Source: an uncultured Gammaproteobacteria bacterium | GTDB taxonomy: Bacteria; Patescibacteriota; Microgenomatia; UBA12405 | DNA length: 64,000 nt | Assembly: GCA_964408995.1 (NCBI GenBank) | Contig: CAYPBP010000002.1 | Span: 32,491 to 96,490 of the forward strand | Reading direction: 5' to 3' | Part shown: one piece after another, positions 1-64,000 of the stretch | How the letters are laid out: each line of letters opens with the position of its first letter | Numbering within the stretch: the stretch's first letter is position 1 | The notes under the pieces: model-generated | What the model was told of the DNA's origin: nothing | What the model saw: only the letters and a program-made list of their open reading frames with translations | Databases searched by the model: none | Translations under genes and position numbers: made by a program

Positions 1-863
1 TACTGAGTAACAGAAGGGCTGTTGTTGTACTCGACAACCTTGGCTCTAATACCAAAAGATTCAAGAGTTTCTTCAATGGTGTTAGCATTGTGCCTGACAT
101 CACCACGATCGGCTTTGGCTCCAGGGGTATCATCAAAAATAGAAATTGGTGGATATTCCCAAACTTTACTGTCTGATAATGATTGAAGAGGTGATGTTTG
201 AAGTGGTAATTGATTGTTAAGTGGTGACCTGATGACTGGTGGAATATTAACAACATTCGGATCATCTTTTATATTTTTTTCATCTTTATCTTCACGCTTA
301 AATGGAGATAGTTCTGACAAGAATAAGCCAGCTTTTTTAGAAGAGGTTTTTTCTTTGCTTTTATTACCAATAGTATATTTTTTAATAGCTTTAAAAACAG
401 TTACTAGAAACTTAACAATTTGACCAATATTGGTGTCGAAAAGAATAACAAAACCAGCAACACCAGAAAAAAAGAAAATGAAAAAACGAGGTATTTCTCC
501 GACTAAACTATCGATTTGTTCGGTGAAAAAAGCACCAATTGTCCCCTGTTTTAATAAACCTAAAAGAGAAATAAACATAATCAGAAAACCAAAGAAAACA
601 TTTAGTTCTTTTAGAGGAATTTTAATTTTGGCGAATAAAAAAGAAATTAGTAAGAGTAAAAATGGAACAAAAACAGAAATTAAACCAAAATATTCAGTTA
701 GTTTTTGGTTTAAGACAGTTGAAAGTTCGGTTGATTGAAGAAAAGAGAATAAAGAAATTATGGAAAGGATTAAAAAGAAGATAAAAAAGATAGTTTTTAT
801 AGTCTCTGGTTTTAACCTTAGAACTGGAAATAGATGTTTTTTCTTGCGACCTCGTTTAGCCAT
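1..863 (-). CDS. ftsK: DNA translocase FtsK/SpoIIIE, N-terminal membrane and linker part, continuing beyond the window start. The ORF is not in the supplied track because it runs off the edge
   Basis: Reverse-strand translation starts MAKRGRKKKHLFPVL, has several TM segments and ends in the window with ...WEYPPISIFDD...NTIEETLESFGIRAKVVEYNNSPSVTQY, typical of the FtsK region just before the ATPase domain. Start ATG is the complement of 861-863. Confidence 0.75.
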   Translation of the reverse strand, partial: MAKRGRKKKHLFPVLRLKPETIKTIFFIFFLILSIISLFSFLQSTELSTVLNQKLTEYFGLISVFVPFLLLLISFLFAKIKIPLKELNVFFGFLIMFISLLGLLKQGTIGAFFTEQIDSLVGEIPRFFIFFFSGVAGFVILFDTNIGQIVKFLVTVFKAIKKYTIGNKSKEKTSSKKAGLFLSELSPFKREDKDEKNIKDDPNVVNIPPVIRSPLNNQLPLQTSPLQSLSDSKVWEYPPISIFDDTPGAKADRGDVRHNANTIEETLESFGIRAKVVEYNNSPSVTQ

Positions 864-916
864 AATAATAGTATATAGTATTTGATATTAATTTGAAATT
901 TTAATTAAAAACTAAA

Positions 917-944
917 AGACACTCCGCCTGGCGGGGTGTCTTTG
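917..944 (-). terminator. Rho-independent terminator downstream of proS
   Basis: Inverted repeat agacactccgcctggcggggtgtctt, followed on the minus strand by a T-rich run. Confidence 0.6.
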
Positions 945-953
945 ATATTAAAA

Positions 954-2672
954 TTATTTTAATTTGGAAATTAATTTATCAACAGAAACAATTTCACTTG
1001 CTTCTTCGTTTCTATTTTTGAACTCAATTCCACCATTTTCAAGACTTCTTTTACTGATAACTAGCCTAATTGGAACACCAATTAAATCAGCATCAGCAAA
1101 TTTAGCTCCGGCAGTAATTTCAGCTCGATCGTCAAACAAAACATCAATATTTTTATCTAATAAATCCTTATAAATTTTTTCAGCTTGATTTTTTATATCA
1201 TCTTCAAAAAGATCAAGGCCAATTAAATGAACTTGATATGGAGCAATAGATTTTGGCCAGATAATACCTTTGTCATCATGGTAAGTTTCAACAACAGTAG
1301 CCATGGCTCGACCAATACCAATCCCATAAGAACCCATATAGATTTTCTTTAAAGAACCATCTTTGTCGACGAAATTACCATCTAAAGGTTCACTGTAGGT
1401 GTAGCCAATATTGAAAATATTACCAAACTCTACGGCTTTTATAAATCTTAGTTTTGTATTGTTGCATTTTAAACAAATGTCACCATCTTTTGCTTCAGCA
1501 ATATCACCTTCAAAGTCTGGTTGATAATCACGATCAATATTTACATTTAATAAATCAATATTGAGTTTGTTTGATCCACCATAGGCGTTTTTAATTGTTC
1601 TTAAAGAATCATCAGCAACAATAATTAAATTTATTTTTGGTGCTAAATTATTTTTGATGCCAACTGGAGAAATAAAACCTGGAACAGAATGAATTAAAGT
1701 AATGATTTCTTCGTCAGTTGCATGACGTAATTCATTAGATTGAGTAATGTTTTTAAGCTTGGTTTCATTGACCATAAAATCACCACGAATAATAGCTAAA
1801 ATATAACGACCATTTTCATCAACATACATAACATCCTTAATTTGTTGCCAAAGTGGTTTATTATGAAAAGTAACACCATCTTCCATTGTTGTACCGCGAA
1901 CAGCAGCAATTTCTTGAAGCTCATTTTCAACATCATCTAAATTCATTTTTTCTTTAACAAACTGAGCAGTTTCAATATTGGCTGCATAACCACAAGTATC
2001 ACAAACAGCAATTGTGTCTTCGCCGACATCAGTTTCAACCATAAATTCATGAGAAACAGAACCGCCAATAGCACCATTATCAGATTCAACAACAACTACT
2101 TTTAAACCTAAATTTTTAGCAATTTCTTCGTAAGCTTGCCAATATTTTTGGTAAGTTATTTTTAGATCTTCTTCGTTTTCATGAAAAGAATAGGCGTCTT
2201 TCATAACAAATTCGCGAGTTCGTAAAAGTCCACCAGTTGGACGAGCTTCGTCTCGGAATTTTTGAGAAAATTGATAAATATTAATTGGTAAATCTTTATA
2301 GCTAGGAGCGAATTGATTAACTAAATCCATCATGACTACTTCAGCAGTGGCACCAAGAGTAAATTCGGCTTCATTTCGATCTTTTAAGCGCATCATTGAT
2401 GAACCAAATTTTTTATCACGATTAGCTTTTTGCCAAATATCAATTGGATGAAGAGTTGGAACAATTAATTCTTGAGCTCCAGTTTTTTCCACTTCTTTTC
2501 GAATTACATCTTCTATTTTTTTAGAAATTTTGTAACCTAGAGGTAAAAGTGAATATCGACCAGCAGCTAATTGACGAATAAATCCACCTTGAAGTAATAA
2601 TTTATGGCTAACAGCAGTGGCCTGACTAATAACAGTTTTGCTTGTTTTTCCAAATAGTTGTGAATATCGCAT
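954..2672 (-). CDS. proS: Prolyl-tRNA synthetase, bacterial type with editing domain
   Basis: 572 aa. Class II aaRS motifs, the ProRS-like N-terminus MRYSQLFGKTSKT...RQLAAGRYSLLPLG, an inserted editing domain, and a C-terminal anticodon-binding region. Confidence 0.9.
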   Translation of the reverse strand: MRYSQLFGKTSKTVISQATAVSHKLLLQGGFIRQLAAGRYSLLPLGYKISKKIEDVIRKEVEKTGAQELIVPTLHPIDIWQKANRDKKFGSSMMRLKDRNEAEFTLGATAEVVMMDLVNQFAPSYKDLPINIYQFSQKFRDEARPTGGLLRTREFVMKDAYSFHENEEDLKITYQKYWQAYEEIAKNLGLKVVVVESDNGAIGGSVSHEFMVETDVGEDTIAVCDTCGYAANIETAQFVKEKMNLDDVENELQEIAAVRGTTMEDGVTFHNKPLWQQIKDVMYVDENGRYILAIIRGDFMVNETKLKNITQSNELRHATDEEIITLIHSVPGFISPVGIKNNLAPKINLIIVADDSLRTIKNAYGGSNKLNIDLLNVNIDRDYQPDFEGDIAEAKDGDICLKCNNTKLRFIKAVEFGNIFNIGYTYSEPLDGNFVDKDGSLKKIYMGSYGIGIGRAMATVVETYHDDKGIIWPKSIAPYQVHLIGLDLFEDDIKNQAEKIYKDLLDKNIDVLFDDRAEITAGAKFADADLIGVPIRLVISKRSLENGGIEFKNRNEEASEIVSVDKLISKLK

Positions 2673-2731
2673 GACTTATTATAACTTATAGCTTCAAAAA
2701 AGATTATTTAAAATTTAGTATAATATAAGCT

Positions 2732-2929
2732 ATGGAAGAAAGACAATGTACACGTTGTCCAGTTGATAAAGATAAACTTTGTTTTAAAAAACAGATTGAA
2801 GCTATTGCTAGCGCTGACATACCCGCATCAGTTAAAAATGAAAACATTGGTTTGCTTCGAGAAATATATAGACCAACAAATTGTAGTCATATAAATCATA
2901 ACCCTCCTTTTGACAAAAAAGGATTGTAA
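2732..2929 (+). CDS. Hypothetical small Cys-containing protein (CxxC ... C ... C)
   Basis: 65-aa ORF that ends exactly where repeat copy A begins. TATAAT-like hexamer 9 nt upstream. No recognisable domain. Confidence 0.25.
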   Translation: MEERQCTRCPVDKDKLCFKKQIEAIASADIPASVKNENIGLLREIYRPTNCSHINHNPPFDKKGL

Positions 2930-3640
2930 TTTATACCTCAATTACCAACGGTAAAACCATTGGTTGGCGGCCAGTTTAAATTTTTGATATTGCAGATATG
3001 TAATAAAAATTGCAATAATAGTATGTGCTTTATATTCAAAACCCTAAAAATTTTGCAGATAAATTTAAAACAAAATCATCTAGATTGAATAACTGGGATT
3101 ATTCTAAGCCAGGTTTTTATTTCATTACGATAAAAACATTAAACGATAATAATTTTTTTGGAAAAATTATTAATGAAAAAATTGAATTATCGGCTATTGG
3201 TAAAATTGCCAATCAATATTTAATTGATATTTCTAAACATTTTTCAAATGTAATATTGGATGAATATACTATTATGCCAAATCATTTGCATATTCTATTC
3301 CTTGTAGAGACGCCAGATCTGGCGTCTCTACAAAATAATCAAAAAATCACGTTGCTAAATTATAGCCACAATAACCATCCAGATTTTTATAATCGATTGA
3401 ATCAAAAATCAAAACAATTAATTCCAAAAATTATTCAACAATATAAATCATCAGTAAAACGAATTTGTAATCAGAACAATTTATTTTTTGGTTGGCAAAA
3501 TCGTTACTATGATCAGATTATTAAATCTAAACTAGAATTAAATAATATACGTCAATATATTAAAAATAATCCTGTTAATTGGAAAAAATAATTTATACCT
3601 CAATTACCAACGGTAAAACCATTGGTTGACGGCCGGTTTT
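2928..3640 (+). mobile_element. IS200/IS605-like (RAYT-type) Y1-transposase element bracketed by a 50-bp direct duplication
   Basis: Direct repeats at 2928-2977 and 3590-3640 (taatttatacctcaattaccaacggtaaaaccattggttgRcggccRgttt, 2 mismatches). Each contains the imperfect palindrome ccaacggt/accattgg and flanks a HUH-Y transposase gene. Confidence 0.65.
3025..3591 (+). CDS. IS200-like / REP-associated tyrosine transposase (COG1943-type Y1 HUH transposase)
   Basis: GTG start. N-terminal W-x6-G-YF-T-T box (NNWDYSKPGFYFITIKT), HUH motif IMPNHLHILFLV, and C-terminal catalytic-Tyr box WQNRYYDQIIKSK...YIKNNPVNW matching the RAYT/TnpA_REP signature. Confidence 0.8.
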   Translation: MLYIQNPKNFADKFKTKSSRLNNWDYSKPGFYFITIKTLNDNNFFGKIINEKIELSAIGKIANQYLIDISKHFSNVILDEYTIMPNHLHILFLVETPDLASLQNNQKITLLNYSHNNHPDFYNRLNQKSKQLIPKIIQQYKSSVKRICNQNNLFFGWQNRYYDQIIKSKLELNNIRQYIKNNPVNWKK

Positions 3641-5347
3641 CTTGTAAATAATTTCTTCAAGATATCCTTGGACTTCTTCCCGAATAAATTCCATATTGGC
3701 TGGAGAACTAGTGGCTTGATTGAATTTATTAGTAATTTCTATTTTTAAAAAGTCCATGAGTTCGGCATTTTCTTTCATAAAGACAAAACCACGACTAAGA
3801 ATAACTGGAGGAGTTGATAATTGACCAGACTCTTTATCTAATAGTAGAACAACTGAAAACATGCCATCTTCGGCCAACAATTTACGATCCCTTAGGACAG
3901 TAGTGCCAACATCCCCGACCCCAAAACCATCAATTAAAACTTTGCGGATGGAAATATGATAATTAGTATCAACTGTACCATTGCTATTAAAAGTAGCTGT
4001 ACCATCATAGTCGGGTAAAATAACTTGGTCTTCATTGTAACCTAATTTTTTAGCCATCAATTGGTAAGATTTTAGATGACGATAATTACCACCAATTGGT
4101 AGTAAATATTTTGGTTTTAAAAGATTAATTAAAAGAGCGTGTTCTTTTTCAAAACCATGACCAGATACATGAAGTTCTAGTTTTTCTCCGTAGACAACAT
4201 CTGCTCCCAATTTTGAAAGAACATCAATCATATTATAGATATTTGAGGTTGTACCAGGAATATAATCTGGGGATGAAAAAATGACTTTGTCTCCAGATTT
4301 AACTTTGATCCTATGTTTACCCATAATCATCTTGCTAAGAGCTGAATCTGGTTGACCAGCGAAACCAGCAACTAAAAATAATAGTTTATTATCAGCAAAA
4401 TTTTTAATTCTTTCGACTGGGACAATATCAGTATCATTTAAGGTTACATAACCTAAGTCCTTGGCAATAGTTATGGCTCTATCAACCGAAAAACCAACGA
4501 TAACTATTTTTCGACCAACACTTTTACCGTATTCAATGGCTTGAGTCCAACGAACTATGTTACTAGAAATTGAAGTTACAAAAACTCGACTTTTGGCAGA
4601 AACTATTTCATTTTTAAAATTTTGAGCAATAGAACTTTCTGATGGTGACCAACCTTCATGATCAGAACCTAAGCTGTCGGACATTAAAGCAATGACTTTG
4701 CCGGTTTGACCAACCCGAGCAATGTGTGAATAATCAGCTCCTTTGCCATCTAGAGGGAAAAGATCGAATTTAAAATCGGAACCATGATAAAAAATTCCCA
4801 TCGGAGTAGTGATGGCAAAATGAAAAGTATCAGGAATAGAATGAGTAACTCGAATAGGGTCTATGTTGAAAACACCTTTATTTATAGATGGAGTTAATTC
4901 ATCATAGACTTGAAGATTAGCCCGAATTTGAACTTCACTAAGTCTGGCTTCAATAAAAGCAGCTGCTAATTTAGGAGCAAAAACTGGAATATTATTACCA
5001 ATAATAGGAAGAATAAAACGGACAGCACCAATATGGTCTTCGTGACCATGAGTGATAAAGATACCTAAGATTCTATCTTTTTTGTCTTGAAGATAATGAG
5101 TGTCAGGAATTTGAAGATCAACACCAAAGGCATCTTCTTCTGGAAAACCAACTCCACAATCGACAATAATAATTTGGCTTTTAGAAAGATCCCCACTGGG
5201 AATATATTCATAGACGAACATGTTTTGAGTAACATCCCCAAAGCCACCAAGGGAACTGATTCGGACTGAATCATTACCAGAGCGATATTCTCGAACTTGA
5301 TTTGGAGCATTAATAATATTTTTATTTGTATTTGTATTTTTAAACAT
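3593..5347 (-). CDS. rnj: Ribonuclease J (metallo-beta-lactamase / beta-CASP RNase)
   Basis: 584 aa. HGHEDHIGA zinc-binding motif and beta-CASP layout. The C-terminus ...PMVLPLVIEV is encoded by repeat copy B. Confidence 0.85.
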   Translation of the reverse strand: MFKNTNTNKNIINAPNQVREYRSGNDSVRISSLGGFGDVTQNMFVYEYIPSGDLSKSQIIIVDCGVGFPEEDAFGVDLQIPDTHYLQDKKDRILGIFITHGHEDHIGAVRFILPIIGNNIPVFAPKLAAAFIEARLSEVQIRANLQVYDELTPSINKGVFNIDPIRVTHSIPDTFHFAITTPMGIFYHGSDFKFDLFPLDGKGADYSHIARVGQTGKVIALMSDSLGSDHEGWSPSESSIAQNFKNEIVSAKSRVFVTSISSNIVRWTQAIEYGKSVGRKIVIVGFSVDRAITIAKDLGYVTLNDTDIVPVERIKNFADNKLLFLVAGFAGQPDSALSKMIMGKHRIKVKSGDKVIFSSPDYIPGTTSNIYNMIDVLSKLGADVVYGEKLELHVSGHGFEKEHALLINLLKPKYLLPIGGNYRHLKSYQLMAKKLGYNEDQVILPDYDGTATFNSNGTVDTNYHISIRKVLIDGFGVGDVGTTVLRDRKLLAEDGMFSVVLLLDKESGQLSTPPVILSRGFVFMKENAELMDFLKIEITNKFNQATSSPANMEFIREEVQGYLEEIIYKKTGRQPMVLPLVIEV

Positions 5348-5413
5348 AATATAGACGGTTATAAATAATAATTATCCAAACTATAACCCACAAAGACGTT
5401 TGGCTTTTAATTC

Positions 5414-5992
5414 TTAATTAATTTTACCTAAATAATCTCCAATTTGAGTGAAGTCATTTTGAAGAGACTTAAGCATTTGACCATTTCGCAAACCAGCTGA
5501 AGGATGGTAGACAGGAATAATAATTAAAGGTATTCCCTGCCATTTTGTTTTTACAACTTTTCCATGAACTTGACTGATAAGCTGATCTTTGAAGAAATAA
5601 TTCATGGCAAAACGGCCAAGTGTAATAATTATTTCTGGTTTTATAATTTCAAGCTGTGCTTTTAAATAAGGCACACAGACTGTTATTTCATCAGGATTAG
5701 GATCACGATTTTCTGGAGGACGGTGTTTTAAAATGTTACAAATGAAAACGTCGGATCTATTCAGATTAATCGAGGCTAAAAGTTTATCTAGTAGTTTACC
5801 TGAATTACCGACAAAAGGCAAACCTTGTAAATCTTCCTTTGCCCCTGGAGCTTCACCAATGATTAAAATTTTGGCACTGGGATTACCAAAACCAGGAACT
5901 GGATTGATGGCAGTTTTGGATAAAGAACATTTTTGGCAATCTTTAATTAGAGAAGCGATATAGTCTAGTTTTTGTTGATTTGTTAATGACAT
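5414..5992 (-). CDS. Uracil-DNA glycosylase, family 4 (UdgA-type)
   Basis: [27 protein letters not shown] and HPSAG... motifs. Cys residues for a 4Fe-4S cluster near the N-terminus. Confidence 0.85.
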
Positions 5993-6032
5993 TATTTAAA
6001 TTTCTGAGATATACGTTTTATTTATTTATTTT

Positions 6033-6065
6033 GTATATACGCCCCGTACCACGGGGCGTATATAC
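6033..6065 (-). terminator. Intrinsic terminator downstream of the Lon-like gene (repeat family E)
   Basis: 13-bp stem tatatacgcccc(g) / (c)ggggcgtatata with loop taccac, followed on the minus strand by A/T-rich sequence. A near-identical stem recurs at 52424-52455. Confidence 0.6.
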
Positions 6066-6075
6066 TTTAAAATTT

Positions 6076-7137
6076 TTACCACTGAGGTAGATAAGTTTTT
6101 ATATTAGACTCATCGACAATTATTTGTTTTACTTTACCCTCTAGAATAATTTTAGCGGCTTTACGACACATACCTTCAATATTTCTTTGAAGAGTACGAA
6201 CACCAGCATCAAAACCAAGAGGTCTGACAACTTGGGGCCACATATTATCAGCTATTTTAATATCTTGTGATGTTAAACCTGTGCTTTGTAAAGCTTTTGG
6301 CAAAAGATAATCCCTAGCAATAACTATTTTTTCTTCGTCAGTATAGGAAGGCATTTGGATAACTTCAAGTCTGTCCATAACAGCGGTGGCAATTCTGGCG
6401 GTATTGTTACAGGTAGCACAAAAAATGGCTTGTGAAAGATCGACTGGATAGTCTATGTAATGATCAACAAAATGATTATTTTGTTCTGGATCTAGAAGCT
6501 CAACTAAAACACCCATGATGGTGTTTAAAGCGTCATCAGCTACTCTATCGATTTCATCTAATAAGATAACTGGGTTATTGGTTTTACAATTTACTAAACC
6601 TTTAATTATTTGACCTGGCTCAGAGTTGGGAAGAGTACGAGAATAACCACGAAGATAATTAGGATCACCAAGACCACCAAAAGGAATTCTGATTAGTTCC
6701 CTGCCTAAAACTTGAGCAATAGATTTAGCCATAGTGGTTTTACCGGTTCCCACTAAACCAACAAACAAAAGAACTGGAGCCCGAACTGCTTGATCTGGAT
6801 TTCGAACTCTTTGAAGAGCTAAAACAGAAACATATTCTAAAATTCTTTCTTTGATAGAATCTAGACCATAGTGTTCTTCGTTTAATTTTTCTTTGGCATA
6901 AGTAAGATCTAAAATATCTTTGCTTTGATTAGACCAAGGAATAGTAACAACCCAATCAATATATTTAGAAATGTTTTGATAGTTTTGCCAAAAAGTTTCT
7001 TCGTTTTGAGAATTAATTTCTAATTGAGAAAATAACTCTTGCAATTTTATACTTAAATTATCGGGTAATTTGACAGCAGAGACTTTAGTTACAAGTTTTT
7101 GAATCGCCTCTTTAGTAGTTAAAACATTCGTTTCCAT
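6076..7137 (-). CDS. Stand-alone LonA-type AAA+ ATPase module; the Lon N-terminal domain and the protease domain are both absent
   Basis: 353 aa that align collinearly with E. coli Lon residues ~230-590: YIDWVVTIPW, HYGLDSIKERILEY, Walker A GLVGTGKT, Walker B ILLDEIDRV, and sensor/alpha-subdomain ...GVRTLQRNIEGMCRKAAK. The ORF stops where the protease domain would begin, and a terminator follows 10 bp later. Confidence 0.8.
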   Translation of the reverse strand: METNVLTTKEAIQKLVTKVSAVKLPDNLSIKLQELFSQLEINSQNEETFWQNYQNISKYIDWVVTIPWSNQSKDILDLTYAKEKLNEEHYGLDSIKERILEYVSVLALQRVRNPDQAVRAPVLLFVGLVGTGKTTMAKSIAQVLGRELIRIPFGGLGDPNYLRGYSRTLPNSEPGQIIKGLVNCKTNNPVILLDEIDRVADDALNTIMGVLVELLDPEQNNHFVDHYIDYPVDLSQAIFCATCNNTARIATAVMDRLEVIQMPSYTDEEKIVIARDYLLPKALQSTGLTSQDIKIADNMWPQVVRPLGFDAGVRTLQRNIEGMCRKAAKIILEGKVKQIIVDESNIKTYLPQW

Positions 7138-7172
7138 ATTAAAAGTATATGCTATTTAAATCCCAATGTCAT

Positions 7173-7661
7173 TTACACAAAATACTCTTTGACTTCGGAA
7201 AAAGTTTTACCAGCAAGAAAGTTGTTAGCAGAAAAACTTTCATTAGTTACATCTTTTCCAAACCAGTCTGGTGCTTTAAAAGAATCCATTTCTTCTTTTG
7301 AAGAAAATTCTACTTCCACAAAAGCAACTCCAGTTAAATCTGCTTTAAAAATATCTAGTTCAGCCATTAAATTATTATCAAGAGGAATATTGTATCTAAT
7401 TTTTTCTAAAGATCTTTCAGTTAGGGGCCAAAGTTTATTAAATTCATGTTCGGTTAAATAAATATTTACTTCTTCAAAAGCAGAATAGTCACCTTCTTTT
7501 ATGGGTGTTTTTTTAGTTAATTCAAATTTGTCACCTTTTTTTCTTATTCTTAGAGGTGGTTGAGATGAAGAGATATAACCTTGTTTAATTTGACAAGATG
7601 AAAAGGCAGATAAATCATCAGGAATTTTTTTGACTAAAAAAGTTTTTTCGATTTCTAACAT
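7173..7661 (-). CDS. CYTH-domain protein (CyaB / triphosphate-tunnel metalloenzyme family)
   Basis: 162 aa. MLEIEKTFLV start, QGY, RIRKKGDKFELTKK, and the acidic VEVEF motif, as expected for the CYTH fold. Confidence 0.7.
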   Translation of the reverse strand: MLEIEKTFLVKKIPDDLSAFSSCQIKQGYISSSQPPLRIRKKGDKFELTKKTPIKEGDYSAFEEVNIYLTEHEFNKLWPLTERSLEKIRYNIPLDNNLMAELDIFKADLTGVAFVEVEFSSKEEMDSFKAPDWFGKDVTNESFSANNFLAGKTFSEVKEYFV

Positions 7662-7680
7662 TTACTTATTTTAGCAACAA

Positions 7681-7702
7681 AAACCCCGACTTGCGTCGGG
7701 GT
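7681..7702 (-). terminator. Intrinsic terminator downstream of pnp
   Basis: aaccccgacttgcgtcggggtt hairpin, followed on the minus strand by ttttgttgc. Confidence 0.65.
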
Positions 7703-7723
7703 TAAAATTTTAAAATTTTATTT

Positions 7724-9928
7724 TTATCTTCGTGGGGGCCTAAAACCGCCATTAGAACGAGGTGGAGTGAAATTTCTAAAACCACCAGTGCGATTGTCTT
7801 GTTGATTATCAAAACCTTCTTCACGAGGTTGACCTGGATGAGCAGCTTTGAATTCTGGAGAAGATAATTTTATTTGATGATTATCATTGAACCCAGCGAT
7901 TTTGACGTTTAATCTGTCACCAACTTTAATAATTGAAGATGGATCGGATAAGAAACCTCCAGTCATTTCAGAGACATGTAATAAAGCTTCTCGGCCTGGT
8001 AAGAATTCAACAAAAGCACCAAATTGTTCGACTCGGGTAACAATACCTTCATAATCTTCACCAATTTGAACTTCTTTAATCATGGATTCGATTTCATAAG
8101 CAGCTTTGTCGATATCTTCCTTGCTTTGGGCAGAAATTGAAGCTTGACCATCATCATCGATATCAATTTGAACTCCATATTTTTGCATTAGGGCTTTGAT
8201 GGTTTTACCACCACTACCAATAACTTCACCGATTTTATCTTCTGGAAGACTAACCATGACAATTTTTGGAGCAAATTCTGACAACTCAGTTCGAGGAGCG
8301 GCTAAAACTGATTCCATTTTTTCTAAAATTTGAAGTCGAGCTTTAGTGCTGGCAGCAAAAGTATCAGTAATCATTTTTAAAGTGATGCCTTCTCTTTTGA
8401 TGTCTAATTGAATAGCAGTAATACCATCTTTGGTTCCAGTGATTTTGAAATCCATGTCACCAAAATGATCTTCGATGCCAGCAATGTCGGTTAATAAAAC
8501 ATAATCTTCATCAGTTTTGGCAACTAAGCCAATAGAAATTCCGGCAACTTTATCTTTAATTGGAACACCAGCGTCCATTAGAGACATGGTGGAACCACAA
8601 GTAGAAGCCATTGAAGAAGAACCATTTTGAGATAAAACTTCAGAAGTTAAAACAATAGTATAAGGAAAATCTTGTTCAGATGGAATAACAGGAAGTAGAG
8701 CTTTTTCTGCAAGAGCACCATGACCAACTTCTCTTCGACCTGGGCGACCAACTCGACCGGTTTGACCAGTAGAAAAAGGAGCAGCAGAATAATAGTGAAT
8801 ATATCTTTTGGTGGTTTCGCCACTAGAATCTTCTAAATATTGTTTATCTGCTAAAGGAGCAAGAGTAGTAACAGTGATAGCTTGAGTTAGACCTCTTTGG
8901 AAGAAAGCAGAACCATGAACGCATGGAAGAACTCCAGCTTCAACACCTAATTCTCTGACTTGGTCCATTTTTCTTTTGTCGTAACGATTACCTTTTAGAG
9001 TGTTTTCGCGGACATATTTTTTGATAATAGAATCAACTGCAGCAATGACATGGTTTTTGGAAACTTCTTCTGATTTAATTTTAGTTTCATAAGTTTCTAA
9101 AACTTGATCAATAATTTTTTCTTGACCAATCATATGAGCTCCATCAACACCAGCTTCTAAAAAGGCTTCAACTTGGGTTTTAATACTAGTTTCAATCTCA
9201 CTAATTAAAGTGGCAGATGGACCGGCTGGCTCATATTTAATTTTGGCTTTGCCACAAACTTTTGACCAGTCAGCAATTTCAATATTAATTTGATCACCAG
9301 TATTTTTGGCTAATTCAATAGCTTTTAGAGCAATATCGTTTTTGACAATATTAGCATCAGCTTCAATCATGTTTACACCAGAAGGGCCGGTGCAAACTAA
9401 TAAATCTAAATTAGAAGTTTCTAATTCTTTTTGACTTGGATTTAGAACTAATTGATCGTTGATTAAAGCAACACGAACAGCCGAAACTGGACCATTGAAA
9501 GGAATATCAGAAATAGCTAGTGCGGCCGAAGCGGCAGTGAAAGCTGGAATAATGACATCATTGGTCTTGTCATTACTTAAAACAGTAACGATGATTTGAA
9601 CTTCATTTAAAAAGTCTGAAGGGAATAAAGGTCTTAGAGATCGGTCGATAATTCGGCCAAAAAGAATGGCTGTATCAGATGGACCACCATCTCGTTTCAT
9701 CCATTTACTACCTTTGACGATACCACCAGCGTAAAGCTTGTCAACAAATTCGATGGATAAAGGAAAATAATCCTTTGATTCATCAGTTTTACCCATAATA
9801 ACGGTGGCTAAAACAGTAGTGTTGCCGTATTGAGCCACGACAGAGGCATTGGTTTGAGGAGCGAGCTTACCAGTAGATAAACTAATTTTTTTATCGCCCA
9901 CTAAAATATCTTTTGTATATGTTTCCAT
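7724..9928 (-). CDS. pnp: Polynucleotide phosphorylase
   Basis: 734 aa. Two RNase PH domains, KH (GEVIGSGGKTIKAL) and S1 (GIVTRVEQFGAFVEF) domains, plus an R/G-rich C-terminal tail. Confidence 0.92.
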   Translation of the reverse strand: METYTKDILVGDKKISLSTGKLAPQTNASVVAQYGNTTVLATVIMGKTDESKDYFPLSIEFVDKLYAGGIVKGSKWMKRDGGPSDTAILFGRIIDRSLRPLFPSDFLNEVQIIVTVLSNDKTNDVIIPAFTAASAALAISDIPFNGPVSAVRVALINDQLVLNPSQKELETSNLDLLVCTGPSGVNMIEADANIVKNDIALKAIELAKNTGDQINIEIADWSKVCGKAKIKYEPAGPSATLISEIETSIKTQVEAFLEAGVDGAHMIGQEKIIDQVLETYETKIKSEEVSKNHVIAAVDSIIKKYVRENTLKGNRYDKRKMDQVRELGVEAGVLPCVHGSAFFQRGLTQAITVTTLAPLADKQYLEDSSGETTKRYIHYYSAAPFSTGQTGRVGRPGRREVGHGALAEKALLPVIPSEQDFPYTIVLTSEVLSQNGSSSMASTCGSTMSLMDAGVPIKDKVAGISIGLVAKTDEDYVLLTDIAGIEDHFGDMDFKITGTKDGITAIQLDIKREGITLKMITDTFAASTKARLQILEKMESVLAAPRTELSEFAPKIVMVSLPEDKIGEVIGSGGKTIKALMQKYGVQIDIDDDGQASISAQSKEDIDKAAYEIESMIKEVQIGEDYEGIVTRVEQFGAFVEFLPGREALLHVSEMTGGFLSDPSSIIKVGDRLNVKIAGFNDNHQIKLSSPEFKAAHPGQPREEGFDNQQDNRTGGFRNFTPPRSNGGFRPPRR

Positions 9929-9954
9929 GATTAATTATAACTATAAACTAGCAA

Positions 9955-10224
9955 TTATTTTTTAAGACCGAGAGATTTGATAATTTCGGTGTATCTTTCA
10001 GGACTATGTGCTGAAATATAACGAAGTAAACGTCGTCTTTTAGAGATTTTGCTTAAAATTCCGCGTTTAGCTGGAGAATCGTGTTTGTTTTCAGTCAAAT
10101 GAGATTGAAGTTTTTCGACTTCCTTGGTTAAGATTGCGATTTGGACTTCTGGAGAACCAGTGTCGCCCTTATCTTGAGCATACTTATCAATAATTACTTT
10201 CTTTTCTTCTTTGGTTAATGCCAT
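9955..10224 (-). CDS. rpsO: 30S ribosomal protein S15
   Basis: 89 aa, MALTKEEKKVIIDKY...GDTGSPEVQIAILT...RRLLRYI. Classic rpsO-pnp gene pair. Confidence 0.95.
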   Translation of the reverse strand: MALTKEEKKVIIDKYAQDKGDTGSPEVQIAILTKEVEKLQSHLTENKHDSPAKRGILSKISKRRRLLRYISAHSPERYTEIIKSLGLKK

Positions 10225-10310
10225 AGATTATTTGGCTATTATCGGTTAATGTTTAATGTTTTGGAATGGCTACCAAAAGACCGAATATAGTCAGAAACGA
10301 TTATAACACA

Positions 10311-11213
10311 TCAATTAAAATTTAAGCTATCTACTATTTTTGAATCATAACAACTATCACCAGTTGAGTTTTTGGCAAGATTACATGCTTGTCCAAGTTC
10401 AAATAAGACTAATTTTCCTTTTGTTTGGTTATATCTTAATTTAACCATAAAATTCATAGGACATTCGCTTTCACCTAACTCTTTTCCATCTCCCAATATG
10501 CTGACATCAAAAGCTTCAGTGGTGTCAATTTTAGTTTTTTTACCAAGTTTACAACCTGAACCATATTTTGATTTAATAAATTGTTCTAGTTCCTCATCGT
10601 TTTTAATATTAGCAGCATAAATCTTTAGAGAAGTAATATTACCGCTAGATACCTTATCTTCTTCTATTAATTCAAAGTTAGTTTTTAATTTTTCACATCT
10701 AGAAAAATTACTTATTCCTTCTGATGTTTTTTGTTCACCGGTTAAACTATAAAAATTATCCGCTGCTAAATAAATAGTTTCCTTATTTTCAAAAAAATTA
10801 ATAGAAACATTGCCACTATTTGGTCTATAAGAATCAGGTTCTTTTTTGCATTCTACAGATCCACTTGCAAATTTTGGAATAGTTAAAGAAAAACCAAACT
10901 TATTGTTGGTATATAAATTATTATTGGCATCTTTTTCAATTAAAGTAGATTCTGTGGAAGCGAGGGTTGGAATGATAGTCGGAATTGTTTCTTCATTATC
11001 AGTTGTTTCTTGAGTTAAATCTGTGGTTAATTCTGTCGTTTGTTTGTTGTTTAATTGGTTAATTTTATTATTCAAAAGAAAATAAAAACCAATAATTAAA
11101 GCTAAAATAACAATAATCGAAGCAACAAATAAATATTTAAAAATGTTTGATTTCTTAACAGGTTCTATTGATTGAATTGGTTGAATCTCTGGATTTTGAT
11201 TTATATTGTCCAT
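10311..11213 (-). CDS. Hypothetical membrane-anchored, Cys-rich extracytoplasmic protein
   Basis: 300 aa with an N-terminal TM helix (IFKYLFVASIIVILALIIGFYFLL) and 8 Cys in the extracellular part. No recognisable domain. Confidence 0.4.
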   Translation of the reverse strand: MDNINQNPEIQPIQSIEPVKKSNIFKYLFVASIIVILALIIGFYFLLNNKINQLNNKQTTELTTDLTQETTDNEETIPTIIPTLASTESTLIEKDANNNLYTNNKFGFSLTIPKFASGSVECKKEPDSYRPNSGNVSINFFENKETIYLAADNFYSLTGEQKTSEGISNFSRCEKLKTNFELIEEDKVSSGNITSLKIYAANIKNDEELEQFIKSKYGSGCKLGKKTKIDTTEAFDVSILGDGKELGESECPMNFMVKLRYNQTKGKLVLFELGQACNLAKNSTGDSCYDSKIVDSLNFN

Positions 11214-11280
11214 ATAGTTTATATATTAAATCTTTATTGATTAAATTCAATTGGATATTGAAAAAATATCAAAAAAAATC

Positions 11281-11346
11281 CCGCATTAACGGGACTAAAA
11301 CCCACTCCTCTCAGATTTCATCTGAGGGACCTCCCTTGACAAGGAG
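11281..11346. repeat. Structured GC-rich multi-hairpin element (repeat family D, copy 1); could serve as a 3'UTR or terminator
   Basis: Three consecutive hairpins: cccgcattaacggg, cctctcagatttcatctgaggg and cctcccttgacaaggagg. On the minus strand the last is followed by a U-run. A related copy lies at 57500-57548. Confidence 0.45.
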
Positions 11347-11359
11347 GCTTTAAATATTT

Positions 11360-11551
11360 TTATTGACCATTGTTAGATTCACGCATATTTTCGGTGTAAA
11401 CACAACCGTCACCATCGAGAACAATAACCTCTCCAGGTTCTAATTCTATTCTTTTTAAGATTTCATCCAAATTTACCCTTCCTTCTTTGTGTGGTGAATT
11501 AATATCCCCAATTTCTCCATTTGGTTTTATATCTTTTTCGATTAATGGCAT
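11360..11551 (-). CDS. Hypothetical small protein
   Basis: 63-aa ORF between the DHH-like gene and the hairpin element. No recognisable motif. Confidence 0.3.
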   Translation of the reverse strand: MPLIEKDIKPNGEIGDINSPHKEGRVNLDEILKRIELEPGEVIVLDGDGCVYTENMRESNNGQ

Positions 11552-11556
11552 TTTAT

Positions 11557-12420
11557 TTAAGCGGTTGGGATCGAATCAGTTGGTTGGAATGGTTGATTAG
11601 TTTGACTTGATTTTTGGACTGGTTGGGTTGGTGACTGAACTGGTTGAGTTTGTGTTTCGCTTTGAGGAGGTTGAGATTGGACTGGTTGAGTTTGATTTGG
11701 TTGAACTGGAGGAACAAATTCAGTTAATTGAGTAGCACGTAAACAAGTAGCACCAGCTTCAAAAGTTTCTGGAGAAACATTAATTGAGAAAGATTGAGTA
11801 GCAACACGAAGAGCAATTAAAAGATTTTTAGCTGCATCTGGAGTTAGCTCTAGACCAAGCATAGGTAATAAGAAAGATAAAATTTCAGAAAAAGGAGCAT
11901 CTTGATCAATAATATTGGCTTTAGCCCATGACTTATTACCAATAGTTGGAGAGATGTTAATCCAATTACCTTTGTTAACCATATTAGAATTGACACCTAA
12001 GCTGGATTCGTCACCGAACATGAAGTTAATATCTGAAGAACCACCAGATTGATTATTGATAATAATTTGATCGTTAGAAACATTGACAGAACCGTCTTTG
12101 GTTTGAACAACTAAATTTAATTTGCCATTGTCTTGGTTGTAGGTAACTTTTTCAATTTGATCTAAAGGATAGTCAAGGGTGACAACTAGGTCGTTTTGAC
12201 CATAAACATCAGTCAAAAGTTCTAATCCACTTAATTTAGTGTAATTAGCATCAGTTTTTTGAGGACAAAAAACTTTTGGAGTAATATTTGATTTTTTTAG
12301 GAGAAGAGCTAGTGCCAAGGCTGAACCGATGCTATCAACACTAAGTTGAGGCACAACGATAAGAGCTGATTTGGCAGCACTGATTAAATTCTTGATTTCA
12401 GTAACTTGATAGTTTTTCAT
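11557..12420 (-). CDS. DHH-family-like (NrnA-like) protein with a degenerate metal-binding motif and a P/Q-rich C-terminal tail
   Basis: The N-terminal ...ALIVVPQLSVDSIGSALALALLLKK resembles DHH motifs I-II (HxxPDGDAIGS) but lacks the His/Asp residues. The C-terminal TQPVQSQPPQ repeats are encoded by ggactggttgag DNA repeats. Confidence 0.35.
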   Translation of the reverse strand: MKNYQVTEIKNLISAAKSALIVVPQLSVDSIGSALALALLLKKSNITPKVFCPQKTDANYTKLSGLELLTDVYGQNDLVVTLDYPLDQIEKVTYNQDNGKLNLVVQTKDGSVNVSNDQIIINNQSGGSSDINFMFGDESSLGVNSNMVNKGNWINISPTIGNKSWAKANIIDQDAPFSEILSFLLPMLGLELTPDAAKNLLIALRVATQSFSINVSPETFEAGATCLRATQLTEFVPPVQPNQTQPVQSQPPQSETQTQPVQSPTQPVQKSSQTNQPFQPTDSIPTA

Positions 12421-12500
12421 AAGAAGACCTGCTAGCTTTTAATTCTTATAAGAACCTTACGGTTCTTTTAACGTTCAATGAATAGCTGCGCTATAGCTAT

Positions 12501-13934
12501 CTACTTCGTGTTATAGGCTATTATAACATCATTTATCTTAAAATCAATATAGGGCTTGAAAGTCATGCCACATTCAGTTCCAGACTTGATTTTTTCGATA
12601 ATATTTTTAGCTTGGTGGATACCTTCAACCTTGGTATCTTTGATGATTTTGTCATCACGTTTTAAGTGAATTAAATCCCCTTTACAGATTTCTCCTTTAG
12701 TACATTGAACGCCAGAAATACGAACTTTATCGATTTTGAATTCAGCTTTAATCAAACCTTCTCCAAGAACAGTTTCGTCAATGGTAGGTTCTAAAAGATG
12801 TAAAACTTGGTTTTGAATATCTTCAATAATTTCATAAATAATTCTGGATTCAAAAATTCTGACCTTAGTATTCTCGGCTATTTGAGCAATGTGCTTTGGG
12901 GTAGAAACATTGAAGGCAAAAATTTGAGCTTTGGAAGCTTCGGCCAAGAAAACATCATTGTCAGAAACAGCACCAATCCCAGAAGAAATTACAATTACAT
13001 CTTCATTAAAGCTATTTTCTAGAGCTTCTAAAGTACCCCTAACATCGGCTTTTAAGATTACTTTTAACTTAGGATTTTCTTCGGTAGATTCGAGTAAAAC
13101 TCGTTGTTCTTTACTTGGTTGTAAACATTCAGATTTAGTAGAAATAACGAGGCTGCTAACTGGTGGAACTTTTTCAAAGCCTAAAACTTCAACTGGAGTG
13201 CTAGGACCAGCTTCTTTTAGAGAAACACCATTACAATCTATCATGGCTTTAACTTTACAAAGAATGTCTTCACAGTAAACAATGTCACCAACACGGAGAG
13301 TACCGTTGTTGACGATTAAGGAAGCCACTGGACCTCTAGCTTTATCGAGACGAGATTCGATAATAACAGCTTCAAAACAACCAGCTGGATCAGCTTGTAA
13401 CTCAAGAATTTCAGCATTTAATAAAATCATTTCTAAAAGATCTTCAATACCTTGACCAGTTTTGGCAGAAACTGGAAGAACAGCTAATTGACCACCATAT
13501 TCTTCGGGAGTATAGCCTAATTCAACTAATTGACCTTTAACTTTATCAGGAGAAGCATTTTCTAAATCAATTTTGTTCATGGCCACAATGAAAGGAATAT
13601 CGGTTTTTTTGATATGTTCGATACATTCTTTGGTTTGAGGCATGATGCCTTCGACAGCAGAAACAACTAAAATTATCATGTCGGTGGCTTTGGCACCACA
13701 AGCACGCATGTTTATAAAAGCAGCATGGCCGGGAGTATCGATAAAAGTGATTAGTTTAGCTTCGCCGTTTTTTTCAGTAACTTTAGCTTGATAAGCACCA
13801 ATGTGTTGAGTAATACCACCGGCTTCTTTTTTCCAGACATTAGTAGAACGAATCTTGTCTAAAAGAGAGGTTTTACCATGATCAATATGACCCATGACGG
13901 CAACGATCGGTGGACGAGTTAATTTATTAGTCAT
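12501..13934 (-). CDS. infB: Translation initiation factor IF-2 (short form: G domain plus C-terminal domains)
   Basis: [17 protein letters not shown] and NKID G-motifs. I place the start at the ATG (complement of 13932-13934), preceded by GGGGAG 9 nt upstream. The track's longer version begins with GTG inside a hairpin. Confidence 0.88.
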
Positions 13935-13939
13935 ATTTT

Positions 13940-13972
13940 CAATCTCCCCTAGCCCCTCTTTCACAAGAGGGG
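13940..13972. repeat. Family A GC-rich palindromic element, copy A1, in the nusA-infB intercistronic region
   Basis: caatctcccctagcccctctttcacaagagggg. The same ~35-nt motif occurs at 49741, 57555 and 61263. Confidence 0.7.
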
Positions 13973-13982
13973 AAAATTTAAT

Positions 13983-14987
13983 CTATTTTTTAGTTGAAGC
14001 TGGTTTAGTATCAGAACCAAGTTTGATTTCTAGACCAACTAATTGACCTGCCAAACGAACGTTTTCTCCACCACCACCAATAGCTAGAGCTAATTGTGAT
14101 TCTGGAATAGTAACGTTGGCATAATTGTCTGTTATTTCAATAATTTTGACGTCTTGGGCTGGAGAAAGAGCTTGAGCAATAAATTGGCTCAAGTTTTGAG
14201 AAAAACCAACAACGTCAACTTTTTCTTCGCTTGGAAGTTCACCTAAAATGGCTTGAATTCGAGAACCTTTTTGACCAATACAAGAACCAACAGGATCAAT
14301 GCCTGGTTGACTTGAAGAAACAGCAATTTTAGTTCTTTCACCTGGAGTTCTGGCAATGCGCTCAATTATGACTGAACCATTAGCAACTTCTGGAACTTCA
14401 CGAGCAAACAACTCTTTGACAAAATTATTATCTCTTCTTGAGAGAATGATTTCACTACGACCATTGTCGTCATGAGTAATTTCTTTTAATAAGAAGAATT
14501 TTTTAGCACCTAAAGGTAATATTTCATTTCTAATTTGTTCGTCTTTTGGACAAATTCCTTCGGTCTTGCCAACTCCAACAACCATTTTATAAGAATCATT
14601 TTTTAAAACAACACAAGAAATTAGAGTGCCAAGCTTTTTTTCAAATTCGGCCACAACTGATTCTTTTTCAGCTTCGTGAATTTTTTGATCAATAACTTGT
14701 TTGGCAGTTTGAGCAGCAATACGACCAAAACCTGGAGGAGTAACATCAGTTTTATTATCACCATCAACTTTGAAAACTCTAAAAGAGCCAATTTCTGGAG
14801 ATAATTCAGCCACAAATTGATCTTCTTCTGGAACTATGATGCCGTGTTCTTTTTGATCACGTTTATAAGCAAAAATTAAACCAAGCTCGATAGAATCCAA
14901 AATAGATTGAACATCAATATTTCTTTCACCGGCAATTTGAGCTACGGCAGCTGCAAACTCTGTTTTAGGTAGTTTTTTTAAGTCCAT
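13983..14987 (-). CDS. nusA: Transcription termination/antitermination factor NusA
   Basis: 334 aa with N-terminal domain, S1 and KH domains (GIDPVGSCIGQKGSRIQ). AAGGAGAA SD upstream of the ATG. nusA-infB synteny. Confidence 0.9.
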   Translation of the reverse strand: MDLKKLPKTEFAAAVAQIAGERNIDVQSILDSIELGLIFAYKRDQKEHGIIVPEEDQFVAELSPEIGSFRVFKVDGDNKTDVTPPGFGRIAAQTAKQVIDQKIHEAEKESVVAEFEKKLGTLISCVVLKNDSYKMVVGVGKTEGICPKDEQIRNEILPLGAKKFFLLKEITHDDNGRSEIILSRRDNNFVKELFAREVPEVANGSVIIERIARTPGERTKIAVSSSQPGIDPVGSCIGQKGSRIQAILGELPSEEKVDVVGFSQNLSQFIAQALSPAQDVKIIEITDNYANVTIPESQLALAIGGGGENVRLAGQLVGLEIKLGSDTKPASTKK

Positions 14988-15017
14988 TTTGAATTCTCCT
15001 TGGCAATGATTTAAAAA

Positions 15018-15040
15018 AGGGGCTTTGTAGGCCCCTTAAA
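15018..15040 (-). terminator. Intrinsic terminator downstream of dnaJ, upstream of nusA
   Basis: aaggggctttgtaggcccctt hairpin. On the minus strand it reads ggggcctacaaagcccc followed by tttttt. Confidence 0.6.
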
Positions 15041-15085
15041 CAAAAACACTGCAAAAATTATTATGTCTAGATTATACCAGAAATT

Positions 15086-15943
15086 TTACAAATCGAGCTG
15101 TTTTAATAGATCTTTTTGACGACTGGAAAGACGAGTTGGAATTTCAACAAAAAGACGAATATAAAAATCACCTTGACCATAACCATTAACATCTTTAATC
15201 CCCTGACCCTTAAGGCGAACCAAAGTGTTTGGTTGAGTGCCTGGTTTGACTCTAACTTTAAGAGAATCTTTTAGAGTGGGAACTTCAATAGTATCACCGA
15301 AAATGGCTTGAGTAAGGCTAATATTGGCATTTATATAAACGTCATTACCATCACGTTTAAAAACTTTATCAGGTTGGACATCAATATAAAGAACAAAATC
15401 AGAAAAACGAATTTTTTGACCATCATCAACACCAGCTGGAATTTTAATAGTCTTCTTTTTACCTCCAATTAAAACTTCTTTTTGAACACCGTTGGCAGCT
15501 TCTAGAAAAGAAACACTAATTTTGTAGGTTTCTAATTGTCTGCCTCGGCTTTGTTGACCACCAAAAGATCCACCAAAGAATTGTTCAAAAATATCAAAAG
15601 GATTATTGAAACCTTCAAAATCAAAACTGGCACCACTAAAAGGATTACCACCAGAGGAACTAGTATAAGTGAAAGGGCCATTTTGGCTGGTATAAGTGTG
15701 ACCACCCATACCACCTGAGCCTTGATCAAAAGCAGCATGACCAAATTGGTCATAAGCAGACTTTTTTTGATCATTACTCAAAACTTCATAAGCTTCGTTG
15801 ATTTCTTTGAATTTTTCCTCGGCATCAGGAGATTTATTCTTATCTGGATGAAACTTTAAAGCCGACTTTCGATAAGCGCTTTTGATTTCATCCTTGCTGG
15901 CGTTTTTGGAAACACCTAAAGTTTCATAAAAATCTTTTTTCAT
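15086..15943 (-). CDS. dnaJ: DnaJ-class co-chaperone (J domain, G/F-rich region and C-terminal substrate-binding domains; no CxxCxGxG zinc finger, CbpA-like)
   Basis: [11 protein letters not shown]...HPDKN J domain, then a GGMGGH/FGG G/F region. No Cys-repeat. I place the start at the MKKDFY Met. Confidence 0.85.
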
Positions 15944-15954
15944 AAAAACCATTC

Positions 15955-15982
15955 ATTCACCCCCGCTGTTGCGGGGGTGAAT
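15955..15982 (-). terminator. Hairpin between dnaK and dnaJ (attenuator or terminator)
   Basis: tcacccccgctgttgcgggggtga, a perfect 10-bp stem, followed on the minus strand by a T-rich run. Confidence 0.55.
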
Positions 15983-15993
15983 AGTAATATTTT

Positions 15994-17907
15994 TTATTCT
16001 ACCACTTCCCCTTCTTCAACTTTTTTATCATCAGCTTTAACTTCTTCGGCTTCTTTTGGCTCGGCATCTTTTGATTCAGCTTCTGGTCCGCCAGTTGGAG
16101 GTTGTTGTTGCTCATAGATAGCAGCACCAACAGTTTGAAGAATTTGACCTAACTCTTCTGAAGCTTTGTCCATTTCATCTTTGGTAGCATCAGTTTTGGC
16201 TAAAATATCTTGAGAAGATTTGATTTGTTCTTCAATTTTGGCCTTATCTTCTGGTTTAACTTTATCGGCAAAATCTTTTAAAGTTTTTTCACCAGAGAAA
16301 ATGGTGCCATCTAATTTATTTCTAGATTCAGCTAAACCTTTTTTCTCTTCATCTTCTTGAGCATGAGCTTCGGCTTCTTTTTTCATTTGCTCAATCTCTT
16401 CCTCTTTGAGATTAGTAGCATTTTGAATAGTAATGCGTTGCTCTTTGCCAGTGCCTTTGTCTTTGGCAGAAACTGAAAGAATGCCGTTACTGTCGATATC
16501 GAAAGTAACTTCGATTTGAGGCATACCACGAGGTGCAGGTGGAATTCCGTCTAAAATAAATCTACCAAGAGATTTATTGTCAGTAGCCATTGGACGCTCA
16601 CCTTGAAGAACATTGATTTCAACTTGAGGTTGATTGTCAGCATAGGTAGTAAAGATTTGAGATTTTTTGGTAGGAACAGTAGTATTTCTCTCGATTAGAG
16701 GAGTTCTAACTCCACCGGCAGTTTCAATACCAAAAGTTAAAGGAGTGACGTCCAAAAGAACTACATCTTTAACTTCACCAGTTAAGACAGCTCCTTGAAC
16801 AGCAGCACCAATAGCCACAACTTCATCTGGATTAACAGTGTTGTTTAAATCTTTACCAAAGAAGTTTTTAATCACCTCTTGGACTTTTGGCATACGGGTC
16901 ATACCACCGACCATAATGACTTCTTTGATGTCCGACTTAGTAACTTTGGCATCTTTTAGAGCTTTTTCGACTGGAGCAATAGTTTTTTGAATTAAATCAT
17001 CAACTAATTTTTCCAATTCAGATCGAGTCATTTTCTTGGTCAAGTGAAGTGGGTTACCATCTTTTTGAGTGATGAATGGTAAATTGATTTCAGTTTCAGC
17101 AGCAGAGCTTAATTCGATTTTAGCTTTTTCGGCAGCTTCTCGGACACGTTGTAGAGCTTGAGGATCTTTACTTAAATCAACCCCATTTTGTTTTTGGAAA
17201 TCATCAGTAATCCAAGTAATAATTTTTTGATCAAAATCATCACCACCAAGGAAAGTATCACCGTTGGTAGCTTTAACCTCAAAAATACCATCGCCGATTT
17301 CAAGAATGGAAATATCAAAAGTACCTCCACCTAAATCATAAACAGCAACTAATTCGTTACCTTTTTTGTCCAAACCATAGGCTAGTGCAGCTGCAGTTGG
17401 TTCATTAACAATTCTTTGAACATTAAGACCAGCAATTTCACCGGCTTGCTTGGTAGCTTGTCTTTGAGAATCGTCAAAATAAGCAGGAACAGTGATGACA
17501 GCATCAGTGACTTTTTCACCTAAATATTTTTCAGCATCAGCTTTGGCTTTTTGCAAAATCATAGCTGAAATCTCTTGAGGAGTATAGACTTTTCCCTCGA
17601 CCTCAACAGAAGCAGTATTGTCTTTACCAGCAACTATTTTATAAGGAGCAACACTTTGAGTTTTTTTAACTTCTGGATCGTCCATACGTTGACCCATTAA
17701 ACGTTTGACACTATAGATAGTGTTTTTTGAATTAAGAACCATTTGGCGTTTGGCTAAATCGCCAACCAATTTTTTGACTGGTTCAACGATAGAAGGGATA
17801 GTATTTCGACCTTCTGAGGTAATGATGACTTTAGGGACACCGCCCTCCATAACAGCAACGCAGGAGTTAGTGGTTCCTAAATCGATTCCGATTATTTTGT
17901 TTGACAT
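15994..17907 (-). CDS. dnaK: Chaperone DnaK (Hsp70)
   Basis: 637 aa. [22 protein letters not shown] and the conserved substrate-binding domain. Confidence 0.97.
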
Positions 17908-17972
17908 AGTTGTTTAGTGCTTTAGATCGTTAGATCGTTAGAGCTTTAGTTAGTTAATAAATAAATAAATAA

Positions 17973-18464
17973 TTAATTAATAATGTTTTGGTCAGTTAAC
18001 ATACCAACCGAGACTTGGGCAGGTCGGATAACATGACCATTTAATTTATAACCTAATTTTTTGACATCAACGACAAAGTTTTCCTTGCCTTTGGTAGTTT
18101 CGATACATTCCATAGATTGAGGATCAAATTCCAAACCAACTGGATTAATTTCTTCCAATCCTTCTATTTTAAGGACTGAATTAAATTTATCAATGGCCAT
18201 TTTTAAACCATCATCGTTGAGATGTTTTTGAGCTAAATAAAAATCGTCTAGAACATCAACCATTTTACTTAGAATAGAAGTAGTAGCCAAAGTAATAAAC
18301 ATTTGACGTTGAGCTTCAATTCTTTTTTCTAAATTAGAATAATCAGCTAAAGATCGGGCTAATTTATCGGCCATAATAGCTGATTCTTGCTCTAATTCAG
18401 TTATTTTTTGAACTAAATTGATGTCTGAAGTGTCGGTATTTTTTACTTTTTTATCTTTTGTCAT
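17973..18464 (-). CDS. grpE: Nucleotide exchange factor GrpE
   Basis: 163 aa. Coiled-coil N-terminus and the C-terminal beta domain ...GYKLNGHVIRPAQVSV. Confidence 0.85.
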   Translation of the reverse strand: MTKDKKVKNTDTSDINLVQKITELEQESAIMADKLARSLADYSNLEKRIEAQRQMFITLATTSILSKMVDVLDDFYLAQKHLNDDGLKMAIDKFNSVLKIEGLEEINPVGLEFDPQSMECIETTKGKENFVVDVKKLGYKLNGHVIRPAQVSVGMLTDQNIIN

Positions 18465-18472
18465 AGATTTTA

Positions 18473-19210
18473 TTAACGACTAATAGTTGAAAGAAGTTCG
18501 GCGAAGTAATCGACGACTGGAACCACATATGGGTAGTGACATCGAGCTGGGCCGATAACTCCTAAGATTCCTCGATGAGGACCGGCTTCATAAGTTTGAT
18601 AAACAAAACCACATGGCTCGAGATGTTCGAGACCAAGATCTTCACCGATTAAAAGATGGACTATCTCAGGAGATTCTGGATTAAGATTACCAGCTTTGCT
18701 GACAATTTCAAACCAGAAAGTAGCATTATCGATTAAAGATAAAACTGTTTTGGTAACATCGATGTTAAAAAACTCTGGTTCTTCTAATAAATTTGAAGCA
18801 CCATAGTTATAAACAGAACCTTGATCGGTGGTGGCAATGGCCATGGAACGAGTTCGAGTAGCTAACTCTTTGGTAGTTTCGCGAAGTAAGCGATCGAATT
18901 CGTTTCGATATTCCCAAACCTTTTCTTTGGCTCCAATTTCATCGCTAACTGATAAATTTTTTGGGGTCATTAAATTACGGACGTAATATTTAAGACCCAT
19001 GGAAGTTGGAGTGCGACCAGAAGAAAGATGTCCTTTTTTTAAAAACCCCAGCTGGGTAAGAGCCATCATCTCATTTCTTATGGTAGCAGAAGAGATACCA
19101 AGGGAATATTTTTTTTCGAGGGTTTCAGAACCGACAGCATTGGCGGTTTCAATAAATTCCTCGGCGATACATTTAAGTATCTTTATTTGTCTTTGAGTTA
19201 AATCGGCCAT
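18473..19210 (-). CDS. hrcA: Heat-inducible transcription repressor HrcA (short form)
   Basis: N-terminal winged-helix region LTQRQIKILKCIAEEFIETANAVGSETL...SSATIRNEMMALTQLGFL. Order hrcA-grpE-dnaK-dnaJ. Confidence 0.8.
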   Translation of the reverse strand: MADLTQRQIKILKCIAEEFIETANAVGSETLEKKYSLGISSATIRNEMMALTQLGFLKKGHLSSGRTPTSMGLKYYVRNLMTPKNLSVSDEIGAKEKVWEYRNEFDRLLRETTKELATRTRSMAIATTDQGSVYNYGASNLLEEPEFFNIDVTKTVLSLIDNATFWFEIVSKAGNLNPESPEIVHLLIGEDLGLEHLEPCGFVYQTYEAGPHRGILGVIGPARCHYPYVVPVVDYFAELLSTISR

Positions 19211-19211
19211 A

Positions 19212-19248
19212 TTAGCAATATAATAGACCGACTGCTAAATTGTGTCAA
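19212..19248 (-). promoter_or_regulatory. Sigma70-type promoter of the hrcA operon, overlapped by a CIRCE-like inverted repeat (HrcA operator)
   Basis: On the minus strand: TTGACA (complement of 19243-19248), a 17-nt spacer, then TATTAT (complement of 19220-19225). The inverted repeat TTAGCAATA-N9-GACTGCTAA at 19212-19238 matches CIRCE TTAGCACTC-N9-GAGTGCTAA at 15 of 18 positions. The -10 lies about 9 nt from the ATG, implying a leaderless mRNA. Confidence 0.5.
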
Positions 19249-19375
19249 GAGGTAAATTTTTTGCAAGAGAAAGCCGGCGGTTGTTTTGTTTTTACACAAA
19301 ATACCTATCCGGCAAGTTCTCTACATATGTTGAATCTAAAATTCGGAGTGATAGCGGTTTTTGTTGATGGAACTT

Positions 19376-19666
19376 TTATTTCTTCAAAGTAAAAAATAGG
19401 AATACAGAAATAGCAGTCACTAGAAATAGATTAAGAATATTAAGAAGGCTGAAAAAAGCTAGAAGAATTAAGGATAGAATATAAAAAGAAATTAAAAGAT
19501 TTAATTTGTGATTTTTGGAAAAAACATAACAGGCAGAAATTAAACCACAAAAAATAATTAGAAAGAAAATTATTTTCGACCAAAGAGAAGTGGGAGCAAC
19601 AACATTAATAAAGATTAAAAAAATTCCCCAAAAAGTAAGAGAATAGTAGAAAAACTTTTTATTCAT
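19376..19666 (-). CDS. Hypothetical small membrane protein (3 predicted TM helices)
   Basis: 96-aa hydrophobic ORF overlapping the rmuC stop by 8 nt. Confidence 0.4.
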   Translation of the reverse strand: MNKKFFYYSLTFWGIFLIFINVVAPTSLWSKIIFFLIIFCGLISACYVFSKNHKLNLLISFYILSLILLAFFSLLNILNLFLVTAISVFLFFTLKK

Positions 19667-20744
19667 GGAGTTTTAAATTTGGATCAGTTTCTTCAGTTTT
19701 AATTTTGTTAACAATTTTGACTAATTGATTGGTACGAGTGGTGTCGACGGCAGTATATTTCTTTTGAAGAGATTCAATGCTGGTACCAATGTCTTTAAAG
19801 CCTTGATTATAATTATCGAATTCTTCGGCAAATTTTTTGATATAACCAATAATATTGGCAACATTTTTTTGATAACGGAAATTATCGTAAGCTTGATGAA
19901 CCATTCTTAGAATAGCAGTGAACGAAAAAGGTCCAGCCAAAATAACTTTTTTGCTCATGGCATCTTGTAAAAGATCTGGGAAACGGTCATAAATAAAACT
20001 GAAAATCATTTCATTTGGGATAAATAAAATGACAAAATCAACAGTATTTTTTTCGGGGTTAATATATTCACGACTAGTCACCTCTTTGATTTTGGTTTTA
20101 ATATCTTGCTCAAATAATTTTTTGAGTCTTTCCTTTTCTTCTTTATTATCAGCCTCACTCATTTTGACTAAATTTTGATAGGGGAATTTGGAATCAACAT
20201 TAATCATCATGCCATCTGGCATATAGACGGTAAAATCGGGGCGAGAAGAGTCACCACTGACTTGTTTGTTGTAACTAACACCACTGACAAAACCAGACAT
20301 TTTTAATAAGTCCTCGGCCACCTGCTCACCAAATTGACCTCGCATTTGATTGTTGCTCAAAACATTTTTGAGACCTTCGGTGGTAGTTTTTAATTGATTG
20401 GTTAGAGTTTTTTGTTCTTCTAATCGCTCTGATAAAGCAGAAAAAGAACCAGTGCGTTTGATTTCCACTTCTTCCATTTTTTTATTATTTTTTTCAATTT
20501 CAGTTAGGGCTCTTTTGACTAAATCCTCAATCGCCTGTTTTTTGTTGTTCAAATCGGTGCCGATTTTTTGATCGGCCAGAGTGATTAATTGTTGACTAGC
20601 GTTTTTTAAGGCTTCGGGAAAAACTTGATTTAAGCTGTTACTAATTTCTTTTGATAGCTGGTCTGAATCAGGTTTTTTTGATTTGAAAATTAAAAAAAGT
20701 AGAGTGGCAAGAATTAGAAGTAAAAGGATGTAAACAAAAGTCAT
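19659..20744 (-). CDS. rmuC: DNA recombination protein RmuC
   Basis: N-terminal TM helix, long coiled-coil, then the RmuC core ...RGQFGEQVAEDLL...RPDFTVYMPDG..INVDSKFP...PNEMIFSF. Confidence 0.75.
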   Translation of the reverse strand: MTFVYILLLLILATLLFLIFKSKKPDSDQLSKEISNSLNQVFPEALKNASQQLITLADQKIGTDLNNKKQAIEDLVKRALTEIEKNNKKMEEVEIKRTGSFSALSERLEEQKTLTNQLKTTTEGLKNVLSNNQMRGQFGEQVAEDLLKMSGFVSGVSYNKQVSGDSSRPDFTVYMPDGMMINVDSKFPYQNLVKMSEADNKEEKERLKKLFEQDIKTKIKEVTSREYINPEKNTVDFVILFIPNEMIFSFIYDRFPDLLQDAMSKKVILAGPFSFTAILRMVHQAYDNFRYQKNVANIIGYIKKFAEEFDNYNQGFKDIGTSIESLQKKYTAVDTTRTNQLVKIVNKIKTEETDPNLKLHE

Positions 20745-20867
20745 AAGTTATTGTACTATATTCACCCACTAGACATTTACTAGACATTGAATATATAATT
20801 ACTTTGTGAACGATAAGGTTCACTTGACTTTGTTCAGAATCCCGACGAGAGTTGGGATTTTTGATTT

Positions 20868-21470
20868 TTAAGACCTTTTTAGATTTAACCTGTATTCAAA
20901 ATCTTCAACAAACAAAATATCTTTTATTATTTTATTTGTTTTACAATCTATCAACTCTCTACCTACATGGTTTCTGGCACCAAAAACATAAATATCTTTT
21001 TTTAATTCTTTATTTATATATTCACAAACATAGGCCATATCTCCATCTCCAGAAAATACTATAGCAGTATCGTAATTATCTTTTTCTTTAATTAAATCAA
21101 CAGCCATTTCAATATCTAAATTACATTTTTTTATAAAACCAGTTTCATATTTATCGTCTGGAATATATTTCACTCTTTTTGAAATAATTTCAAAACCACT
21201 ATACCTGGCTTGTTTGATAATTTTTTCTGACCATGGAGTTAATTTTGTTGATTTATCTTTTTGGCCATAATCTTCACCATAATAAAAACGACGAAGATAC
21301 TTTTTTCCTTTGGACATATGCCCCACAAGTTGGCCTAATTTATTTATTCCTACTGGCCAATTTAAAGAATCTTGCCAACGATCGACATTAGCAAAATCAA
21401 TAATAATTATATTTCTATCTAAAGTTTTTGATAATAAATTTAAAAATTTTGTAATTTCAGTTTTATTCAT
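20868..21470 (-). CDS. NYN-domain (LabA-like) protein, a predicted RNase-fold protein
   Basis: IIIIDFANV, DIEMAVDLI and DTAIVFSGDGDMAYVCEYI match the NYN/LabA acidic motifs. Confidence 0.65.
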   Translation of the reverse strand: MNKTEITKFLNLLSKTLDRNIIIIDFANVDRWQDSLNWPVGINKLGQLVGHMSKGKKYLRRFYYGEDYGQKDKSTKLTPWSEKIIKQARYSGFEIISKRVKYIPDDKYETGFIKKCNLDIEMAVDLIKEKDNYDTAIVFSGDGDMAYVCEYINKELKKDIYVFGARNHVGRELIDCKTNKIIKDILFVEDFEYRLNLKRS

Positions 21471-21841
21471 TTATGTAATTAATTTTACACTAGTTCAGTT
21501 ATACGATTTCATCGTACAACTAACTTCCTTTTTCATAAAAAATAATACCGAATAAAACCCAAAGTGTAAATAGTTAGATTTACAGTGTTTCAATATTCCA
21601 TTTATTAGAATAGGTAATTGTTTTCTAAAAAAATATTACATTGAAACTTCTAATGATTCATTTCCTTCGATCTCACAATCTCTTTGACATTGGATATCAT
21701 TTTTACTACAACTACTGACACAAGATATCGATCGAGTTTTATTAAAAAATAAAAAATAAATTACAGTTATAATCACAAAAATCCAATATAATTTTATTGA
21801 CCAATGCATAATTTATAATATCACTAAAGAAATATATAATT

Positions 21842-22561
21842 TTAAGATTTTTTTGTTTTATTTTTAATTAGTTTTTTCCAATCTTTTTCTGATAATAGTT
21901 TTTGATTATCTTCATTAGCTTCTTTGTCTGGAACAAAAAAATCAATCATCGCGATACAACCTTTAATAGCGTTAATATAATTATTATCCGTTTTTATATT
22001 GAGTTTTTTAACACTTTCGTTTAATTCTTCTTCAAACTTAATTACTTCACTTGCTGCTTTTTTAATTTTAACTTTACTACAAGGAAGCAATGAAATCGGA
22101 TATTTCATAGTTGGATATTTTGTTAAAGCCTCAACTGATACTGTCTCAACAACCTTTCCGTATTCACTAAGAATTTCTTTGGCTTGGTCAATATTTAAAA
22201 CAGAACCATCATCAATATTGTTTCTTCTATTCTTATTACCTTCATAAAGACCATAAATTATTGGGCTACCCACTACAAAAAGCCAAAATAAAAAACTGTC
22301 TTGGTATTCTTTTGTTGAAGGTTGATAATCTTGGACAGTATCACAACTACCACGAAGCGGATCGTCATCACAATTTTCAGAGTGAGTTCCCAAACCACTG
22401 CTTATAATAAAAGCAACAATTACGATACCTAGTAAAGCACTACCGATAGACTTGAATATATTCTTTGATTTTTCTCCATAATCTCTAGCTAATTTATAAA
22501 AATTAAAAAGAAAAAAAGCTCCAACAATAAAACCAATTGCTTTAAATATTCCGTCTGTCAT
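21842..22561 (-). CDS. Hypothetical membrane protein
   Basis: 239 aa with three N-terminal TM helices and a Cys-containing loop (CDDDPLRGSCDTV). Confidence 0.4.
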   Translation of the reverse strand: MTDGIFKAIGFIVGAFFLFNFYKLARDYGEKSKNIFKSIGSALLGIVIVAFIISSGLGTHSENCDDDPLRGSCDTVQDYQPSTKEYQDSFLFWLFVVGSPIIYGLYEGNKNRRNNIDDGSVLNIDQAKEILSEYGKVVETVSVEALTKYPTMKYPISLLPCSKVKIKKAASEVIKFEEELNESVKKLNIKTDNNYINAIKGCIAMIDFFVPDKEANEDNQKLLSEKDWKKLIKNKTKKS

Positions 22562-22564
22562 AAG

Positions 22565-22996
22565 TTATTTTACCCCAGTGGAGCCGAAGCCCCCACGGTC
22601 GGCATTACCCATTGATTCGACTTCTTCAAATTCTAAGTTTTCGCATTTGATTAATAATAGTTGACAAAGACGAGTGGCCTTTTCAATGGTGACTGCTTTG
22701 TCGGTGAAATTGTAAGCGGCAAAATGATATTCATCATTGTCACCACAATAATCTAGGTCAAAAATACCAATTCCATTGACACCCATAATCCCCAACTTGT
22801 GAGTGGAACTTCTGGGGACTTGCATGATGAAATAACCATCAGGAATTTTGATGGCAACATTCATAGGGATATAAGCAATTTGTTTGGGCTCGATTATCAT
22901 GTCAACTCGAGAGCATAAATCAACGGCCACTGCACCAGCAGTTTTGTATGATGGAAGTGGAAGAGTTTTGTCAAAACGTTTGATTTGTAATTTCAT
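22565..22996 (-). CDS. dut: dUTP diphosphatase
   Basis: 143 aa. AGAVAVDL and the C-terminal RGGFGSTG motif. Confidence 0.9.
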   Translation of the reverse strand: MKLQIKRFDKTLPLPSYKTAGAVAVDLCSRVDMIIEPKQIAYIPMNVAIKIPDGYFIMQVPRSSTHKLGIMGVNGIGIFDLDYCGDNDEYHFAAYNFTDKAVTIEKATRLCQLLLIKCENLEFEEVESMGNADRGGFGSTGVK

Positions 22997-23000
22997 ATGG

Positions 23001-26000
23001 TTATTTTAAAAGAGAATGAAGATGGTCTTTGTCTTGGCAATCTTCACCAATTTGGTTAAATTCTAAATTAATAATTTTTTGATAAGTTTTTTGAATTAAA
23101 TCTTTTAAGTTGTCGATATCATTTTGGGAAAATTCAAAACTATTTTGAATAAATTTATTTCGAGTTTTACTTTTTTGAATGAAATGAATGGTTCCCTTAT
23201 TAATAACATATTTAAAAGTTAAATCGAGATCGGATAATATTTTATAAAAAACTAATTGCCTAAAATAATCCCCGTCTTTGGACAATTCCTTATATTTTCC
23301 ATCTGGATTTCCAGTTTTAAAATCAATGACTTCGGCCACTTGTTTGCCGTTAATTTTTTGATCACTAATTTTTATTTCATCAATTTTTCCAGTGATAGGA
23401 ATTTTGTCTAGATAAACATTATTGGGAGCAAAATCAAAATCAGTTAGAGTATTTTTATCAAATGTTGATTGATAATTATTATAATATTCAGTTAAAATTT
23501 CTTGGCCTTTTTGAAGTGATTCCGATTCATCTTCTTTGGATAATTTTTCTTTTTTAATAAATTCAGAAAAACGATTAAGGATCTCTTCGATAGTTACCAA
23601 ACGATTATCATCTCTTAAAGTGTCGAGGAGAAAAGAAAGTGAATCATGGACGGCCGAGCCAAGACTAGAATGTTTGTCCCGAACTCCTGGGATTCTTAAA
23701 ATGGTTTTGTGGTAAAAACAAAAAGGACAACGGAGATAAGAATTAAGATGAGTGACATTAAATTTATATTTATTTTTTAGATAATCGACTAAGTATTCTT
23801 CAAAGTCAGATTTGATATCAAGTTTAGTTAATGCTTTTGGAAAAATATTTTTGAGAGCCGATTCACTGTTGATACTGGAATCTGTAACTTCTTCGATAAT
23901 TTCTGGATCGATTTCGGAAATGAACATGGATGGAAGTTGATCACGACCACTTTCTGATTTGGTGGAATAGGAAATATAAATTTGTTTTTTGGCACGAGTT
24001 AGAGCCACATAAAAAAGTCGACGTTCATCCTCACAATCTCTTTCATTTTCTAAAAGAGTGGATTGGAGTTTTAGAATTCCTAGAGGAAGTTTTAATTTAT
24101 TTTGATTGGTAACATTCCCCCATTTTTTGTCAGTAACTTTATATAAAAAGACATGTTCAAATTCGAGACCTTTTGATTTATGGACTGTCATTAATTTAAT
24201 TGACTTGACTGATTCGCCACTTATTTCTGGAGCAGTTAAACTGAGTGTATTTTCTTTGATTAAATTTAGATAATTCAAAAAATCTTTTAGAGAATATTCT
24301 TTTTCTTGGGCCAATCTTTTTAACTCTGAATAAAAAGTGTTTAAGAAATTAATTAATTCCAAATTATTACTGGTTAAAACAAAATCTAAATATTTGAAAC
24401 GACGAATGACCTTATTAAAGAAACGATCAGTGCTTAAATTTTCTAACCATTTTTTGGCCAGAGTAATTCGTTTGACAAATTTTTTAATTCTTTTAACGCC
24501 AAGTTTTGATAAGTCAGTTTCGATTTTGGAGAAATTTGAAGATGTAAAAAGAAGTGAAACTAAATTGATTTTTTCCCTAAAGGCAAAGTGAGTCAATTTG
24601 AATAAATCAAAGGATGGAATTTTTAGATAATTAGAAGCCAGAATTTTATAGAGTAAATCACTTTTTTCGGAATTGACAATAAACTCTAATAAAAAGATTA
24701 ATTGAGAAATATATTTGTTGTCTAAAATATTTTTATCAATATTTAATTGATATTTAATATTTAAATTTTTGAAATGTTCAATGAGGTCAAAAATGTCATT
24801 GTTATTGCGATAAAGAACAGCGATTTCTTGAGGGTCAACTTTTTTGTCGAGTAATGATTTAATTTTGGTGGCAATAAAATAATTTTCTTCGTTGAGACTT
24901 GGAGATTTGAAAATGTTAATTGGAGTGGCATCAAAATCAACTTTGGATTCGAGACTTTTATCAATTTCATCGATAAAATTAGTGATACGATTTTTATTAT
25001 TTTTGATAACACTTTCAGATGAAGCCAAAATTAAACGATGAGATCGATAATTATTTTTTAGGACAACTAGAAGTGGTTTATATTTTTTGTAGAAGCTATA
25101 AACATTTTCAATTGAAGCCCCTTGGAAACGGAAAATTGATTGGTCATCGTCGCCGACAACAAAGAGATTTGGGATTTCATAATATGAGCCCAGAAGATCA
25201 ATGACTTCGTTTTGAGCCGAATTGGTGTCTTGATATTCATCAACTAAAATATATTGATATTTCTCTTGATATTGTAATAGAAGATCGGGGTTTTCTTTGA
25301 AAGCGGTTAGGACAAAAAGAATCATATCTTCAAAATCGTAGAGACCGGATTTTTTTAGTTCTTCTTGATATTGTGAATAAACTGAGTGAAGTTCGAGTTG
25401 TTTTAAAGAATCTTTGGCTAGAGATTCAAAGAAATTCTTAACTTCGTTTTTGAAATTTACAATTGGATTTTTGGCAGCACCGACAACAAAGCCGCCTTTT
25501 TCGTAAAGAACTTTTAATGAAAAGAGATGGTAATAGACTTCTGGGGATATTTTTTGACTGTTAGTTAAAATTTCTTCAAAGATTGGCAGAAGTTCGGCTT
25601 CTAGATTTTTACTAAATTTGAGAGCTAAAAGACGGGAAACTAAATCTTGATTTTTTTCTAAAAAATTTAGTTGATTGTTAACAAGAGTCAATAAAGCTTT
25701 TGGACTGACACCTTCTTTTTTTAGAGATTGAATTGATGAAATAATGTCGCGTTGATAAAAGAAAGAATCACCCCATGGTTTTAGAGTGGAACCATCTTTG
25801 AGAGAAGAGATAAGTTTTTGAATTAACTCGACCCTTTCGACTTCTTCAATATTTTTGACATTTTTGGCAAAGATAAAATATTGAGGGTTATTTTTTATAA
25901 CTTCATTACAAAAAGAATGAAAAGTATGAATGCGAACTTTGTAGGCTTCGGAGCCAATTATTTTGATTAAACGATCACGCATAGCAACGGTACCGGTGTC

Positions 26001-26198
26001 AGTGAAAGTTAAACAAAGAATATTTTGAGGAGGAGTTTGAGTTTGGACTAAAATGTTAGCAATACGTAAAGCGATGGTTTGAGTTTTGCCAGTACCAGCT
26101 CCAGCAATAACCATAACTGGACCTTCGATGGTGTCGACAGCCAGTTTTTGCTCGGGGTTTAATTTTTGATATTCTGATAAAAAAGATTTATTGTCCAC
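23001..26198 (-). CDS. UvrD/PcrA-family SF1 helicase fused to a C-terminal PD-(D/E)xK (RecB/AddB-type) nuclease domain (AddA-like helicase-nuclease)
   Basis: N-terminal AGAGTGKTQTIALRIANIL Walker A and the UvrD motifs. C-terminal GKIDEI...VIDFKTG...YFRQLVFY nuclease motifs (the D-[FY]-K-T-G signature). Confidence 0.75.
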   Translation of the reverse strand: MDNKSFLSEYQKLNPEQKLAVDTIEGPVMVIAGAGTGKTQTIALRIANILVQTQTPPQNILCLTFTDTGTVAMRDRLIKIIGSEAYKVRIHTFHSFCNEVIKNNPQYFIFAKNVKNIEEVERVELIQKLISSLKDGSTLKPWGDSFFYQRDIISSIQSLKKEGVSPKALLTLVNNQLNFLEKNQDLVSRLLALKFSKNLEAELLPIFEEILTNSQKISPEVYYHLFSLKVLYEKGGFVVGAAKNPIVNFKNEVKNFFESLAKDSLKQLELHSVYSQYQEELKKSGLYDFEDMILFVLTAFKENPDLLLQYQEKYQYILVDEYQDTNSAQNEVIDLLGSYYEIPNLFVVGDDDQSIFRFQGASIENVYSFYKKYKPLLVVLKNNYRSHRLILASSESVIKNNKNRITNFIDEIDKSLESKVDFDATPINIFKSPSLNEENYFIATKIKSLLDKKVDPQEIAVLYRNNNDIFDLIEHFKNLNIKYQLNIDKNILDNKYISQLIFLLEFIVNSEKSDLLYKILASNYLKIPSFDLFKLTHFAFREKINLVSLLFTSSNFSKIETDLSKLGVKRIKKFVKRITLAKKWLENLSTDRFFNKVIRRFKYLDFVLTSNNLELINFLNTFYSELKRLAQEKEYSLKDFLNYLNLIKENTLSLTAPEISGESVKSIKLMTVHKSKGLEFEHVFLYKVTDKKWGNVTNQNKLKLPLGILKLQSTLLENERDCEDERRLFYVALTRAKKQIYISYSTKSESGRDQLPSMFISEIDPEIIEEVTDSSINSESALKNIFPKALTKLDIKSDFEEYLVDYLKNKYKFNVTHLNSYLRCPFCFYHKTILRIPGVRDKHSSLGSAVHDSLSFLLDTLRDDNRLVTIEEILNRFSEFIKKEKLSKEDESESLQKGQEILTEYYNNYQSTFDKNTLTDFDFAPNNVYLDKIPITGKIDEIKISDQKINGKQVAEVIDFKTGNPDGKYKELSKDGDYFRQLVFYKILSDLDLTFKYVINKGTIHFIQKSKTRNKFIQNSFEFSQNDIDNLKDLIQKTYQKIINLEFNQIGEDCQDKDHLHSLLK

Positions 26199-26256
26199 TA
26201 AGCTATTCTATCAATTACTAATCGAAAGAAGATAAATCAGATGATATATTCAGTTA

Positions 26257-26877
26257 ATGAATAAAAAAATTATCTTATTTGATATTGATGAAACTTTAAT
26301 GGGACTAGATAAGATGGCAGTAATGTTTTATGAAAAGTTGGCAAAGCAACTTGAAGTAACAACCGAGGAAATTATTGAATTGAAAGAACAATACAAATTA
26401 ACACTAAATAAATCTGGTGATTATTTACATAGTAATTTAATATTATTTCTTAAAGAGATAACAGGTAAAAAGGAAAAAGAAATAGAAGATCCATTTGAAG
26501 ATAAAGAAAATTATAAAAAATCGTTACACCCTGAGGTAAAAGAAAATATAGAAAAAATAAGTAAAGATTTTAGAATAGGAGTCTACTCTGAGGGATTTTA
26601 TGAATACCAAAAAAAGAAAGTTTTTTGGTCTGGAATTGGAGATTTTTTTGATGAAGAACTTATTTTTATAACTCAAAATAAATCTGACCCTGAGTTTCTT
26701 AAAACATTACCAGAGGGAGCAATCATTATTGATGATAAAAAAGAAAAAATTCAAAAGTTAAAAGAAGCTGGAAGATTTAATTTTGTTTGGATTAATAGAA
26801 AAAATGATGAAGTTATGGATGATGTTAAAACAGTTAAAAACTTAAATGAATTTGCTGACTTACTTGGACAGCTCTAA
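26257..26877 (+). CDS. HAD-superfamily hydrolase (paralog 1)
   Basis: Motif I FDIDETL, motif II Ser (GVYSEG), motif III Lys, motif IV IIDDKKE. Confidence 0.65.
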   Translation: MNKKIILFDIDETLMGLDKMAVMFYEKLAKQLEVTTEEIIELKEQYKLTLNKSGDYLHSNLILFLKEITGKKEKEIEDPFEDKENYKKSLHPEVKENIEKISKDFRIGVYSEGFYEYQKKKVFWSGIGDFFDEELIFITQNKSDPEFLKTLPEGAIIIDDKKEKIQKLKEAGRFNFVWINRKNDEVMDDVKTVKNLNEFADLLGQL

Positions 26878-26894
26878 TTTGTTATAAATGGGTA

Positions 26895-27521
26895 ATGGAA
26901 AAACAAATTATTTTATTCGACTTAGATGATACTTTATTTAGTAAAACGGAATATCTTAAAAGATTGAATGATAATTTGGCCAGGGAATGTAATACTTCAA
27001 GTGAACAAATTGCTGATTTTGGAAATAAATATTTTGAAAGTTTAGGAAACTCTAACGATTTTCATATAAAGAAATATTTGGAATATTTAGATCAAAATTT
27101 TAATAAAGAAATTGATTTGGAAAATTTTACTACTGATAAGTTGAAAATTTATTCTGGATCTTTGTTTTCAGACACTATTCCTGTTTTAGAAAAATTGAAA
27201 GATAATTTTAGATTGGGTATTTATTCTCAAGGATTTGATGATTGTCAAAGAATTAAAATTAATGAATCTGGAATTGGAAATTATTTTGATGAAGAACTTA
27301 TTTTTATTGCTAGAAATAAATCAGATCCTAAGTTTATTGAAAGATTACCAGATGGATCAACAATAGTTGATGATAAAAAAGAAAAGTTTGAAGCATTAAA
27401 AGAAACTGAAAGATTTAATCTTGTTTGGATTAACAGAAAAGACGATGAGGTAATGGATGGAATAGAAACAATTAGAAACTTAGAAAAATTAGTTGATTTG
27501 GTTAAAGTGAGAGCGGTTTAG
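26895..27521 (+). CDS. HAD-superfamily hydrolase (paralog 2; tandem duplicate of 26257-26877)
   Basis: FDLDDTL ... IVDDKKEKFEALKETERFNLVWINRKDDEVMD, collinear with paralog 1 (shared GIG-YFDEELIFI and FVWINRK blocks). Confidence 0.65.
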   Translation: MEKQIILFDLDDTLFSKTEYLKRLNDNLARECNTSSEQIADFGNKYFESLGNSNDFHIKKYLEYLDQNFNKEIDLENFTTDKLKIYSGSLFSDTIPVLEKLKDNFRLGIYSQGFDDCQRIKINESGIGNYFDEELIFIARNKSDPKFIERLPDGSTIVDDKKEKFEALKETERFNLVWINRKDDEVMDGIETIRNLEKLVDLVKVRAV

Positions 27522-27537
27522 GTTAAATTTATTTAAA

Positions 27538-27756
27538 TTAATCTACTTTTTCAGTTAGAGAGTCAGCTCTTGAAGAAGTTATTACTTCTTGATTTGATAA
27601 GTTACCTTTTAGAATTACTTCTCCTTTTTCAGGATAGACCGGTGCTTGAATAACTGTAAATACTTCACGTGGATTACTATTTTTATCTAAAAAAACAGAT
27701 TTTACTCTAACTTTATTTCCAGCAATAATTCCTAATTCATATGGTGATGGTGTCAT
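27538..27756 (-). CDS. Hypothetical small protein
   Basis: 72-aa ORF just upstream of gatB. No motif recognised. Confidence 0.3.
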   Translation of the reverse strand: MTPSPYELGIIAGNKVRVKSVFLDKNSNPREVFTVIQAPVYPEKGEVILKGNLSNQEVITSSRADSLTEKVD

Positions 27757-27783
27757 AATTTTGTATTTTAATTAAAAATAAGT

Positions 27784-29235
27784 CTATTTTAAAAGTTTTT
27801 CTAAAATTTCTTTAGCTATGGATGGATTGGCAGAACCATTAGAGGCTTTCATAAGTTGACCAATTAAAAAGCCAATTGAAGCAGGATTCTTTTTGTAATC
27901 CTCCACCGCTTTTGGATTGTTAACAATCACCTCTTTTGCAATTTTTTCTATTTCAGAAGAATCAGAAACTTGGATTAAACCTTTAGATTTAGCAATTTCG
28001 ACTGGATTGACTCCGCTTTGGTAACTTTCAATGATTACTTGTTTGGCAACAGTTGAGGAAATTTCTGATTTGGAAACGGCAGTAAATAAATCAAAGAAAA
28101 ATTGAGAATTAATTTTTGATTCATCTAGATTTTCTCCATTTTCATTTAAGTAAGTTTTGATGGCACCTAAAAATAAATTAGCAGTAAATTTGGCGAACTC
28201 TGGTGAATTATTATCGCCTAAAGCTTTTTCATACATTTTTGAAAAAGTTAAATCTTCGGTAATTACTTGAGCATCATAATCACTTAAACCAAGAGTATTT
28301 TTATATCTTTCTAATTTTTGATCTGGAAGTTCTGGAAGAGAGGCTTTAATAGCAGCAATTTGGTCATCAGTAAAAGTAATTTGAGGAATATCTGGCTCGG
28401 GGAAATAACGATAATCAGAAGAACCTTCTTTTTCGCGTTGTAAAAAGGTTTGATTTTTATCAGCATCCCAACCTCTAGTAGTTTTATTAGTTTTTGATTT
28501 TACTTCACCTGTTTTTTGGAATTCTTCGAGTTGACGATTAAGCTCAAAATCGATAGCATTTTGAACACCAGTTAAAGAAGCCACATTTTTGATTTCGGCC
28601 AATGGTGTATAAACTTTTTTATTGTCATCAGTTTCTATTTCTAAATTAATAGTTGGCTCACAGCGCATACTACCCTCTTCAATGTCAGCATCGGAAATAC
28701 CGATATATCGGACGATTTGTTGGATTTTGAGTAAATAATCTTTAGCCATTTTTGCGGAGATAATATCTGGCTCAGAAACGATTTCCACCAAAGGAACACT
28801 GGAACGGTTGTAATCAATTAAAGTTAGATCTTGTCCATTTTCATTAATGTGAATAGACTTGCCAGTATCCTCTTCCATGTGAGCCCTGTTGATTCTAATT
28901 TTGTGACCATCAATTTCTATAAATCCGTTAACAACAAATGGTTTTTCTAATTGAGTAATCTGGTAACTTTTTGGTAAGTCTGGATAAAAATAATTTTTTC
29001 TTTCAAAAAAACTTGTTTGATTTGGAGTGCAGTTTAGGGCTAGACCAAGTTTGACACACCACTGGCACGCCACCATATTTGGTACAGGAAGAGCACCCGG
29101 AAGTCCAAGACAAGTTGGACAAGTGTGAGTATTAGGCTTTACATGGAAATGAGAAGCATCACAACTGCAAAACATTTTAGATTTAGTTTTTAATTCAATG
29201 TGGACTTCAAGACCGATGATGGGAGTTACTTTCAT
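27784..29235 (-). CDS. gatB: Asp/Glu-tRNA amidotransferase subunit B
   Basis: MKVTPIIGLEVHIEL...CPTCLGLPGALP and the C-terminal GatB/YqeY domain. Confidence 0.95.
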   Translation of the reverse strand: MKVTPIIGLEVHIELKTKSKMFCSCDASHFHVKPNTHTCPTCLGLPGALPVPNMVACQWCVKLGLALNCTPNQTSFFERKNYFYPDLPKSYQITQLEKPFVVNGFIEIDGHKIRINRAHMEEDTGKSIHINENGQDLTLIDYNRSSVPLVEIVSEPDIISAKMAKDYLLKIQQIVRYIGISDADIEEGSMRCEPTINLEIETDDNKKVYTPLAEIKNVASLTGVQNAIDFELNRQLEEFQKTGEVKSKTNKTTRGWDADKNQTFLQREKEGSSDYRYFPEPDIPQITFTDDQIAAIKASLPELPDQKLERYKNTLGLSDYDAQVITEDLTFSKMYEKALGDNNSPEFAKFTANLFLGAIKTYLNENGENLDESKINSQFFFDLFTAVSKSEISSTVAKQVIIESYQSGVNPVEIAKSKGLIQVSDSSEIEKIAKEVIVNNPKAVEDYKKNPASIGFLIGQLMKASNGSANPSIAKEILEKLLK

Positions 29236-30695
29236 AATTGTGGCCTTTTTAAATGGAAATCAGTAATTTTTTGATATTGGTGACCAATAGAAAGAATTTT
29301 TGATTCTTCAAAAAAGTTACCAATTAATTGGAAACCAACTGGAAGATTGTCTTTGGTAAAACCACAAGGAATAGCTAGCGATGGAACTCCGGCAACGTTA
29401 ATACAAACTGTGTAAACATCGGCTAAATACATTTCAAGTGGATTATCAGCTTTGGCACCAATTTCCCAAGCTGGAGTTGGAGAAACTGGAGCTAGAATAA
29501 CATCAACTTCGTTTAGAATATCCGTAAATTCTTTTTTGATTAGAGTTCTGACTTTGGCAGCTTTGGTGTAATAAGCATCATAATAACCAGAAGACAGAGC
29601 ATAAGTACCAATAATAATACGACGTTTAACTTCTGGCTCCATAAACTCACCTCTAGTGTTCATATAATAAGAAACGATATCAGTGTCGGGACCATTGCTT
29701 TGACCAAAACGAAGACCATCGTATCTAGCCATATTAGCTGAAATTTCTGAGGGAACCAAAATGTAATAAGCAGCGATACCTAGATCAGTACTAGGAAGAG
29801 AAACTTCTTTTAAGATAGCTCCTTTACTTTCAAACAATTTGGCTGCTTCCATAACTTTATTTTTGACTTCTTCATTTATAGCACCAGTGAAATATTCTTT
29901 TGGAAGGCCAATTTTTAAGCCAGATAAATTTACACTGTCTAATAGAGCCGAATAGTCAGGAATATCTTGATTTATGGAAGTGGCATCGTGGGGGTCATTG
30001 CCAGCAGTAATTTTGGTAACAGCGGCAATATTTTCGACTGATCTGGCAAAAACTCCGGGACAGTCAAAAGAAGAAGCCATAGCAGTAATACCGTAACGAG
30101 AATTAAGACCATAAGTTGGTTTTAGACCAGAAACTCCACATAGTGAGGATGGTTGACGAATGGATCCACCAGTGTCGGTGCCAAGAGCAAAATTACATAG
30201 ATCAGCAGCCATGGCAGCAGCTGAACCGCCAGAAGAACCACCTGGAACTAATTTTTGATTCCAAGGATTTTTAGTGGTGAAGAAACCTGAGTTTTCAGTG
30301 GAACAACCAAAAGCAAAAGGATCGGTGTTGGTTTTGCCAATAATTATGGCATCTTGATCAATTAGTTTTTGGTAAACAGTGGACGAATATTGAGGAATAT
30401 AATCTTTTAGAACTTGTGAACTAGAAGTGGTTTGAATTCCTTTGGTTAAATAGATGTCTTTAACAGCCATGACTGAACCGGCTAATTGACCTAGAGTTTC
30501 ATTCTTGGCAATTTTTTGATCAATACCTTCTGCTTGAGACAGGGCTTCTTTCTCGGTGATAGTAATAAAAGCTTTAATTTGGGGATCAATTTTTTTGATT
30601 CTATCTAAGAAAAATTGGACTATTTCTTGGGCAGTGATTTTTTTATCTAAAAGTAATTGTCTTAATTCTTTGATTGATAAAGTAGAAAAGTCCAT
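29232..30695 (-). CDS. gatA: Asp/Glu-tRNA amidotransferase subunit A (amidase)
   Basis: Amidase signature GGSSGGSAAAMAADLCNFALGTDTGGSIRQP. I place the start at MDFSTL, 1 nt after the gatC stop. The track's longer start overlaps gatC. Confidence 0.93.
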   Translation of the reverse strand: MDFSTLSIKELRQLLLDKKITAQEIVQFFLDRIKKIDPQIKAFITITEKEALSQAEGIDQKIAKNETLGQLAGSVMAVKDIYLTKGIQTTSSSQVLKDYIPQYSSTVYQKLIDQDAIIIGKTNTDPFAFGCSTENSGFFTTKNPWNQKLVPGGSSGGSAAAMAADLCNFALGTDTGGSIRQPSSLCGVSGLKPTYGLNSRYGITAMASSFDCPGVFARSVENIAAVTKITAGNDPHDATSINQDIPDYSALLDSVNLSGLKIGLPKEYFTGAINEEVKNKVMEAAKLFESKGAILKEVSLPSTDLGIAAYYILVPSEISANMARYDGLRFGQSNGPDTDIVSYYMNTRGEFMEPEVKRRIIIGTYALSSGYYDAYYTKAAKVRTLIKKEFTDILNEVDVILAPVSPTPAWEIGAKADNPLEMYLADVYTVCINVAGVPSLAIPCGFTKDNLPVGFQLIGNFFEESKILSIGHQYQKITDFHLKRPQL

Positions 30696-30696
30696 A

Positions 30697-30996
30697 TTAT
30701 TTTTTGATAGTGTTGGTAACGACAAAATAGCCATCTTTAGTTTGATTGGCAGTGGAAAGAGCTTCTGTTTGGGAAAGTGAATCTGTAACTATATCTTGAC
30801 GTAAAACATTTAATTGAAGATTGACTTGATAAGTTGGCTTGATATTGGTGGTATCAACTTTATTCAAAACATCAAAATATTCTAAAACAGATTCCAGTTG
30901 AGGTAAGAAAGTATTTTTTTCAGAATCAGTTAGTTTAATTCTGGCTAATTTGGCAATATGATCTAAATCGGATAAAGAAATCTTTGGGTCGGCCAT
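30697..30996 (-). CDS. gatC: Asp/Glu-tRNA amidotransferase subunit C
   Basis: 99 aa. DLDHIAKLARIKLTDSEK...LESVLEYFDVL. Confidence 0.85.
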   Translation of the reverse strand: MADPKISLSDLDHIAKLARIKLTDSEKNTFLPQLESVLEYFDVLNKVDTTNIKPTYQVNLQLNVLRQDIVTDSLSQTEALSTANQTKDGYFVVTNTIKK

Positions 30997-31009
30997 AGTC
31001 TATTTTACC

Positions 31010-32053
31010 TTATTTTCTTAAAATTTTGGCTTTGAGACGAAGGAGTTTCCAGCGAACTTTATCAACAGTGTTATAAACTTTATATAAAGCTGGGTTGATA
31101 ATTAAATCAAAAGTACCCACATATTCGACTAATTGACCACCATATCCTTGTTTAAATCGATGAAAACCATAACCATTTTCGTTTTCTTTGGCCCTTGGAC
31201 CAAGACAGCCCCACATATCAAAAGATTTGCATTTTAATTTTTGACCAAGACGAATTACTTCCCACATTAACAAAGTTGGAGCCATGGCTTGTCGATTAAC
31301 ATCAAGAGAAGCACCATAAGGATAAAAAATCTTGTCCCCTACTTTAAATATCATAAAAGCAGAAAGAACTTGGTTTTGGTAAGAAGCCAACATAATGTGA
31401 ATCATGCCAGTGTCTTTTAATTTTTTCCATAAATCTCGATGGTATTGTTGAGAATGAAGATAGAAACCTTGGCGCTTGGTGGTGTCAAAAAGTAATTTTA
31501 AATAAATTTCAAAACCTTTGTCGTCAGTTTGCTCACGAACTTCAACACCATAACGATTGGCAACTCGAATATTGTAACGAGTTTTGGGATGCATTGATTC
31601 TAAAATTTGAGTTTCTGATTGATTTAAATTGACTAATAAATTGTGAGAGTAAAAAGCAACTTTAGGTGATTTTTTGAGATGACTAAAATGAGGTTTTTGA
31701 TTAACTAAAGTTTCATTGCCAAGACTATCAAAATTTTTATAAACAAAATTTGGCTCAAATTTTACAAAAATAGCTTTTTCTTGTTTGGCAATTTTTTTTA
31801 TTTCTTCAATCATTTGATCATCTATCTCTGGGCCACGAAGAATGGTGCCGATGGACAATTTGGTTTTAGGAATTCTATGGAAACTAATAGAATATGCAGA
31901 AACCATTTTTTCTTTATCATCAAAAACACCAAATCGATAGACTTTGTGGCCTTGAGAAGTTTGAAAATCTCCCCAATCCCAAGTTTGAACTGGATGCTTT
32001 ATCAAAGAATCATATTTTTCTTTGTCTTTAATATCCAAGATTTTAGTAAGCAT
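31010..32053 (-). CDS. FemAB-family aminoacyl-tRNA-dependent peptidoglycan cross-bridge transferase
   Basis: 347 aa with the conserved KTRYNIRVANRYGVEV block and a GNAT-like duplicated fold. Confidence 0.7.
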   Translation of the reverse strand: MLTKILDIKDKEKYDSLIKHPVQTWDWGDFQTSQGHKVYRFGVFDDKEKMVSAYSISFHRIPKTKLSIGTILRGPEIDDQMIEEIKKIAKQEKAIFVKFEPNFVYKNFDSLGNETLVNQKPHFSHLKKSPKVAFYSHNLLVNLNQSETQILESMHPKTRYNIRVANRYGVEVREQTDDKGFEIYLKLLFDTTKRQGFYLHSQQYHRDLWKKLKDTGMIHIMLASYQNQVLSAFMIFKVGDKIFYPYGASLDVNRQAMAPTLLMWEVIRLGQKLKCKSFDMWGCLGPRAKENENGYGFHRFKQGYGGQLVEYVGTFDLIINPALYKVYNTVDKVRWKLLRLKAKILRK

Positions 32054-32129
32054 AATATAAGTTTATCAAAAAACCCTTTGGTACTTCGTACCACCTTTCC
32101 ATTGACAGGGCACTTTTATTAATAGATAA

Positions 32130-34001
32130 TTATTCCCATTCGGTGGTGCCGGGTGGTTTGGAAGTTAAATCGTAGGCTATTCTGGAAATATTAGGAGTAT
32201 TTTTTAGTATCTCATTAACTAACTCCTCTAAAACTTCTTCTGGAATATCTTTGCCAGGTAGAGCTGGAACACCAGTCATAAAATCGTTAGTAATAAATGT
32301 TCTAATGGCAATCGAACGATTACCATTAACACTAAAAGCAATTGGGAAAGAGACAATGGGAACTTGAGATAAAGTTCTGACTAAAGAATGTTTAAATAAA
32401 ATTTTATTGGCAATATCATCGGCTGTTTGAAGTTGTTTAATAGTTTCTACATCAAGGTATGTTTGAGTAATTTCTTTTATTGGGCCATCAACTTTAGGAC
32501 CAAAAATATAAGCAACTCGATTAATTTGATGAATTTTTTTGGGGATTTCTTGAGCCAAAGCAAATAATTTACCCCAATCTTTTTTACCACTGATAGCAGC
32601 TAGATAGCTATAAGTTCGACCATCTCCTTGAACACCAACTGTTTGAATTGGAAGAAGGGTGACAGATAAATCAGTGGAACAATATTGTTTTAAGGATTCA
32701 TTGATAGCATCAAAATCATCAGTTATAAAAGGTTTATCGGCACAAATTATTCTGACAGCTAAGCCAGGACCGGGAAATGGTTGTCGCCAAACAAGTTCAA
32801 TGGGGATACCTAAGCTGGCACCCAAGGCTCTAACTTCATCTTTATGATAATCTTTTAATGGTTCAATTACTCTGCCCTCGTCTCTTAATTTTCTGACTTC
32901 TGGAGTGTCATTATGGTGAGTCTTAATAGTGGCAGCATTACCGCTGACAACATGAGAAGCACTTTCAATTAAGTCAGGTCTCAAAGTCCCCTGGGCCAAA
33001 ATAACATCTTTGGGATCTAGTTTTAAATCTTGGATAGCTTTTTTTGAAACTCTCATAAAAGTATCGCCAATAATGGCTCTTTTTTCTTCTGAGTTAGTGA
33101 TTTTTTTAAGAGGTCCGACTATTCTTCCTTTAAATTCAGAGGTGCCATTATAGAAATCATTTGAGGCATCAACGACAACTATATTAACTCCAATATCTTT
33201 TAAGATTTTTTTGACATTAACACTTTCATCTTTTCTCATGAAACCATTATCGATATGGAGAGCATAAATATTTTTTGGATCAATTGCTTTGGCTAATAGA
33301 ACTGCACAAACAGTTGAGTCAACTCCACCACTAACTAACATTAAAACTTTTTTATTACCAACTGCATTTTGAATATAATCAATGGCCTGTTTTTGACGAT
33401 CCTCAACCGTGTAATCACCACTAAAACCAGCAATGGAATACAAGAAATTTTTGATAATTTTTTTACCATTTAAACTTAAATCGACTTCTGGATGAAATTG
33501 AACACCATAGAGTTTTTTGGAAGGATTTTCAATGGCAGCAATAATATTATTGTTAGAAAAAGCAATGGCTTTGAAACCTGGGGCTAAAGTATCTGGGGTG
33601 ACACTGTCACCATGGCTCATAAGAACTTGTTCTTTTTTGTCTAATCCAGAAAATAAAGAAGAATCTGGATTAACATCAATAGTGCAAGGACCATCTTCTC
33701 TGGTGGTACCTTTAATGACTTTGCCACCACTTGAGTAATTCATTAATTGCATGCCATAACAAACTCCTAAAACTGGAATATCAAGAGAAAAAATATTTGG
33801 ATCATATTTAGGAGCATTATCATCATCAACACTGTTGGAACTACCAGAAATAATAATGGCTTTATAGTTTTTTAAAACAGATGAAGGAGTATCTAGGGGT
33901 AAAATTATTGATTCTACTCCAAACTCACGAGATCGACGGTCGATTACTTTACCATATTGAGCACCAGCATCAAGAATAGCTAATTTTTCATTATTTGACA
34001 T
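32130..34001 (-). CDS. guaA: GMP synthase (glutamine-hydrolysing)
   Basis: GATase-1 GVCYGMQLM, PP-loop SGGVDSTVCA and the C-terminal ...YDLTSKPPGTTEWE. 623 aa, about 100 aa longer than usual. Confidence 0.9.
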   Translation of the reverse strand: MSNNEKLAILDAGAQYGKVIDRRSREFGVESIILPLDTPSSVLKNYKAIIISGSSNSVDDDNAPKYDPNIFSLDIPVLGVCYGMQLMNYSSGGKVIKGTTREDGPCTIDVNPDSSLFSGLDKKEQVLMSHGDSVTPDTLAPGFKAIAFSNNNIIAAIENPSKKLYGVQFHPEVDLSLNGKKIIKNFLYSIAGFSGDYTVEDRQKQAIDYIQNAVGNKKVLMLVSGGVDSTVCAVLLAKAIDPKNIYALHIDNGFMRKDESVNVKKILKDIGVNIVVVDASNDFYNGTSEFKGRIVGPLKKITNSEEKRAIIGDTFMRVSKKAIQDLKLDPKDVILAQGTLRPDLIESASHVVSGNAATIKTHHNDTPEVRKLRDEGRVIEPLKDYHKDEVRALGASLGIPIELVWRQPFPGPGLAVRIICADKPFITDDFDAINESLKQYCSTDLSVTLLPIQTVGVQGDGRTYSYLAAISGKKDWGKLFALAQEIPKKIHQINRVAYIFGPKVDGPIKEITQTYLDVETIKQLQTADDIANKILFKHSLVRTLSQVPIVSFPIAFSVNGNRSIAIRTFITNDFMTGVPALPGKDIPEEVLEELVNEILKNTPNISRIAYDLTSKPPGTTEWE

Positions 34002-34044
34002 AAATTGATAGGAAATTTTATCACAGATCTGAGGCTAATAATTT

Positions 34045-35982
34045 TTAATAAATATCTGGGTCGTAGATGATGTCATCATCATTTCTTGATTTTGGGTGAC
34101 GATAATCACGAATAATTTCGATACTTTCTTCAAACTCAACTAAATCACCTGGGATATCTGCTAAAAAGCGACTTGGTTCGTTTAAACTGCTTTTGCCAAA
34201 AAACAAACGACGAGAGGCATAAGAAATATAAAGATAATCCTTGGCCCTGGTAATGCCCACATAACAAAGACGACGCTCTTCTTCTATTTGAGCTTCATCA
34301 ATTAAACATCTTGAATGAGGCAAAATTCCTTCTTCAAATCCAACCATAAAAACGACTTCAAACTCTAGACCTTTGGCGCTGTGAAGAGTCATTAATTTAA
34401 CTCCATCTCTGTTTTCTTTTTTCTTATTTTTTTCTTGAAGAGAATATTCTTGCTGGACTAAAGTTATGTTTTCTAAAAAGGCAGTTAAACTTGGATAAGC
34501 AGTGGCGACAGATTTTAATTCTTTAATATTTTCAATTCTCTTTTGATCTTCTTCATCTTTGGTATCGAATTTATCAAGATAACCAGAATTGACAACTAAA
34601 GATTCTAGAATTTGAAGAGAAGTTAAATTTTTTAAATCAATATTTTTTATATGTTCTAAAAGAAGAGATTTTTTACGTTTACCTAAAGCTTTTTGGATCC
34701 TTTCTTCGGAGATATGATCGGATGGATTACTGGTAAAACGAAGCATGGATAAAATATCTTTGACTTCGGCTCGCTCGTAGAAACGAATGCCACCTAATAA
34801 AACATAAGGGATATTAAGTCGTAAAAAAGCTTCTTCCAAAACACGAGACTGAGCATTCATTCGATAAAGAACAGCCATATTCCTTAATGGAATTTTCATA
34901 TTATCATTGATGAATTTTATTTTTTGAGCAATAAAATCAGATTCAGCAACTTCGGATTCGGCTTCAAAAATTTTGATTTTATCTTGGGAAAACTTTTTGG
35001 TAAATAATTTTAAAATTGGATGAGAATTATTTTTGGAAATAACTGAATTGGCAGCATCGAGAATAATCTGAGTCGAACGATAATTTTCTTCGAGATTAAT
35101 AACTTTAGTATTTTTAAAATCAGCAGTAAAACTAATAAGATTACGATAATCGGCTCCACGCCAACCATAGATGGCTTGAGAAGCATCGCCGACAACTGTA
35201 ATTTGTTTATATTTTTGAGCTAAAAGCTTGGTTAAAAGATATTGGATTTGATTGGTGTCTTGATACTCATCAACCATAATGAATTTATAGATTTCTTGAT
35301 ACTTAGCTAAAACCTGTGGATGTTCTAAAAATAATTCAACTGTTTTAAATAAAAGATCATTAAAATCGAGAGCATGAAATTCAAATAATTTTTTTTGATA
35401 AAGAGAGTAAATTTTACTGGCATAATCTTGCCAAAAACCATGGCTTTGAGCAATCATATCTTTTGGAGTTTGAAAAGAATTTTTAGCGGCTTCGATGTAA
35501 TAGAGAACACTTGATGGTTTAAATTCTTTGGTAGTTAGTCCTAATTCGTGAAGAATATTTTTAATTAAATTTTCTTGATCATTAGAATCGTAAATAACAA
35601 AAGTTGGAGGAATGCCAATATTGTTACCATCAATTCTTAAAACTCGACAACAAAAAGAATGAAAAGTTCCCGCCGACAGCTTCGCAGTCTTGGCGGGCAG
35701 GCCCGCTTCGTATCCAGATTTGGCGGGCAAACCGACTTTATTTTTTTCTTTTGAAATTAATTGTTCCATTCTCTTTTTCATTTCATCAGCGGCTTTGTTG
35801 GTGAAAGTTAAAAGTAAAACTTCTGATGGTTTAGCAATTTTTTGTTGGATGAAATAAGCCACCCGATGAGTTAGAACACGAGTTTTACCTGAGCCAGCAC
35901 CAGCCAATAGAAGCAAGGGTGAACCAATATGAGTCACCGCTTCTTTTTGAGGTGGATTTAAACCGTCTAGAATATTAACCAT
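34045..35982 (-). CDS. uvrD: UvrD/PcrA-family DNA helicase
   Basis: LNPPQKEAVTHIGSPLLLLAGAGSGKTRVLTHRVAYF, TFTNKAADEM and the downstream SF1 motifs. Contains a GC-rich in-frame insert at 35668-35736. Confidence 0.88.
   Translation of the reverse strand: MVNILDGLNPPQKEAVTHIGSPLLLLAGAGSGKTRVLTHRVAYFIQQKIAKPSEVLLLTFTNKAADEMKKRMEQLISKEKNKVGLPAKSGYEAGLPAKTAKLSAGTFHSFCCRVLRIDGNNIGIPPTFVIYDSNDQENLIKNILHELGLTTKEFKPSSVLYYIEAAKNSFQTPKDMIAQSHGFWQDYASKIYSLYQKKLFEFHALDFNDLLFKTVELFLEHPQVLAKYQEIYKFIMVDEYQDTNQIQYLLTKLLAQKYKQITVVGDASQAIYGWRGADYRNLISFTADFKNTKVINLEENYRSTQIILDAANSVISKNNSHPILKLFTKKFSQDKIKIFEAESEVAESDFIAQKIKFINDNMKIPLRNMAVLYRMNAQSRVLEEAFLRLNIPYVLLGGIRFYERAEVKDILSMLRFTSNPSDHISEERIQKALGKRKKSLLLEHIKNIDLKNLTSLQILESLVVNSGYLDKFDTKDEEDQKRIENIKELKSVATAYPSLTAFLENITLVQQEYSLQEKNKKKENRDGVKLMTLHSAKGLEFEVVFMVGFEEGILPHSRCLIDEAQIEEERRLCYVGITRAKDYLYISYASRRLFFGKSSLNEPSRFLADIPGDLVEFEESIEIIRDYRHPKSRNDDDIIYDPDIY
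35668..35736. repeat. GC-rich palindromic/tandem element (family C) in-frame within uvrD
   Basis: ttcccgccgacagcttcgcagtcttggcgggcaggcccgcttcgtatccagatttggcgggcaaaccgac, which encodes VGLPAKSGYEAGLPAKTAKLSAG between helicase motifs Ia and Ib. GC far above the local background. Confidence 0.6.
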
Positions 35983-35994
35983 GAGTAGAATTAA

Positions 35995-38094
35995 CTATAG
36001 TTGGTAAAGCTTAGTTTTACCAGACTGAAAAATAACTTGAGCGCCTATTTTTTGAAAATTAGATTCATTTAAGTTGGGATATTTTTCATATTCTTTGGTG
36101 CCAACAAAAATATATTTAATATTATATTTTTGAATTAAACTTTTTAATATATCAATATCTTTACTTTCATAGATAGATTCAACATCGTTTTGACGCTGTT
36201 TTGGTTTGTCATAGCCACCACGCCAAAGCCATTCATGAACAATCCAACCTTGGACTGTTGGTAAACCAGTATTAACAGAAACTTGATTGAAAGTAGTGTA
36301 ACTATCACCAACTGCTTCAAGCATTACTGGTTGACCAGATATATTTTGATTAATCCAATTGATAACTTTAAAATTATCTGGATAATCATTTTTTAAATAA
36401 TTTAATCCCCATAAACCTTTGTAATCTTTTAGACTATAAAAAGATTTAATAGCAAAATAAGGATAGATTAAATGAATAGCAAAAATTAAAGTGAATAATA
36501 TTCCATATAAAGTTTTAAGCCATTTTGATTTTAATAATAATCTGGTTTTATAAAAAACATAACCAGAGACTAAAGAGTACATAATAAAGGCTTGGTAAGT
36601 TAATTTAAACATGGTATTAGCTCGACGATATTCATTAATATAAATATCTTTTAGATAAATTAACTCTGGAATAAAGACTAAAATAGTAGCAGTAATAATA
36701 ACAGCTAAGATAAATAAATCAGAATTAAATAAATTTCTAATTTCTAATTTCCAATTTTTAAAAAAGAATTTTTTAATAAATAAAAATATTAATGGTAAAC
36801 AAATTAACCAAAAACCACCATATAAAATAAACAATTGATAAAAAGGAGTATGACTATCAGCGATATTAATACCCTCGCCCATGGGAATAAAATTTAGGGA
36901 AAAAGGAATAGAAAAAATAAACCAACAAAGAATAGTTAAAAATCCATTGATAAGTGTTTTTTTAAGAGCAGTTTTATAATCATTTTTTAAATTTAAAAAT
37001 AAAGTAAAAATAGCAAAGAGAAGACCGTAAATGGCAAAGTCCCAAGCATTGGTCATATAAGCAATTGAAAGATTAAAACCAGAAATAATAACTAAAGAAA
37101 AATTAATTAATGAAAATCCAACAAAACTAGAAGCAATTAAAAAAGCCATAAAAAATAAAATGATAGGAATGTCATTCATATGACCATGAAGATCGGCAAC
37201 TATAAAACTATAAGCAGGGAATTCATGGATTGTTTTATCTTGAGTCTCGGGATCATAACCAATAAAACGAGTGGCATCTGGATACCAATAAGTATTGGCT
37301 GATTCTAAAATAGCTGATTTGGTTAAAACTAATTTTTCATTATTTTTAATATTTGTTTTGGCAATTTTATAAACAGAGTGAAGGTTGCCACCAAAAGTTA
37401 GAAGTAAGACCGAAATAAGACCAGCGATAATTATTTTTTGAAAGTTAATTTTTTTTAAAGACAAAAAAACTAAATTAGAAGCGATAGAAAAAGTGGAAGA
37501 AAAAGTTAGGGCACAAACAGTGGCAATTGAAAGATTGTAAGTAATAGCTGAACTGATATTACTTAATTTAGTAAGAACGGCAAAAATGAGATGACCAAAA
37601 TAGTAGTAATTAATAACTTCACCAGAAAACCACATATCTTGAGGTGGTAAAAATTTTGACCTTAAAGCAGAATTGACAAATCCCCAATCCATGAATTTTT
37701 CAAGACCTTCTATGTCTGGAGCAAATCCCCTGACCAAAGACCAAGTAAATAAAATTAATAAGAAAACTATTTCTTGAAAAATAAAAGTTTTGTAATTGGC
37801 TTTGATTGTTTTTAGAAAGTTTGAGAAACGATTTTTGGATTTAAGAAAAATAACATTGACTATTAAAATTGAAAATATTATTAAAATTAAAAAAATATTA
37901 GTAAATGGCAAAAGCTTAAAAACTCCACCGATGAAAACTAAATAAGTTAAAACAATAATAGAAATAACTTTTGAAAAGATGTAACCCTTATCCCAAAATT
38001 TATTAAAAAGATAAAAAGTGACAGGTAAGGAAATTAGACCTAGTCCAAAAATCAAAAAGTACCAAGAAAAAATAAAACTAAAATCGGCTAACAT
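35995..38094 (-). CDS. Polytopic GT-C-fold membrane glycosyltransferase-like protein (paralog 1, 699 aa)
   Basis: More than 12 TM helices, a Gly/Trp-rich first loop with acidic residues, and a soluble C-terminal domain. Confidence 0.5.
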   Translation of the reverse strand: MLADFSFIFSWYFLIFGLGLISLPVTFYLFNKFWDKGYIFSKVISIIVLTYLVFIGGVFKLLPFTNIFLILIIFSILIVNVIFLKSKNRFSNFLKTIKANYKTFIFQEIVFLLILFTWSLVRGFAPDIEGLEKFMDWGFVNSALRSKFLPPQDMWFSGEVINYYYFGHLIFAVLTKLSNISSAITYNLSIATVCALTFSSTFSIASNLVFLSLKKINFQKIIIAGLISVLLLTFGGNLHSVYKIAKTNIKNNEKLVLTKSAILESANTYWYPDATRFIGYDPETQDKTIHEFPAYSFIVADLHGHMNDIPIILFFMAFLIASSFVGFSLINFSLVIISGFNLSIAYMTNAWDFAIYGLLFAIFTLFLNLKNDYKTALKKTLINGFLTILCWFIFSIPFSLNFIPMGEGINIADSHTPFYQLFILYGGFWLICLPLIFLFIKKFFFKNWKLEIRNLFNSDLFILAVIITATILVFIPELIYLKDIYINEYRRANTMFKLTYQAFIMYSLVSGYVFYKTRLLLKSKWLKTLYGILFTLIFAIHLIYPYFAIKSFYSLKDYKGLWGLNYLKNDYPDNFKVINWINQNISGQPVMLEAVGDSYTTFNQVSVNTGLPTVQGWIVHEWLWRGGYDKPKQRQNDVESIYESKDIDILKSLIQKYNIKYIFVGTKEYEKYPNLNESNFQKIGAQVIFQSGKTKLYQL

Positions 38095-38096
38095 AA

Positions 38097-38672
38097 TTAT
38101 TTAATAAAAAATACAAAATTAAAAACAGTTCTGATTATTTCATTTAAAAAATCTGGGAAAAATAAATTTCTAGTTATGAACCAAATAATAATTCCAAACA
38201 AGATTCCACCAAGCATGTCTATTGGGTAATGAAAACCAGCTAAGACCCTAAAAGTGAGAAGTGGTATGACTATAATGAAAAATAAAGGTAATGAAATAAC
38301 TTGAGTAGAAATGATGAATAATAAAAAGAAAATTGTTTTTGTGGTGTGACCTGAAGGAAAAGAACCTGAGTAATACCAATTATTAACTAAACCAATTGGA
38401 GCAATTGAACGACGATTGAACATAGGACGAATCCAATATTTTTGTTTTTTCAAATATCTTTCGACTGTTTCAGCAATAACTGTGGCGATAAAAAGACGGC
38501 CAAAGAAATTAATATCAAAACTAATTAATTTATAAGAAATAAAGAAAAAGAATAACCAAATAGAGTAATTCAAAACAATCAAAGAAAACTCGCCTAATAA
38601 ATTGCGTTCAAAAATAGTTAAACAATCTTTTTTTGGTTGCCAAAAAATAAGCTTTTTTAGGTTTAAAGACAC
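38097..38672 (-). CDS. PAP2-family phosphatase (undecaprenyl/polyprenyl-diphosphate phosphatase-like)
   Basis: KxxxxxxRP (YWIRPMFNRR), SFPSGHT and RVLAGFHYPIDMLGG motifs. Confidence 0.75.
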   Translation of the reverse strand: MSLNLKKLIFWQPKKDCLTIFERNLLGEFSLIVLNYSIWLFFFFISYKLISFDINFFGRLFIATVIAETVERYLKKQKYWIRPMFNRRSIAPIGLVNNWYYSGSFPSGHTTKTIFFLLFIISTQVISLPLFFIIVIPLLTFRVLAGFHYPIDMLGGILFGIIIWFITRNLFFPDFLNEIIRTVFNFVFFIK

Positions 38673-38696
38673 ATAAACAGTTTACCATAAAGGTTA

Positions 38697-40496
38697 TTAT
38701 TTAAACTTTTTGAAAATAATTACTTTGGGATGATCGTAGACTGAAAAAGCCTCTTCAGCAATATCATCACGAAGATAAACTCCAGGATAAAGACAAGTAT
38801 TATCAACTTCAAACCATTTATTTTTAGTTTGAGAATAGGGAAAGTTGGTTGGCCCAATATAAATACAATTTTTTAAAAATGGAAGGGATAGGCCAGGATA
38901 AGAGTTAAATTCAATTTCTTTTTTGAAATCTGATTTGCCGTCAAAAAGATCTTGATAATATTTGGTAGCAATTGGATATCTGTTTGGAACAAGAGGAATA
39001 GAAGACCAGAGACGATTGGAAGTAAGAAAAATATAATCAGTCTTTTTTAAGGTTGAATTTATTTTTTGCCATTTTTCAGAAGTATCCGGATCATAAAGAT
39101 GAAGATTTTGGTTTTGGTAAGGATTAAAAGATAGAGGTAAAGCATCATCCCAATATTCATTGGCGATAGTTGAGGATGATGGAATATTTTTATAAATCCA
39201 ATTTGAGGCTTGAACGCGAGAGTGAGGTCGAGTGTAGATTGATATAAAGATAATGGCATAAGAAAAATGAAAGAACAAAATAAGATAAAGTATTTTTTTT
39301 GATAAATTATTTTGAAAGATTAAAGTGACAATTATGGTTATAAATGGATATATGACCAAGAAATATCTCATAGTAGCAGTGAACTGATTGCCTTGTTGTA
39401 TGAAAAGAAAAATAGTCCAAAAAATACAAAGGAAAATTGTAAAATTTTTAGAATTTAAAAATATTTTCTTAAAAACCCTCTTGTTGTCCCGCAGATGCGG
39501 GACAACTTTCTCCCTTAAAAAAGGAGACGTTATTTTTTGATATATATATTTTATAAAAAACAAAAGAAAAACAAAAGATAAAGGTAAACCTAGTCCCCAT
39601 AAAACAATATTTTTTAGCGGATATAAAATTGGAGTTTTACTGAGCCATTGAATTTCTGGGGGATAAAAAACATCTTTATTAATTAAAATTGATTTTAAAT
39701 ATACAAGACTTTTTATAAAGTCTGGATTAATCTTAATTAAAGAAATGAAACTATATGGCTGAAAAATACGAAAAACAATAAAAGAAATAAAAAGAGATAT
39801 AAATATTTTTAAAAAGATAAGAGTCTTCTTTTTAAAAATTTGATAAATAAAAAACAATAAAATAACAGGAGAAAAAAGAAATGCAGAAATTTTACAAGTT
39901 AAACTTAGACCAAAGGTAATAGAAGCAAAAATTAAAAAAATATTCTTATTAGTTTTTAGCCAATAAGAAAAACAAACAAATGATAGTAATATAAAAAAAG
40001 TAAGAAAAGTATCAACGGCAAAAAAATGTGAAAGTTGAATTGGCAAAACAGTAAAAGCATAAAGTAAACTTGGTAAAAATAAGAAAAACTTTTTGTTTTT
40101 GGAAATGAATAATTTTGCTAGAAAATATAAACTGAAAATATTGAGGGAATCAAAAACAGATGATAAAGCGCGACCTAATAAATGAATTTTGTCATAGCCT
40201 TCTATATTAAAAATATTACCCAATGTTTTAACTAAAAATAATGGGAAGGTGCCATAAACAAAAAAATTAAATTGTTGATAATTAAACGGATTTAAGGGTG
40301 AAGATTTGGTATCAAAATATTGAACAATGGAACTGGGAAATTCAATCGTAGAAATTATCATGGTTAAAAATCTTTCGTCTGGATGAAGATGCTGATTTTG
40401 ATCCCAATTTAGTCCAAAGAGACGAATTGATAGAGCTAAACAAAAGATAATAAAAACTATAAAAAGATGATGATTAAATATTTTTTTGACAAACAT
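38697..40496 (-). CDS. Polytopic GT-C-fold membrane glycosyltransferase-like protein (paralog 2, 599 aa)
   Basis: N-terminal loop GLNWDQNQHLHPDERFL (a DE motif after TM1), many TM helices, and a C-terminal domain homologous to that of paralog 3. Contains the in-frame GC-rich hairpin at 39483-39506. Confidence 0.55.
   Translation of the reverse strand: MFVKKIFNHHLFIVFIIFCLALSIRLFGLNWDQNQHLHPDERFLTMIISTIEFPSSIVQYFDTKSSPLNPFNYQQFNFFVYGTFPLFLVKTLGNIFNIEGYDKIHLLGRALSSVFDSLNIFSLYFLAKLFISKNKKFFLFLPSLLYAFTVLPIQLSHFFAVDTFLTFFILLSFVCFSYWLKTNKNIFLIFASITFGLSLTCKISAFLFSPVILLFFIYQIFKKKTLIFLKIFISLFISFIVFRIFQPYSFISLIKINPDFIKSLVYLKSILINKDVFYPPEIQWLSKTPILYPLKNIVLWGLGLPLSFVFLLFFIKYIYQKITSPFLREKVVPHLRDNKRVFKKIFLNSKNFTIFLCIFWTIFLFIQQGNQFTATMRYFLVIYPFITIIVTLIFQNNLSKKILYLILFFHFSYAIIFISIYTRPHSRVQASNWIYKNIPSSSTIANEYWDDALPLSFNPYQNQNLHLYDPDTSEKWQKINSTLKKTDYIFLTSNRLWSSIPLVPNRYPIATKYYQDLFDGKSDFKKEIEFNSYPGLSLPFLKNCIYIGPTNFPYSQTKNKWFEVDNTCLYPGVYLRDDIAEEAFSVYDHPKVIIFKKFK
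39483..39529. repeat. GC-rich palindrome (family B, copy 1) in-frame within the GT-C gene
   Basis: gttgtcccgcagatgcgggacaac, a 10-bp stem, then tttctcccttaaaaaaggagacg. Encodes ...REKVVPHLRDNK... Related to gtcccgcagcggcgggac at 51477-51494. Confidence 0.6.
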
Positions 40497-41103
40497 AAAA
40501 TACGTGAGGGTAAAAAAGACTAAAATATTTACCTTGTTTAATTATTTTAAAATTATTTTTTATTAATAGACTTTCTAATTGTAAATCAGATAGAAAATAA
40601 AGTGAAGAAAATTTGGTCATAATTAAATCGTGAATATAATTCCAATAGTATTTTAAAAGTGGTTTTGTGTTTATATCTTTGATAATTAAAAGTCCGTTTT
40701 TATTAAGCTTAAAAAAAGAATCTTTTAAAAAGATATTTTTTTGAGATGAATTAATGTGATGAAGTAAATCAATGGCAACAATAGCATCAAATTTTGATTG
40801 ATTATTGTCAATTAGATTTGAAGTTTCAAAAGAAATATTAGTTATGTTAGAAGAAACTTTTTTGGCCAAGGCAACCCTTACGGGGTTTAACTCTAGACCA
40901 ATAACTTTTCTTTTTTTGTTTTTGGCAAAAAATATTGAAGTAAATCCATATCCACAACCAACATCTAGAATATAACCTTTTTGAGGTAAAAGTTTATCTA
41001 TTTTTAAAACAGGCAAAATAATAAATCTAAGAAAAACATAAATTCTTGGCCAAAGAAATGGATATAAATTAATTATTGGAAAATATTTTTTGATAGTCAT
41101 CAT
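40474..41103 (-). CDS. Class I SAM-dependent methyltransferase
   Basis: Motif I ILDVGCGYGFTS. Confidence 0.75.
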   Translation of the reverse strand: MMTIKKYFPIINLYPFLWPRIYVFLRFIILPVLKIDKLLPQKGYILDVGCGYGFTSIFFAKNKKRKVIGLELNPVRVALAKKVSSNITNISFETSNLIDNNQSKFDAIVAIDLLHHINSSQKNIFLKDSFFKLNKNGLLIIKDINTKPLLKYYWNYIHDLIMTKFSSLYFLSDLQLESLLIKNNFKIIKQGKYFSLFYPHVFYVCQKNI

Positions 41104-42649
41104 AAGTGAGATTATTAATTTTTTTGTAAATTCTTATGGTCGGATTATCAAAAACAGACCAAGTTTCTTCAGCGTTTTCAGAGTTTAAAATAAAATCTTT
41201 TTGGTTATTAAATTTTTTAATTTCTTGAAATCCTAATTTACCTGAAAATAAATTTTGATAATATTTAAAAGATAAAGGATAGTTTTTGTTATTTTGATTT
41301 TTAAAAACTCGGCGAGAAGGAATAATGATGTAATCACTTTTAAATAAATCCATTAATAAATCATTTTGGTTTTGGTTATTGTAAAAATCAAAATGATTAA
41401 CATTAATTTTTGAATTGGAAATGGGAATATTAACTACATTGCCAGATTCTGAAAAAACATAAGAATTTAAAGGAATATTGGAATTAATCCAACTTGAAGC
41501 AACTACCCTGTTGTCTGGCTTAAAATATTTTGAAACAAAATAAATACCAGGACTAATCATTAGCATAACTAAAACAAAAGTTAGATAATTATTTTTAATT
41601 TTTTTTATAAAATAGAGACAAAAAAATGAACCAATAAAAAATAATGGTGACATAAAACGAGACCATTTAATAAAGAGTTGGCCACTGTAAAGAAAATAAA
41701 TTACTGAAGGAAATAAAATTATTAATAATTTATTTTTATTAGTTGATATTAATTTTTTAGTATTTAGTATGAAAATAATAAATCCAATAAAAGAAAACAA
41801 ATAAATGAATATGCCATTGGCATATGGAAAAATATTTTTAAACTGGAAAATATAAGGAATAGTATTTTCAAACTGACGAGTGTAAAAAACTTTTGACTGA
41901 CCAGTGGCAATTGAAGTTTCATAAATCATAGTTGATTTAAAGTTAGAAAAATCAATAAGATTAAATGGTGAAAAGAGAATTGATAATAATAAAAATAGAA
42001 ATGTAAAAATTATTGAACTTAAAATGAAATTAAGAAATTTTTTATTTTTTAATAAAACTAAAAATAAAGATAAATAGATTGGTAAGACAAAAAAGACAGC
42101 TGTTATTTTTGAAGCAAGACCGAGTGCACTAATTAAAATAGAAAAAAATAAATATATTTTTTTTTGATTTTTAAGATAATTTAGAGATAAATAAATGTTG
42201 ACTGAAAATACAAAAATCAAAATCGATTCGGTGGTACCAAAGTGAGCAGACTGAATAAGCCCTGGAGTAAAAATAAGGAGTAAGGCAAATAAATAAGCAA
42301 TTTTTTTTAAAGAAAAAATATTTTTAGCAATTAAATAAAAAAATAAAATTGATAGAGATGAAAAAAGAGCTGACCAAAAACGCATGGTCAAAACTATACT
42401 AGAAAAATCATGTTTAAAAGTGGTAAAAAAAGTTAAAAAAAGTGGAAACTGACCATAGGCAAAGAAATTGGGATGGAGATTTTCAAAACTCATCTGAGCC
42501 ACTGAGGTGGCCATATTATTTTCATCAGGATTAAAGAAAAAATCATTGCCCCAATTTAGAAAACAAAAACGAGTAAATATCGTAAGTATTAATAGAAAAA
42601 TTGGAATTAATAGTTTTTTATCTTTATTAAATTGCATAGACAATACCAA
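41069..42649 (-). CDS. Polytopic GT-C-fold membrane glycosyltransferase-like protein (paralog 3, 526 aa)
   Basis: GNDFFFNPDENN loop after TM1, many TM helices, and a C-terminal ...KYYQNLFSGKLGF...EETWSVFDNPTIRIYKK similar to paralog 2. Confidence 0.55.
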   Translation of the reverse strand: MVLSMQFNKDKKLLIPIFLLILTIFTRFCFLNWGNDFFFNPDENNMATSVAQMSFENLHPNFFAYGQFPLFLTFFTTFKHDFSSIVLTMRFWSALFSSLSILFFYLIAKNIFSLKKIAYLFALLLIFTPGLIQSAHFGTTESILIFVFSVNIYLSLNYLKNQKKIYLFFSILISALGLASKITAVFFVLPIYLSLFLVLLKNKKFLNFILSSIIFTFLFLLLSILFSPFNLIDFSNFKSTMIYETSIATGQSKVFYTRQFENTIPYIFQFKNIFPYANGIFIYLFSFIGFIIFILNTKKLISTNKNKLLIILFPSVIYFLYSGQLFIKWSRFMSPLFFIGSFFCLYFIKKIKNNYLTFVLVMLMISPGIYFVSKYFKPDNRVVASSWINSNIPLNSYVFSESGNVVNIPISNSKINVNHFDFYNNQNQNDLLMDLFKSDYIIIPSRRVFKNQNNKNYPLSFKYYQNLFSGKLGFQEIKKFNNQKDFILNSENAEETWSVFDNPTIRIYKKINNLTYDDYQKIFSNN

Positions 42650-43565
42650 TTATTATCAGCCCCCATGTTAGGACTGAAAGTAAAAGAGGTATATCAGTAG
42701 CAATTGCCCTTTCTGGTCTCTCACCTTCTTGCATCTCAAAAATAATTTGACCATAACGCATGATGCCAAAAATAACTGGTAGAAGAGTGATCATATACCA
42801 TTTTCTATTAAGAGCATTTGGGAAATTTTCTAAAATAAAATTGTGTAATACACCAGAACCAGCAAAACTAATTGATTCTTCGAAAAAAGTAAACATGGCA
42901 TAAGTAATTAAAGTACAAACAGCAAACATAGTGGTGTAAAAATTTAATAAATTTTTACCATAACCAATTAAAGAAGATCTCGTCTTAATGCCAGTATTTA
43001 TTAACTCACTACGTCTTTTTCCGCTAGCAATAAATAAAGATAGAAAAATGACAGTTAACATAATCCAAACTGGAAGATGATAACCAGTAACAATTTCTCC
43101 AGCATAAGCTCTTATTATAAAAAATAAGGCTATGCCAACAATGTCTATAATGGCTTTCTTTTTGAATAAAAATGAATAAGAATATTGAAGTAAAATAAAA
43201 ATTAAAGAAATAATAAAGAAAGCATAATTAGTAAAAACAGCAATTCCTAAACCAGAAAAAAGAAGACAAAAAGAAATAAAAATAGCTAAATGTTCTGGAA
43301 TCTCACCGCTGGCAATAGGTCTATATTTTTTAACAGGATGAAGTCGATCTTTATCTATATCGATAAGGTCGTTAATGATATACGAAGAAGAAGACAATAA
43401 ACAAAATGTTACAAAAGCGAGAAAGTTTTTGATAAATAACTCAATATTAAATAATTGACCATTTAAAATTAAGGCAGCAAAAATACTTAAATTCTTTATC
43501 CATTGAATTGGACGAAGTTCTTTGAAAATAGAAACTATAATCTTATGCTTTGGCATTGATAACAT
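42627..43565 (-). CDS. UbiA-family prenyltransferase (decaprenyl-phosphate phosphoribosyltransferase-like)
   Basis: NDLIDIDKDRLHPVKKYRPIASG (NDxxDxxxD) and a second Asp-rich motif. 8-9 TM helices. Confidence 0.75.
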   Translation of the reverse strand: MLSMPKHKIIVSIFKELRPIQWIKNLSIFAALILNGQLFNIELFIKNFLAFVTFCLLSSSSYIINDLIDIDKDRLHPVKKYRPIASGEIPEHLAIFISFCLLFSGLGIAVFTNYAFFIISLIFILLQYSYSFLFKKKAIIDIVGIALFFIIRAYAGEIVTGYHLPVWIMLTVIFLSLFIASGKRRSELINTGIKTRSSLIGYGKNLLNFYTTMFAVCTLITYAMFTFFEESISFAGSGVLHNFILENFPNALNRKWYMITLLPVIFGIMRYGQIIFEMQEGERPERAIATDIPLLLSVLTWGLIIIGIVYAI

Positions 43566-43602
43566 ATCATACCATTGAAAAGTCTTCTGCTTAAATTTAA
43601 TT

Positions 43603-44916
43603 TTATTTTTTCTTTAGAGTTAAGAATGAAAAAGAAACAAAAAGAAGAGATATTATGGATAATAAAATTGTTGGAACTAAGCTTCCAGTGACTGGAACTC
43701 CAGAACTAGTGCTTGGTAGAGTCGTAGTATTACGAGCAACTGCTGTAGGAATTGCGGTTGGAATTAGAGTTGGAACTACAGTTGGTTTAACTGTAGGAAT
43801 TGCGGTTGGAATTAGAGTTGGAGTTGGAGTAGTAGCTGATGGTGAAGCCGAATAAGATAATGGACTATCAGTGGCTAAAACAGTAAATTTTCTAGAAATA
43901 ATTTTTTCAATTCCATCTTGTATAACAGTAACTGTAATTGTGTGTTCACCTGGAGTTAAGTTTTTGGGTGGTGACCAATTCCAAGAACCATCGTCTTTTG
44001 TTTTAACTTCGCCAGTGTAAACAACTGGTGATTCAACTTTTATTTTAATTTTGGAATTGGCAGGACCAGTACCAAAAAAATCGGGCTTTTTGGTTGATAA
44101 AGATTCATTATCTTTTGGATTTAAAATATCTAGCTCTTTAGCTTTTGGCATTGGATCGATAACAGGTAAGGAACCAACATTAGATTCAGAATCAAAATTA
44201 ACAGAAGAAGCTGAAAATTCATTTTGACCTAAAATAATGTCTGGACTAGGATTATTTCTAGAGGTATTGGAACTGATTTGAGTTATATTTTTTTCTTTAT
44301 CTATAACAACAATTTCTTGAGGTGTATTTTCTTTTGGAGTGAATCTATCAGTTGTCTCTTCATTAAAACTATTAGCTAAAGAAATATTCCAATTACCTGA
44401 AGATGTTACTAGAGCAGATAAGGGTGAAGCACCTGGAATATTAATAAACACTATTACCTTACTAGCTGCTTTTAATTCTGGAGTAAAAACTCTTCCCCAA
44501 GCTAAATTAGAAGATGGGGCTAAAGAATTTGGTTTCTGGGCTGTTTTGAATTTGTACAAAGACTCATTGTATTTTTTACCATCACTAATGATTGTATATT
44601 TATATTCAGTTTCGTCTTCTAGGTTAGAGATATCAAAATAATGTATTTTTGTTTTTTCATTGTCATCATTAGTAACTCCATTTCTAATGTTTTGATTATT
44701 AATTGATAAATTAGACAAACATTCAGCTTCTGTTGTAAAAGAAATAGAAACTGAATTATTAGTTATATTTGTTATTTGAGTGTTTTTAGGGATACAGTCA
44801 CTACTAGCTTTGGAAACAACATTGGTGCCGTTATTGTTTAAAACAACACCGACATAAATTCCTCCTATTAAAATAATAAGACCTAAGATAGTAGGAATTC
44901 TTTTTTCTTTAAGCAT
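43603..44916 (-). CDS. Cell-surface protein with FN3/Ig-like domains, a P/T-rich stalk and a sortase-like C-terminal sorting signal
   Basis: N-terminal TM/signal, beta-rich repeats, (IPT/PTV) repeats, and a C-terminal ...LPSTSSGVPVTG + hydrophobic helix + KKK. Confidence 0.5.
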   Translation of the reverse strand: MLKEKRIPTILGLIILIGGIYVGVVLNNNGTNVVSKASSDCIPKNTQITNITNNSVSISFTTEAECLSNLSINNQNIRNGVTNDDNEKTKIHYFDISNLEDETEYKYTIISDGKKYNESLYKFKTAQKPNSLAPSSNLAWGRVFTPELKAASKVIVFINIPGASPLSALVTSSGNWNISLANSFNEETTDRFTPKENTPQEIVVIDKEKNITQISSNTSRNNPSPDIILGQNEFSASSVNFDSESNVGSLPVIDPMPKAKELDILNPKDNESLSTKKPDFFGTGPANSKIKIKVESPVVYTGEVKTKDDGSWNWSPPKNLTPGEHTITVTVIQDGIEKIISRKFTVLATDSPLSYSASPSATTPTPTLIPTAIPTVKPTVVPTLIPTAIPTAVARNTTTLPSTSSGVPVTGSLVPTILLSIISLLFVSFSFLTLKKK

Positions 44917-45369
44917 TTAAGGGTTTAAACCATATGATGTTTCATCATAATTTAATTCATCTGATGTTTCATCATAATTTAATTCATCTGATGTTTCATC
45001 ATAATTTAATTCATCTGATGTTTCATCATAATTTAATTCAATTAGTTCAACTGGGGTTGGTTCTGGAGTTGGTGTGGGTGTAGGAGTTGGTGTGGGTGTA
45101 GGAGTTGGATTGAAAACTGAAAAACTAAAATTTTCTTCTATATTTTTATTTCTTGATTCAATTTCGGACATTACAGATAAATCTAGATTCGGATTTATTT
45201 CTTTTAATAAAGAATTGTTTTCAACTTCTTTTTGAGGTTTTAGTAAGTTAAAATAACTTTTTTGGATTAAAAAAATAAAAACCGTCATCAAAGTAAGAAA
45301 AGAAATCAAAACAAAGTATAAAGAGAGTTTATTCTTTTTCATTATTGTCTGATAAAAAATATAAATCAT
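44917..45369 (-). CDS. Membrane-anchored repeat protein ((PT)n linker plus 4 repeats of ELNYDETSD)
   Basis: N-terminal TM, PTPTPTPTPTPTPEP, then four tandem nonapeptide repeats. Confidence 0.45.
   Translation of the reverse strand: MIYIFYQTIMKKNKLSLYFVLISFLTLMTVFIFLIQKSYFNLLKPQKEVENNSLLKEINPNLDLSVMSEIESRNKNIEENFSFSVFNPTPTPTPTPTPTPTPEPTPVELIELNYDETSDELNYDETSDELNYDETSDELNYDETSYGLNP
44932..45039. repeat. Tandem 27-bp coding repeat, 4 copies
   Basis: (c)atctgatgtttcatcataatttaattc, 4 copies, encoding ELNYDETSD on the minus strand. An adjacent 18-bp-period (PT) repeat lies at 45056-45112. Confidence 0.85.
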
Positions 45370-45964
45370 TAGAGAAATTTACTTTTATGTTCTTTGAATT
45401 AATTTGATTATCTTCTTTGGATGGCTGACTTAGTCTAATATTAGTAGTATTAATAACACGACGATTATTGAGTAATTTTTTGATCATGGCTATGACAGAA
45501 GAATATTCACCCTCACTATTAACATTAATCTGATAAGTTTTAACAGAATTATTTGTGGGGTCTTTGCCTTCATTCAAATTTAAGCTAATTTGCTTTATGT
45601 TTAAAGATGATTCTTTGGATATAGTACCTAGATTAGAGGCACTGTCGTAATATCTAGCTAAAGAAGGAATGGCATCTTCAATTAAGTAAGTTTTTTCTTG
45701 AATTTGAGAGTAAGATTCTTGGGCTTTAATAATATTTTCAACTTTTAAATCGACTTTTTTTATAAAAGATTCTTTTGACTTAATGTCTCCAATTAGAGAA
45801 GAAATTGTAGTGGTTGTTGGCATGATGGCAAAAAACAAGAATATAGCAACTAAACTAAAAGTACCACCAACTTCTAAATAATTCAGAAATTTTTCTTTTT
45901 CTGCTTGTTTCCTAATGTAATTATACATCGGCCGAAGCTGAAACCAAGTTTTATTATTTGTCAT
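45329..45964 (-). CDS. PilO-like type IV pilus assembly protein (tentative)
   Basis: Short cytoplasmic N-terminus, one TM helix, then a coiled-coil periplasmic domain. Sits next to the PilN-like gene. Confidence 0.35.
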   Translation of the reverse strand: MTNNKTWFQLRPMYNYIRKQAEKEKFLNYLEVGGTFSLVAIFLFFAIMPTTTTISSLIGDIKSKESFIKKVDLKVENIIKAQESYSQIQEKTYLIEDAIPSLARYYDSASNLGTISKESSLNIKQISLNLNEGKDPTNNSVKTYQINVNSEGEYSSVIAMIKKLLNNRRVINTTNIRLSQPSKEDNQINSKNIKVNFSNDLYFLSDNNEKE

Positions 45965-46539
45965 GTTTTACTGGCGGTTTGGGCCGATTTAAAAAGTAAA
46001 GTTAGAGAGATAGAATATTGATTTTCTTTCTCTTTTTTTTCAATTTTATTAATATTAACTTGATCAATACTAGGATTAACCATTAGGTTAGTGATAAAAG
46101 AAACTATACTTTCTTCTCTATAAGCGATAAGGGAAGTATTTATAGTGACTGTTTTTGATTTTTCATCTTTTGAAATTGATAACATCTCATAAAACAAATC
46201 TTCTGGAGTACTAGTCACTAAAGAATCTATTTGCTTATGGTATTCTGGTTGATTGTTGTAAGAATTTTTAATGTAGCTTAATTTTTGTTGTAATTTAACA
46301 AAATCTCCTTCAAAAGGAATAACGCTTTCTAAAATTGCTTGTTTTTGTCTAGATATTTCTGAAAGATCTGAATTTTTACGATCAAGCCAAAAACGAGAAA
46401 CAAAAGCTGAAATAACAATAAACTCAGTGATAATAATAGTTGCCCTACCTGCGGTAGTAATCCAATTGAAAAAGCGAACCCCAAACGAATTTGGATTCTC
46501 TGATTCAGGTAAAAGAGAAATTTCTTTCTTTATAGCCAT
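45961..46539 (-). CDS. PilN-like type IV pilus assembly protein (tentative)
   Basis: N-terminal ...EISLLPE (compare the PilN INLLP motif) followed by a TM helix and a periplasmic domain. Confidence 0.35.
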   Translation of the reverse strand: MAIKKEISLLPESENPNSFGVRFFNWITTAGRATIIITEFIVISAFVSRFWLDRKNSDLSEISRQKQAILESVIPFEGDFVKLQQKLSYIKNSYNNQPEYHKQIDSLVTSTPEDLFYEMLSISKDEKSKTVTINTSLIAYREESIVSFITNLMVNPSIDQVNINKIEKKEKENQYSISLTLLFKSAQTASKT

Positions 46540-46556
46540 ACATTCAGTATATACGA

Positions 46557-48170
46557 CTATTTATGGAAAATGAAATCTTTAAATCTTAAATAATATTTTT
46601 GATAGTCTTTTACTTCTTCTAACTTGAGAAAGTGAACAGAAAAGATATAAGTAGCTAAAGCAATTATAGAAGAAATTGCGGTAAGAGTTAAAACTGGAAT
46701 AACACGAGCTGTATCAAGGATAAAAAGATCTAAAAATTTTATAGACAACCAACCAACTATTCCCATTAGAACAGAAGAAATAACTATTTTGTAAAACTTT
46801 ATTAACATTAAAGGCCAATTGAAACCTTTAACAATCCTAACAAACATAATTAATAAACCTAAAAGCTGAACTACATTACCAATTGAAGCACTAATAGCTA
46901 GGCCGACAACTCCAAGATTAGTGAAATTAACAAAATAGAAACTGGTAGAAATGGTTATTACTAGAGAAACAGCTGAAACAAAAAATGGAACTTTAGTGTT
47001 GTGGAAAGCATAAAAAGCTCTAATTAGAATTTGAATTACAGCCTGACAAATTATGCCTGGAGTCAAAAAGGCTAAAATCTTAGCAGTTAAAAGAGTGGCC
47101 GACCAGGGAAATTGACGAGATCCATAAAGAATTCTAATGATAGAAACTCTTTCAATAAGAATTAAAACAGTAATAGGAATAGCAATAAATAAACTTTGAA
47201 TTATGATTTTACTAACAGTATTTCTAAACTTTTCTAATTCATTTTTAGCAATATTTTTGGAAAGTATTGGTAGAGATGCTTGACCAACTGTAGTGCCAAA
47301 GATACGGCTTGGCCAATACATAAATTGAAGAGCTAAATTTAAAAGGGAAATTGAGCCAGATGCTAGAGAGCTGGCAAAAAATAAAGTGACAGTATTTTCA
47401 ATTTCACCTAAACCAAGGGATAGAATTCTTGGTACCATAAGACGAAAAACTTCCCTAACTCCATTTAATTTTGTCCTGATAATAGGATAGTAAACAAAAC
47501 CTTGATGACGAACTACTGGAATTTGAATGGCTAAATGAAAGAAAGCACCAACAACAACACCAATGGCAACTCCATAAATACCAAACATAGGAGCTAGGGC
47601 AAAGATACTAATTATTATAAAAAAGTTATAAATAATAGGTGAGAGAGCAGGAACTATAAAGACTTGGTTAACCTGAAGAATGGCAGTAATGAAATTACTG
47701 AGTAAGAAAAAAATTTGGGCAATAAGTAGAATTCGACTAAGACTAGCCATTAAAACTAATTGATCCGGGAAAAAACCACCAGCAATTATTTTTGAGATGG
47801 GATTAATGAAAATAAAAGCAATTACAGCAATTACAAAAAAAGCAATTAAAAGAAGATTGATAACTGTAGAGGCAATTTCATCAGCAACTTTTTTGTTTTT
47901 ATGAAGATAACTTGAAAAAACAGGAATAAATGAAGCTGATAAAACTCCAGTAACTAATAATTTAAAAATTAGGTCTGGAAGACGAAAAGCAGCATTATAA
48001 ACATCAAGATCAGCTACACAACAAGAAAAGAAATGAGCGTATAAAAAACGATTTCTTAAAAGACCAAGAATTGAAGAAATACTAAAAGTAATAGCTAAAA
48101 CTAATGAAGCCGACAAAATAGTACTCTGTTTTCTTTGAGTTATTAATCTGATTCTTTCTTTTAATGTCAT
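46557..48170 (-). CDS. murJ: Lipid II flippase MurJ/MviN
   Basis: 537 aa, 14 TM, MOP-superfamily N-terminal pattern ...ILGLLRNRFLYAHF. Confidence 0.8.
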   Translation of the reverse strand: MTLKERIRLITQRKQSTILSASLVLAITFSISSILGLLRNRFLYAHFFSCCVADLDVYNAAFRLPDLIFKLLVTGVLSASFIPVFSSYLHKNKKVADEIASTVINLLLIAFFVIAVIAFIFINPISKIIAGGFFPDQLVLMASLSRILLIAQIFFLLSNFITAILQVNQVFIVPALSPIIYNFFIIISIFALAPMFGIYGVAIGVVVGAFFHLAIQIPVVRHQGFVYYPIIRTKLNGVREVFRLMVPRILSLGLGEIENTVTLFFASSLASGSISLLNLALQFMYWPSRIFGTTVGQASLPILSKNIAKNELEKFRNTVSKIIIQSLFIAIPITVLILIERVSIIRILYGSRQFPWSATLLTAKILAFLTPGIICQAVIQILIRAFYAFHNTKVPFFVSAVSLVITISTSFYFVNFTNLGVVGLAISASIGNVVQLLGLLIMFVRIVKGFNWPLMLIKFYKIVISSVLMGIVGWLSIKFLDLFILDTARVIPVLTLTAISSIIALATYIFSVHFLKLEEVKDYQKYYLRFKDFIFHK

Positions 48171-48208
48171 GCAATGAATTATAACTAATTATTTAACAGA
48201 TTATATAG

Positions 48209-48237
48209 TTGTAAATATGTGACTAATAAGATAAAAT
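48209..48237 (+). promoter_or_regulatory. Candidate sigma70 promoter of rpsT
   Basis: TTGTAA (48209-48214), a 17-nt spacer, then TAAAAT (48232-48237). The ATG at 48245 is only 7 nt downstream, suggesting a leaderless transcript. Confidence 0.35.
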
Positions 48238-48244
48238 ATTCCTC

Positions 48245-48559
48245 ATGCCAATAAGCTCATCTGCAAAAAAATCATTAAGAAAAGCCTTAAAAAATAATAA
48301 GGAAAATGTTTCTTTTAAAAACAAACTAAGAACTATTGTTAAAAAGTTTTTAGCTAAGCCAACAGCTGAAGGACTAAAAGAAGTTTATTCTGTATTAGAT
48401 AAGGCTGTTAAAAAGAATCTTTTTCATAAAAATAAAACTGCTAGACTTAAAGCTAACTATTCTAAGAAAGTTGGAGTTGAGGTCAAAGTGGTTAAAAAAG
48501 CTCCAGCTAAGAAAAAAGTGGTTAAAAAAGCTGCTAAAAAATCAAACAAAAAAATGTAA
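48245..48559 (+). CDS. rpsT: 30S ribosomal protein S20 with a K/A-rich C-terminal extension
   Basis: MPISSSAKKSLRKALKNNKEN...LFHKNKTARLKANYSKK. Confidence 0.85.
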   Translation: MPISSSAKKSLRKALKNNKENVSFKNKLRTIVKKFLAKPTAEGLKEVYSVLDKAVKKNLFHKNKTARLKANYSKKVGVEVKVVKKAPAKKKVVKKAAKKSNKKM

Positions 48560-48645
48560 AAGCCACTAGTTTGGATAATTCCAAATAATGTGGCAAAATA
48601 AGGGTATCGAAAGATACTCTTTTTTGTTTCTTAGGAACTAAAAAT

Positions 48646-50079
48646 ATGAACTCAAAAAAATTTTTTATAACTACCCCAATTTATTACATTAACGATATTC
48701 CTCATATAGGACATACCTGTAGTACTGTGGCGGCGGATATTGTGGCCCGATTTCACAGAGCAAAAAATGAAGAAGTATTTTTTCTAACTGGCACTGATGA
48801 ACATGGACAAAAAGTAGCTGAACCAGCAATCAAAGCAAATCTAAATCCAAAAGAATATTGTGACAGTATTGCTCCCCGATTTGAAGAAGCTTGGAAGGCT
48901 TTAAATATTAGTCATGATTTTTTTATTAGAACAACCGATTCTAGACATGAAAAAATAGTCAATGAATTTTTACAAAAAATTTATGACAAGGGTGATGTTT
49001 ATAAAGCAAAATATGAAGGCTGGTATTGTGTCGGCTGTGAAAAGTTTTTAACTGAAGTGGAATTAGTTGACAAACATTGTTCTCTTCATCCACCAGAGAA
49101 AACTGTTTTTAAAAGTGAAGAAAATTGGTTTTTTAAATTAAGCAAATATATTCCTCAAATTATTAAATTAATTGAGGATGATAAAACTAATTATATTTTC
49201 CCTGAAGGAAAAAGATTAGAAATATTATCAAAACTTAAAAAAGAAGAAATTAGAGATATTTCAATTTCCAGAGAAAACGTGGAATGGGGCATTCCTACAC
49301 CTTGGGATTCTAAACAAACTGTCTATGTGTGGTTTGACGCTTTAATTAATTATTACAGTGCAACTCAATTTGTTGAAGGTAAAAAAGATTTTTGGCCAGC
49401 AAGTGTTCACTTATTAGCTAAAGATATTTTGTGGTTTCATACAGTTATTTGGCAAGCCATGCTTTTATCAGCTGACTTACCATTACCTATAAAAACTTTT
49501 ACTCATAGTTTTTATTTAATTGATGGTAATAAAATGTCAAAATCTTTGGGAAATGTAATTAGCCCAGGTCAATTAGTAGAAACTTTTGGAGTTGATGGAT
49601 CTAGGTATTTAATTGCCAGATCTTTTCCTGGAGAAAATGATAGTGATGTAGGAATTGAAAGATTTAAGGAAAAATATAATGCTGATTTAGCAAATAATTT
49701 AGGGAATTTAATTTCTAGAGTAGCAAAGTTAGCTGAAGGCCAATCTCAATCTTCCCCCGACCCCTTCTTTGACAAGACGGGGAGTTTTAATGAAGAATTT
49801 GAAAACTTAATTGAGAAATTTGATTTTAATCAGGCGATTGCTTTAGTTTTTGATAAATGGATTGATAGTTCAAATTTAAAATTGAATCAAACTACACCAT
49901 GGAAATTAGAAAAAGATAATACTGATAGAATTACAGTCTTAAATGAATGTATCAAAAACATTTTGAAAGCTGCTTTCCATTTGCAAATTTTTATGCCAGA
50001 AGTGGCCCAAAAAATTGAAAATTGTTTCAAAGATGAAGTTAAACCACTTGAGGAATCTTTATTTCCAAGAATAAAATAA
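48646..50079 (+). CDS. metG: Methionyl-tRNA synthetase (short form, no C-terminal tRNA-binding appendix)
   Basis: HIGH (PHIGHTCS) and KMSKS (KMSKSLGN). Contains the in-frame family A element at 49741-49783. Confidence 0.95.
   Translation: MNSKKFFITTPIYYINDIPHIGHTCSTVAADIVARFHRAKNEEVFFLTGTDEHGQKVAEPAIKANLNPKEYCDSIAPRFEEAWKALNISHDFFIRTTDSRHEKIVNEFLQKIYDKGDVYKAKYEGWYCVGCEKFLTEVELVDKHCSLHPPEKTVFKSEENWFFKLSKYIPQIIKLIEDDKTNYIFPEGKRLEILSKLKKEEIRDISISRENVEWGIPTPWDSKQTVYVWFDALINYYSATQFVEGKKDFWPASVHLLAKDILWFHTVIWQAMLLSADLPLPIKTFTHSFYLIDGNKMSKSLGNVISPGQLVETFGVDGSRYLIARSFPGENDSDVGIERFKEKYNADLANNLGNLISRVAKLAEGQSQSSPDPFFDKTGSFNEEFENLIEKFDFNQAIALVFDKWIDSSNLKLNQTTPWKLEKDNTDRITVLNECIKNILKAAFHLQIFMPEVAQKIENCFKDEVKPLEESLFPRIK
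49741..49783. repeat. Family A GC-rich palindromic element, copy A4, in-frame in metG
   Basis: caatctcaatcttcccccgaccccttctttgacaagacgggga, which encodes QSQSSPDPFFDKTG in the anticodon-binding domain. Confidence 0.65.
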
Positions 50080-50080
50080 G

Positions 50081-50800
50081 ATGATTGACACTCATGCTCA
50101 TCTAGATATATTGTGCGACACTGATAAGGAAATAGATAAAATTATTTTGGCTGGAGCCAGAATTGAAGATTCAAAAAATAACCTAATTTTAGGCAAAAAA
50201 TATCCAGATAAACTTTTAATTACGGTCGGAATTCATCCTCAAGAAATTAATGATTCCCCTGCTGAACTTAAGAGGATAGTGGATAAAAACTATAAAGACA
50301 TTGTGGCAATTGGCGAGTGTGGTTTAGATTTTTCAACTGATACTGATAAGAAAAAACAAGAAAAGATTTTTAGAGATCAAATAGAATTGGCTAAAAAATA
50401 TAAACTACCATTAATAATTCATGCTAGAAAAGCAGTTAATGAAGTGATTGAAATTTTAAAAGAGTATAAAGATTTGTCTGGAGTGTTTCATTGTTATACC
50501 GGAGGAAATAAAAGAATTAAAAGAATAATTGATCTTGGAGAAAATTGGTATTTTGGAATTGATGGAAATGTGACTTACGAAAAAGGATTAGTAGATGTGG
50601 TTAAAAATATACCAAAAGATAGACTTATACTAGAAACAGACTCCCCTTATTTAACTCCAGTACCTTTTAGGGGTGAAATTAACAGTCCAAAGAATATGCT
50701 TTATATTTATAAAAAAGTGGCCGAAATTTGGAATAAAAGTTTTGAAGAAACAGAAAAGATTATCGATGAAAACGCAAAAAAATTATTTAAGATCGTCTAA
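50081..50800 (+). CDS. tatD: TatD-family metal-dependent DNase/hydrolase
   Basis: MIDTHAHLD, GECGLDF. A conserved metG-tatD gene pair. Confidence 0.9.
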   Translation: MIDTHAHLDILCDTDKEIDKIILAGARIEDSKNNLILGKKYPDKLLITVGIHPQEINDSPAELKRIVDKNYKDIVAIGECGLDFSTDTDKKKQEKIFRDQIELAKKYKLPLIIHARKAVNEVIEILKEYKDLSGVFHCYTGGNKRIKRIIDLGENWYFGIDGNVTYEKGLVDVVKNIPKDRLILETDSPYLTPVPFRGEINSPKNMLYIYKKVAEIWNKSFEETEKIIDENAKKLFKIV

Positions 50801-50995
50801 ACCATTACCATCAAGTAATAGAAGTATAAAACCTAGTCCAACAGAAGTTAGATAACTTAATAACTCATTTCCAGGGAAAACAAAAAGATCCATAAGCCCC
50901 CAAACACCTCGCCAAATGATGATTATAGCAAGTAAGTTGATTATTATACGTAAATTTTTTCGAGTTGATAAAAATTTTCTAAGCTTTTTAAGCAT
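50783..50995 (-). CDS. Hypothetical small membrane protein
   Basis: 70 aa with two hydrophobic segments. Weak support. Confidence 0.25.
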   Translation of the reverse strand: MLKKLRKFLSTRKNLRIIINLLAIIIIWRGVWGLMDLFVFPGNELLSYLTSVGLGFILLLLDGNGLDDLK

Positions 50996-50999
50996 ATTA

Positions 51000-51236
51000 T
51001 TAAAATTCTGAAATGATGTTTTCTAATTCTTTTAGAGATGGGTATTTATCCATAAAAGCAACTTCACCATCGATTAGAAGAATGGTATTGCCTTGCAAAC
51101 CCATAGTTATAACTTTGGACATGTCTTTTATATATTCTGGATCATAATCTATTTGAAGACGTCTGCAGACTTCTTCTATATTAGAAAATAACTGTTTACC
51201 TTTTGGAGTGCCTCTATCAAATAATTGAATACGCAT
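51000..51236 (-). CDS. Small thioredoxin-fold protein lacking the CxxC active site
   Basis: 78 aa, collinear with the redox-active-disulfide-protein-2 family (MKIxVLGxGCAKCK...), but the CxxC position reads TPKG. Confidence 0.45.
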   Translation of the reverse strand: MRIQLFDRGTPKGKQLFSNIEEVCRRLQIDYDPEYIKDMSKVITMGLQGNTILLIDGEVAFMDKYPSLKELENIISEF

Positions 51237-51237
51237 A

Positions 51238-51429
51238 TTATTTTTCTGGTTTAATTACTAAATTTTTTGGAGCAGGTAATGATTCATCAACAACTAAATC
51301 TTGTGGAACCCAAGCTGAATCGTTAAGATCTTCTGGTTTTAAATCTTGTGGAACCCAAGCTCCATCACTTAATTCTTCTGCTAGAATTCCTTGGTCTGGA
51401 ATGGATTTAAAAAATCTTTTTTCAACCAT
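51238..51429 (-). CDS. Hypothetical small acidic protein with an internal AWVPQDL duplication
   Basis: The 63-aa ORF has a 19-bp DNA repeat, atcttgtggaacccaagct, occurring twice. Confidence 0.3.
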   Translation of the reverse strand: MVEKRFFKSIPDQGILAEELSDGAWVPQDLKPEDLNDSAWVPQDLVVDESLPAPKNLVIKPEK

Positions 51430-51472
51430 AAGTTATTATAACAAATCCACCCCTACCCCTCCTTTGATCCTC

Positions 51473-51509
51473 CTTCGTCCCGCAGCGGCGGGACTACGGA
51501 CGGACGAAG
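51473..51509. repeat. GC-rich palindromic element (family B, copy 2) downstream of folD
   Basis: cttcgtcccgcagcggcgggactacggacggacgaag. Alternative nested stems, preceded by a C-rich tract. Confidence 0.55.
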
Positions 51510-51525
51510 CAATAGGGGGTAATTT

Positions 51526-52371
51526 TTATTCTTTATTTTGTTTTTTAAAAATTTCAACAGTATTAAATAAAAGTGAAGCAATAGTCATGGGACCAACACC
51601 ACCTGGAACTGGGGTTATAAAACTGGCAATTTGGGAAACTTCATCAAAATCAACATCACCAATTAATTTACCAGTTTTTGGATCTGGACTTAGACCAATA
51701 TCAACAACAATGGCACCATCTTTGACAAAATCTTTGGTAATTAATTTTGATTTTCCAACTGAAGTGACTAAAATATCAGCTTTTTTACAAATATCTTGAA
51801 GATTTTGAGTGTGACTATGACAAATAGTTACAGTACTATTTTTACCTAATAATAAGGCAGAAAGTGGTAATCCAATAAAATGACTTCGACCAACTATTAC
51901 CGCGTTTTTTCCGCTAAAATCAACATTATATTCTTCTAATAATTTAATGACACCAAAGGGAGTAGCAGAAGCAATAGCTTGGGGTTTTTTTTGAAAAAGT
52001 AGACCTAAATTAAGAGCCGTTAAACCATCGGCATCTTTTTTGGGATCGATATTATCTAAAACTTCTGCGGTATCAATCTGTGGTGGAAATGGTAATTGAG
52101 TCATAAAAGCAGTAACCTTATCATCATTGTTTAGTTTTTTAACTAGAGCAATAACCTCGGCAGTAGTTGAAGATTGAGGTAAATGATGAATTTCACCATC
52201 AATACCAATTTCAGCAGCTTTTTTTTGTTTCATCTGATCGTATTGAAGACTGGCTGGATCATCCCCGACTAAAATTATATCTAGTTTAGCTTTTTTTGAA
52301 TATTTTTCTAATTCAATTTTTAAATTATTGGAAATTTTTTGAGCTGTGGCTTTGCCATCTAGGATTGTCAT
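51526..52371 (-). CDS. folD: Bifunctional methylenetetrahydrofolate dehydrogenase/cyclohydrolase
   Basis: MTILDGKATAQKI..., GRSHFIGLPLSALLL, PGGVGPMT. Confidence 0.9.
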   Translation of the reverse strand: MTILDGKATAQKISNNLKIELEKYSKKAKLDIILVGDDPASLQYDQMKQKKAAEIGIDGEIHHLPQSSTTAEVIALVKKLNNDDKVTAFMTQLPFPPQIDTAEVLDNIDPKKDADGLTALNLGLLFQKKPQAIASATPFGVIKLLEEYNVDFSGKNAVIVGRSHFIGLPLSALLLGKNSTVTICHSHTQNLQDICKKADILVTSVGKSKLITKDFVKDGAIVVDIGLSPDPKTGKLIGDVDFDEVSQIASFITPVPGGVGPMTIASLLFNTVEIFKKQNKE

Positions 52372-52423
52372 AATTTAGTTTATCAAGTTTTAAAGTTATA
52401 AAGTTTTTAAAGTTAATTAATTA

Positions 52424-52455
52424 TTTATTTAATTATATACGCCCCTCGGTGCGGG
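52424..52455 (-). terminator. Intrinsic terminator downstream of map (repeat family E, copy 2)
   Basis: tatatacgcccctcggtgcggggcgtatata, the same 12-bp stem as at 6033-6065. Confidence 0.6.
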
Positions 52456-52467
52456 GCGTATATATGT

Positions 52468-53223
52468 TTATTTAGTTAAAATTTCAGAACCAGTTTTAGT
52501 AATTAAAACTGTATGTTCAAATTGGGCTGATAATGAGCCATCCATAGTTCTAATTGTCCAACCATCATTTTTATCAATAGTGATTTGAGAATTTAAAGAA
52601 GCGTTAATCATTGGCTCGATGGTAAAAATCATGCCTTCTTTTAAAACTGTTTTTTCTTGTTCAGTGTCAAAATGAAAAACAAAAGGATCTTCATGAAAAT
52701 CAATACCAACTCCATGACCACCAAGCTCGCGGACAATACTATAACCTTTCTTTTTGACAATTGGCTCGATAACTTTACCAACACAATCATTTAATAATTT
52801 GCCTGGTTTTAGAGATTTGATTGAATCATCTAAACATTTTTTAGTGGTTTCAATTAAATCTTTAGCCTCTTTACTGATTTTCCCAACTGGAAAAGTGGCG
52901 GAAACATCGCCGTAATAACCATTTAGAATAGTGGTGACATCAATATTAACAATATCCCCTTCTTTTAGAATATCTGTTTTACAGGGAATGCCATGACAAA
53001 CAACATTATTAATTGAAGTACAAATACTTTTAGGGAAACCACTGTAATTTAGTGGAGCTGGAATGGCTTTGGCGTTGATAATAAATTGATGAGCTAATTT
53101 ATTGATTTCTTCAGTTGAAATACCTGGTTTTACAAACTGGGAAAGATATTTAAGAGTAGTGGCGGCCAATTTAGACGACTTTCTGATACCTTCAATTTGA
53201 TTTTTGTCTTTAATAATAATCAC
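52468..53223 (-). CDS. map: Methionine aminopeptidase type I
   Basis: 251 aa with the pita-bread metal ligands (D..D..H..E..E pattern) and the typical MetAP-I N-terminus. Confidence 0.93.
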   Translation of the reverse strand: MIIIKDKNQIEGIRKSSKLAATTLKYLSQFVKPGISTEEINKLAHQFIINAKAIPAPLNYSGFPKSICTSINNVVCHGIPCKTDILKEGDIVNIDVTTILNGYYGDVSATFPVGKISKEAKDLIETTKKCLDDSIKSLKPGKLLNDCVGKVIEPIVKKKGYSIVRELGGHGVGIDFHEDPFVFHFDTEQEKTVLKEGMIFTIEPMINASLNSQITIDKNDGWTIRTMDGSLSAQFEHTVLITKTGSEILTK

Positions 53224-53229
53224 AAGTTA

Positions 53230-53874
53230 TTATATAACGGTTTTCTTAAATTCTATATAAGAATAGGCAAAAACAAAAACAGTAACCAAAAGAACTGGAA
53301 TTAAGATAAAAAATATTGCATATTGAGGAAAAGGTAGACTTAAAAGACTTAAAAGAGCAACTAATTTAAATAATTTGCCACCAATTTGATGAGTTTTGTC
53401 CCAAACTGTAACATTTGACATAGTCCAAGGGGTACGAATACCAACAAACCAATTTTGTTTGGCATGTAACATTAGAACTCCAGCATAATAAAAAAGAAGA
53501 GCAAAAGCGGGTGAAAGAATTTGAATCATATTAAAGCGAAAACCTAAATTCCAAATAATAGTAATTAAATAAATGTAAAAGAAAAAAGAAAAAATTAAAT
53601 TAATAAAATTTTGAAAATAATTTTTGAATTGATCAAAGTTTTTTTTGTAAGGATCGATTTTGGGTAAACTAATAAAAAGAAAAAATAAAGATACTGATAA
53701 AACTGGCATAAAAAAGAGACCAAAAGCTTTTGAAGAGTAACCATCAGCTTGCCCACTAACACCCCAATGAGTGGCAATTTGTGATGGCATAATTGGGTAA
53801 AAATAAAAAGCAACAACAAAAGAAAGTAAAATTAAAACAACAGGAAATATAATAGAAAGTTTTTTTGTTTTCAT
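53230..53874 (-). CDS. SdpI/YhfL-family membrane protein (DUF1648-like N-terminus)
   Basis: HWGVSGQADGYSSK and GIRTPWTMSNVTVWDKTH motifs, 5-6 TM helices. Confidence 0.55.
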   Translation of the reverse strand: MKTKKLSIIFPVVLILLSFVVAFYFYPIMPSQIATHWGVSGQADGYSSKAFGLFFMPVLSVSLFFLFISLPKIDPYKKNFDQFKNYFQNFINLIFSFFFYIYLITIIWNLGFRFNMIQILSPAFALLFYYAGVLMLHAKQNWFVGIRTPWTMSNVTVWDKTHQIGGKLFKLVALLSLLSLPFPQYAIFFILIPVLLVTVFVFAYSYIEFKKTVI

Positions 53875-53901
53875 AAATTCATTATATGCTAAAATTCAGC
53901 C

Positions 53902-54654
53902 ATGGAAAACACTTCATGGCAAAAAGTAAGTAAATGGTACAACAAAACGGTTGGTACGGACGGTCATTATTACCATCAAGCCATAATATTACCAAACTTA
54001 AAAAGACTTTTGAAACTTGATAAAAATAGCTCTCTTCTTGATTTAGCTTGTGGACAGGGAATATTAGAAAGATATCTAGATAAAGAAATTGATTATATTG
54101 GAATTGATTTGGCTAGTAATTTGATTGCTGAGGCTAATAAGAAAAAAATAAATATTAATCATAAGTTTTTAGTGGCTGATGTGAGTAAAGAATTACCAAT
54201 TAATAAAAATGATTTTGATGCTGGTGCAATAATTTTGGCCTTACAAAATATAAAAAAACCATTTGGAGTGATTAGAAACTTTTCTAAACATTTAAAAAAA
54301 GATGGTCAATTGATAATTGTTTTAAACCATCCAATTTTTAGAATCCCCCGTCATAGCAGTTGGGGTGAGGATATGACTAACAATAAAATTCAATATCGAA
54401 GGGTTGATGATTATATGACACCTTTGGAAATTCCAATTGTGACAAATCCTGGGAAAAAAGAAAGTGAAAATACTTGGTCTTATCACTATCCCCTGTCAGC
54501 TTATAGTGAAATGCTTTTTGATAATGGATTTTTTATTGAGAAAATTGAAGAGTGGGTCTCTGATAAAAAAAGTACTGGGTCTAATGCTAGGGTGGAAGAC
54601 AGGGCTAGAAAAGAGTTCCCTTTGTTTATGGCAATTGTGGCTAGAAAAAATTAA
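53902..54654 (+). CDS. Class I SAM-dependent methyltransferase
   Basis: Motif I LLDLACGQG. Rossmann layout. Confidence 0.75.
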   Translation: MENTSWQKVSKWYNKTVGTDGHYYHQAIILPNLKRLLKLDKNSSLLDLACGQGILERYLDKEIDYIGIDLASNLIAEANKKKININHKFLVADVSKELPINKNDFDAGAIILALQNIKKPFGVIRNFSKHLKKDGQLIIVLNHPIFRIPRHSSWGEDMTNNKIQYRRVDDYMTPLEIPIVTNPGKKESENTWSYHYPLSAYSEMLFDNGFFIEKIEEWVSDKKSTGSNARVEDRARKEFPLFMAIVARKN

Positions 54655-55112
54655 TTTTCTTTGATAAAAATTTGGCAGTGCCAAATTTCGGGAATTGATT
54701 TATTTTGAGGATGATTTACAAACCAAATATAATCTAGATTAGGAAACTGTTTTTTAATTTCTGATTCGATTGTCTCAAATGAAGGCTCTCCTAGCTTACT
54801 CCATAAACAATAATGTTTTACATTTGGAAGATGTTGAATTAATTTACTATAAGGAAATCTATTGGGAGTAATTTTGATTTCTTGATTTCCAATTTCATCA
54901 ATAATCCTTTGGATGTATTGCTGACGAGGAAAACTTTTTCGAAAGTTATCATAAGCTTGATTATCTTCTTTAAAACGAGTTATATTATTTCTAAATATCC
55001 CAATTTTATCTTTTAGGGCAACCAACTCTGGCCAATTTTTTGGGAATTTTGAATCTGAAAACCTAGTTATCATATTTAACCAACAATTAATTGTTTGCCA
55101 AAAGCAATACAA
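54651..55112 (-). CDS. Hypothetical protein
   Basis: 153 aa (or shorter from the internal Met MITRF). No motif recognised. Confidence 0.3.
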   Translation of the reverse strand: MYCFWQTINCWLNMITRFSDSKFPKNWPELVALKDKIGIFRNNITRFKEDNQAYDNFRKSFPRQQYIQRIIDEIGNQEIKITPNRFPYSKLIQHLPNVKHYCLWSKLGEPSFETIESEIKKQFPNLDYIWFVNHPQNKSIPEIWHCQIFIKEN

Positions 55113-55699
55113 GTTTGACGAGTTTCAACTAAAGAAAAACCCTTAAACTCAAGAGCTTCTTGAAAACTCTTTGTAACTTCGGCGATATCTTTGACATCAA
55201 TTGATCTAACAAAAGTTTCAGGATTAATAGTTTTTAAAAGTTCGACGGCATTGATTGGTTGGTTAAGATTTCCAAGTGGTGTTGATTTCGTTTGTGAACC
55301 TTTTGGAGTGGTGGGGCTGGTTTGACCAGTGGTTAAACTGTAAAGAAAATTATTAGAGACAAAAACAGTAATATCGATATTGGCCCGAGCAGCAGTAATT
55401 AAATGATTTAGACCTTCACCATAAATACCACCATCTCCACCAATAGCACAAACAGTAAGATTGGGGTTGGCTATTTTTTCGCCCATAGCCATGGCAATAC
55501 AACGACCATGAAGAGTATGAACTCCGTAGGTTTTTAAAAAATCAGCCATATTACCAGCACAACCAATGTCATAGTTCATGACAAGATCAGATGTTTTGAT
55601 TTTAAGGTTATTGAAAGCAGTTTGAAGAGCAGCAAAAACTAAATAATTATGACAACCAGGACACCAAGTTGGAGCTATTTGGGATTTATAATTAATCAT
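55076..55699 (-). CDS. 2-oxoacid:ferredoxin oxidoreductase, beta (TPP-binding) subunit
   Basis: CPGCH, GDGG and TPP-binding fold motifs. Confidence 0.85.
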   Translation of the reverse strand: MINYKSQIAPTWCPGCHNYLVFAALQTAFNNLKIKTSDLVMNYDIGCAGNMADFLKTYGVHTLHGRCIAMAMGEKIANPNLTVCAIGGDGGIYGEGLNHLITAARANIDITVFVSNNFLYSLTTGQTSPTTPKGSQTKSTPLGNLNQPINAVELLKTINPETFVRSIDVKDIAEVTKSFQEALEFKGFSLVETRQTCIAFGKQLIVG

Positions 55700-57426
55700 A
55701 GTGTTAAACCCTCTGCCCTTCGGGCATCTCCCTTAACAGGGCGACTTTTTAATAATTTAATAATTTCTTCTGGAAAGAATGGACGACCATTGTTTTTGTT
55801 AATAATTTTGCTTGGACTAAATTCAAATTGAGACTTTAAAAGAGTGACTAATTGATTAGTTTCATTATTTTCGATGACAATAATTTTTTCAAAAGCATCA
55901 ATTATTTTTTTAATATCTGGATTGATTGGCCAAAGAGTTTTTATTTGTAAGAAAGCGAAGTCTTCTTTATTTTTTATTAATTTCAAAGCTTCTAAAATGG
56001 CACCTTTTGGAGAACCCCAACTAATAATTAATTTAGTGGCTTTTGAAGATCCAAATAAATTTGGCTTTGGACAAATTTTTAAAGCAGTTTTTAATTTTAA
56101 TAATCTTTTTTGAGACATTTTTTCGGAAAGAGAGGCATCTTCCGTTGAAAAACCAACTTCATCATGTTCGTAACTATTGGCTAAAAATTCACCATTTGGA
56201 GTACCTGGAAGAGTAAGAGGAGAAATACCGTCTTTGGTAAAGGCATATCGTTTGAAACTGTTTTCTTCAACTTCATTTAAGATTTTACCTTTGTCTATTT
56301 TTACTTCCATACTTGGAAAATATTTGGTACTAGCACTTGATTCGGCAACTAGTTTGTCACTTAAAACAATGACTGGTGTTTGAAGAATAGCCGCTAAATC
56401 TAAAGATTTGTGACCTAATTCAAAAGATTCATTAATATCACCTGGGGCGACAACAACTTTTGGGAATTCACCATGACCAGAATAAATGGCATGAAATAAA
56501 TCTCCTTGACTAGTCCAAGTGGGTAAGCCAGTGGCTGGACCTGGACGAGATACTAAATAATAGACCATACCGATTTCAGAAATGCCACAAAAACTAACAG
56601 CTTCGTTCATAAGGGCAAATCCACCACCTGAAGTGCCCGTAGCAGCTCTAGCACCAGCAAAAGCGGCACCAGCAGCCATGTTGGCAGAAGCAATCTCGTC
56701 TTCTGGATGATTTACGTTTAATTTAAATTCTGTTTGTTTACTAGCTAGGAAATGAAGAGCACCAGTGGCTGGAGTCATAGGATAGGCTGAATAAAAATTG
56801 CCACCACCTTTGATAAATCCCCAACCATAAGCTTCGTTACCATCATAAAAACCTTTTTTGGTTTTTTTAGTTGGTTTTTTTATTTTGATTTGATATTTAG
56901 AAAAATTTTCTTTGGCATAATTATAAGCAAGAGTAAAAGCAGCTAAATTTACATCAGCATGTTTTCCATAAGATTGAGAGATGTGATTTTTAGCTAAATC
57001 AATATCTAAATCATAAAGATAAGCAGCAACACCTAGACAAAGAGTATTCATAACCAAGGGATTGCCGGCTTGAGTAGCCATATCTTTTAGAGGTAGATTT
57101 AAGAAATTAGCTTTGCTTTTAACTTCGGTAAAGTCTTCATCAGAAAAAACTAAAGTCTTTTTAGTAAATTCGTCTTGATGTTGTTGCCAATGGTTTGGAT
57201 AAACTGAAAAGAATAAATCAACATTAAAGTGAGTTGAAAAAACTTCTTGATCAGAGAAAGTAATTTGATAGGTATTATGACCACCTCTAACCAAAGATGG
57301 ATATTCACTGTAATCAGATAGATGGAAACCATGATCAATTAAGAGTTTTGAAAAAATTTGACCAGCAGACTTGATTCCGGAACCAGCCGGACCAGAGATT
57401 TTGATGGTGGAAAAATTTAAGCTCAT
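55696..57426 (-). CDS. 2-oxoacid:ferredoxin oxidoreductase, fused gamma-alpha subunit
   Basis: N-terminal gamma-domain (GPAGSGIKSAGQIF) followed by the alpha-subunit core (YPMTPATG). A 4-bp overlap with the beta gene. Confidence 0.85.
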   Translation of the reverse strand: MSLNFSTIKISGPAGSGIKSAGQIFSKLLIDHGFHLSDYSEYPSLVRGGHNTYQITFSDQEVFSTHFNVDLFFSVYPNHWQQHQDEFTKKTLVFSDEDFTEVKSKANFLNLPLKDMATQAGNPLVMNTLCLGVAAYLYDLDIDLAKNHISQSYGKHADVNLAAFTLAYNYAKENFSKYQIKIKKPTKKTKKGFYDGNEAYGWGFIKGGGNFYSAYPMTPATGALHFLASKQTEFKLNVNHPEDEIASANMAAGAAFAGARAATGTSGGGFALMNEAVSFCGISEIGMVYYLVSRPGPATGLPTWTSQGDLFHAIYSGHGEFPKVVVAPGDINESFELGHKSLDLAAILQTPVIVLSDKLVAESSASTKYFPSMEVKIDKGKILNEVEENSFKRYAFTKDGISPLTLPGTPNGEFLANSYEHDEVGFSTEDASLSEKMSQKRLLKLKTALKICPKPNLFGSSKATKLIISWGSPKGAILEALKLIKNKEDFAFLQIKTLWPINPDIKKIIDAFEKIIVIENNETNQLVTLLKSQFEFSPSKIINKNNGRPFFPEEIIKLLKSRPVKGDARRAEGLTL

Positions 57427-57499
57427 CTGACTATTTTACTACATATTTGTTGAATTTTATAAAAAATGATTAAAACTCCCTTTGCCCTTAATAAAAACC

Positions 57500-57548
57500 C
57501 ACCTTCCCTGAAGGGCCCCTTCCTCCCTTGAAAAGGGAGGTCTATAAA
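57500..57548. repeat. Family D multi-hairpin element (copy 2) in the korA / DEAD-helicase divergent intergenic region
   Basis: aaaacccaccttccctgaagggccccttcctcccttgaaaagggagg, similar to 11300-11346. Confidence 0.5.
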
Positions 57549-57554
57549 GTTTTT

Positions 57555-57589
57555 CAATCTCCCCCTGCCCCCTCTTTCACAAGAGGGGG
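57555..57589. repeat. Family A element, copy A2 (intergenic, directly after the family D copy)
   Basis: caatctccccctgccccctctttcacaagaggggg. Confidence 0.7.
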
Positions 57590-57714
57590 TGAAAATAAAT
57601 TTTATATTTGCAATTGATGGTGATTATGATAGACTACAAGCTGATTTAGGCAAATTGGTGCATTTATACTTTGTGGGCACCGCAAGTTTTTAGGTTACGG
57701 CCGAAAAACAGTGT

Positions 57715-58956
57715 TTGGGTCAACAAAATATTATGTATCAAAATAAATTCACCAATAGGTTTGGTGGAAAAACTCAACAACGACCAAATAGTGGTCGAAC
57801 AAGATTTGGAAGACGAAATAGTGGAAGAAGAGGTCGAAGCTTTGAAAGTAAGATTGATAATTCAATGTTTATTAAAAAGGCTTGTCCTGTTTTAAAAATT
57901 GAAGAAACAATTGTAAAAAATACTTTTGAAGATTTTGGATTTGATAAAGTTTTACTGAAAAATATCCAAGATAAGGGTTATATAAAACCAACTCCAATTC
58001 AAGATGAAATTATCCCTTATGTTTTAGACAATAGAGATGTTTTGGGAATAGCTAACACTGGAACTGGAAAGACAGCTGCTTTTGCCCTGCCTTTGATTGA
58101 TCAAATTTTATTAAATCCTAATAAAAGAATTTTAATCTTAACTCCAACTAGAGAATTAGCCCAACAAATTAAACAAGAAATCAGATCTTTTACTTTTGAT
58201 CTTAGAATTTATATTGCCCTAGCCATTGGCGGAGCTTATATTAGAGAACAAATTTTAGATATTAAACGAGATCCACATATTATTGTGGGGACTCCTGGAC
58301 GTATTAAAGATTTGGCTAAAAGAAAGGTGGTTAATTTTTCAAAATTAACAACTATTGTTTTGGATGAAGTTGATCGAATGTTGGACATGGGATTTGTGGA
58401 AGATATTAAAGAAATCGTTTCTCAAATTCCTAAACCACATCAAACTTTGTTTTTCTCGGCAACAGTTGATAGAAAAATAGAACCTTTGATTAATTCATTT
58501 TTAATTGACCCAGCAAAAGTCTCGGTTAAAACTCAAGAAAGTTCTAAAAATGTAGAACAAGATGTGGTTTACTCTAGACGAGAAGATAAAGAAAAAACTT
58601 TAATTAGTTTATTAAAAACAGAAGGTTTTAAAAAAGTATTAATTTTTGGAGGAACTAAATTGGTGGTTGAAAGATTATCGAATAGTTTAAAGCGAGAAGG
58701 TTTTAAATGTGGTTCACTTCATGGAGATAAAGCTCAATACCAAAGACAAACAACTTTAAGAATGTTTAAAGAAAACCAACTTGATATTTTAGTGGCAACT
58801 GATGTGGCCGCTAGAGGTTTGGATGTAGCTGACATTACTCACGTAATTAATTTTGATAAACCAAATAATTACGAAGATTATGTTCACCGAATTGGTAGAA
58901 CTGGTCGAGGAGATAAAACTGGGGTCGCTTTGACTTTTATTGAAAATAGATATTAA
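57715..58956 (+). CDS. DEAD-box ATP-dependent RNA helicase with an R/G-rich N-terminal extension
   Basis: Q-motif, GTGKT, DEVD, SAT and HRIGRTGR motifs. Long 5' UTR with several hairpins. Confidence 0.9.
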   Translation: MGQQNIMYQNKFTNRFGGKTQQRPNSGRTRFGRRNSGRRGRSFESKIDNSMFIKKACPVLKIEETIVKNTFEDFGFDKVLLKNIQDKGYIKPTPIQDEIIPYVLDNRDVLGIANTGTGKTAAFALPLIDQILLNPNKRILILTPTRELAQQIKQEIRSFTFDLRIYIALAIGGAYIREQILDIKRDPHIIVGTPGRIKDLAKRKVVNFSKLTTIVLDEVDRMLDMGFVEDIKEIVSQIPKPHQTLFFSATVDRKIEPLINSFLIDPAKVSVKTQESSKNVEQDVVYSRREDKEKTLISLLKTEGFKKVLIFGGTKLVVERLSNSLKREGFKCGSLHGDKAQYQRQTTLRMFKENQLDILVATDVAARGLDVADITHVINFDKPNNYEDYVHRIGRTGRGDKTGVALTFIENRY

Positions 58957-59684
58957 ATTTTTTTAATATATTTTTTACCAGTCAATGCTTTTGATAAGGC
59001 TTCGCGGTAAGCAATCTTTGGAAGAGTATCTTTATTAGCTTCCAAATACTCTAAGACTTCTTTTTTGTGAAATTTAACTAAAGATCGAAGTAACCAAGAA
59101 ACCGCTTTGGTAATTAAAATTTCTTTTTCTAATTTTAATTTTTCAATATTAGTAAAAGCTAATTTTGATAATTTAAAATCGTCTGATTGGCTAAGAGATT
59201 TGGTTAATAAAACTAAGGAAGCTCGACGCTTATTAATATTTTTATCAACTACAAATTTATTAATAATTTTTTTCCACTCTGACCAATTAGATAATAAGAT
59301 ATCACTGGTAAAATTTGATTGACACAGGACATCATTTTCAGCCCAACCACAGGTATAGTTTAACCAAGTGTCTAAATGTTGTGGATCAAATTTGTATTTT
59401 AATTTGAGATATTGATTAACTAGATTGGCAGCTATAGCAATTTCAGTGTAAGTGGTGCCAAACTTATAAAGTGAATTGATTAAATCAATTAATTGATCTT
59501 GATTTAAATTATTTTCTTTGACTAAATTTTTGGCCAAATCTTTTATCTCAATTGTTGAAAAATCATGATAAATTTTATTAGTCCCTAAATATCTTTTGAC
59601 CCAATCTTTCTCTGCCTCACTTGATTTTGACTTATGAGCAGCAAGAATTTTAAGAAGATTTAAATGAATTGGATTGGTAACCAT
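58953..59684 (-). CDS. DNA alkylation repair enzyme-like HEAT-repeat protein (AlkD/AlkC family, tentative)
   Basis: All-alpha 243-aa protein with W/R-rich helices (WLLRSL, CGWAENDVLC). Confidence 0.45.
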   Translation of the reverse strand: MVTNPIHLNLLKILAAHKSKSSEAEKDWVKRYLGTNKIYHDFSTIEIKDLAKNLVKENNLNQDQLIDLINSLYKFGTTYTEIAIAANLVNQYLKLKYKFDPQHLDTWLNYTCGWAENDVLCQSNFTSDILLSNWSEWKKIINKFVVDKNINKRRASLVLLTKSLSQSDDFKLSKLAFTNIEKLKLEKEILITKAVSWLLRSLVKFHKKEVLEYLEANKDTLPKIAYREALSKALTGKKYIKKI

Positions 59685-59691
59685 TATTAAA

Positions 59692-60432
59692 TTACTTTAA
59701 TAAAGACGCCGCTTCTTGATCCAAAACTACAACTACATCTGGATGATTTTGAAGTATTGAAGCAGGAACATCTTGGGTAACTGGACCTTGGAGAGCCTTG
59801 GCCACAATTTCAGCTTTTCTGGACTTGTTGGCCAAAAAGAAAAGAGTTCTACCTTCAAAAATATCAGCCATGCCCATAGTGAAAGCGTAATGATTTTCAA
59901 CAATTTCTGGATAGTCAACTTTATTAGCTTCGATAGTGCTAGGAATAAGATCGACTTGGCCCATACGACCATCAAAATTACTATAAAGTGGTGGCTCATT
60001 GAAGCCTAAATGACCATCCATACCAATGCCTAACATGACAATATCAGCACCACCAGTGCTTTTAAGTTTGCCCATATAAGCAGCTAAATCTGGATTAGCA
60101 CCATTAACATAATTGATATTAGTTTCTGGAATTGGAACTTTGGAAAATAAATTTTTGTTTAGAAAATAAGCAAAAGAAGCTGGATGATCAGTTTTTAAGC
60201 CCTTATATTCATCTAGATGAAAAGCTCTAACTCGAGACCAATCAATTCCCTGTTCTTTTGATAAGCAATCTAAGAATTCAATCATAGTTGAGCCGGTAGC
60301 CAAAACTATGTTGACAGTTTTGGATAAATCTTTTTGAAGCTCGATAATTTTTTGAGCTACAAGAGAAGCTGATTTTGAAGCAAAATCATCAGAATTAGTT
60401 ATATTGATGTTCATAATAAGCAAGATTAACAC
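59692..60432 (-). CDS. nagB: Glucosamine-6-phosphate deaminase
   Basis: LATGSTM, FHLDEY and GIGMDGHLGFNEP motifs. Confidence 0.85.
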   Translation of the reverse strand: MLILLIMNINITNSDDFASKSASLVAQKIIELQKDLSKTVNIVLATGSTMIEFLDCLSKEQGIDWSRVRAFHLDEYKGLKTDHPASFAYFLNKNLFSKVPIPETNINYVNGANPDLAAYMGKLKSTGGADIVMLGIGMDGHLGFNEPPLYSNFDGRMGQVDLIPSTIEANKVDYPEIVENHYAFTMGMADIFEGRTLFFLANKSRKAEIVAKALQGPVTQDVPASILQNHPDVVVVLDQEAASLLK

Positions 60433-60599
60433 AACAAATAAATAAATGAAATCTTTTTAATAATTAATGGTTAATAATAAAGTTGGAATAAGACAAAAAT
60501 AAATTTTTCTTTTATTGGTATCAACAAAAAATCCAATCCAAAGATCATACCAAGCAAAAGAAAACTTAAAACGATTATTTTTAAAAAAAATTATTTCTT

Positions 60600-61802
60600 T
60601 CATTTTTTCTTCTCTTTTAAATATTTTTTATCTTTTAGTTTTTCAGGCAAAAGGCTTTCTTTTGTGTACATTTCATAGTCTTTGCCATAATCTAATTCTT
60701 TCATTAACTTAGTTTCGGCGTTGCGGAGATTAAGCGGTATTGGTAGATTACCAAACTGCTGAACATCGGCAAGAGCGGCTAAATAAGCATCATAAGCAGA
60801 ACGATCTTTAGGACTTTTGGCTAGATAAACAACTCCATGAGCTAGGTTTTCTCGACACTCTGGATAGCCAATTGTTTCAACAGCTCTGAAAACTTCATTG
60901 GCCATCATTAAAGCTGAAGAATTGGCAATACCAATATCTTCACTGGCAAAAATAACCATACGACGGGCAATAAATTTTGGGTCTTCGCCAGCATCAATCA
61001 TTCTGGCTAAATAATAAAGAGCAGCATCTGGATTACTGGCTCGCATAGATTTTATAAAAGCAGAAATGGTATTGAAGTGATCCTCCCCTTTTTTATCGAA
61101 ACGTAAAAAACTATTTTGAAGAGTTGATTTTAAGTTTTCTTTAGAAAGATCGTTATATAAAGTGAAAGCATTATCAATCATGGTTAGAGCCTGACGAGCA
61201 TCACCATTGGCCATTTGAATTAGCCATTCTTTGGCATCTTTTTTGATAGTTAATTTTTTATTCAATCTCCCTAAATCCCTCTTTGACAAGAGGGACTTAT
61301 TAATGACATCAATTGCTCTAGTGATTATTTTGTCAATATCTTCATCTGACAATTCTTTGAGGGTGAAAACTCGACAACGAGATAAGAGTGGAGAAATAAC
61401 TTCAAAACTGGGATTTTCGGTGGTGGCACCGATTAAAGTTAGAAGACCGGATTCTACATAGGGTAGCAAAAAATCTTGTTGAGCTTTATTAAAACGATGA
61501 ATTTCGTCTAAAAAAAGAATTACTCTTTGAATAGGTCTGGCTTGAGCAATAATTTTTTTAATATCGTCTTTGCTAGCAGAAACAGCTGATAATTCAAAAA
61601 TCTGGGCATCTGTTTCTTTGGCAATAATTTTGGCTAAAGTGGTTTTACCAACCCCTGGAGGACCCCAAAAAATCATAGAAAAGAATTGTTTGGATTCGAT
61701 TAATTTCCTTAAAGGTTTTCCCTCCCCAACTAAATGAGATTGACCAATAAATTCATCAAGGTTTTTAGGACGTAGAAGAGAGGCTAGCGGTTGAGTAAGC
61801 AT
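60600..61802 (-). CDS. rarA: Replication-associated recombination protein A (MgsA/RarA AAA+ ATPase)
   Basis: LRPKNLDEFIGQ, Walker A GPPGVGKTT, and the MgsA C-terminal helical domain. I place the start at MLTQPL. Contains the in-frame family A element. Confidence 0.9.
   Translation of the reverse strand: MLTQPLASLLRPKNLDEFIGQSHLVGEGKPLRKLIESKQFFSMIFWGPPGVGKTTLAKIIAKETDAQIFELSAVSASKDDIKKIIAQARPIQRVILFLDEIHRFNKAQQDFLLPYVESGLLTLIGATTENPSFEVISPLLSRCRVFTLKELSDEDIDKIITRAIDVINKSLLSKRDLGRLNKKLTIKKDAKEWLIQMANGDARQALTMIDNAFTLYNDLSKENLKSTLQNSFLRFDKKGEDHFNTISAFIKSMRASNPDAALYYLARMIDAGEDPKFIARRMVIFASEDIGIANSSALMMANEVFRAVETIGYPECRENLAHGVVYLAKSPKDRSAYDAYLAALADVQQFGNLPIPLNLRNAETKLMKELDYGKDYEMYTKESLLPEKLKDKKYLKEKKK
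61263..61295. repeat. Family A element, copy A3, in-frame in rarA
   Basis: caatctccctaaatccctctttgacaagaggga, which encodes (reverse strand) ...KSLLSKRDLGRL... in the linker between the AAA+ and C-terminal domains. Confidence 0.65.
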
Positions 61803-61866
61803 GTTTTGGGTTTTATTTGGGTAATAACCCATTTTAACATACTAAAAATAATTTTTAGTTATTATC

Positions 61867-62787
61867 TTAATTACTAGTAAGTTTATTTTGTTTTATTCTT
61901 CTGATATATAAGATAACTAAAATTATTGGGATTATTATTGGTATATACACAACCGCCCAAATAATTAGAGAAGCAATTCCCCTAAACATTCCAACCAGAG
62001 ATCTAACTGCTTCTTTGAAAACTACTGTTGGTCGCCATTCATTGGTTGGAGCATAAGGAAGAGATAACTCATCGGTTGATAAATAAATTGTAATTTTGCT
62101 TAACTTAGCTGATTGTTCATAATATTTTTGTTGACCTTTTAAATTGTCAATTTGTGATTGTAAATTTATCAACTCTTGTTGAACATTCATCAGATCATTT
62201 ACTTTTTCTGCTTTTTGGAGAATATCTTCATATTTTGTTTTTGTTTTATTTAAAACCTCGATACGAGCATCTATATCCATATATTGATCAGTAACATCAT
62301 TACCACTAACTGATTCAGAAACAACTTTTACAGCCATATTTTTAAAAGCATTCATGGCTTCTTTTCTTTTATCTTCTGGTATACGAACTGAAATACTACC
62401 ATTAGCAGCACCCTCAGGTTTTGTTAAATTTAAATTTATTAAAAAACCTCCAAAACTTTTGGTTGTTTCTTCTATCTCATTTATTGTTTTACTAACATCT
62501 TTTACTTGAAGTGATAGACCTGTATCCTGGATAACTAATCTATCTGTACTTTCTGATGGAGCAATATTATTTCTTAAAGAACTAAGGCCTGATTTAGCGG
62601 AACCAAAACTGACTGTATTAGCTGTAGGTGCATAAGCCATATCAGTCATTACAGAACTATTTTTGGTGTTATTTATTGATAGATTCTTTGCAAAGAAAGT
62701 ATTTTTTAGCCAAAGAGTAACTATAACTAATAGAATAATTACAGCCCAATTTTTTTTAAGAAAGTTAATCATAAAATAGTCTAACAT
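61867..62787 (-). CDS. DUF4349-like membrane-anchored protein
   Basis: N- and C-terminal TM helices, a central coiled coil, and the pattern ...ISVRIPEDK...DVTDQYMDIDARI. Confidence 0.45.
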   Translation of the reverse strand: MLDYFMINFLKKNWAVIILLVIVTLWLKNTFFAKNLSINNTKNSSVMTDMAYAPTANTVSFGSAKSGLSSLRNNIAPSESTDRLVIQDTGLSLQVKDVSKTINEIEETTKSFGGFLINLNLTKPEGAANGSISVRIPEDKRKEAMNAFKNMAVKVVSESVSGNDVTDQYMDIDARIEVLNKTKTKYEDILQKAEKVNDLMNVQQELINLQSQIDNLKGQQKYYEQSAKLSKITIYLSTDELSLPYAPTNEWRPTVVFKEAVRSLVGMFRGIASLIIWAVVYIPIIIPIILVILYIRRIKQNKLTSN

Positions 62788-62797
62788 AACTAATAAA

Positions 62798-63469
62798 CTA
62801 GAGATATTTGATAGTCAAATCAGAGATTATAGTGTTGGAATCTAGGGATAAAATAAAATCTATAGCCTTAACAACTTGATGAGGCTCCATGGCTTTTGAT
62901 AAATCACAGTTAGTACCATCGGTAAATTTAGTTTTCATAACCCCTGGATGAATATCAACAACTTTAATACCAAAAGAGGCTAACTCTGGTTGAACAGATT
63001 CGGAAAAACCTTTTAATCCCCACTTTGATGCATGGTAAACCGAATTAAAAGCTTTTGGACGAAGTCCGGCAGTTGAATTAATATTAATAATAGTACCTGA
63101 TTTTTGTTTCTTTAAAAAAGGAACCAGAGCTTGAGTGGTAAAAACTGGACCAATAGTATTAATTTCAAAAACTTTTTTAATTATTTCTGGATTGTTTAAT
63201 TCGATTTCGCCATCAATATAAAGACCAGCACTATTTATAAAGCAATTAATTTGACGATATTTTTTGATAATTTTTTTGATAACACTAGAGACTGATGAAT
63301 AATTGGAAACATCGCAAAGATAATAATTACATTCAAGCCTTTGGGAAACTTTTTTCATAACTTCTTCATCTATGTCTAGAATAACAACTTGATAGTGATT
63401 GGAAAAATAAGCAGCTAGCTCTCGACCAAGACCATTGGCACCACCAGTAATACAAATAACTTGTTTCAT
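62798..63469 (-). CDS. Short-chain dehydrogenase/reductase (SDR)
   Basis: TGGANGLGRELA (TGxxxGxG), catalytic YHASK. Confidence 0.85.
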   Translation of the reverse strand: MKQVICITGGANGLGRELAAYFSNHYQVVILDIDEEVMKKVSQRLECNYYLCDVSNYSSVSSVIKKIIKKYRQINCFINSAGLYIDGEIELNNPEIIKKVFEINTIGPVFTTQALVPFLKKQKSGTIININSTAGLRPKAFNSVYHASKWGLKGFSESVQPELASFGIKVVDIHPGVMKTKFTDGTNCDLSKAMEPHQVVKAIDFILSLDSNTIISDLTIKYL

Positions 63470-63519
63470 TATTTAAGTTTACAATAAAAATTAATAAAAT
63501 AGTTTGGTTTATAATTAAA

Positions 63520-64000
63520 CTTAGATGAAAATACTATTTATTTTGATAACAACTTTAGCATTAAGATTAATTGGAATTAATCAATCATTATGGTTAGATG
63601 AAGCAATTTCGGCTAATGTGGCTAAGATGCCAATGTTAGAAATTGTTAAAAATTTTTCTATAAATGATTTTCATCCCCCACTTTATTATCTATTTTTAAA
63701 TTTTTGGACAAAAATTTTTGGAAGTAATGTGGTTCTTTTAAGATTAAGTTCGGTTTTATTTTCTTTAATTACAATTTATTTTGTTTATTTAATTGGTGTT
63801 CAAATTAAAAACAAGAAAATAGGAATATTAGCAGCTTTATTTTTGGCAATTAATCCTTTGTTCGTTTATTTTTCACAAGAACTAAGAATGTATGCCATGG
63901 CGACAATGTGGTTGACCATTGGATTTTATTTTTTTGTAAAGATCAAAGAGAAAAAAAATAAAATATCTGATTTGATTATTTTTAATTTAATGATGGCTTT
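63520..64000 (+). CDS. GT-C family 39 (ArnT/PMT-like) glycosyltransferase, 5' part continuing beyond the window
   Basis: LALRLIGINQSLWLDEAISA...HPPLYY...SQELRMYA, the typical GT39/PMT_2 N-terminal signature. Confidence 0.7.

Follow-up and report, generated by a model that had tools for sequence, protein, structure and literature searches.

Hairpin repeats read in frame within metG and rarA of a Shapirobacteria genome: a REP/RPE-like family with a DUF559 nuclease as candidate mobiliser

A 43-nt segment of the methionyl-tRNA synthetase gene (metG) of a Shapirobacteria genome belongs to a dispersed family of hairpin repeats, probably a selfish, REP/RPE-like family in a new host group, accompanied by an unusual candidate mobilising nuclease. 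The window, which corresponds to the whole 64-kb stretch of DNA analysed, harbored four copies (13940-13972, 49741-49783, 57555-57589, and 61263-61295), two of which lie inside ORFs. The 43 bases are probably one unit of a selfish family shared by Shapirobacteria and related Patescibacteria, whose sequence would be renewed by a process restricted to the element and driven by a nuclease of the DUF559 family. The metG copy, designated A4, and its host gene present the following features:

48646..50079, plus strand: host gene metG, methionyl-tRNA synthetase (MetRS), 477 aa
49741..49783, plus strand: copy A4, codons 366-379 of metG, QSQSSPDPFFDKTG; 55.2 bits with the covariance model
49741..49752, plus strand: tandem CAATCT-CAATCT (QS-QS), units 49741-49746 and 49747-49752
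49744-49782: stretch of A4 replaced relative to empty alleles
49761..49782, plus strand: hairpin core CCCCTTCTT-TGAC-AAGACGGGG, with the T.C mismatch that marks the bulged subfamily

Since (49741-48646)/3 equals 365, position 49741 is the first base of codon 366 (CAA), and the first-pass annotation was right in placing the start of A4 on a codon boundary. The 14 codons at 49741-49782 are read as QSQSSPDPFFDKTG with neither a stop nor a frameshift, base 43 (49783) starts the next codon AGT, and the gene continues across the insert as ..AEGQSQSSPDPFFDKTGSFNEEF.. in the ORF 48646..50079, which bears out the in-frame reading; the internal CAATCT duplication is likewise present. The description of A4 as a palindromic repeat held only in part: A4 does belong to a dispersed hairpin repeat family, but it is not palindromic over its full length, because the palindrome is confined to 49761-49782. 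The stem (CCCC-T-TCTT / TGAC / AAGA-C-GGGG) comprises nine positions with one T.C mismatch, and the GC content of the repeat segment is ~0.45-0.53 versus 31% for the window. The intact ORF suggests that A4 is read by plain translation as a Ser/Pro/Asp-rich surface loop. An intein, an intron, or a programmed bypass was discarded, given the small size of the unit, its lack of an ORF, and the undisturbed frame.

The insert occupies the loop that joins the first two helices of the MetRS anticodon-binding domain, as judged from the AF2 model, in which a helix (337-362) is followed by a loop (363-382) and a second helix (383-390). This loop presented the lowest confidence of the domain, and the insertion site aligned with a length-variable connection in the structures 2CSX and 1A8H, so that the model and the alignment agree with the surface loop anticipated for this site.

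Among the 121 MetRS sequences of Shapirobacteria, 18 carried the A4 allele with identical junctions, the peptide SSPxPFFDKTG occupying the same position in these orthologues (70-91% identity). Hence the 14 residues are not private to one lineage; what sets the window genome apart from all other carriers seen is only the QS duplication, i.e., the CAATCT repeat. Nor do they represent a clean insertion, since at the DNA level 33 nt (39 in the window) stand in place of 21 AT-rich nt, which lengthens the protein by 4 aa, or by 6 aa in the window. The two closest relatives (P0002 and P0003) carry empty alleles, and therefore the element is not ancestral MetRS sequence, in agreement with its interpretation as an insertion. 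The window metG is in fact nearer to these empty alleles (90-91% nucleotide identity) than to the filled allele of P0001 (87%). On a simple neighbour-joining tree of MetRS, the distribution of filled and empty alleles required 16 Fitch steps versus 17.1 with shuffled labels, a count inflated because some "empty" alleles are decayed copies, such as that of P0047, in which the element has decayed to AT-rich sequence. A single ancient insertion followed by vertical descent was thus rejected, as the allele is strewn over the tree no differently from randomly assigned labels, the window being nearer to empty alleles. The allele in metG is old and shared, its presence or absence being independent of the gene tree, and such sporadic occurrence in a conserved gene, always at the same junction, is among the features by which homing elements are recognized.

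It was also observed that the nucleotide sequence of the metG copy, and not the peptide alone, is kept intact. Third codon positions inside the element showed an identity of 0.93 and a GC3 of 0.78, whereas in the metG flanks these values were 0.53-0.56 and 0.20-0.25, respectively; as synonymous identity and high GC3 are limited to the element, it is the DNA itself that is maintained. The notion of an element merely tolerated in metG does not fit this conservation of synonymous sites, which is far above that of the flanks. The codons adjoining the element showed no hitch-hiking, that is, no excess of synonymous similarity among carriers, which rejects a recent swap of a metG gene segment.

These data also bear on the simplest alternative, in which the 14 residues would be an ordinary fast-evolving MetRS loop, its likeness to other loci being a coincidence or an assembly artefact. 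The site is length-variable in MetRS generally and the peptide is common to many orthologues, as such a loop would be; however, the same 31-33 nt recur at unrelated loci, pattern searches of shuffled sequence returned no match, a GC3 of 0.78 stands out in a gene whose flanks are at about 0.2, and the closest relatives carry empty alleles. Moreover, since the same allele occurs at the DNA level in at least seven independent assemblies, an assembly artefact is excluded for A4, albeit not for its 6-nt duplication. This explanation is hardly credible.

The four window copies scored 46-56 bits with the covariance model (E 6e-11 to 9e-9), the next match reaching 16.8 bits. Besides A4, they are:

13940..13972, plus strand: copy A1, between the nusA stop (13983) and the infB ATG (13933), frame open into infB; 47.8 bits
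57555..57589, plus strand: copy A2, intergenic, adjoining two more G+C-rich hairpins (57500-57545); 46.4 bits
61263..61295, plus strand: copy A3, within the rarA/mgsA ORF 60600..61832 (minus strand), in reverse orientation; 55.8 bits

Copy A3 is in frame in rarA, where it is read as ..KSLLSKRDLGRLN.., and a 93%-identical rarA orthologue (P0122) lacks it; the comparison of filled and empty rarA revealed 45 added nt, A-rich extra bases included. On the reverse strand, A1 reads hairpin-GGGGAGATTGAAAAT-ATG(infB). A ribosome-binding-site or terminator module was considered and rejected for the family, as an ORF-opening ATG was found within 15 nt of the GATT end in 11 of 150 copies and no peak followed stop codons.

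The unit of the family has ~33-45 nt and comprises an unpaired (C/A)AATC(T/C) tail, an arm rich in C, a short spacer, and a G+C stem of 8-9 bp whose loop reads TGAC or TCAC. When 23 copies were aligned, 88% of the stem cells proved to be paired and compensatory changes affected five of the nine stem pairs (e.g., CG in 12 and UA in 11 copies at one pair), a covariation that none of 500 shuffles reached. Searching Rfam with the elements gave no match at the gathering threshold or at E<=1, which ruled out a known RNA family. A metagenome scan recovered at least 129 copies; among the matches listed, 50 of 129 (39%) lay deep in long ORFs, 26 in sense and 24 in antisense orientation and in several frames, and the share within long ORFs was ~40% (39-43%). 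A six-frame check showed that three to four of the six frames of a unit are free of stop codons, depending on the subfamily. The bulged subfamily also occurs at unrelated loci and proteins (L027, L086, L163, and L199), and the same loops of metG, tatD, and rarA are filled by different subfamilies in different genomes, a hot-spot occupancy that may reflect survivorship instead of targeting. Most copies are single, with few adjacent inverted pairs (L197, 537-628; L172, 7814-7893 and 3650-3744; and L180). The comparisons of filled and empty metG and rarA revealed no target-site duplication, and this, together with the 21 nt replaced in metG and the 45 nt added in rarA, rejects a clean cut-and-paste insertion; replacement and extra bases match no standard transposition scheme. 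As for orientation, the copies are not tied to transcription (42 in the same versus 63 in the opposite direction) but follow the third-position GC skew, with a strand polarity shared by 74 of 96 loci (p ~9e-8).

Polarity and conservation could also be accounted for by a hairpin selected by the host, i.e., a cis-element compatible with coding, such as a DNA or RNA binding or processing site (for instance a polar signal for chromosome organisation or repair), preserved by purifying selection on the nucleic acid. The synonymous identity of 0.93 without hitch-hiking, the compensatory stem changes, and the skew-related polarity of the 74 of 96 loci would be expected of such a signal, as would the identical subfamily sequences seen in genomes whose MetRS are only ~70% identical. 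However, closest relatives differ in the presence of the element at both metG and rarA, copies have decayed to AT-rich sequence in some lineages (P0047), and the positions are very heterogeneous, ranging from loops of unrelated proteins to intergenic regions, with no systematic Shine-Dalgarno or terminator placement and no Rfam match. Mobile repeats, moreover, typically show turnover of subfamilies and doublets in inverted arrangement. A host cis-element is an unlikely explanation.

Copies are dispersed between genes and, unusually often (~40% among the matches listed), within genes. According to the reading preferred here, that of a selfish repeat, those falling in stop-free frames and in loops that tolerate extra residues would simply be translated, the encoded peptide probably having no function of its own. 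The sequence of the element would be renewed by a DNA-level process limited to it, either ectopic gene conversion from other copies or site-specific re-insertion. Synonymous conservation confined to the element, tree-independent presence or absence, and strand polarity jointly point to such an element-restricted process of repair or conversion. The driver of this renewal would be a small DUF559 nuclease (Vsr-like, PD-(D/E)xK), whose genes are bracketed by inverted copies in a manner that can be likened to the bracketing of RAYT genes by REPs.

The association with DUF559 (PF04480, Vsr-like; assigned at E 6e-26) was observed from two sides. Among loci selected by the element, 6 of 11 DUF559 genes were bracketed by inverted copies within 60 nt. 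A second sample consisted of five loci picked by the DUF559 protein alone, and here all model matches with E<0.01, found in three of the five, preceded the start codon of the nuclease by at most ~85 nt. Flanking inverted repeats were found at L206 and L210, one of 24 nt at 100% and one of 23 nt at 91%. Furthermore, about half of 120 DUF559 homologues end in a hairpin-encoded peptide, and different DUF559 lineages present different hairpin types at their ends. A unit of ~0.5 kb with the same hairpin ends encodes DUF559 and not a recognised transposase; the 64-kb window itself contains no DUF559 gene. DUF559 is not a known transposase, and its association with the repeats suggests that it may act as their mobiliser, a candidate role. 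In the literature searched, neither a link between DUF559 and repeats nor an account of such repeats in CPR bacteria was described.

The same arrangement might arise if the selfish repeat were moved by another agent, such as a RAYT/IS200-like transposase encoded elsewhere or replication slippage or template switching at hairpins, and DUF559 were a preferred neighbour or target, e.g., a free-standing homing nuclease that enters repeat doublets. Strand polarity is the outcome expected of single-strand, replication-coupled HUH transposition, the gene-free inverted doublets (L197, L172, and L180) could be empty targets, CGTC-tagged REPs likewise lack a dedicated transposase (PMC3733652), and a homing endonuclease is known within the Vsr/DUF559 clade (PMC3424549). 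Nevertheless, the gene bracketed by inverted copies was DUF559 whether loci had been selected by the element or by the protein, hairpin types differ by DUF559 lineage as expected of a cognate pair, and no RAYT-like gene was noticed beside any copy, an incidental observation that covers neighbouring genes only. A mover other than DUF559 therefore seems rather improbable.

Taken further, the DUF559-driven reading would describe a new mobile element of Patescibacteria, in which a ~0.5-kb DUF559 unit is bounded by inverted AATC-tagged hairpins, while 35-nt solo copies colonise the loops of essential genes in frame, kept sequence-perfect by nuclease-triggered gene conversion or re-insertion restricted to the element, and with fixed polarity relative to replication. 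This complete scheme is speculative and, as a whole, we hold it to be doubtful; if true, it would constitute a REP/RAYT-like system based on a PD-(D/E)xK nuclease.

Shapirobacteria are tiny bacteria of the candidate phyla radiation with minimal genomes, and the genes affected include an essential tRNA synthetase and rarA. Palindromic repeats that colonise genes in frame have so far been a curiosity mainly of Rickettsia and a few REP-rich species, and the high frequency of such colonisation in CPR bacteria (~40% of copies, among the matches listed) would mark it as a recurrent outcome of reduced AT-rich genomes, affecting how protein "insertions" of CPR bacteria are read in annotation and phylogenetics. 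The DUF559 association provides a specific candidate function, open to experiment, for a nuclease family that is very widespread but uncharacterised, and possibly an answer to how short repeats without a transposase, e.g., CGTC REPs and RPEs, spread.

The first-pass annotation compared A4 with the Rickettsia palindromic elements, described as RPE-1 to RPE-10 by Ogata et al. (2000, 2002), as outlined in PMC10969869 and PMC3733652. The parallel stands as an analogy, strengthened by the second in-frame copy (rarA) in the same window. Both are dispersed palindromic repeats of small AT-rich genomes, without a transposase of their own, with many copies in unrelated and often essential genes, where the host frame is kept and a peptide is added where the fold allows it. 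Membership among the RPEs is not sustained, given the unit size and the end tag: units have 33-45 nt (11-15 aa) in Shapirobacteria versus ~100-150 bp (~30-50 residues) for RPE-1 (PMC10969869), and the CGTC tetranucleotide tag that, according to PMC3733652, defines one end of the short RPE-4, RPE-6, and the CGTC REP super-family is replaced here by an AATC tail, CGTC occurring only within the stem of the bulged subfamily on the reverse strand. Further differences are the host, which belongs to Patescibacteria and not to Alphaproteobacteria; the reading of copies in more than one frame and in either orientation; the strand polarity and the nucleotide-level conservation within genes shown here; and the candidate partner nuclease DUF559, whose genes the repeats bracket.

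The resemblance to REP/REPIN sequences, which together with RAYT transposases form "REPtrons" (Di Nocera et al. 2013, PMC3733652), includes the size of 20-40 nt, the imperfect palindrome in many dispersed copies, the G+C stem (8-9 bp) whose loop has 4-5 nt, the unpaired tag carried by one end, the coexistence of several subfamilies in a genome, inverted copies around a small nuclease gene, and occasional intragenic copies; adjacent inverted pairs, the arrangement of REPINs, are few, most copies being single. However, the tag is AATC and not GTAG or CGTC, ~40% of copies are intragenic among the matches listed while REPs are mainly extragenic, and the bracketed gene encodes a PD-(D/E)xK Vsr-like DUF559 protein and not an IS200/IS605-type HUH tyrosine transposase (RAYT). 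Unlike MITEs, in which terminal inverted repeats enclose a non-coding core and a target-site duplication is present, single units consist of one hairpin and an asymmetric tail, without target-site duplication. A further comparison is offered by the Vsr-family homing endonuclease I-Bth0305I (PMC3424549), since DUF559 belongs to the same nuclease fold family and an insert that occurs patchily in a conserved gene, always at the same junction, is expected for homing. Yet the metG and rarA copies have 33-45 nt and contain no nuclease ORF, intron, or intein, the ORF being restricted to the 0.5-kb units; instead of a single cognate site, many unrelated ones are occupied by copies; and the DUF559 proteins concerned are predicted nucleases.

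Yeast mitochondrial GC clusters and byp elements are also short G+C-rich palindromic mobile elements of a very AT-rich genome that occur within protein-coding genes, as the Shapirobacteria repeats do, but they belong to a eukaryotic organelle and have no sequence relationship to the latter. Moreover, byps are skipped by the ribosome, whereas the intact metG frame argues for plain translation.

The product of metG was identified as methionyl-tRNA synthetase (MetRS; best solved-structure match 2CSX, E 7e-115; 8,000 homologues), and the names carried by the closest orthologues and loci placed the host in Candidatus Shapirobacteria (Microgenomates, Patescibacteria). The first-pass annotation had proposed that a copy of a hairpin repeat, designated family A, lies in frame within this gene. 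This was verified for the copy A4 (49741-49783), since codon 366 begins at 49741 and the reading of codons 366-379, QSQSSPDPFFDKTG, is interrupted by neither a stop nor a frameshift. The internal caatct duplication was likewise found, as two tandem CAATCT units at 49741-49752, followed by a palindrome at 49761-49782 (CCCC-T-TCTT, loop TGAC, AAGA-C-GGGG) whose stem contains a single T.C mismatch. The G+C content of the window was 31%.

Family A also proved to be a real repeat family, as a covariance model trained on 23 copies returned exactly four strong matches in the window, the next one scoring 16.8 bits.

Family A copies in the window and the genes that contain two of them
48646..50079, forward strand, metG, ORF of 477 aa
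49744-49786, forward strand, model match to copy A4, 55.2 bits
61258-61300, forward strand, model match to copy A3, 55.8 bits
61263-61295, copy A3, in reverse orientation in rarA/mgsA (60600..61832, minus strand), reading ..NKSLLSKRDLGRLNKKLT..
13935-13977, forward strand, model match to copy A1, 47.8 bits
57551-57593, forward strand, model match to copy A2, 46.4 bits

The repeat unit comprises a lead rich in T, the unpaired tail (C/A)AATC(T/C), an arm rich in C, a spacer of 3-4 nt (in many copies TAAA) and a stem of 8-9 bp closed by a TGAC or TCAC loop, with a trailing ACTT in some subfamilies. In the 23-copy alignment, 88% of the stem cells were paired, and five of the nine stem pairs had changed on both sides (CG 12 and UA 11; CG 16 and UA 6; UA 13 and CG 8). 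None of 500 shuffles reached the observed covariation, and sliding the partner lowered pairing to 56-73%; these compensatory changes therefore indicated that the hairpin itself is preserved across subfamilies. The repeat pattern had no match in shuffled sequence, and no Rfam match to the repeat was obtained at either of two thresholds. The weak 16.8-bit match, at 31960-31998 (AAATCTCCCCAATCCCAAGTTTGAACTGGAT) within the minus-strand ORF 31010..32062, may be an AT-decayed in-gene copy.

Alignment to the Aquifex and Thermus MetRS, which also differ in length at this point, placed the insertion in the link that follows the conserved L-A-N-N-L-G-N-L-x-S-R helix, the first one of the anticodon-binding domain. 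An AlphaFold2 model of the window MetRS built with 34 orthologues (mean pLDDT 84, pTM 0.86) presented a helix at 337-362, a non-regular stretch at 363-382 and a helix at 383-390. Residues 366-379 fell wholly within the non-regular stretch, which was modelled with lower confidence than any other part of the domain (mean 54 over block 371-380; below 50 at residues 373-376). The flexible surface loop suggested by this model would be the expected kind of permissive site.

When the window protein was aligned with its 120 closest proteins, the position after ..SRVAKLAEG(Q) was found to be hypervariable: 18 of the 121 MetRS sequences carried SSPxPFFDKTG and 21 carried other hairpin-type inserts, such as NPSKSPFDKGD, KPFPNPSLDRAG, SPFIPPLRKGG, PPTASQSWWAGKTG and the nested SSPNPFFDPPLRRAGKTG, while the remainder were about 4 residues shorter, typically reading KTEEEKFEFD. 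The filled metG alleles (with the repeat) read GGN CAA / TCT TCC CCC GAC CCC TTC TTT GAC AAG ACG GGG / AGT TTT, and the empty ones GGN CAA / AAC AGT GAA GTA GAA AAT TAT / AGT TTT; among the closest relatives, therefore, 33 bases replace 21 AT-rich ones, or 39 in the window metG, owing to its additional CAA TCT. Elsewhere in metG, the window DNA was 90-91% identical to that of two empty alleles versus 87% to the filled allele P0001. The bulged variant, with the T.C mismatch, was also found away from metG (L027 and L086), and unrelated proteins carried it in frame as QSSP(D/N)PFFDKTG (L163 and L199).

The earlier reading was thus right as to the kind of element, a hairpin repeat with scattered copies that behaves like the Rickettsia palindromic elements and is translated in frame where it occupies a permissive loop of an essential synthetase, but three of its details were not upheld. 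The insertion is not private to one lineage, since the allele is patchily distributed among 18 of 121 MetRS sequences; it does not add 14 residues, but replaces 21 nt by 33-39 nt; and its DNA is actively conserved rather than merely tolerated. The residues nonetheless represent an insertion and not ancestral sequence, which their presence in unrelated taxa would have implied: the nearest relatives lack them, and several MetRS have them in common because the element itself is common to them.

Active conservation was evident from eight filled metG alleles, whose MetRS proteins are 70-91% identical. Within the element, third codon positions had a pairwise identity of 93% and a G+C content of 78%, against 53-56% and 20-25% over the 40 codons on each side. 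The 10 codons directly adjoining the element were at background level (0.40 and 0.60), so the flanks had not hitch-hiked. With the loop masked, 16 parsimony steps were required for the filled allele on a neighbour-joining tree of the 121 proteins (shuffled labels: mean 17.1, minimum 13), a count that is an overestimate because some alleles scored as empty are AT-decayed copies, e.g., P0047 (QLASNSLTNKIG). The scattered presence and absence among the closest relatives is nevertheless genuine. At least one of the metG facts contradicted each of three explanations, namely simple vertical descent, recent exchange of gene segments and random independent insertion. We infer that both the conservation and the scatter would be explained by a process confined to the element, for which the support is indirect: the element could be converted ectopically by its other copies, or be lost and re-inserted in a site-specific manner.

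Similar behavior was observed in other genes. At the rarA junction, P0122 (a 93% identical orthologue) and most others read ..VL-KTK-I.KDAKEWLI and were 15 residues shorter, and about 45 of 120 orthologues carried assorted hairpin-type inserts. Compared with the empty DNA, the window rarA had 45 extra bases, corresponding to the unit plus A-rich bases, with no target-site duplication. In TatD, encoded downstream of metG, several relatives carried in-frame copies (two in L039), and the window had none. The same loops of metG, rarA and tatD were filled by different subfamilies in different genomes. When public metagenome contigs were scanned once for a degenerate pattern, at least 120 loci and at least 129 copies were obtained; among the matches listed, at least 50 copies lay 30 codons or more inside ORFs of at least 120 codons (26 sense, 24 antisense), and this intragenic share of about 40% far exceeds that described for REPs. 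Intergenic sites are still preferred, given a coding density near 90%. Intragenic copies use several frames (NPSKSPFDKGD, IIPPGPPFTRGEE, SPLSKGDLGGL, SPLVKGGQGG, PSCQRGGRGEI), and 3-4 of the six frames of a unit are stop-free, depending on the subfamily, A4 being open in +1, +2, -1 and -2. The reading of a selfish repeat family that is read through in genes is well supported.

Copy A1 occupies the entire nusA-infB spacer (13933-13985), where the minus strand reads hairpin-GGGGAGATTGAAAAT-ATG; judging from this sequence, A1 may supply the infB ribosome-binding site. Its frame continues open into infB, and a GTG at 13964 is a possible start. Across 150 copies, no general Shine-Dalgarno placement of the repeat was found.

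A candidate partner of the repeat was found in L041 and L127, where two inverted copies of the same subfamily, ~470 nt apart, surround a 145-aa ORF, the right-hand copy encoding its C-terminal ..LPCQREN. This ORF belongs to DUF559 (PF04480; E 6e-26 and 2e-26), with a Vsr-like PD-(D/E)xK nuclease fold. Among 11 DUF559 genes from loci chosen for containing an element, six lay between two copies in the order element(+), gene, element(-), the AATC ends facing outward and the gaps being at most 60 nt, and three more had a copy on one side or nearby; the 64-kb window held no DUF559 gene. Because these loci had been selected by the element, the test was repeated starting from the protein. At E<=1e-10, 570 homologues were retrieved, from Shapirobacteria, Woesebacteria or Patescibacteria where the source was named, and about half of the best 120 of them had a C-terminal peptide of one or another hairpin type. 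In five loci chosen through the DUF559 protein alone (L206-L210), all model matches at E<0.01 lay upstream of the nuclease gene, within ~85 nt of its start codon.

Model matches upstream of DUF559
L207, 32.8 bits
L209, 30.1 and 20.2 bits
L206, 25.8 bits

Inverted repeats flanked DUF559 on both sides in L206 (24 nt at 100%) and L210 (23 nt at 91%), and L208 had only a weak hairpin match. This layout parallels that of RAYT genes flanked by REPs. As no more than an association, it indirectly supports the hypothesis that DUF559 mobilises the repeat. A PD-(D/E)xK survey (PMC3424549) placed a homing endonuclease of a group I intron in one clade with Vsr and DUF559.

The repeat also displayed a strand polarity. 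On the AATC-bearing strand, the third-position GC skew of neighbouring genes was positive for 97 of 124 copies, and at 74 of 96 loci (p about 9e-8) when only pattern-ascertained loci were counted, with one copy per locus and the element masked. The bias stayed at 29 to 16 where neighbouring genes lie on the strand of the element, whereas orientation relative to genes was weakly biased (42 same, 63 opposite). In these metagenome fragments, polarity therefore tracks a replication-type strand asymmetry and not transcription. In the window, the minus strand carries 44 of the 52 long ORFs, although it is the plus strand that is G-rich from about 24 kb onward, the reverse of the usual co-orientation of GC skew with the gene strand.

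Rickettsia palindromic elements are repeats of about 150 bp, nearly half of them in frame within genes (PMC10969869), a behavior matched by the Shapirobacteria repeat. In size and shape, it is closer to REPs, which are GTAG- or CGTC-tagged, with stems of 8-9 bp and loops of 4-5 nt (Di Nocera et al., PMC3733652). Intragenic REP copies are known in several species, RPE-4 and RPE-6 are CGTC REPs, and CGTC REPs lack a dedicated transposase (PMC3733652). However, the Shapirobacteria repeat lacks both defining tags, is much more often intragenic and flanks another kind of nuclease gene. In the literature searched, whose coverage was incomplete, we found neither such repeats described from CPR bacteria nor a link between DUF559 and a repeat.

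Sequence-unrelated G+C-rich inserts (..PPTASQSWRSS.., SPFIPPLRKGG, SPLHQGEIPRKGRGV) occupied loops of the same proteins, as in L041 5369-6148 (TatD), the MetRS/RarA orthologues P0079, P0101, P0058 and P0126, and others; several distinct hairpin families thus colonise genes in this clade. Just downstream of folD lies a compound palindrome rich in G+C (51446-51520, ..CCTTCGTCCCGCAGCGGCGGGACTACGGACGGACGAAG.., local GC 0.67), which belongs to another family and may be related to the PPTASQSW/LRRAG-type inserts of orthologues. Two more G+C hairpins, CCTTCCCTGAAGGG and CCTCCCTTGAAAAGGGAGG (57480-57545), directly adjoin copy A2, and the GAAA-loop type among them resembles the hairpins flanking DUF559 in L206 and L210. 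A related intergenic hairpin, CCTCCCTTGACAAGGAGG (11319-11347), has the common centre TTGACAAG and is preceded by a second one, CCCTCAGAT..ATCTGAGGG. Two copies of a terminator-like TATATACGCCCC-loop-GGGGCGTATATA hairpin (6036-6064 and 52436-52464) constitute a separate repeat family. Within a long ORF, the Rfam family RF03531 ('sRNA included into helicase gene') was matched below its gathering threshold (34219-34307, minus strand, 49.7 bits versus 65.2), a match that probably reflects conserved coding sequence. A 300-nt direct repeat with 77% identity (26549-26848 and 27187-27486), across the adjacent plus-strand ORFs 26245-26877 and 26859-27521, resembles the product of a tandem gene duplication, in a region where the genes are otherwise on the minus strand. 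In-ORF tandem repeats were also observed at 43743-43834 (GTTGGA-rich 12/36-nt units) and 44924-45058 (four 27-nt units).

Follow-up and report, generated by a model that had tools for sequence, protein, structure and literature searches.

To our knowledge, the repeats called BoxC, PIT or TMECO have been known for decades without a function having been found for them and without evidence of folding in vivo. Rickettsia palindromic elements (RPE) are reportedly palindromic and selfish-looking, and are said to lie in frame in conserved protein-coding genes, typically in surface-exposed permissive regions, as well as between genes. They are approximately 100-150 bp long, are not known to have a triplex-type third tract and are known from Rickettsia only. 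REP are mobilised by RAYT (IS200/IS605-like Y1 transposases); they lie outside genes, frequently in pairs (BIMEs), and begin with a head of the GTAG type.

BoxC corresponds to the PIT elements (Hoyne and Maher 2000/2002, via PMC4666352) and to TMECO (Holder et al. 2015, NAR, PMC4666352). In Escherichia coli, TMECO are described as "always intergenic", with no strand-orientation bias reported; their triplex was seen in isolated single strands only, and in vivo DMS footprinting did not show it (PMC4666352). The class II motif, as defined for ITxF, has stems of 6-15 nt, with at most one mismatch in stems longer than 7, and loops of 1-6 nt (PMC4666352). In our literature searches, triplex repeats were described neither for CPR nor for coding genes.

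We analysed a segment of rarA/mgsA in a 64,000-nt stretch of DNA, hereafter the window. With a probability of roughly 70%, the segment is part of a passenger copy of a DNA-level repeat that, judging from its base order, is laid out like a class II purine-motif intrastrand triplex. The features of the window are listed in Table 1.

The rarA segment and its host gene

The product of the host gene contains AAA, AAA_assoc_2 and MgsA_C (Pfam) and matched the structure of E. coli RarA/MgsA, 3PVS, with E=1.2e-95. It thus has the AAA+ core, the AAA_assoc_2 lid and the MgsA_C domain that define RarA/MgsA. On the reverse strand, the codons TCC CTC TTG TCA AAG AGG GAT TTA GGG AGA TTG (61295..61263) specify SLLSKRDLGRL. 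The preliminary description gave the peptide as KSLLSKRDLGRL, the K of which is encoded by AAG at 61298-61296, immediately beyond the 61263-61295 segment that it delimited.

The SLLSKRDLGRL segment is the core of a larger, 45-bp in-frame insertion. Indeed, in a pairwise DNA alignment with the closest rarA ortholog, L001, the sole indel was a single 45-nt gap corresponding to 61251-61295 of the window; outside this gap, the two genes were 90.2% identical at the nucleotide level. Divergence from L001 was locally raised directly upstream of the insert. Across the insert, the window protein reads ...INKSLLSKRDLGRLNKKLTIK....

Residues 178-192 lie between model helices 163-179 and 198-208, and the sensor-2 GDAR motif is downstream of them. 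The insert is therefore inside the AAA+ lid subdomain and not, as had been proposed, between the lid and the C-terminal region. In the structure model, the region has a pLDDT of ~62 and aligns onto a variable loop of 3PVS; the loop of E. coli RarA at this site is short and unrelated. The insert would be translated as a 15-residue loop extension.

Among 117 close RarA homologs, 73 had an insert-free spacer of 37 aa and 44 had inserts at the same loop, the latter being scattered among insert-free sequences in a neighbor-joining tree. A distant ortholog, P0004, carries the identical peptide SLLSKRDLGRL. In other lineages, the same loop contains other repeat types and other peptides (SPLSKGDLEGL, SPLHQGEIPRKGRGV, SPDEALAKAGHKK and more). 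We found no conservation of the segment in RarA of an unrelated phylum, which would have refuted the preliminary description: the nearest ortholog and 73 of the 117 homologs are without it, and the E. coli loop is unrelated. The preliminary description is supported in that a dispersed repeat has a copy here, in frame and with a length divisible by three, in a RarA that remains otherwise intact.

That the segment was inserted is deduced only from the comparison of filled and empty alleles, which showed no clear target-site duplication beyond the A-rich flanks and no defined ends; no transposase was found in 0.82 Mb around the copies. A metagenome scan for same-species alleles, using a 26-mer of the rarA flank common to the window and L001, gave 0 matches.

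Table 1. Features of the window, grouped by locus.
Feature	Position	Strand	Remarks
rarA/mgsA host gene, 410 aa	60600..61832	-	ORF, Pfam and structure match
45-bp in-frame insertion, encodes SLLSKRDLGRLNKKL, residues 178-192	61251..61295	-	DNA and protein alignment against L001
AAG head	61296..61298	-	Conserved on the 5' side of almost every type I-III copy; pairing with the TTT linker possible
Segment 1, pyrimidine arm TCCCTCTT	61288..61295	-	
Loop 1, GTCA	61284..61287	-	
Segment 2, purine arm AAGAGGGA	61276..61283	-	Reverse complement of segment 1
Linker TTT (loop 2)	61273..61275	-	
Segment 3, AGGGAGA	61266..61272	-	Mirror of segment 2; candidate reverse-Hoogsteen third strand
Conserved tail TTGAA	61261..61265	-	The scan pattern demanded this tail
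Extra AAT AAA AAA TTA (NKKL)	61251..61262	-	Only in the filled allele of this genome; not in L002, L003 or L088
Type IV copy, loop GTGA	13938..13972	-	nusA-infB spacer (most likely)
Type V copy, loop GTGA	57553..57589	-	Intergenic; flanked by POR alpha (-) and a DEAD-box helicase (+)
Second triplex-type variant, CCTCCCTT-TTC-AAGGGAGG-[18-nt linker]-GGTGGGT	57497..57540	-	
Degenerate nested-hairpin variant, AAG-TCGCCCT-GTTA-AGGGAGA-[TGCCC GAAG GGCA]-GAGGGT	55708..55747	-	One hairpin mismatch

Anatomy of the rarA copy

By its sequence, the SLLSKRDLGRL-coding segment belongs to a repeat dispersed in Ca. Shapirobacteria (Patescibacteria), of which it is one copy, and is not a feature of RarA. The copy agrees with the class II definition in its hairpin, TCCCTCTT-GTCA-AAGAGGGA, with 8 bp and a 4-nt loop, and in its antiparallel third tract, in which a TTT loop 2 is followed by AGGGAGA. 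The third tract mirrors AGAGGGA of segment 2 at 7/7 positions; read as a direct repeat, it scores 5/7. As single-stranded DNA, the hairpin has a predicted stability of -8.4 kcal/mol (z=-3.5). In the minimum free energy fold, pairing of the AAG head with the TTT linker extends the stem to 12 bp. This longer hairpin, possible in types I-III, competes with the triplex fold. Compared with TMECO, the stems of this triplex candidate are shorter and more A-rich.

Other copies in the window

The window contains three close copies of the Shapirobacteria repeat and two variants. The three copies correspond to repeat family D5 of the window (13927-13971, 57543-57587 and 61250-61294). The hairpin pattern CCCTCTTNNNNAAGAGGG had 4 matches in the window versus 0.22 expected, and 4 was reached in 0/100 shuffles. 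In the variant at 57497..57540, the T in the third tract is opposite A.

The preliminary description counted rarA as a second independent case of the repeat in a protein; the earlier case is doubtful. The third tract of the infB copy, GGGGAGA, is a plausible Shine-Dalgarno sequence, 9 nt before the infB ATG at 13934, and the alternative start, GTG at 13964, falls within the repeat. Based on these two features, the copy most likely sits in the nusA-infB spacer rather than in the infB coding sequence. A second in-frame case does exist in the window, and a better one than infB: the nested variant at 55708..55747 is in frame and constitutes the C-terminal tail (SRPVKGDARRAEGLTL*) of POR alpha.

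Spread and three-tract rule

The repeat is dispersed, GC-rich and roughly 38 nt long, with solitary copies. A pattern scan of genome contigs returned 101 loci, comprising ~85 true copies, almost all in Shapirobacteria-like MAGs; the pattern fixed loop 1 and the tail, and the copies are kin by descent, so that these counts are not independent. Identical 35-38-mers of the repeat occurred in dozens of independent assemblies. Some of the MAG records with the repeat are labelled 'Gammaproteobacteria'; these labels are probably wrong, as the orthologous flanks are 77-86% identical to those of Shapirobacteria MAGs.

In types I-V, in the nested variants and in variants whose third tract contains T, segment 1 is the reverse complement of segment 2 and segment 3 is its mirror. 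Among 226 asymmetric Y/R hairpins, 108 had a perfect, 7/7 mirror-coded third tract and 16 a direct-coded one, as compared to 1.6% for random windows. There were 61 distinct perfect variants. Compliance with the base code was 94% (G>G, 163; A>A, 57; A>T, 31; other, 15), and T occurred in the third tract solely opposite A.

At orthologous sites, the element was identical at 35/35 positions while the flanks were 67-86% identical. Most genomes have one of types I or II, and the two types are swapped at one and the same site (rarA, L007/L016, L022/L027).

Genic copies were found in rarA, ValRS (valS), UvrA, MiaA, Dus, TsaD, TrmD, Sua5-TsaE, ACS and a TraG-like ATPase. Approximately 12 genic sites are independent and in frame, ~6 of them sense and ~6 antisense. 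Other copies are intergenic, and both orientations occur. In about a dozen copies, a co-oriented ORF starts 0-22 nt downstream, and many copies lie 6-21 nt past a co-oriented stop.

Strand polarity

Of 78 copies, 67 had the Y-R-R strand on the C-rich strand (p=1e-10); for 41 of 50, most neighbouring genes ran the same way as the Y-R-R strand (p=1e-5). On the 949-kb scaffold JBAYUY010000001.1, all copies (10/10) were on the same strand, two of them antisense to the gene that hosts them. The orientation of the repeat tracks the strand composition of the chromosome and not the host gene, a polarity that points to DNA-level biology, probably single-strand or replication-linked. Sense strands in these genomes are unusually C-rich.

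Proposed mechanism and alternatives

The layout comprises a 5' pyrimidine arm, a 4-nt loop, a complementary purine arm, a linker of 2-4 nt or a nested hairpin, and a third G/A/T tract. The third tract is antiparallel to the purine arm, implying G.G-C and either A.A-T or T.A-T triads. The family is probably maintained at the DNA level: the tracts co-vary, orthologous copies are identical while their flanks diverge, both orientations occur, and polarity follows strand composition. The same evidence suggests as the most likely mechanics that the Y-R-R strand, when single-stranded, folds into a hairpin or triplex, either during replication or in a single-strand insertion step. The survivors would be only those insertions that landed in spacers or in frame in permissive loops.

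We interpret the rarA copy as a passenger that is tolerated in a variable lid loop. The preliminary description had left the choice between "domesticated" and "tolerated"; the second term is preferred, and the first is not supported, given the differing peptides, the conservation at the nucleotide level, and the presence of the same DNA between genes and in both orientations. In favour of the 12-15 residues having been kept for an acquired RarA function, such as a partner-binding loop, the insert is in frame in an intact ORF and well preserved, inserts recur in one loop (44/117), and P0004 shares the peptide. The idea is nevertheless largely refuted and its probability very small: the closest ortholog and most homologs (73/117) do without the insert, peptides at the site vary among lineages, conservation extends to synonymous positions (35/35 versus 72-76% in the flanks), and at other loci this DNA lies between genes or antisense to them. 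The repeat might instead act in mRNA, its hairpin and Shine-Dalgarno-like tract serving as a translation-initiation cassette, stabiliser, processing site or terminator, with the rarA copy an accidental internal one. Third tracts such as GGGAGA, GGGGAGA and GGGGTGA do resemble Shine-Dalgarno sequences, the infB copy places one 9 nt before an ATG, and copies lie within 22 nt upstream of co-oriented starts (about a dozen) and 6-21 nt after co-oriented stops (many); however, such closeness to gene ends is expected from the very short intergenic spacers of these genomes. We consider a role in RNA unlikely, as antisense genic copies are as frequent as sense ones, orientation is set by regional strand composition even in copies antisense to their host gene, and a need for Shine-Dalgarno sequences leaves the type-by-type mirroring of segment 2 by segment 3 unexplained. 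Moreover, RNA is reported not to form purine-motif triplexes (PMC4666352). When the locus was compared with Rfam at E values up to 10, no family matched; only noise was returned, with nothing near any gathering score.

Instead of an inserting element, the motif could be a polar signal of the chromosome, resembling an uptake signal or Chi/KOPS or binding a protein, that homologous recombination or gene conversion spreads and homogenises; this would account for the identical copies and for the type switches at orthologous sites. Strong strand polarity, perfect identity at orthologous sites, the tendency of a genome to have either type I or type II, the raised divergence just upstream of the rarA insert, and the lack of a detected transposase or target-site duplication are all compatible with such a signal. 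Known uptake and polar signals, however, are 8-12 nt long and arise by substitution, not as structured insertions of 33-45 bp; the covariation of hairpin and mirror demands a structural reading, and we identified no recognising protein. We regard this explanation as quite improbable. Finally, the short length of the element is all that favours a chance purine/pyrimidine stretch of low complexity without family kinship, or an assembly artefact. This is refuted by the shuffles, none of which (0/100) reached the observed hairpin count, by the identical 35-38-mers across dozens of independent assemblies, and by the reading frame remaining open.

Further identities were examined and rejected, from a promoter to a CRISPR repeat. 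For a promoter, the strand opposite loop 1 does offer TTGACA, but only 10 nt of element come after this hexamer, and the inspected flanks had no -10 hexamer at 17 nt. A pseudoknot between loop 1 and the tail is contradicted by copies with a GTGA loop, which keep the TTGAA tail without covariation. Pairing between elements as a general rule (type I segment 3 is complementary to type II segment 1) would involve types found mostly in different genomes. The ATTGAA tail recalls CRISPR repeats, but the copies are solitary and form no arrays. A MITE is disfavoured by the absence of a clear target-site duplication and by the ends, AAG and TTGAA, which are not inverted repeats. Using approximate IS200 TnpA and E. 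coli RAYT sequences as queries, tblastn on 0.82 Mb around the copies returned nothing below E=0.4. A scan of IMG/VR with the family pattern gave 35 matches, all from one conserved phage coding sequence without hairpin or third tract, and these were attributed to chance.

Significance and comparison with known systems

Streamlined CPR genomes tolerate structured in-frame repeats in RarA, ValRS, UvrA, TsaD, TrmD and other proteins. Such repeats affect gene calling, ortholog alignment and protein-length statistics in CPR lineages, and their sites mark permissive loops in the host proteins. With asymmetric arms, natural variants show that the third tract obeys the reverse-Hoogsteen code and is not a direct repeat, which is impossible in E. 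coli. Nor could E. coli offer the joint switching of all three tracts at orthologous sites; orientation that is polar along the chromosome is a third advantage. Together, asymmetry, joint switches and polarity make in vivo selection for a triplex testable by comparative genomics and simple biophysics. More tentatively, and with the odds against it, three-way covariation and polarity might constitute the first comparative evidence of in vivo selection on an intrastrand purine-motif DNA triplex, one spread by a replication-coupled single-strand mechanism that colonises even essential genes of ultra-small CPR genomes.

The purine mirror repeat of H-DNA has a counterpart in segments 2 and 3, here with a centre of 2-4 nt. 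Unlike in H-DNA, an upstream complementary pyrimidine arm would let the whole fold form within one strand, and the tracts are far shorter than classical ones. With the REP/RAYT system, the repeat shares a short hairpin, conserved single-stranded flanking bases and the strand polarity expected of single-strand, replication-coupled processes; its head is AAG, not GTAG. Placement both in frame in genes and between genes is shared with RPE, the sequences being unrelated.

The repeat resembles BoxC/PIT/TMECO in its order of parts: a Y arm, a loop of 3-6 nt, an R arm, a loop of ~3 nt (often TTA) and a third, G-rich tract in which T or A faces A. Both are ~35-38 nt long, GC-rich and multi-copy, with very high identity between copies, no associated transposase, and presence/absence polymorphism between relatives. 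By inspection, including of Table 1 of PMC4666352, the Shapirobacteria repeat does not conform to the TMECO pattern, CCCTCNCCC-N3-6-GGGNGAGGG-N3-GGGNGAGGG. Its stems are 7-9 nt long, with an A/T-rich loop-proximal end; in the window copies, they end in CTT/AAG and the third tract is (G)GGGAGA. It differs from TMECO in that AAG is conserved at the head, GTCA in the loop and TTGAA at the tail, and in that its host is a CPR lineage of 30-40% GC. Whereas BoxC/TMECO are exclusively intergenic, this repeat occurs in frame in housekeeping genes. It also differs from E. coli TMECO in its strand polarity and in the asymmetry of its purine arm, by which mirror and direct copies can be told apart.

The rarA copy as an insertion in the lid subdomain

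The copy in rarA reads AAG TCC CTC TTG TCA AAG AGG GAT TTA GGG AGA TTG and encodes KSLLSKRDLGRL. Indeed, as the preliminary description had it, this peptide is in frame in RarA: the 410-aa ORF product (see table of features) matched E. coli RarA/MgsA (PDB 3PVS) with E=1.2e-95. In an AlphaFold2 model (mean pLDDT 70), residues 178-192 were located between helices 163-179 and 198-208, and the confidence dipped locally to pLDDT ~62 at these residues. According to the model, the insert falls within the lid subdomain and precedes the sensor-2 GDAR motif, which makes its earlier placement between the lid and the C-terminal region imprecise.

Window RarA was compared with its 120 best homologs, nearly all of which are named or placed as Candidatus Shapirobacteria. 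The closest of these, protein P0002 (97% identity, alignment A1), is without exactly 15 residues, SLLSKRDLGRLNKKL, that are present in window RarA. The rarA gene and its closest ortholog were 90.2% identical in nucleotide sequence, the sole indel being a 45-nt gap. Among the 117 homologs with a parsable loop, 73 had a minimal 37-residue spacer from RCRVF to NGDAR and 44 had inserts of 6-22 residues at the same point, with highly varied sequences; the loop of E. coli RarA is short and unrelated. Insert-bearing RarAs were dispersed among insert-free ones in a neighbor-joining tree of masked proteins having no support values: window RarA paired with P0002, and P0004, a homolog with the identical peptide, was placed elsewhere. 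On the evidence of this ortholog comparison, which the preliminary description had proposed, the 45-nt segment is an insertion and no part of RarA proper. The empty site reads ...AAA ACT|AAA ATT... and the filled site ...AAA AAG[33 nt]AAA ATT..., with no target-site duplication evident between filled and empty rarA sites. The window allele additionally has AATAAAAAATTA.

Other features were observed around this gene. In L106, the rarA locus of homolog P0094, two in-frame copies of a perfect 20-nt palindrome, CCTGCCTGCCGGCAGGCAGG, at gene positions ~1080-1200 are translated as LPAGRQV and CLPAGRC, and the lid loop also carries a nested triplex element. In the window, a 306-aa ORF lies between rarA and a short-chain dehydrogenase gene. 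This ORF may correspond to a DUF4349 membrane protein that was called next to rarA in locus L105. Loci L001, L002 and L106 lack it at that position, the two genes being 6-33 nt apart; local gene order is therefore variable.

Features and repeats of the window
Feature	Position	Strand	Sequence or content
rarA/mgsA ORF, 410 aa	60600..61832	-	Pfam AAA, AAA_assoc_2, MgsA_C
Copy in rarA	61298..61263	-	KSLLSKRDLGRL
Gap relative to closest rarA ortholog	61251-61295		45 nt
Repeat family D5 (repeat finder)	13927-13971, 57543-57587, 61250-61294
Degenerate nested-hairpin triplex-type copy (fifth in window)	55708-55747	-	AAG-TCGCCCT-GTTA-AGGGAGA-[TGCCC GAAG GGCA]-GAGGGT
Different triplex-type variant	57497-57540	-	CCTCCCTT-TTC-AAGGGAGG-18 nt-GGTGGGT-TTTT
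Repeat at infB	13932-13972	-
ORF of 306 aa	61867-62787	-
Palindrome family D17	6017-6064, 52417-52464		TATATACGCCCC-N4-6-GGGGCGTATATA, AT-rich flanks
Direct repeat D1, 300 nt	26549-26848, 27187-27486		77% identity
Repeat D12, 51 nt	2927-2977, 3589-3639		96% identity

Other elements in the window

The hairpin pattern CCCTCTTNNNNAAGAGGG occurred four times in the window against 0.22 expected, and at least four occurrences were found in 0 of 100 shuffles. A second in-frame copy, the degenerate nested element, supplies the C-terminus of the POR alpha subunit by encoding its final 16 residues (SRPVKGDARRAEGLTL*) up to the stop codon. The different triplex-type variant is 12 nt from family copy 2, forming a tandem pair in one divergent intergenic region. 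The mechanical infB ORF starts within the repeat, at GTG 13964 (MKEGLGEIEN...). From the sequence, ATG 13934, with GGGGAG 9 nt before it, is more likely the start, in which case the Shine-Dalgarno of infB comes from the repeat, within the 48-nt spacer between nusA and infB.

The GC-rich palindromes of family D17 are not of the Y-R-R type and are probably terminator-like. D1 and D12 are probably paralogous gene segments.

Three-tract covariation and the triplex code

In all types of the element, the pyrimidine arm (segment 1, Y) is the reverse complement of the purine arm (segment 2, R), giving a hairpin, and segment 3 mirrors segment 2 rather than copying it directly. The rule was also kept in variants outside the scan-pattern selection. 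In T-variants, T in segment 3 is opposite A of segment 2 (e.g., AAGGAGGGG/GGGGTGGA and AAAGAGGGG/GGGGTGA); nested-hairpin variants keep the rule with a small hairpin within the linker. One such nested variant is the different element that L105 and L106 have at the same rarA site, TCTCCCCTT-CATC-AAGGGGAGA-TA[CCCC GAAA GGGG]-AGAGGGG.

Types of the element
Type	Sequence
I (rarA copy)	AAG-TCCCTCTT-GTCA-AAGAGGGA-TTT-AGGGAGA-TTGAA
II	AAG-TCTCCCTT-GTCA-AAGGGAGA-TTT-AGAGGGA-TTGAA
III	...TCCCCCTT...AAGGGGGA-TTT-AGGGGGA...
IV	CCCCTCTT...AAGAGGGG-YTA-GGGGAGA
V	CCCCCTCTT...AAGAGGGGG-TA-GGGGGAGA

The 0.81 Mb of loci contained 226 asymmetric pyrimidine/purine hairpins. A perfect 7/7 mirror-coded tract lay at most 45 nt downstream of 108 of them, and a direct-coded tract followed 16; the value for random windows was 1.6%. 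Positions in 38 distinct segment-2/segment-3 pairs were G>G (163), A>A (57), A>T (31) and other (15). A third strand running antiparallel to the purine arm with G.G-C and A.A-T or T.A-T is the reverse-Hoogsteen purine-motif code, and Holder et al. 2015 (PMC4666352) designate the order Y-R-third strand "class II". This code suits the Y-R-R strand alone: on the complementary strand, the T variants would have A in the pyrimidine third strand. The window has four perfect Y/R hairpins, and the mirror tract of each is on the minus strand. As single-stranded DNA, the rarA hairpin had a folding energy of -8.4 kcal/mol (z=-3.5); types I-III have a possible rival fold, a 12-bp stem in which the AAG head is paired with the TTT linker. 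We infer both triplex folding and the mode of spread.

Distribution of the family and its genomic sites

Species-representative genomes were scanned using the pattern TTCAATCYCN{6,14}CYYTTTSACAARRG, which was built from five copies and has a fixed loop 1 and tail. Of 101 loci, ~85 were true copies, hosted by Ca. Shapirobacteria MAGs or by low-GC MAGs titled "uncultured Gammaproteobacteria" (L012, L013, L016, L018, L020, L022-L024, L027-L029, L039, L045, L048, L051, L058, L062, L068, L075, L102 and L103). The latter records are 29-41% GC, and their label is probably wrong because several have orthologous flanks 77-86% identical in nucleotide sequence to Ca. Shapirobacteria MAGs. The majority of genomes contained mostly type I or mostly type II, and a 949-kb scaffold held 10 strict copies. 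The few full-architecture copies found elsewhere (UBP14, Chromatiales, Desulfacinum infernum DSM 9756 and Desulfuromonadales) could reflect horizontal spread, shared constraint or misbinning.

Loci L014 (D. infernum), L083, L053, L057 and L061 share the full architecture, GTCA loop and ATTGAA tail included; their hosts are high-GC, non-CPR genomes, one an isolate. An exact type III 38-mer was on a UBP14 contig of 58% GC, and the third tract of L061 is duplicated in tandem.

Coding versus intergenic position and frame, a count suggested in the preliminary description, were determined for ~75 independent sites: ~50 were intergenic, frequently in very short spacers, ~6 were immediately before start codons, ~4 formed C-terminal tails and ~12 were within conserved genes. 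By reading of the sequence, four of the six element frames are open. Internal sense hosts were RarA, ValRS, MiaA, Dus and an O-antigen-ligase-like membrane protein (the last identified by eye), read as KS[LP]LSK... in types I-II and as SLLSKRGQGEIE in the Dus copy; a sense copy in UvrA used the frame VPLVKGGFRGIE. Internal antisense hosts (TrmD, Sua5-TsaE, a TraG-like ATPase, ADP-forming acetyl-CoA synthetase, TsaD and an amine-oxidase-like protein) used FNPSKSPFDKGD or SISPSPSLTRGG.

Strand polarity and conservation

In 67 of 78 copies, the locally C-rich strand was the one carrying Y-R-R (Fisher p=1e-10 with elements masked; family copies are not statistically independent), and in 41 of 50 the Y-R-R strand had the same orientation as most neighbouring genes (p=1e-5). 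Other triplex-type variants had the same tendency (22/31). On the 949-kb scaffold, all 10 copies (456-880 kb) were on one strand, two of them antisense to the host gene. Antisense genic copies in general also follow the C-rich-strand bias. Taken together, these results mean that the orientation of the elements is determined at the scale of the chromosome, which is what replication-linked single-strand processes would be expected to give. A requirement at the RNA level is disfavoured since sense and antisense genic use was equal. Most genes here have an unusually C-rich sense strand, and the customary skew rule may therefore not hold.

Base skew was unusual in the window and in loci L013-L089. 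Genes with the regionally G-rich strand as sense strand had a sense-strand GC skew of ~+0.23 to +0.32; that of the sense-host genes examined was ~-0.37 to +0.08, mostly negative. Long ORFs of the window have 87% of their bases on the minus strand, and the plus strand is G-rich from ~24 kb on.

At orthologous sites, the 35-nt core was identical and 250-300 nt of flank only 67-86% identical. The core was 35/35 with flanks of 76% for rarA in the window and L088, and 35/35 with flanks of 72% for L002 and L069; L041, L051 and L091 had identical cores and flanks of 80-85%. Types I, II and III were all found at the rarA site, the L007/L016 and L022/L027 sites had type I in one locus and type II in the other, and orthologous copies that differed did so by type, all three tracts changing together. 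Selection on the RarA peptide would not fit this pattern. Selection on the fold would, as would a constrained master copy acting as the source of repeated replacement or of gene conversion. Of the earlier proposal that the repeat is domesticated or tolerated in the protein, toleration is supported and domestication is not, the nucleic acid being what is conserved.

Comparison with known repeats

In 0.82 Mb of loci around the copies, a search with approximate query sequences revealed no transposase of the REP/RAYT or IS200 type, and a literature search returned no description of such repeats in CPR or in coding genes. Rickettsia palindromic elements colonise permissive protein loops in frame; the Shapirobacteria family is like them in behaviour and different in both size and sequence. 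Judged by sequence layout, the element belongs with the class II intrastrand triplex-motif repeats. The closest known kind is the E. coli intrastrand triplex repeat: BoxC, PIT (Hoyne and Maher) and TMECO (Holder et al. 2015, PMC4666352). Common to these and the Shapirobacteria family are the Y-R-R layout, a frequent TTA in loop 2, a third tract in which T or A faces A, and ~36-nt, multi-copy, highly conserved sequences. As isolated single-stranded DNA, TMECO folds into a very stable triplex, which was undetected by in vivo DMS footprinting; TMECO showed neither promoter nor terminator activity, and is associated with local genomic instability and not with mobile elements (PMC4666352). In sequence, the Shapirobacteria family departs from the TMECO pattern; unlike TMECO, it has a conserved head, loop and tail. 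TMECO is "always intergenic" (PMC4666352), whereas the Shapirobacteria family also occurs within genes. It is distinguished by its in-frame presence in CPR housekeeping genes, its natural three-way covariation and its strand polarity.
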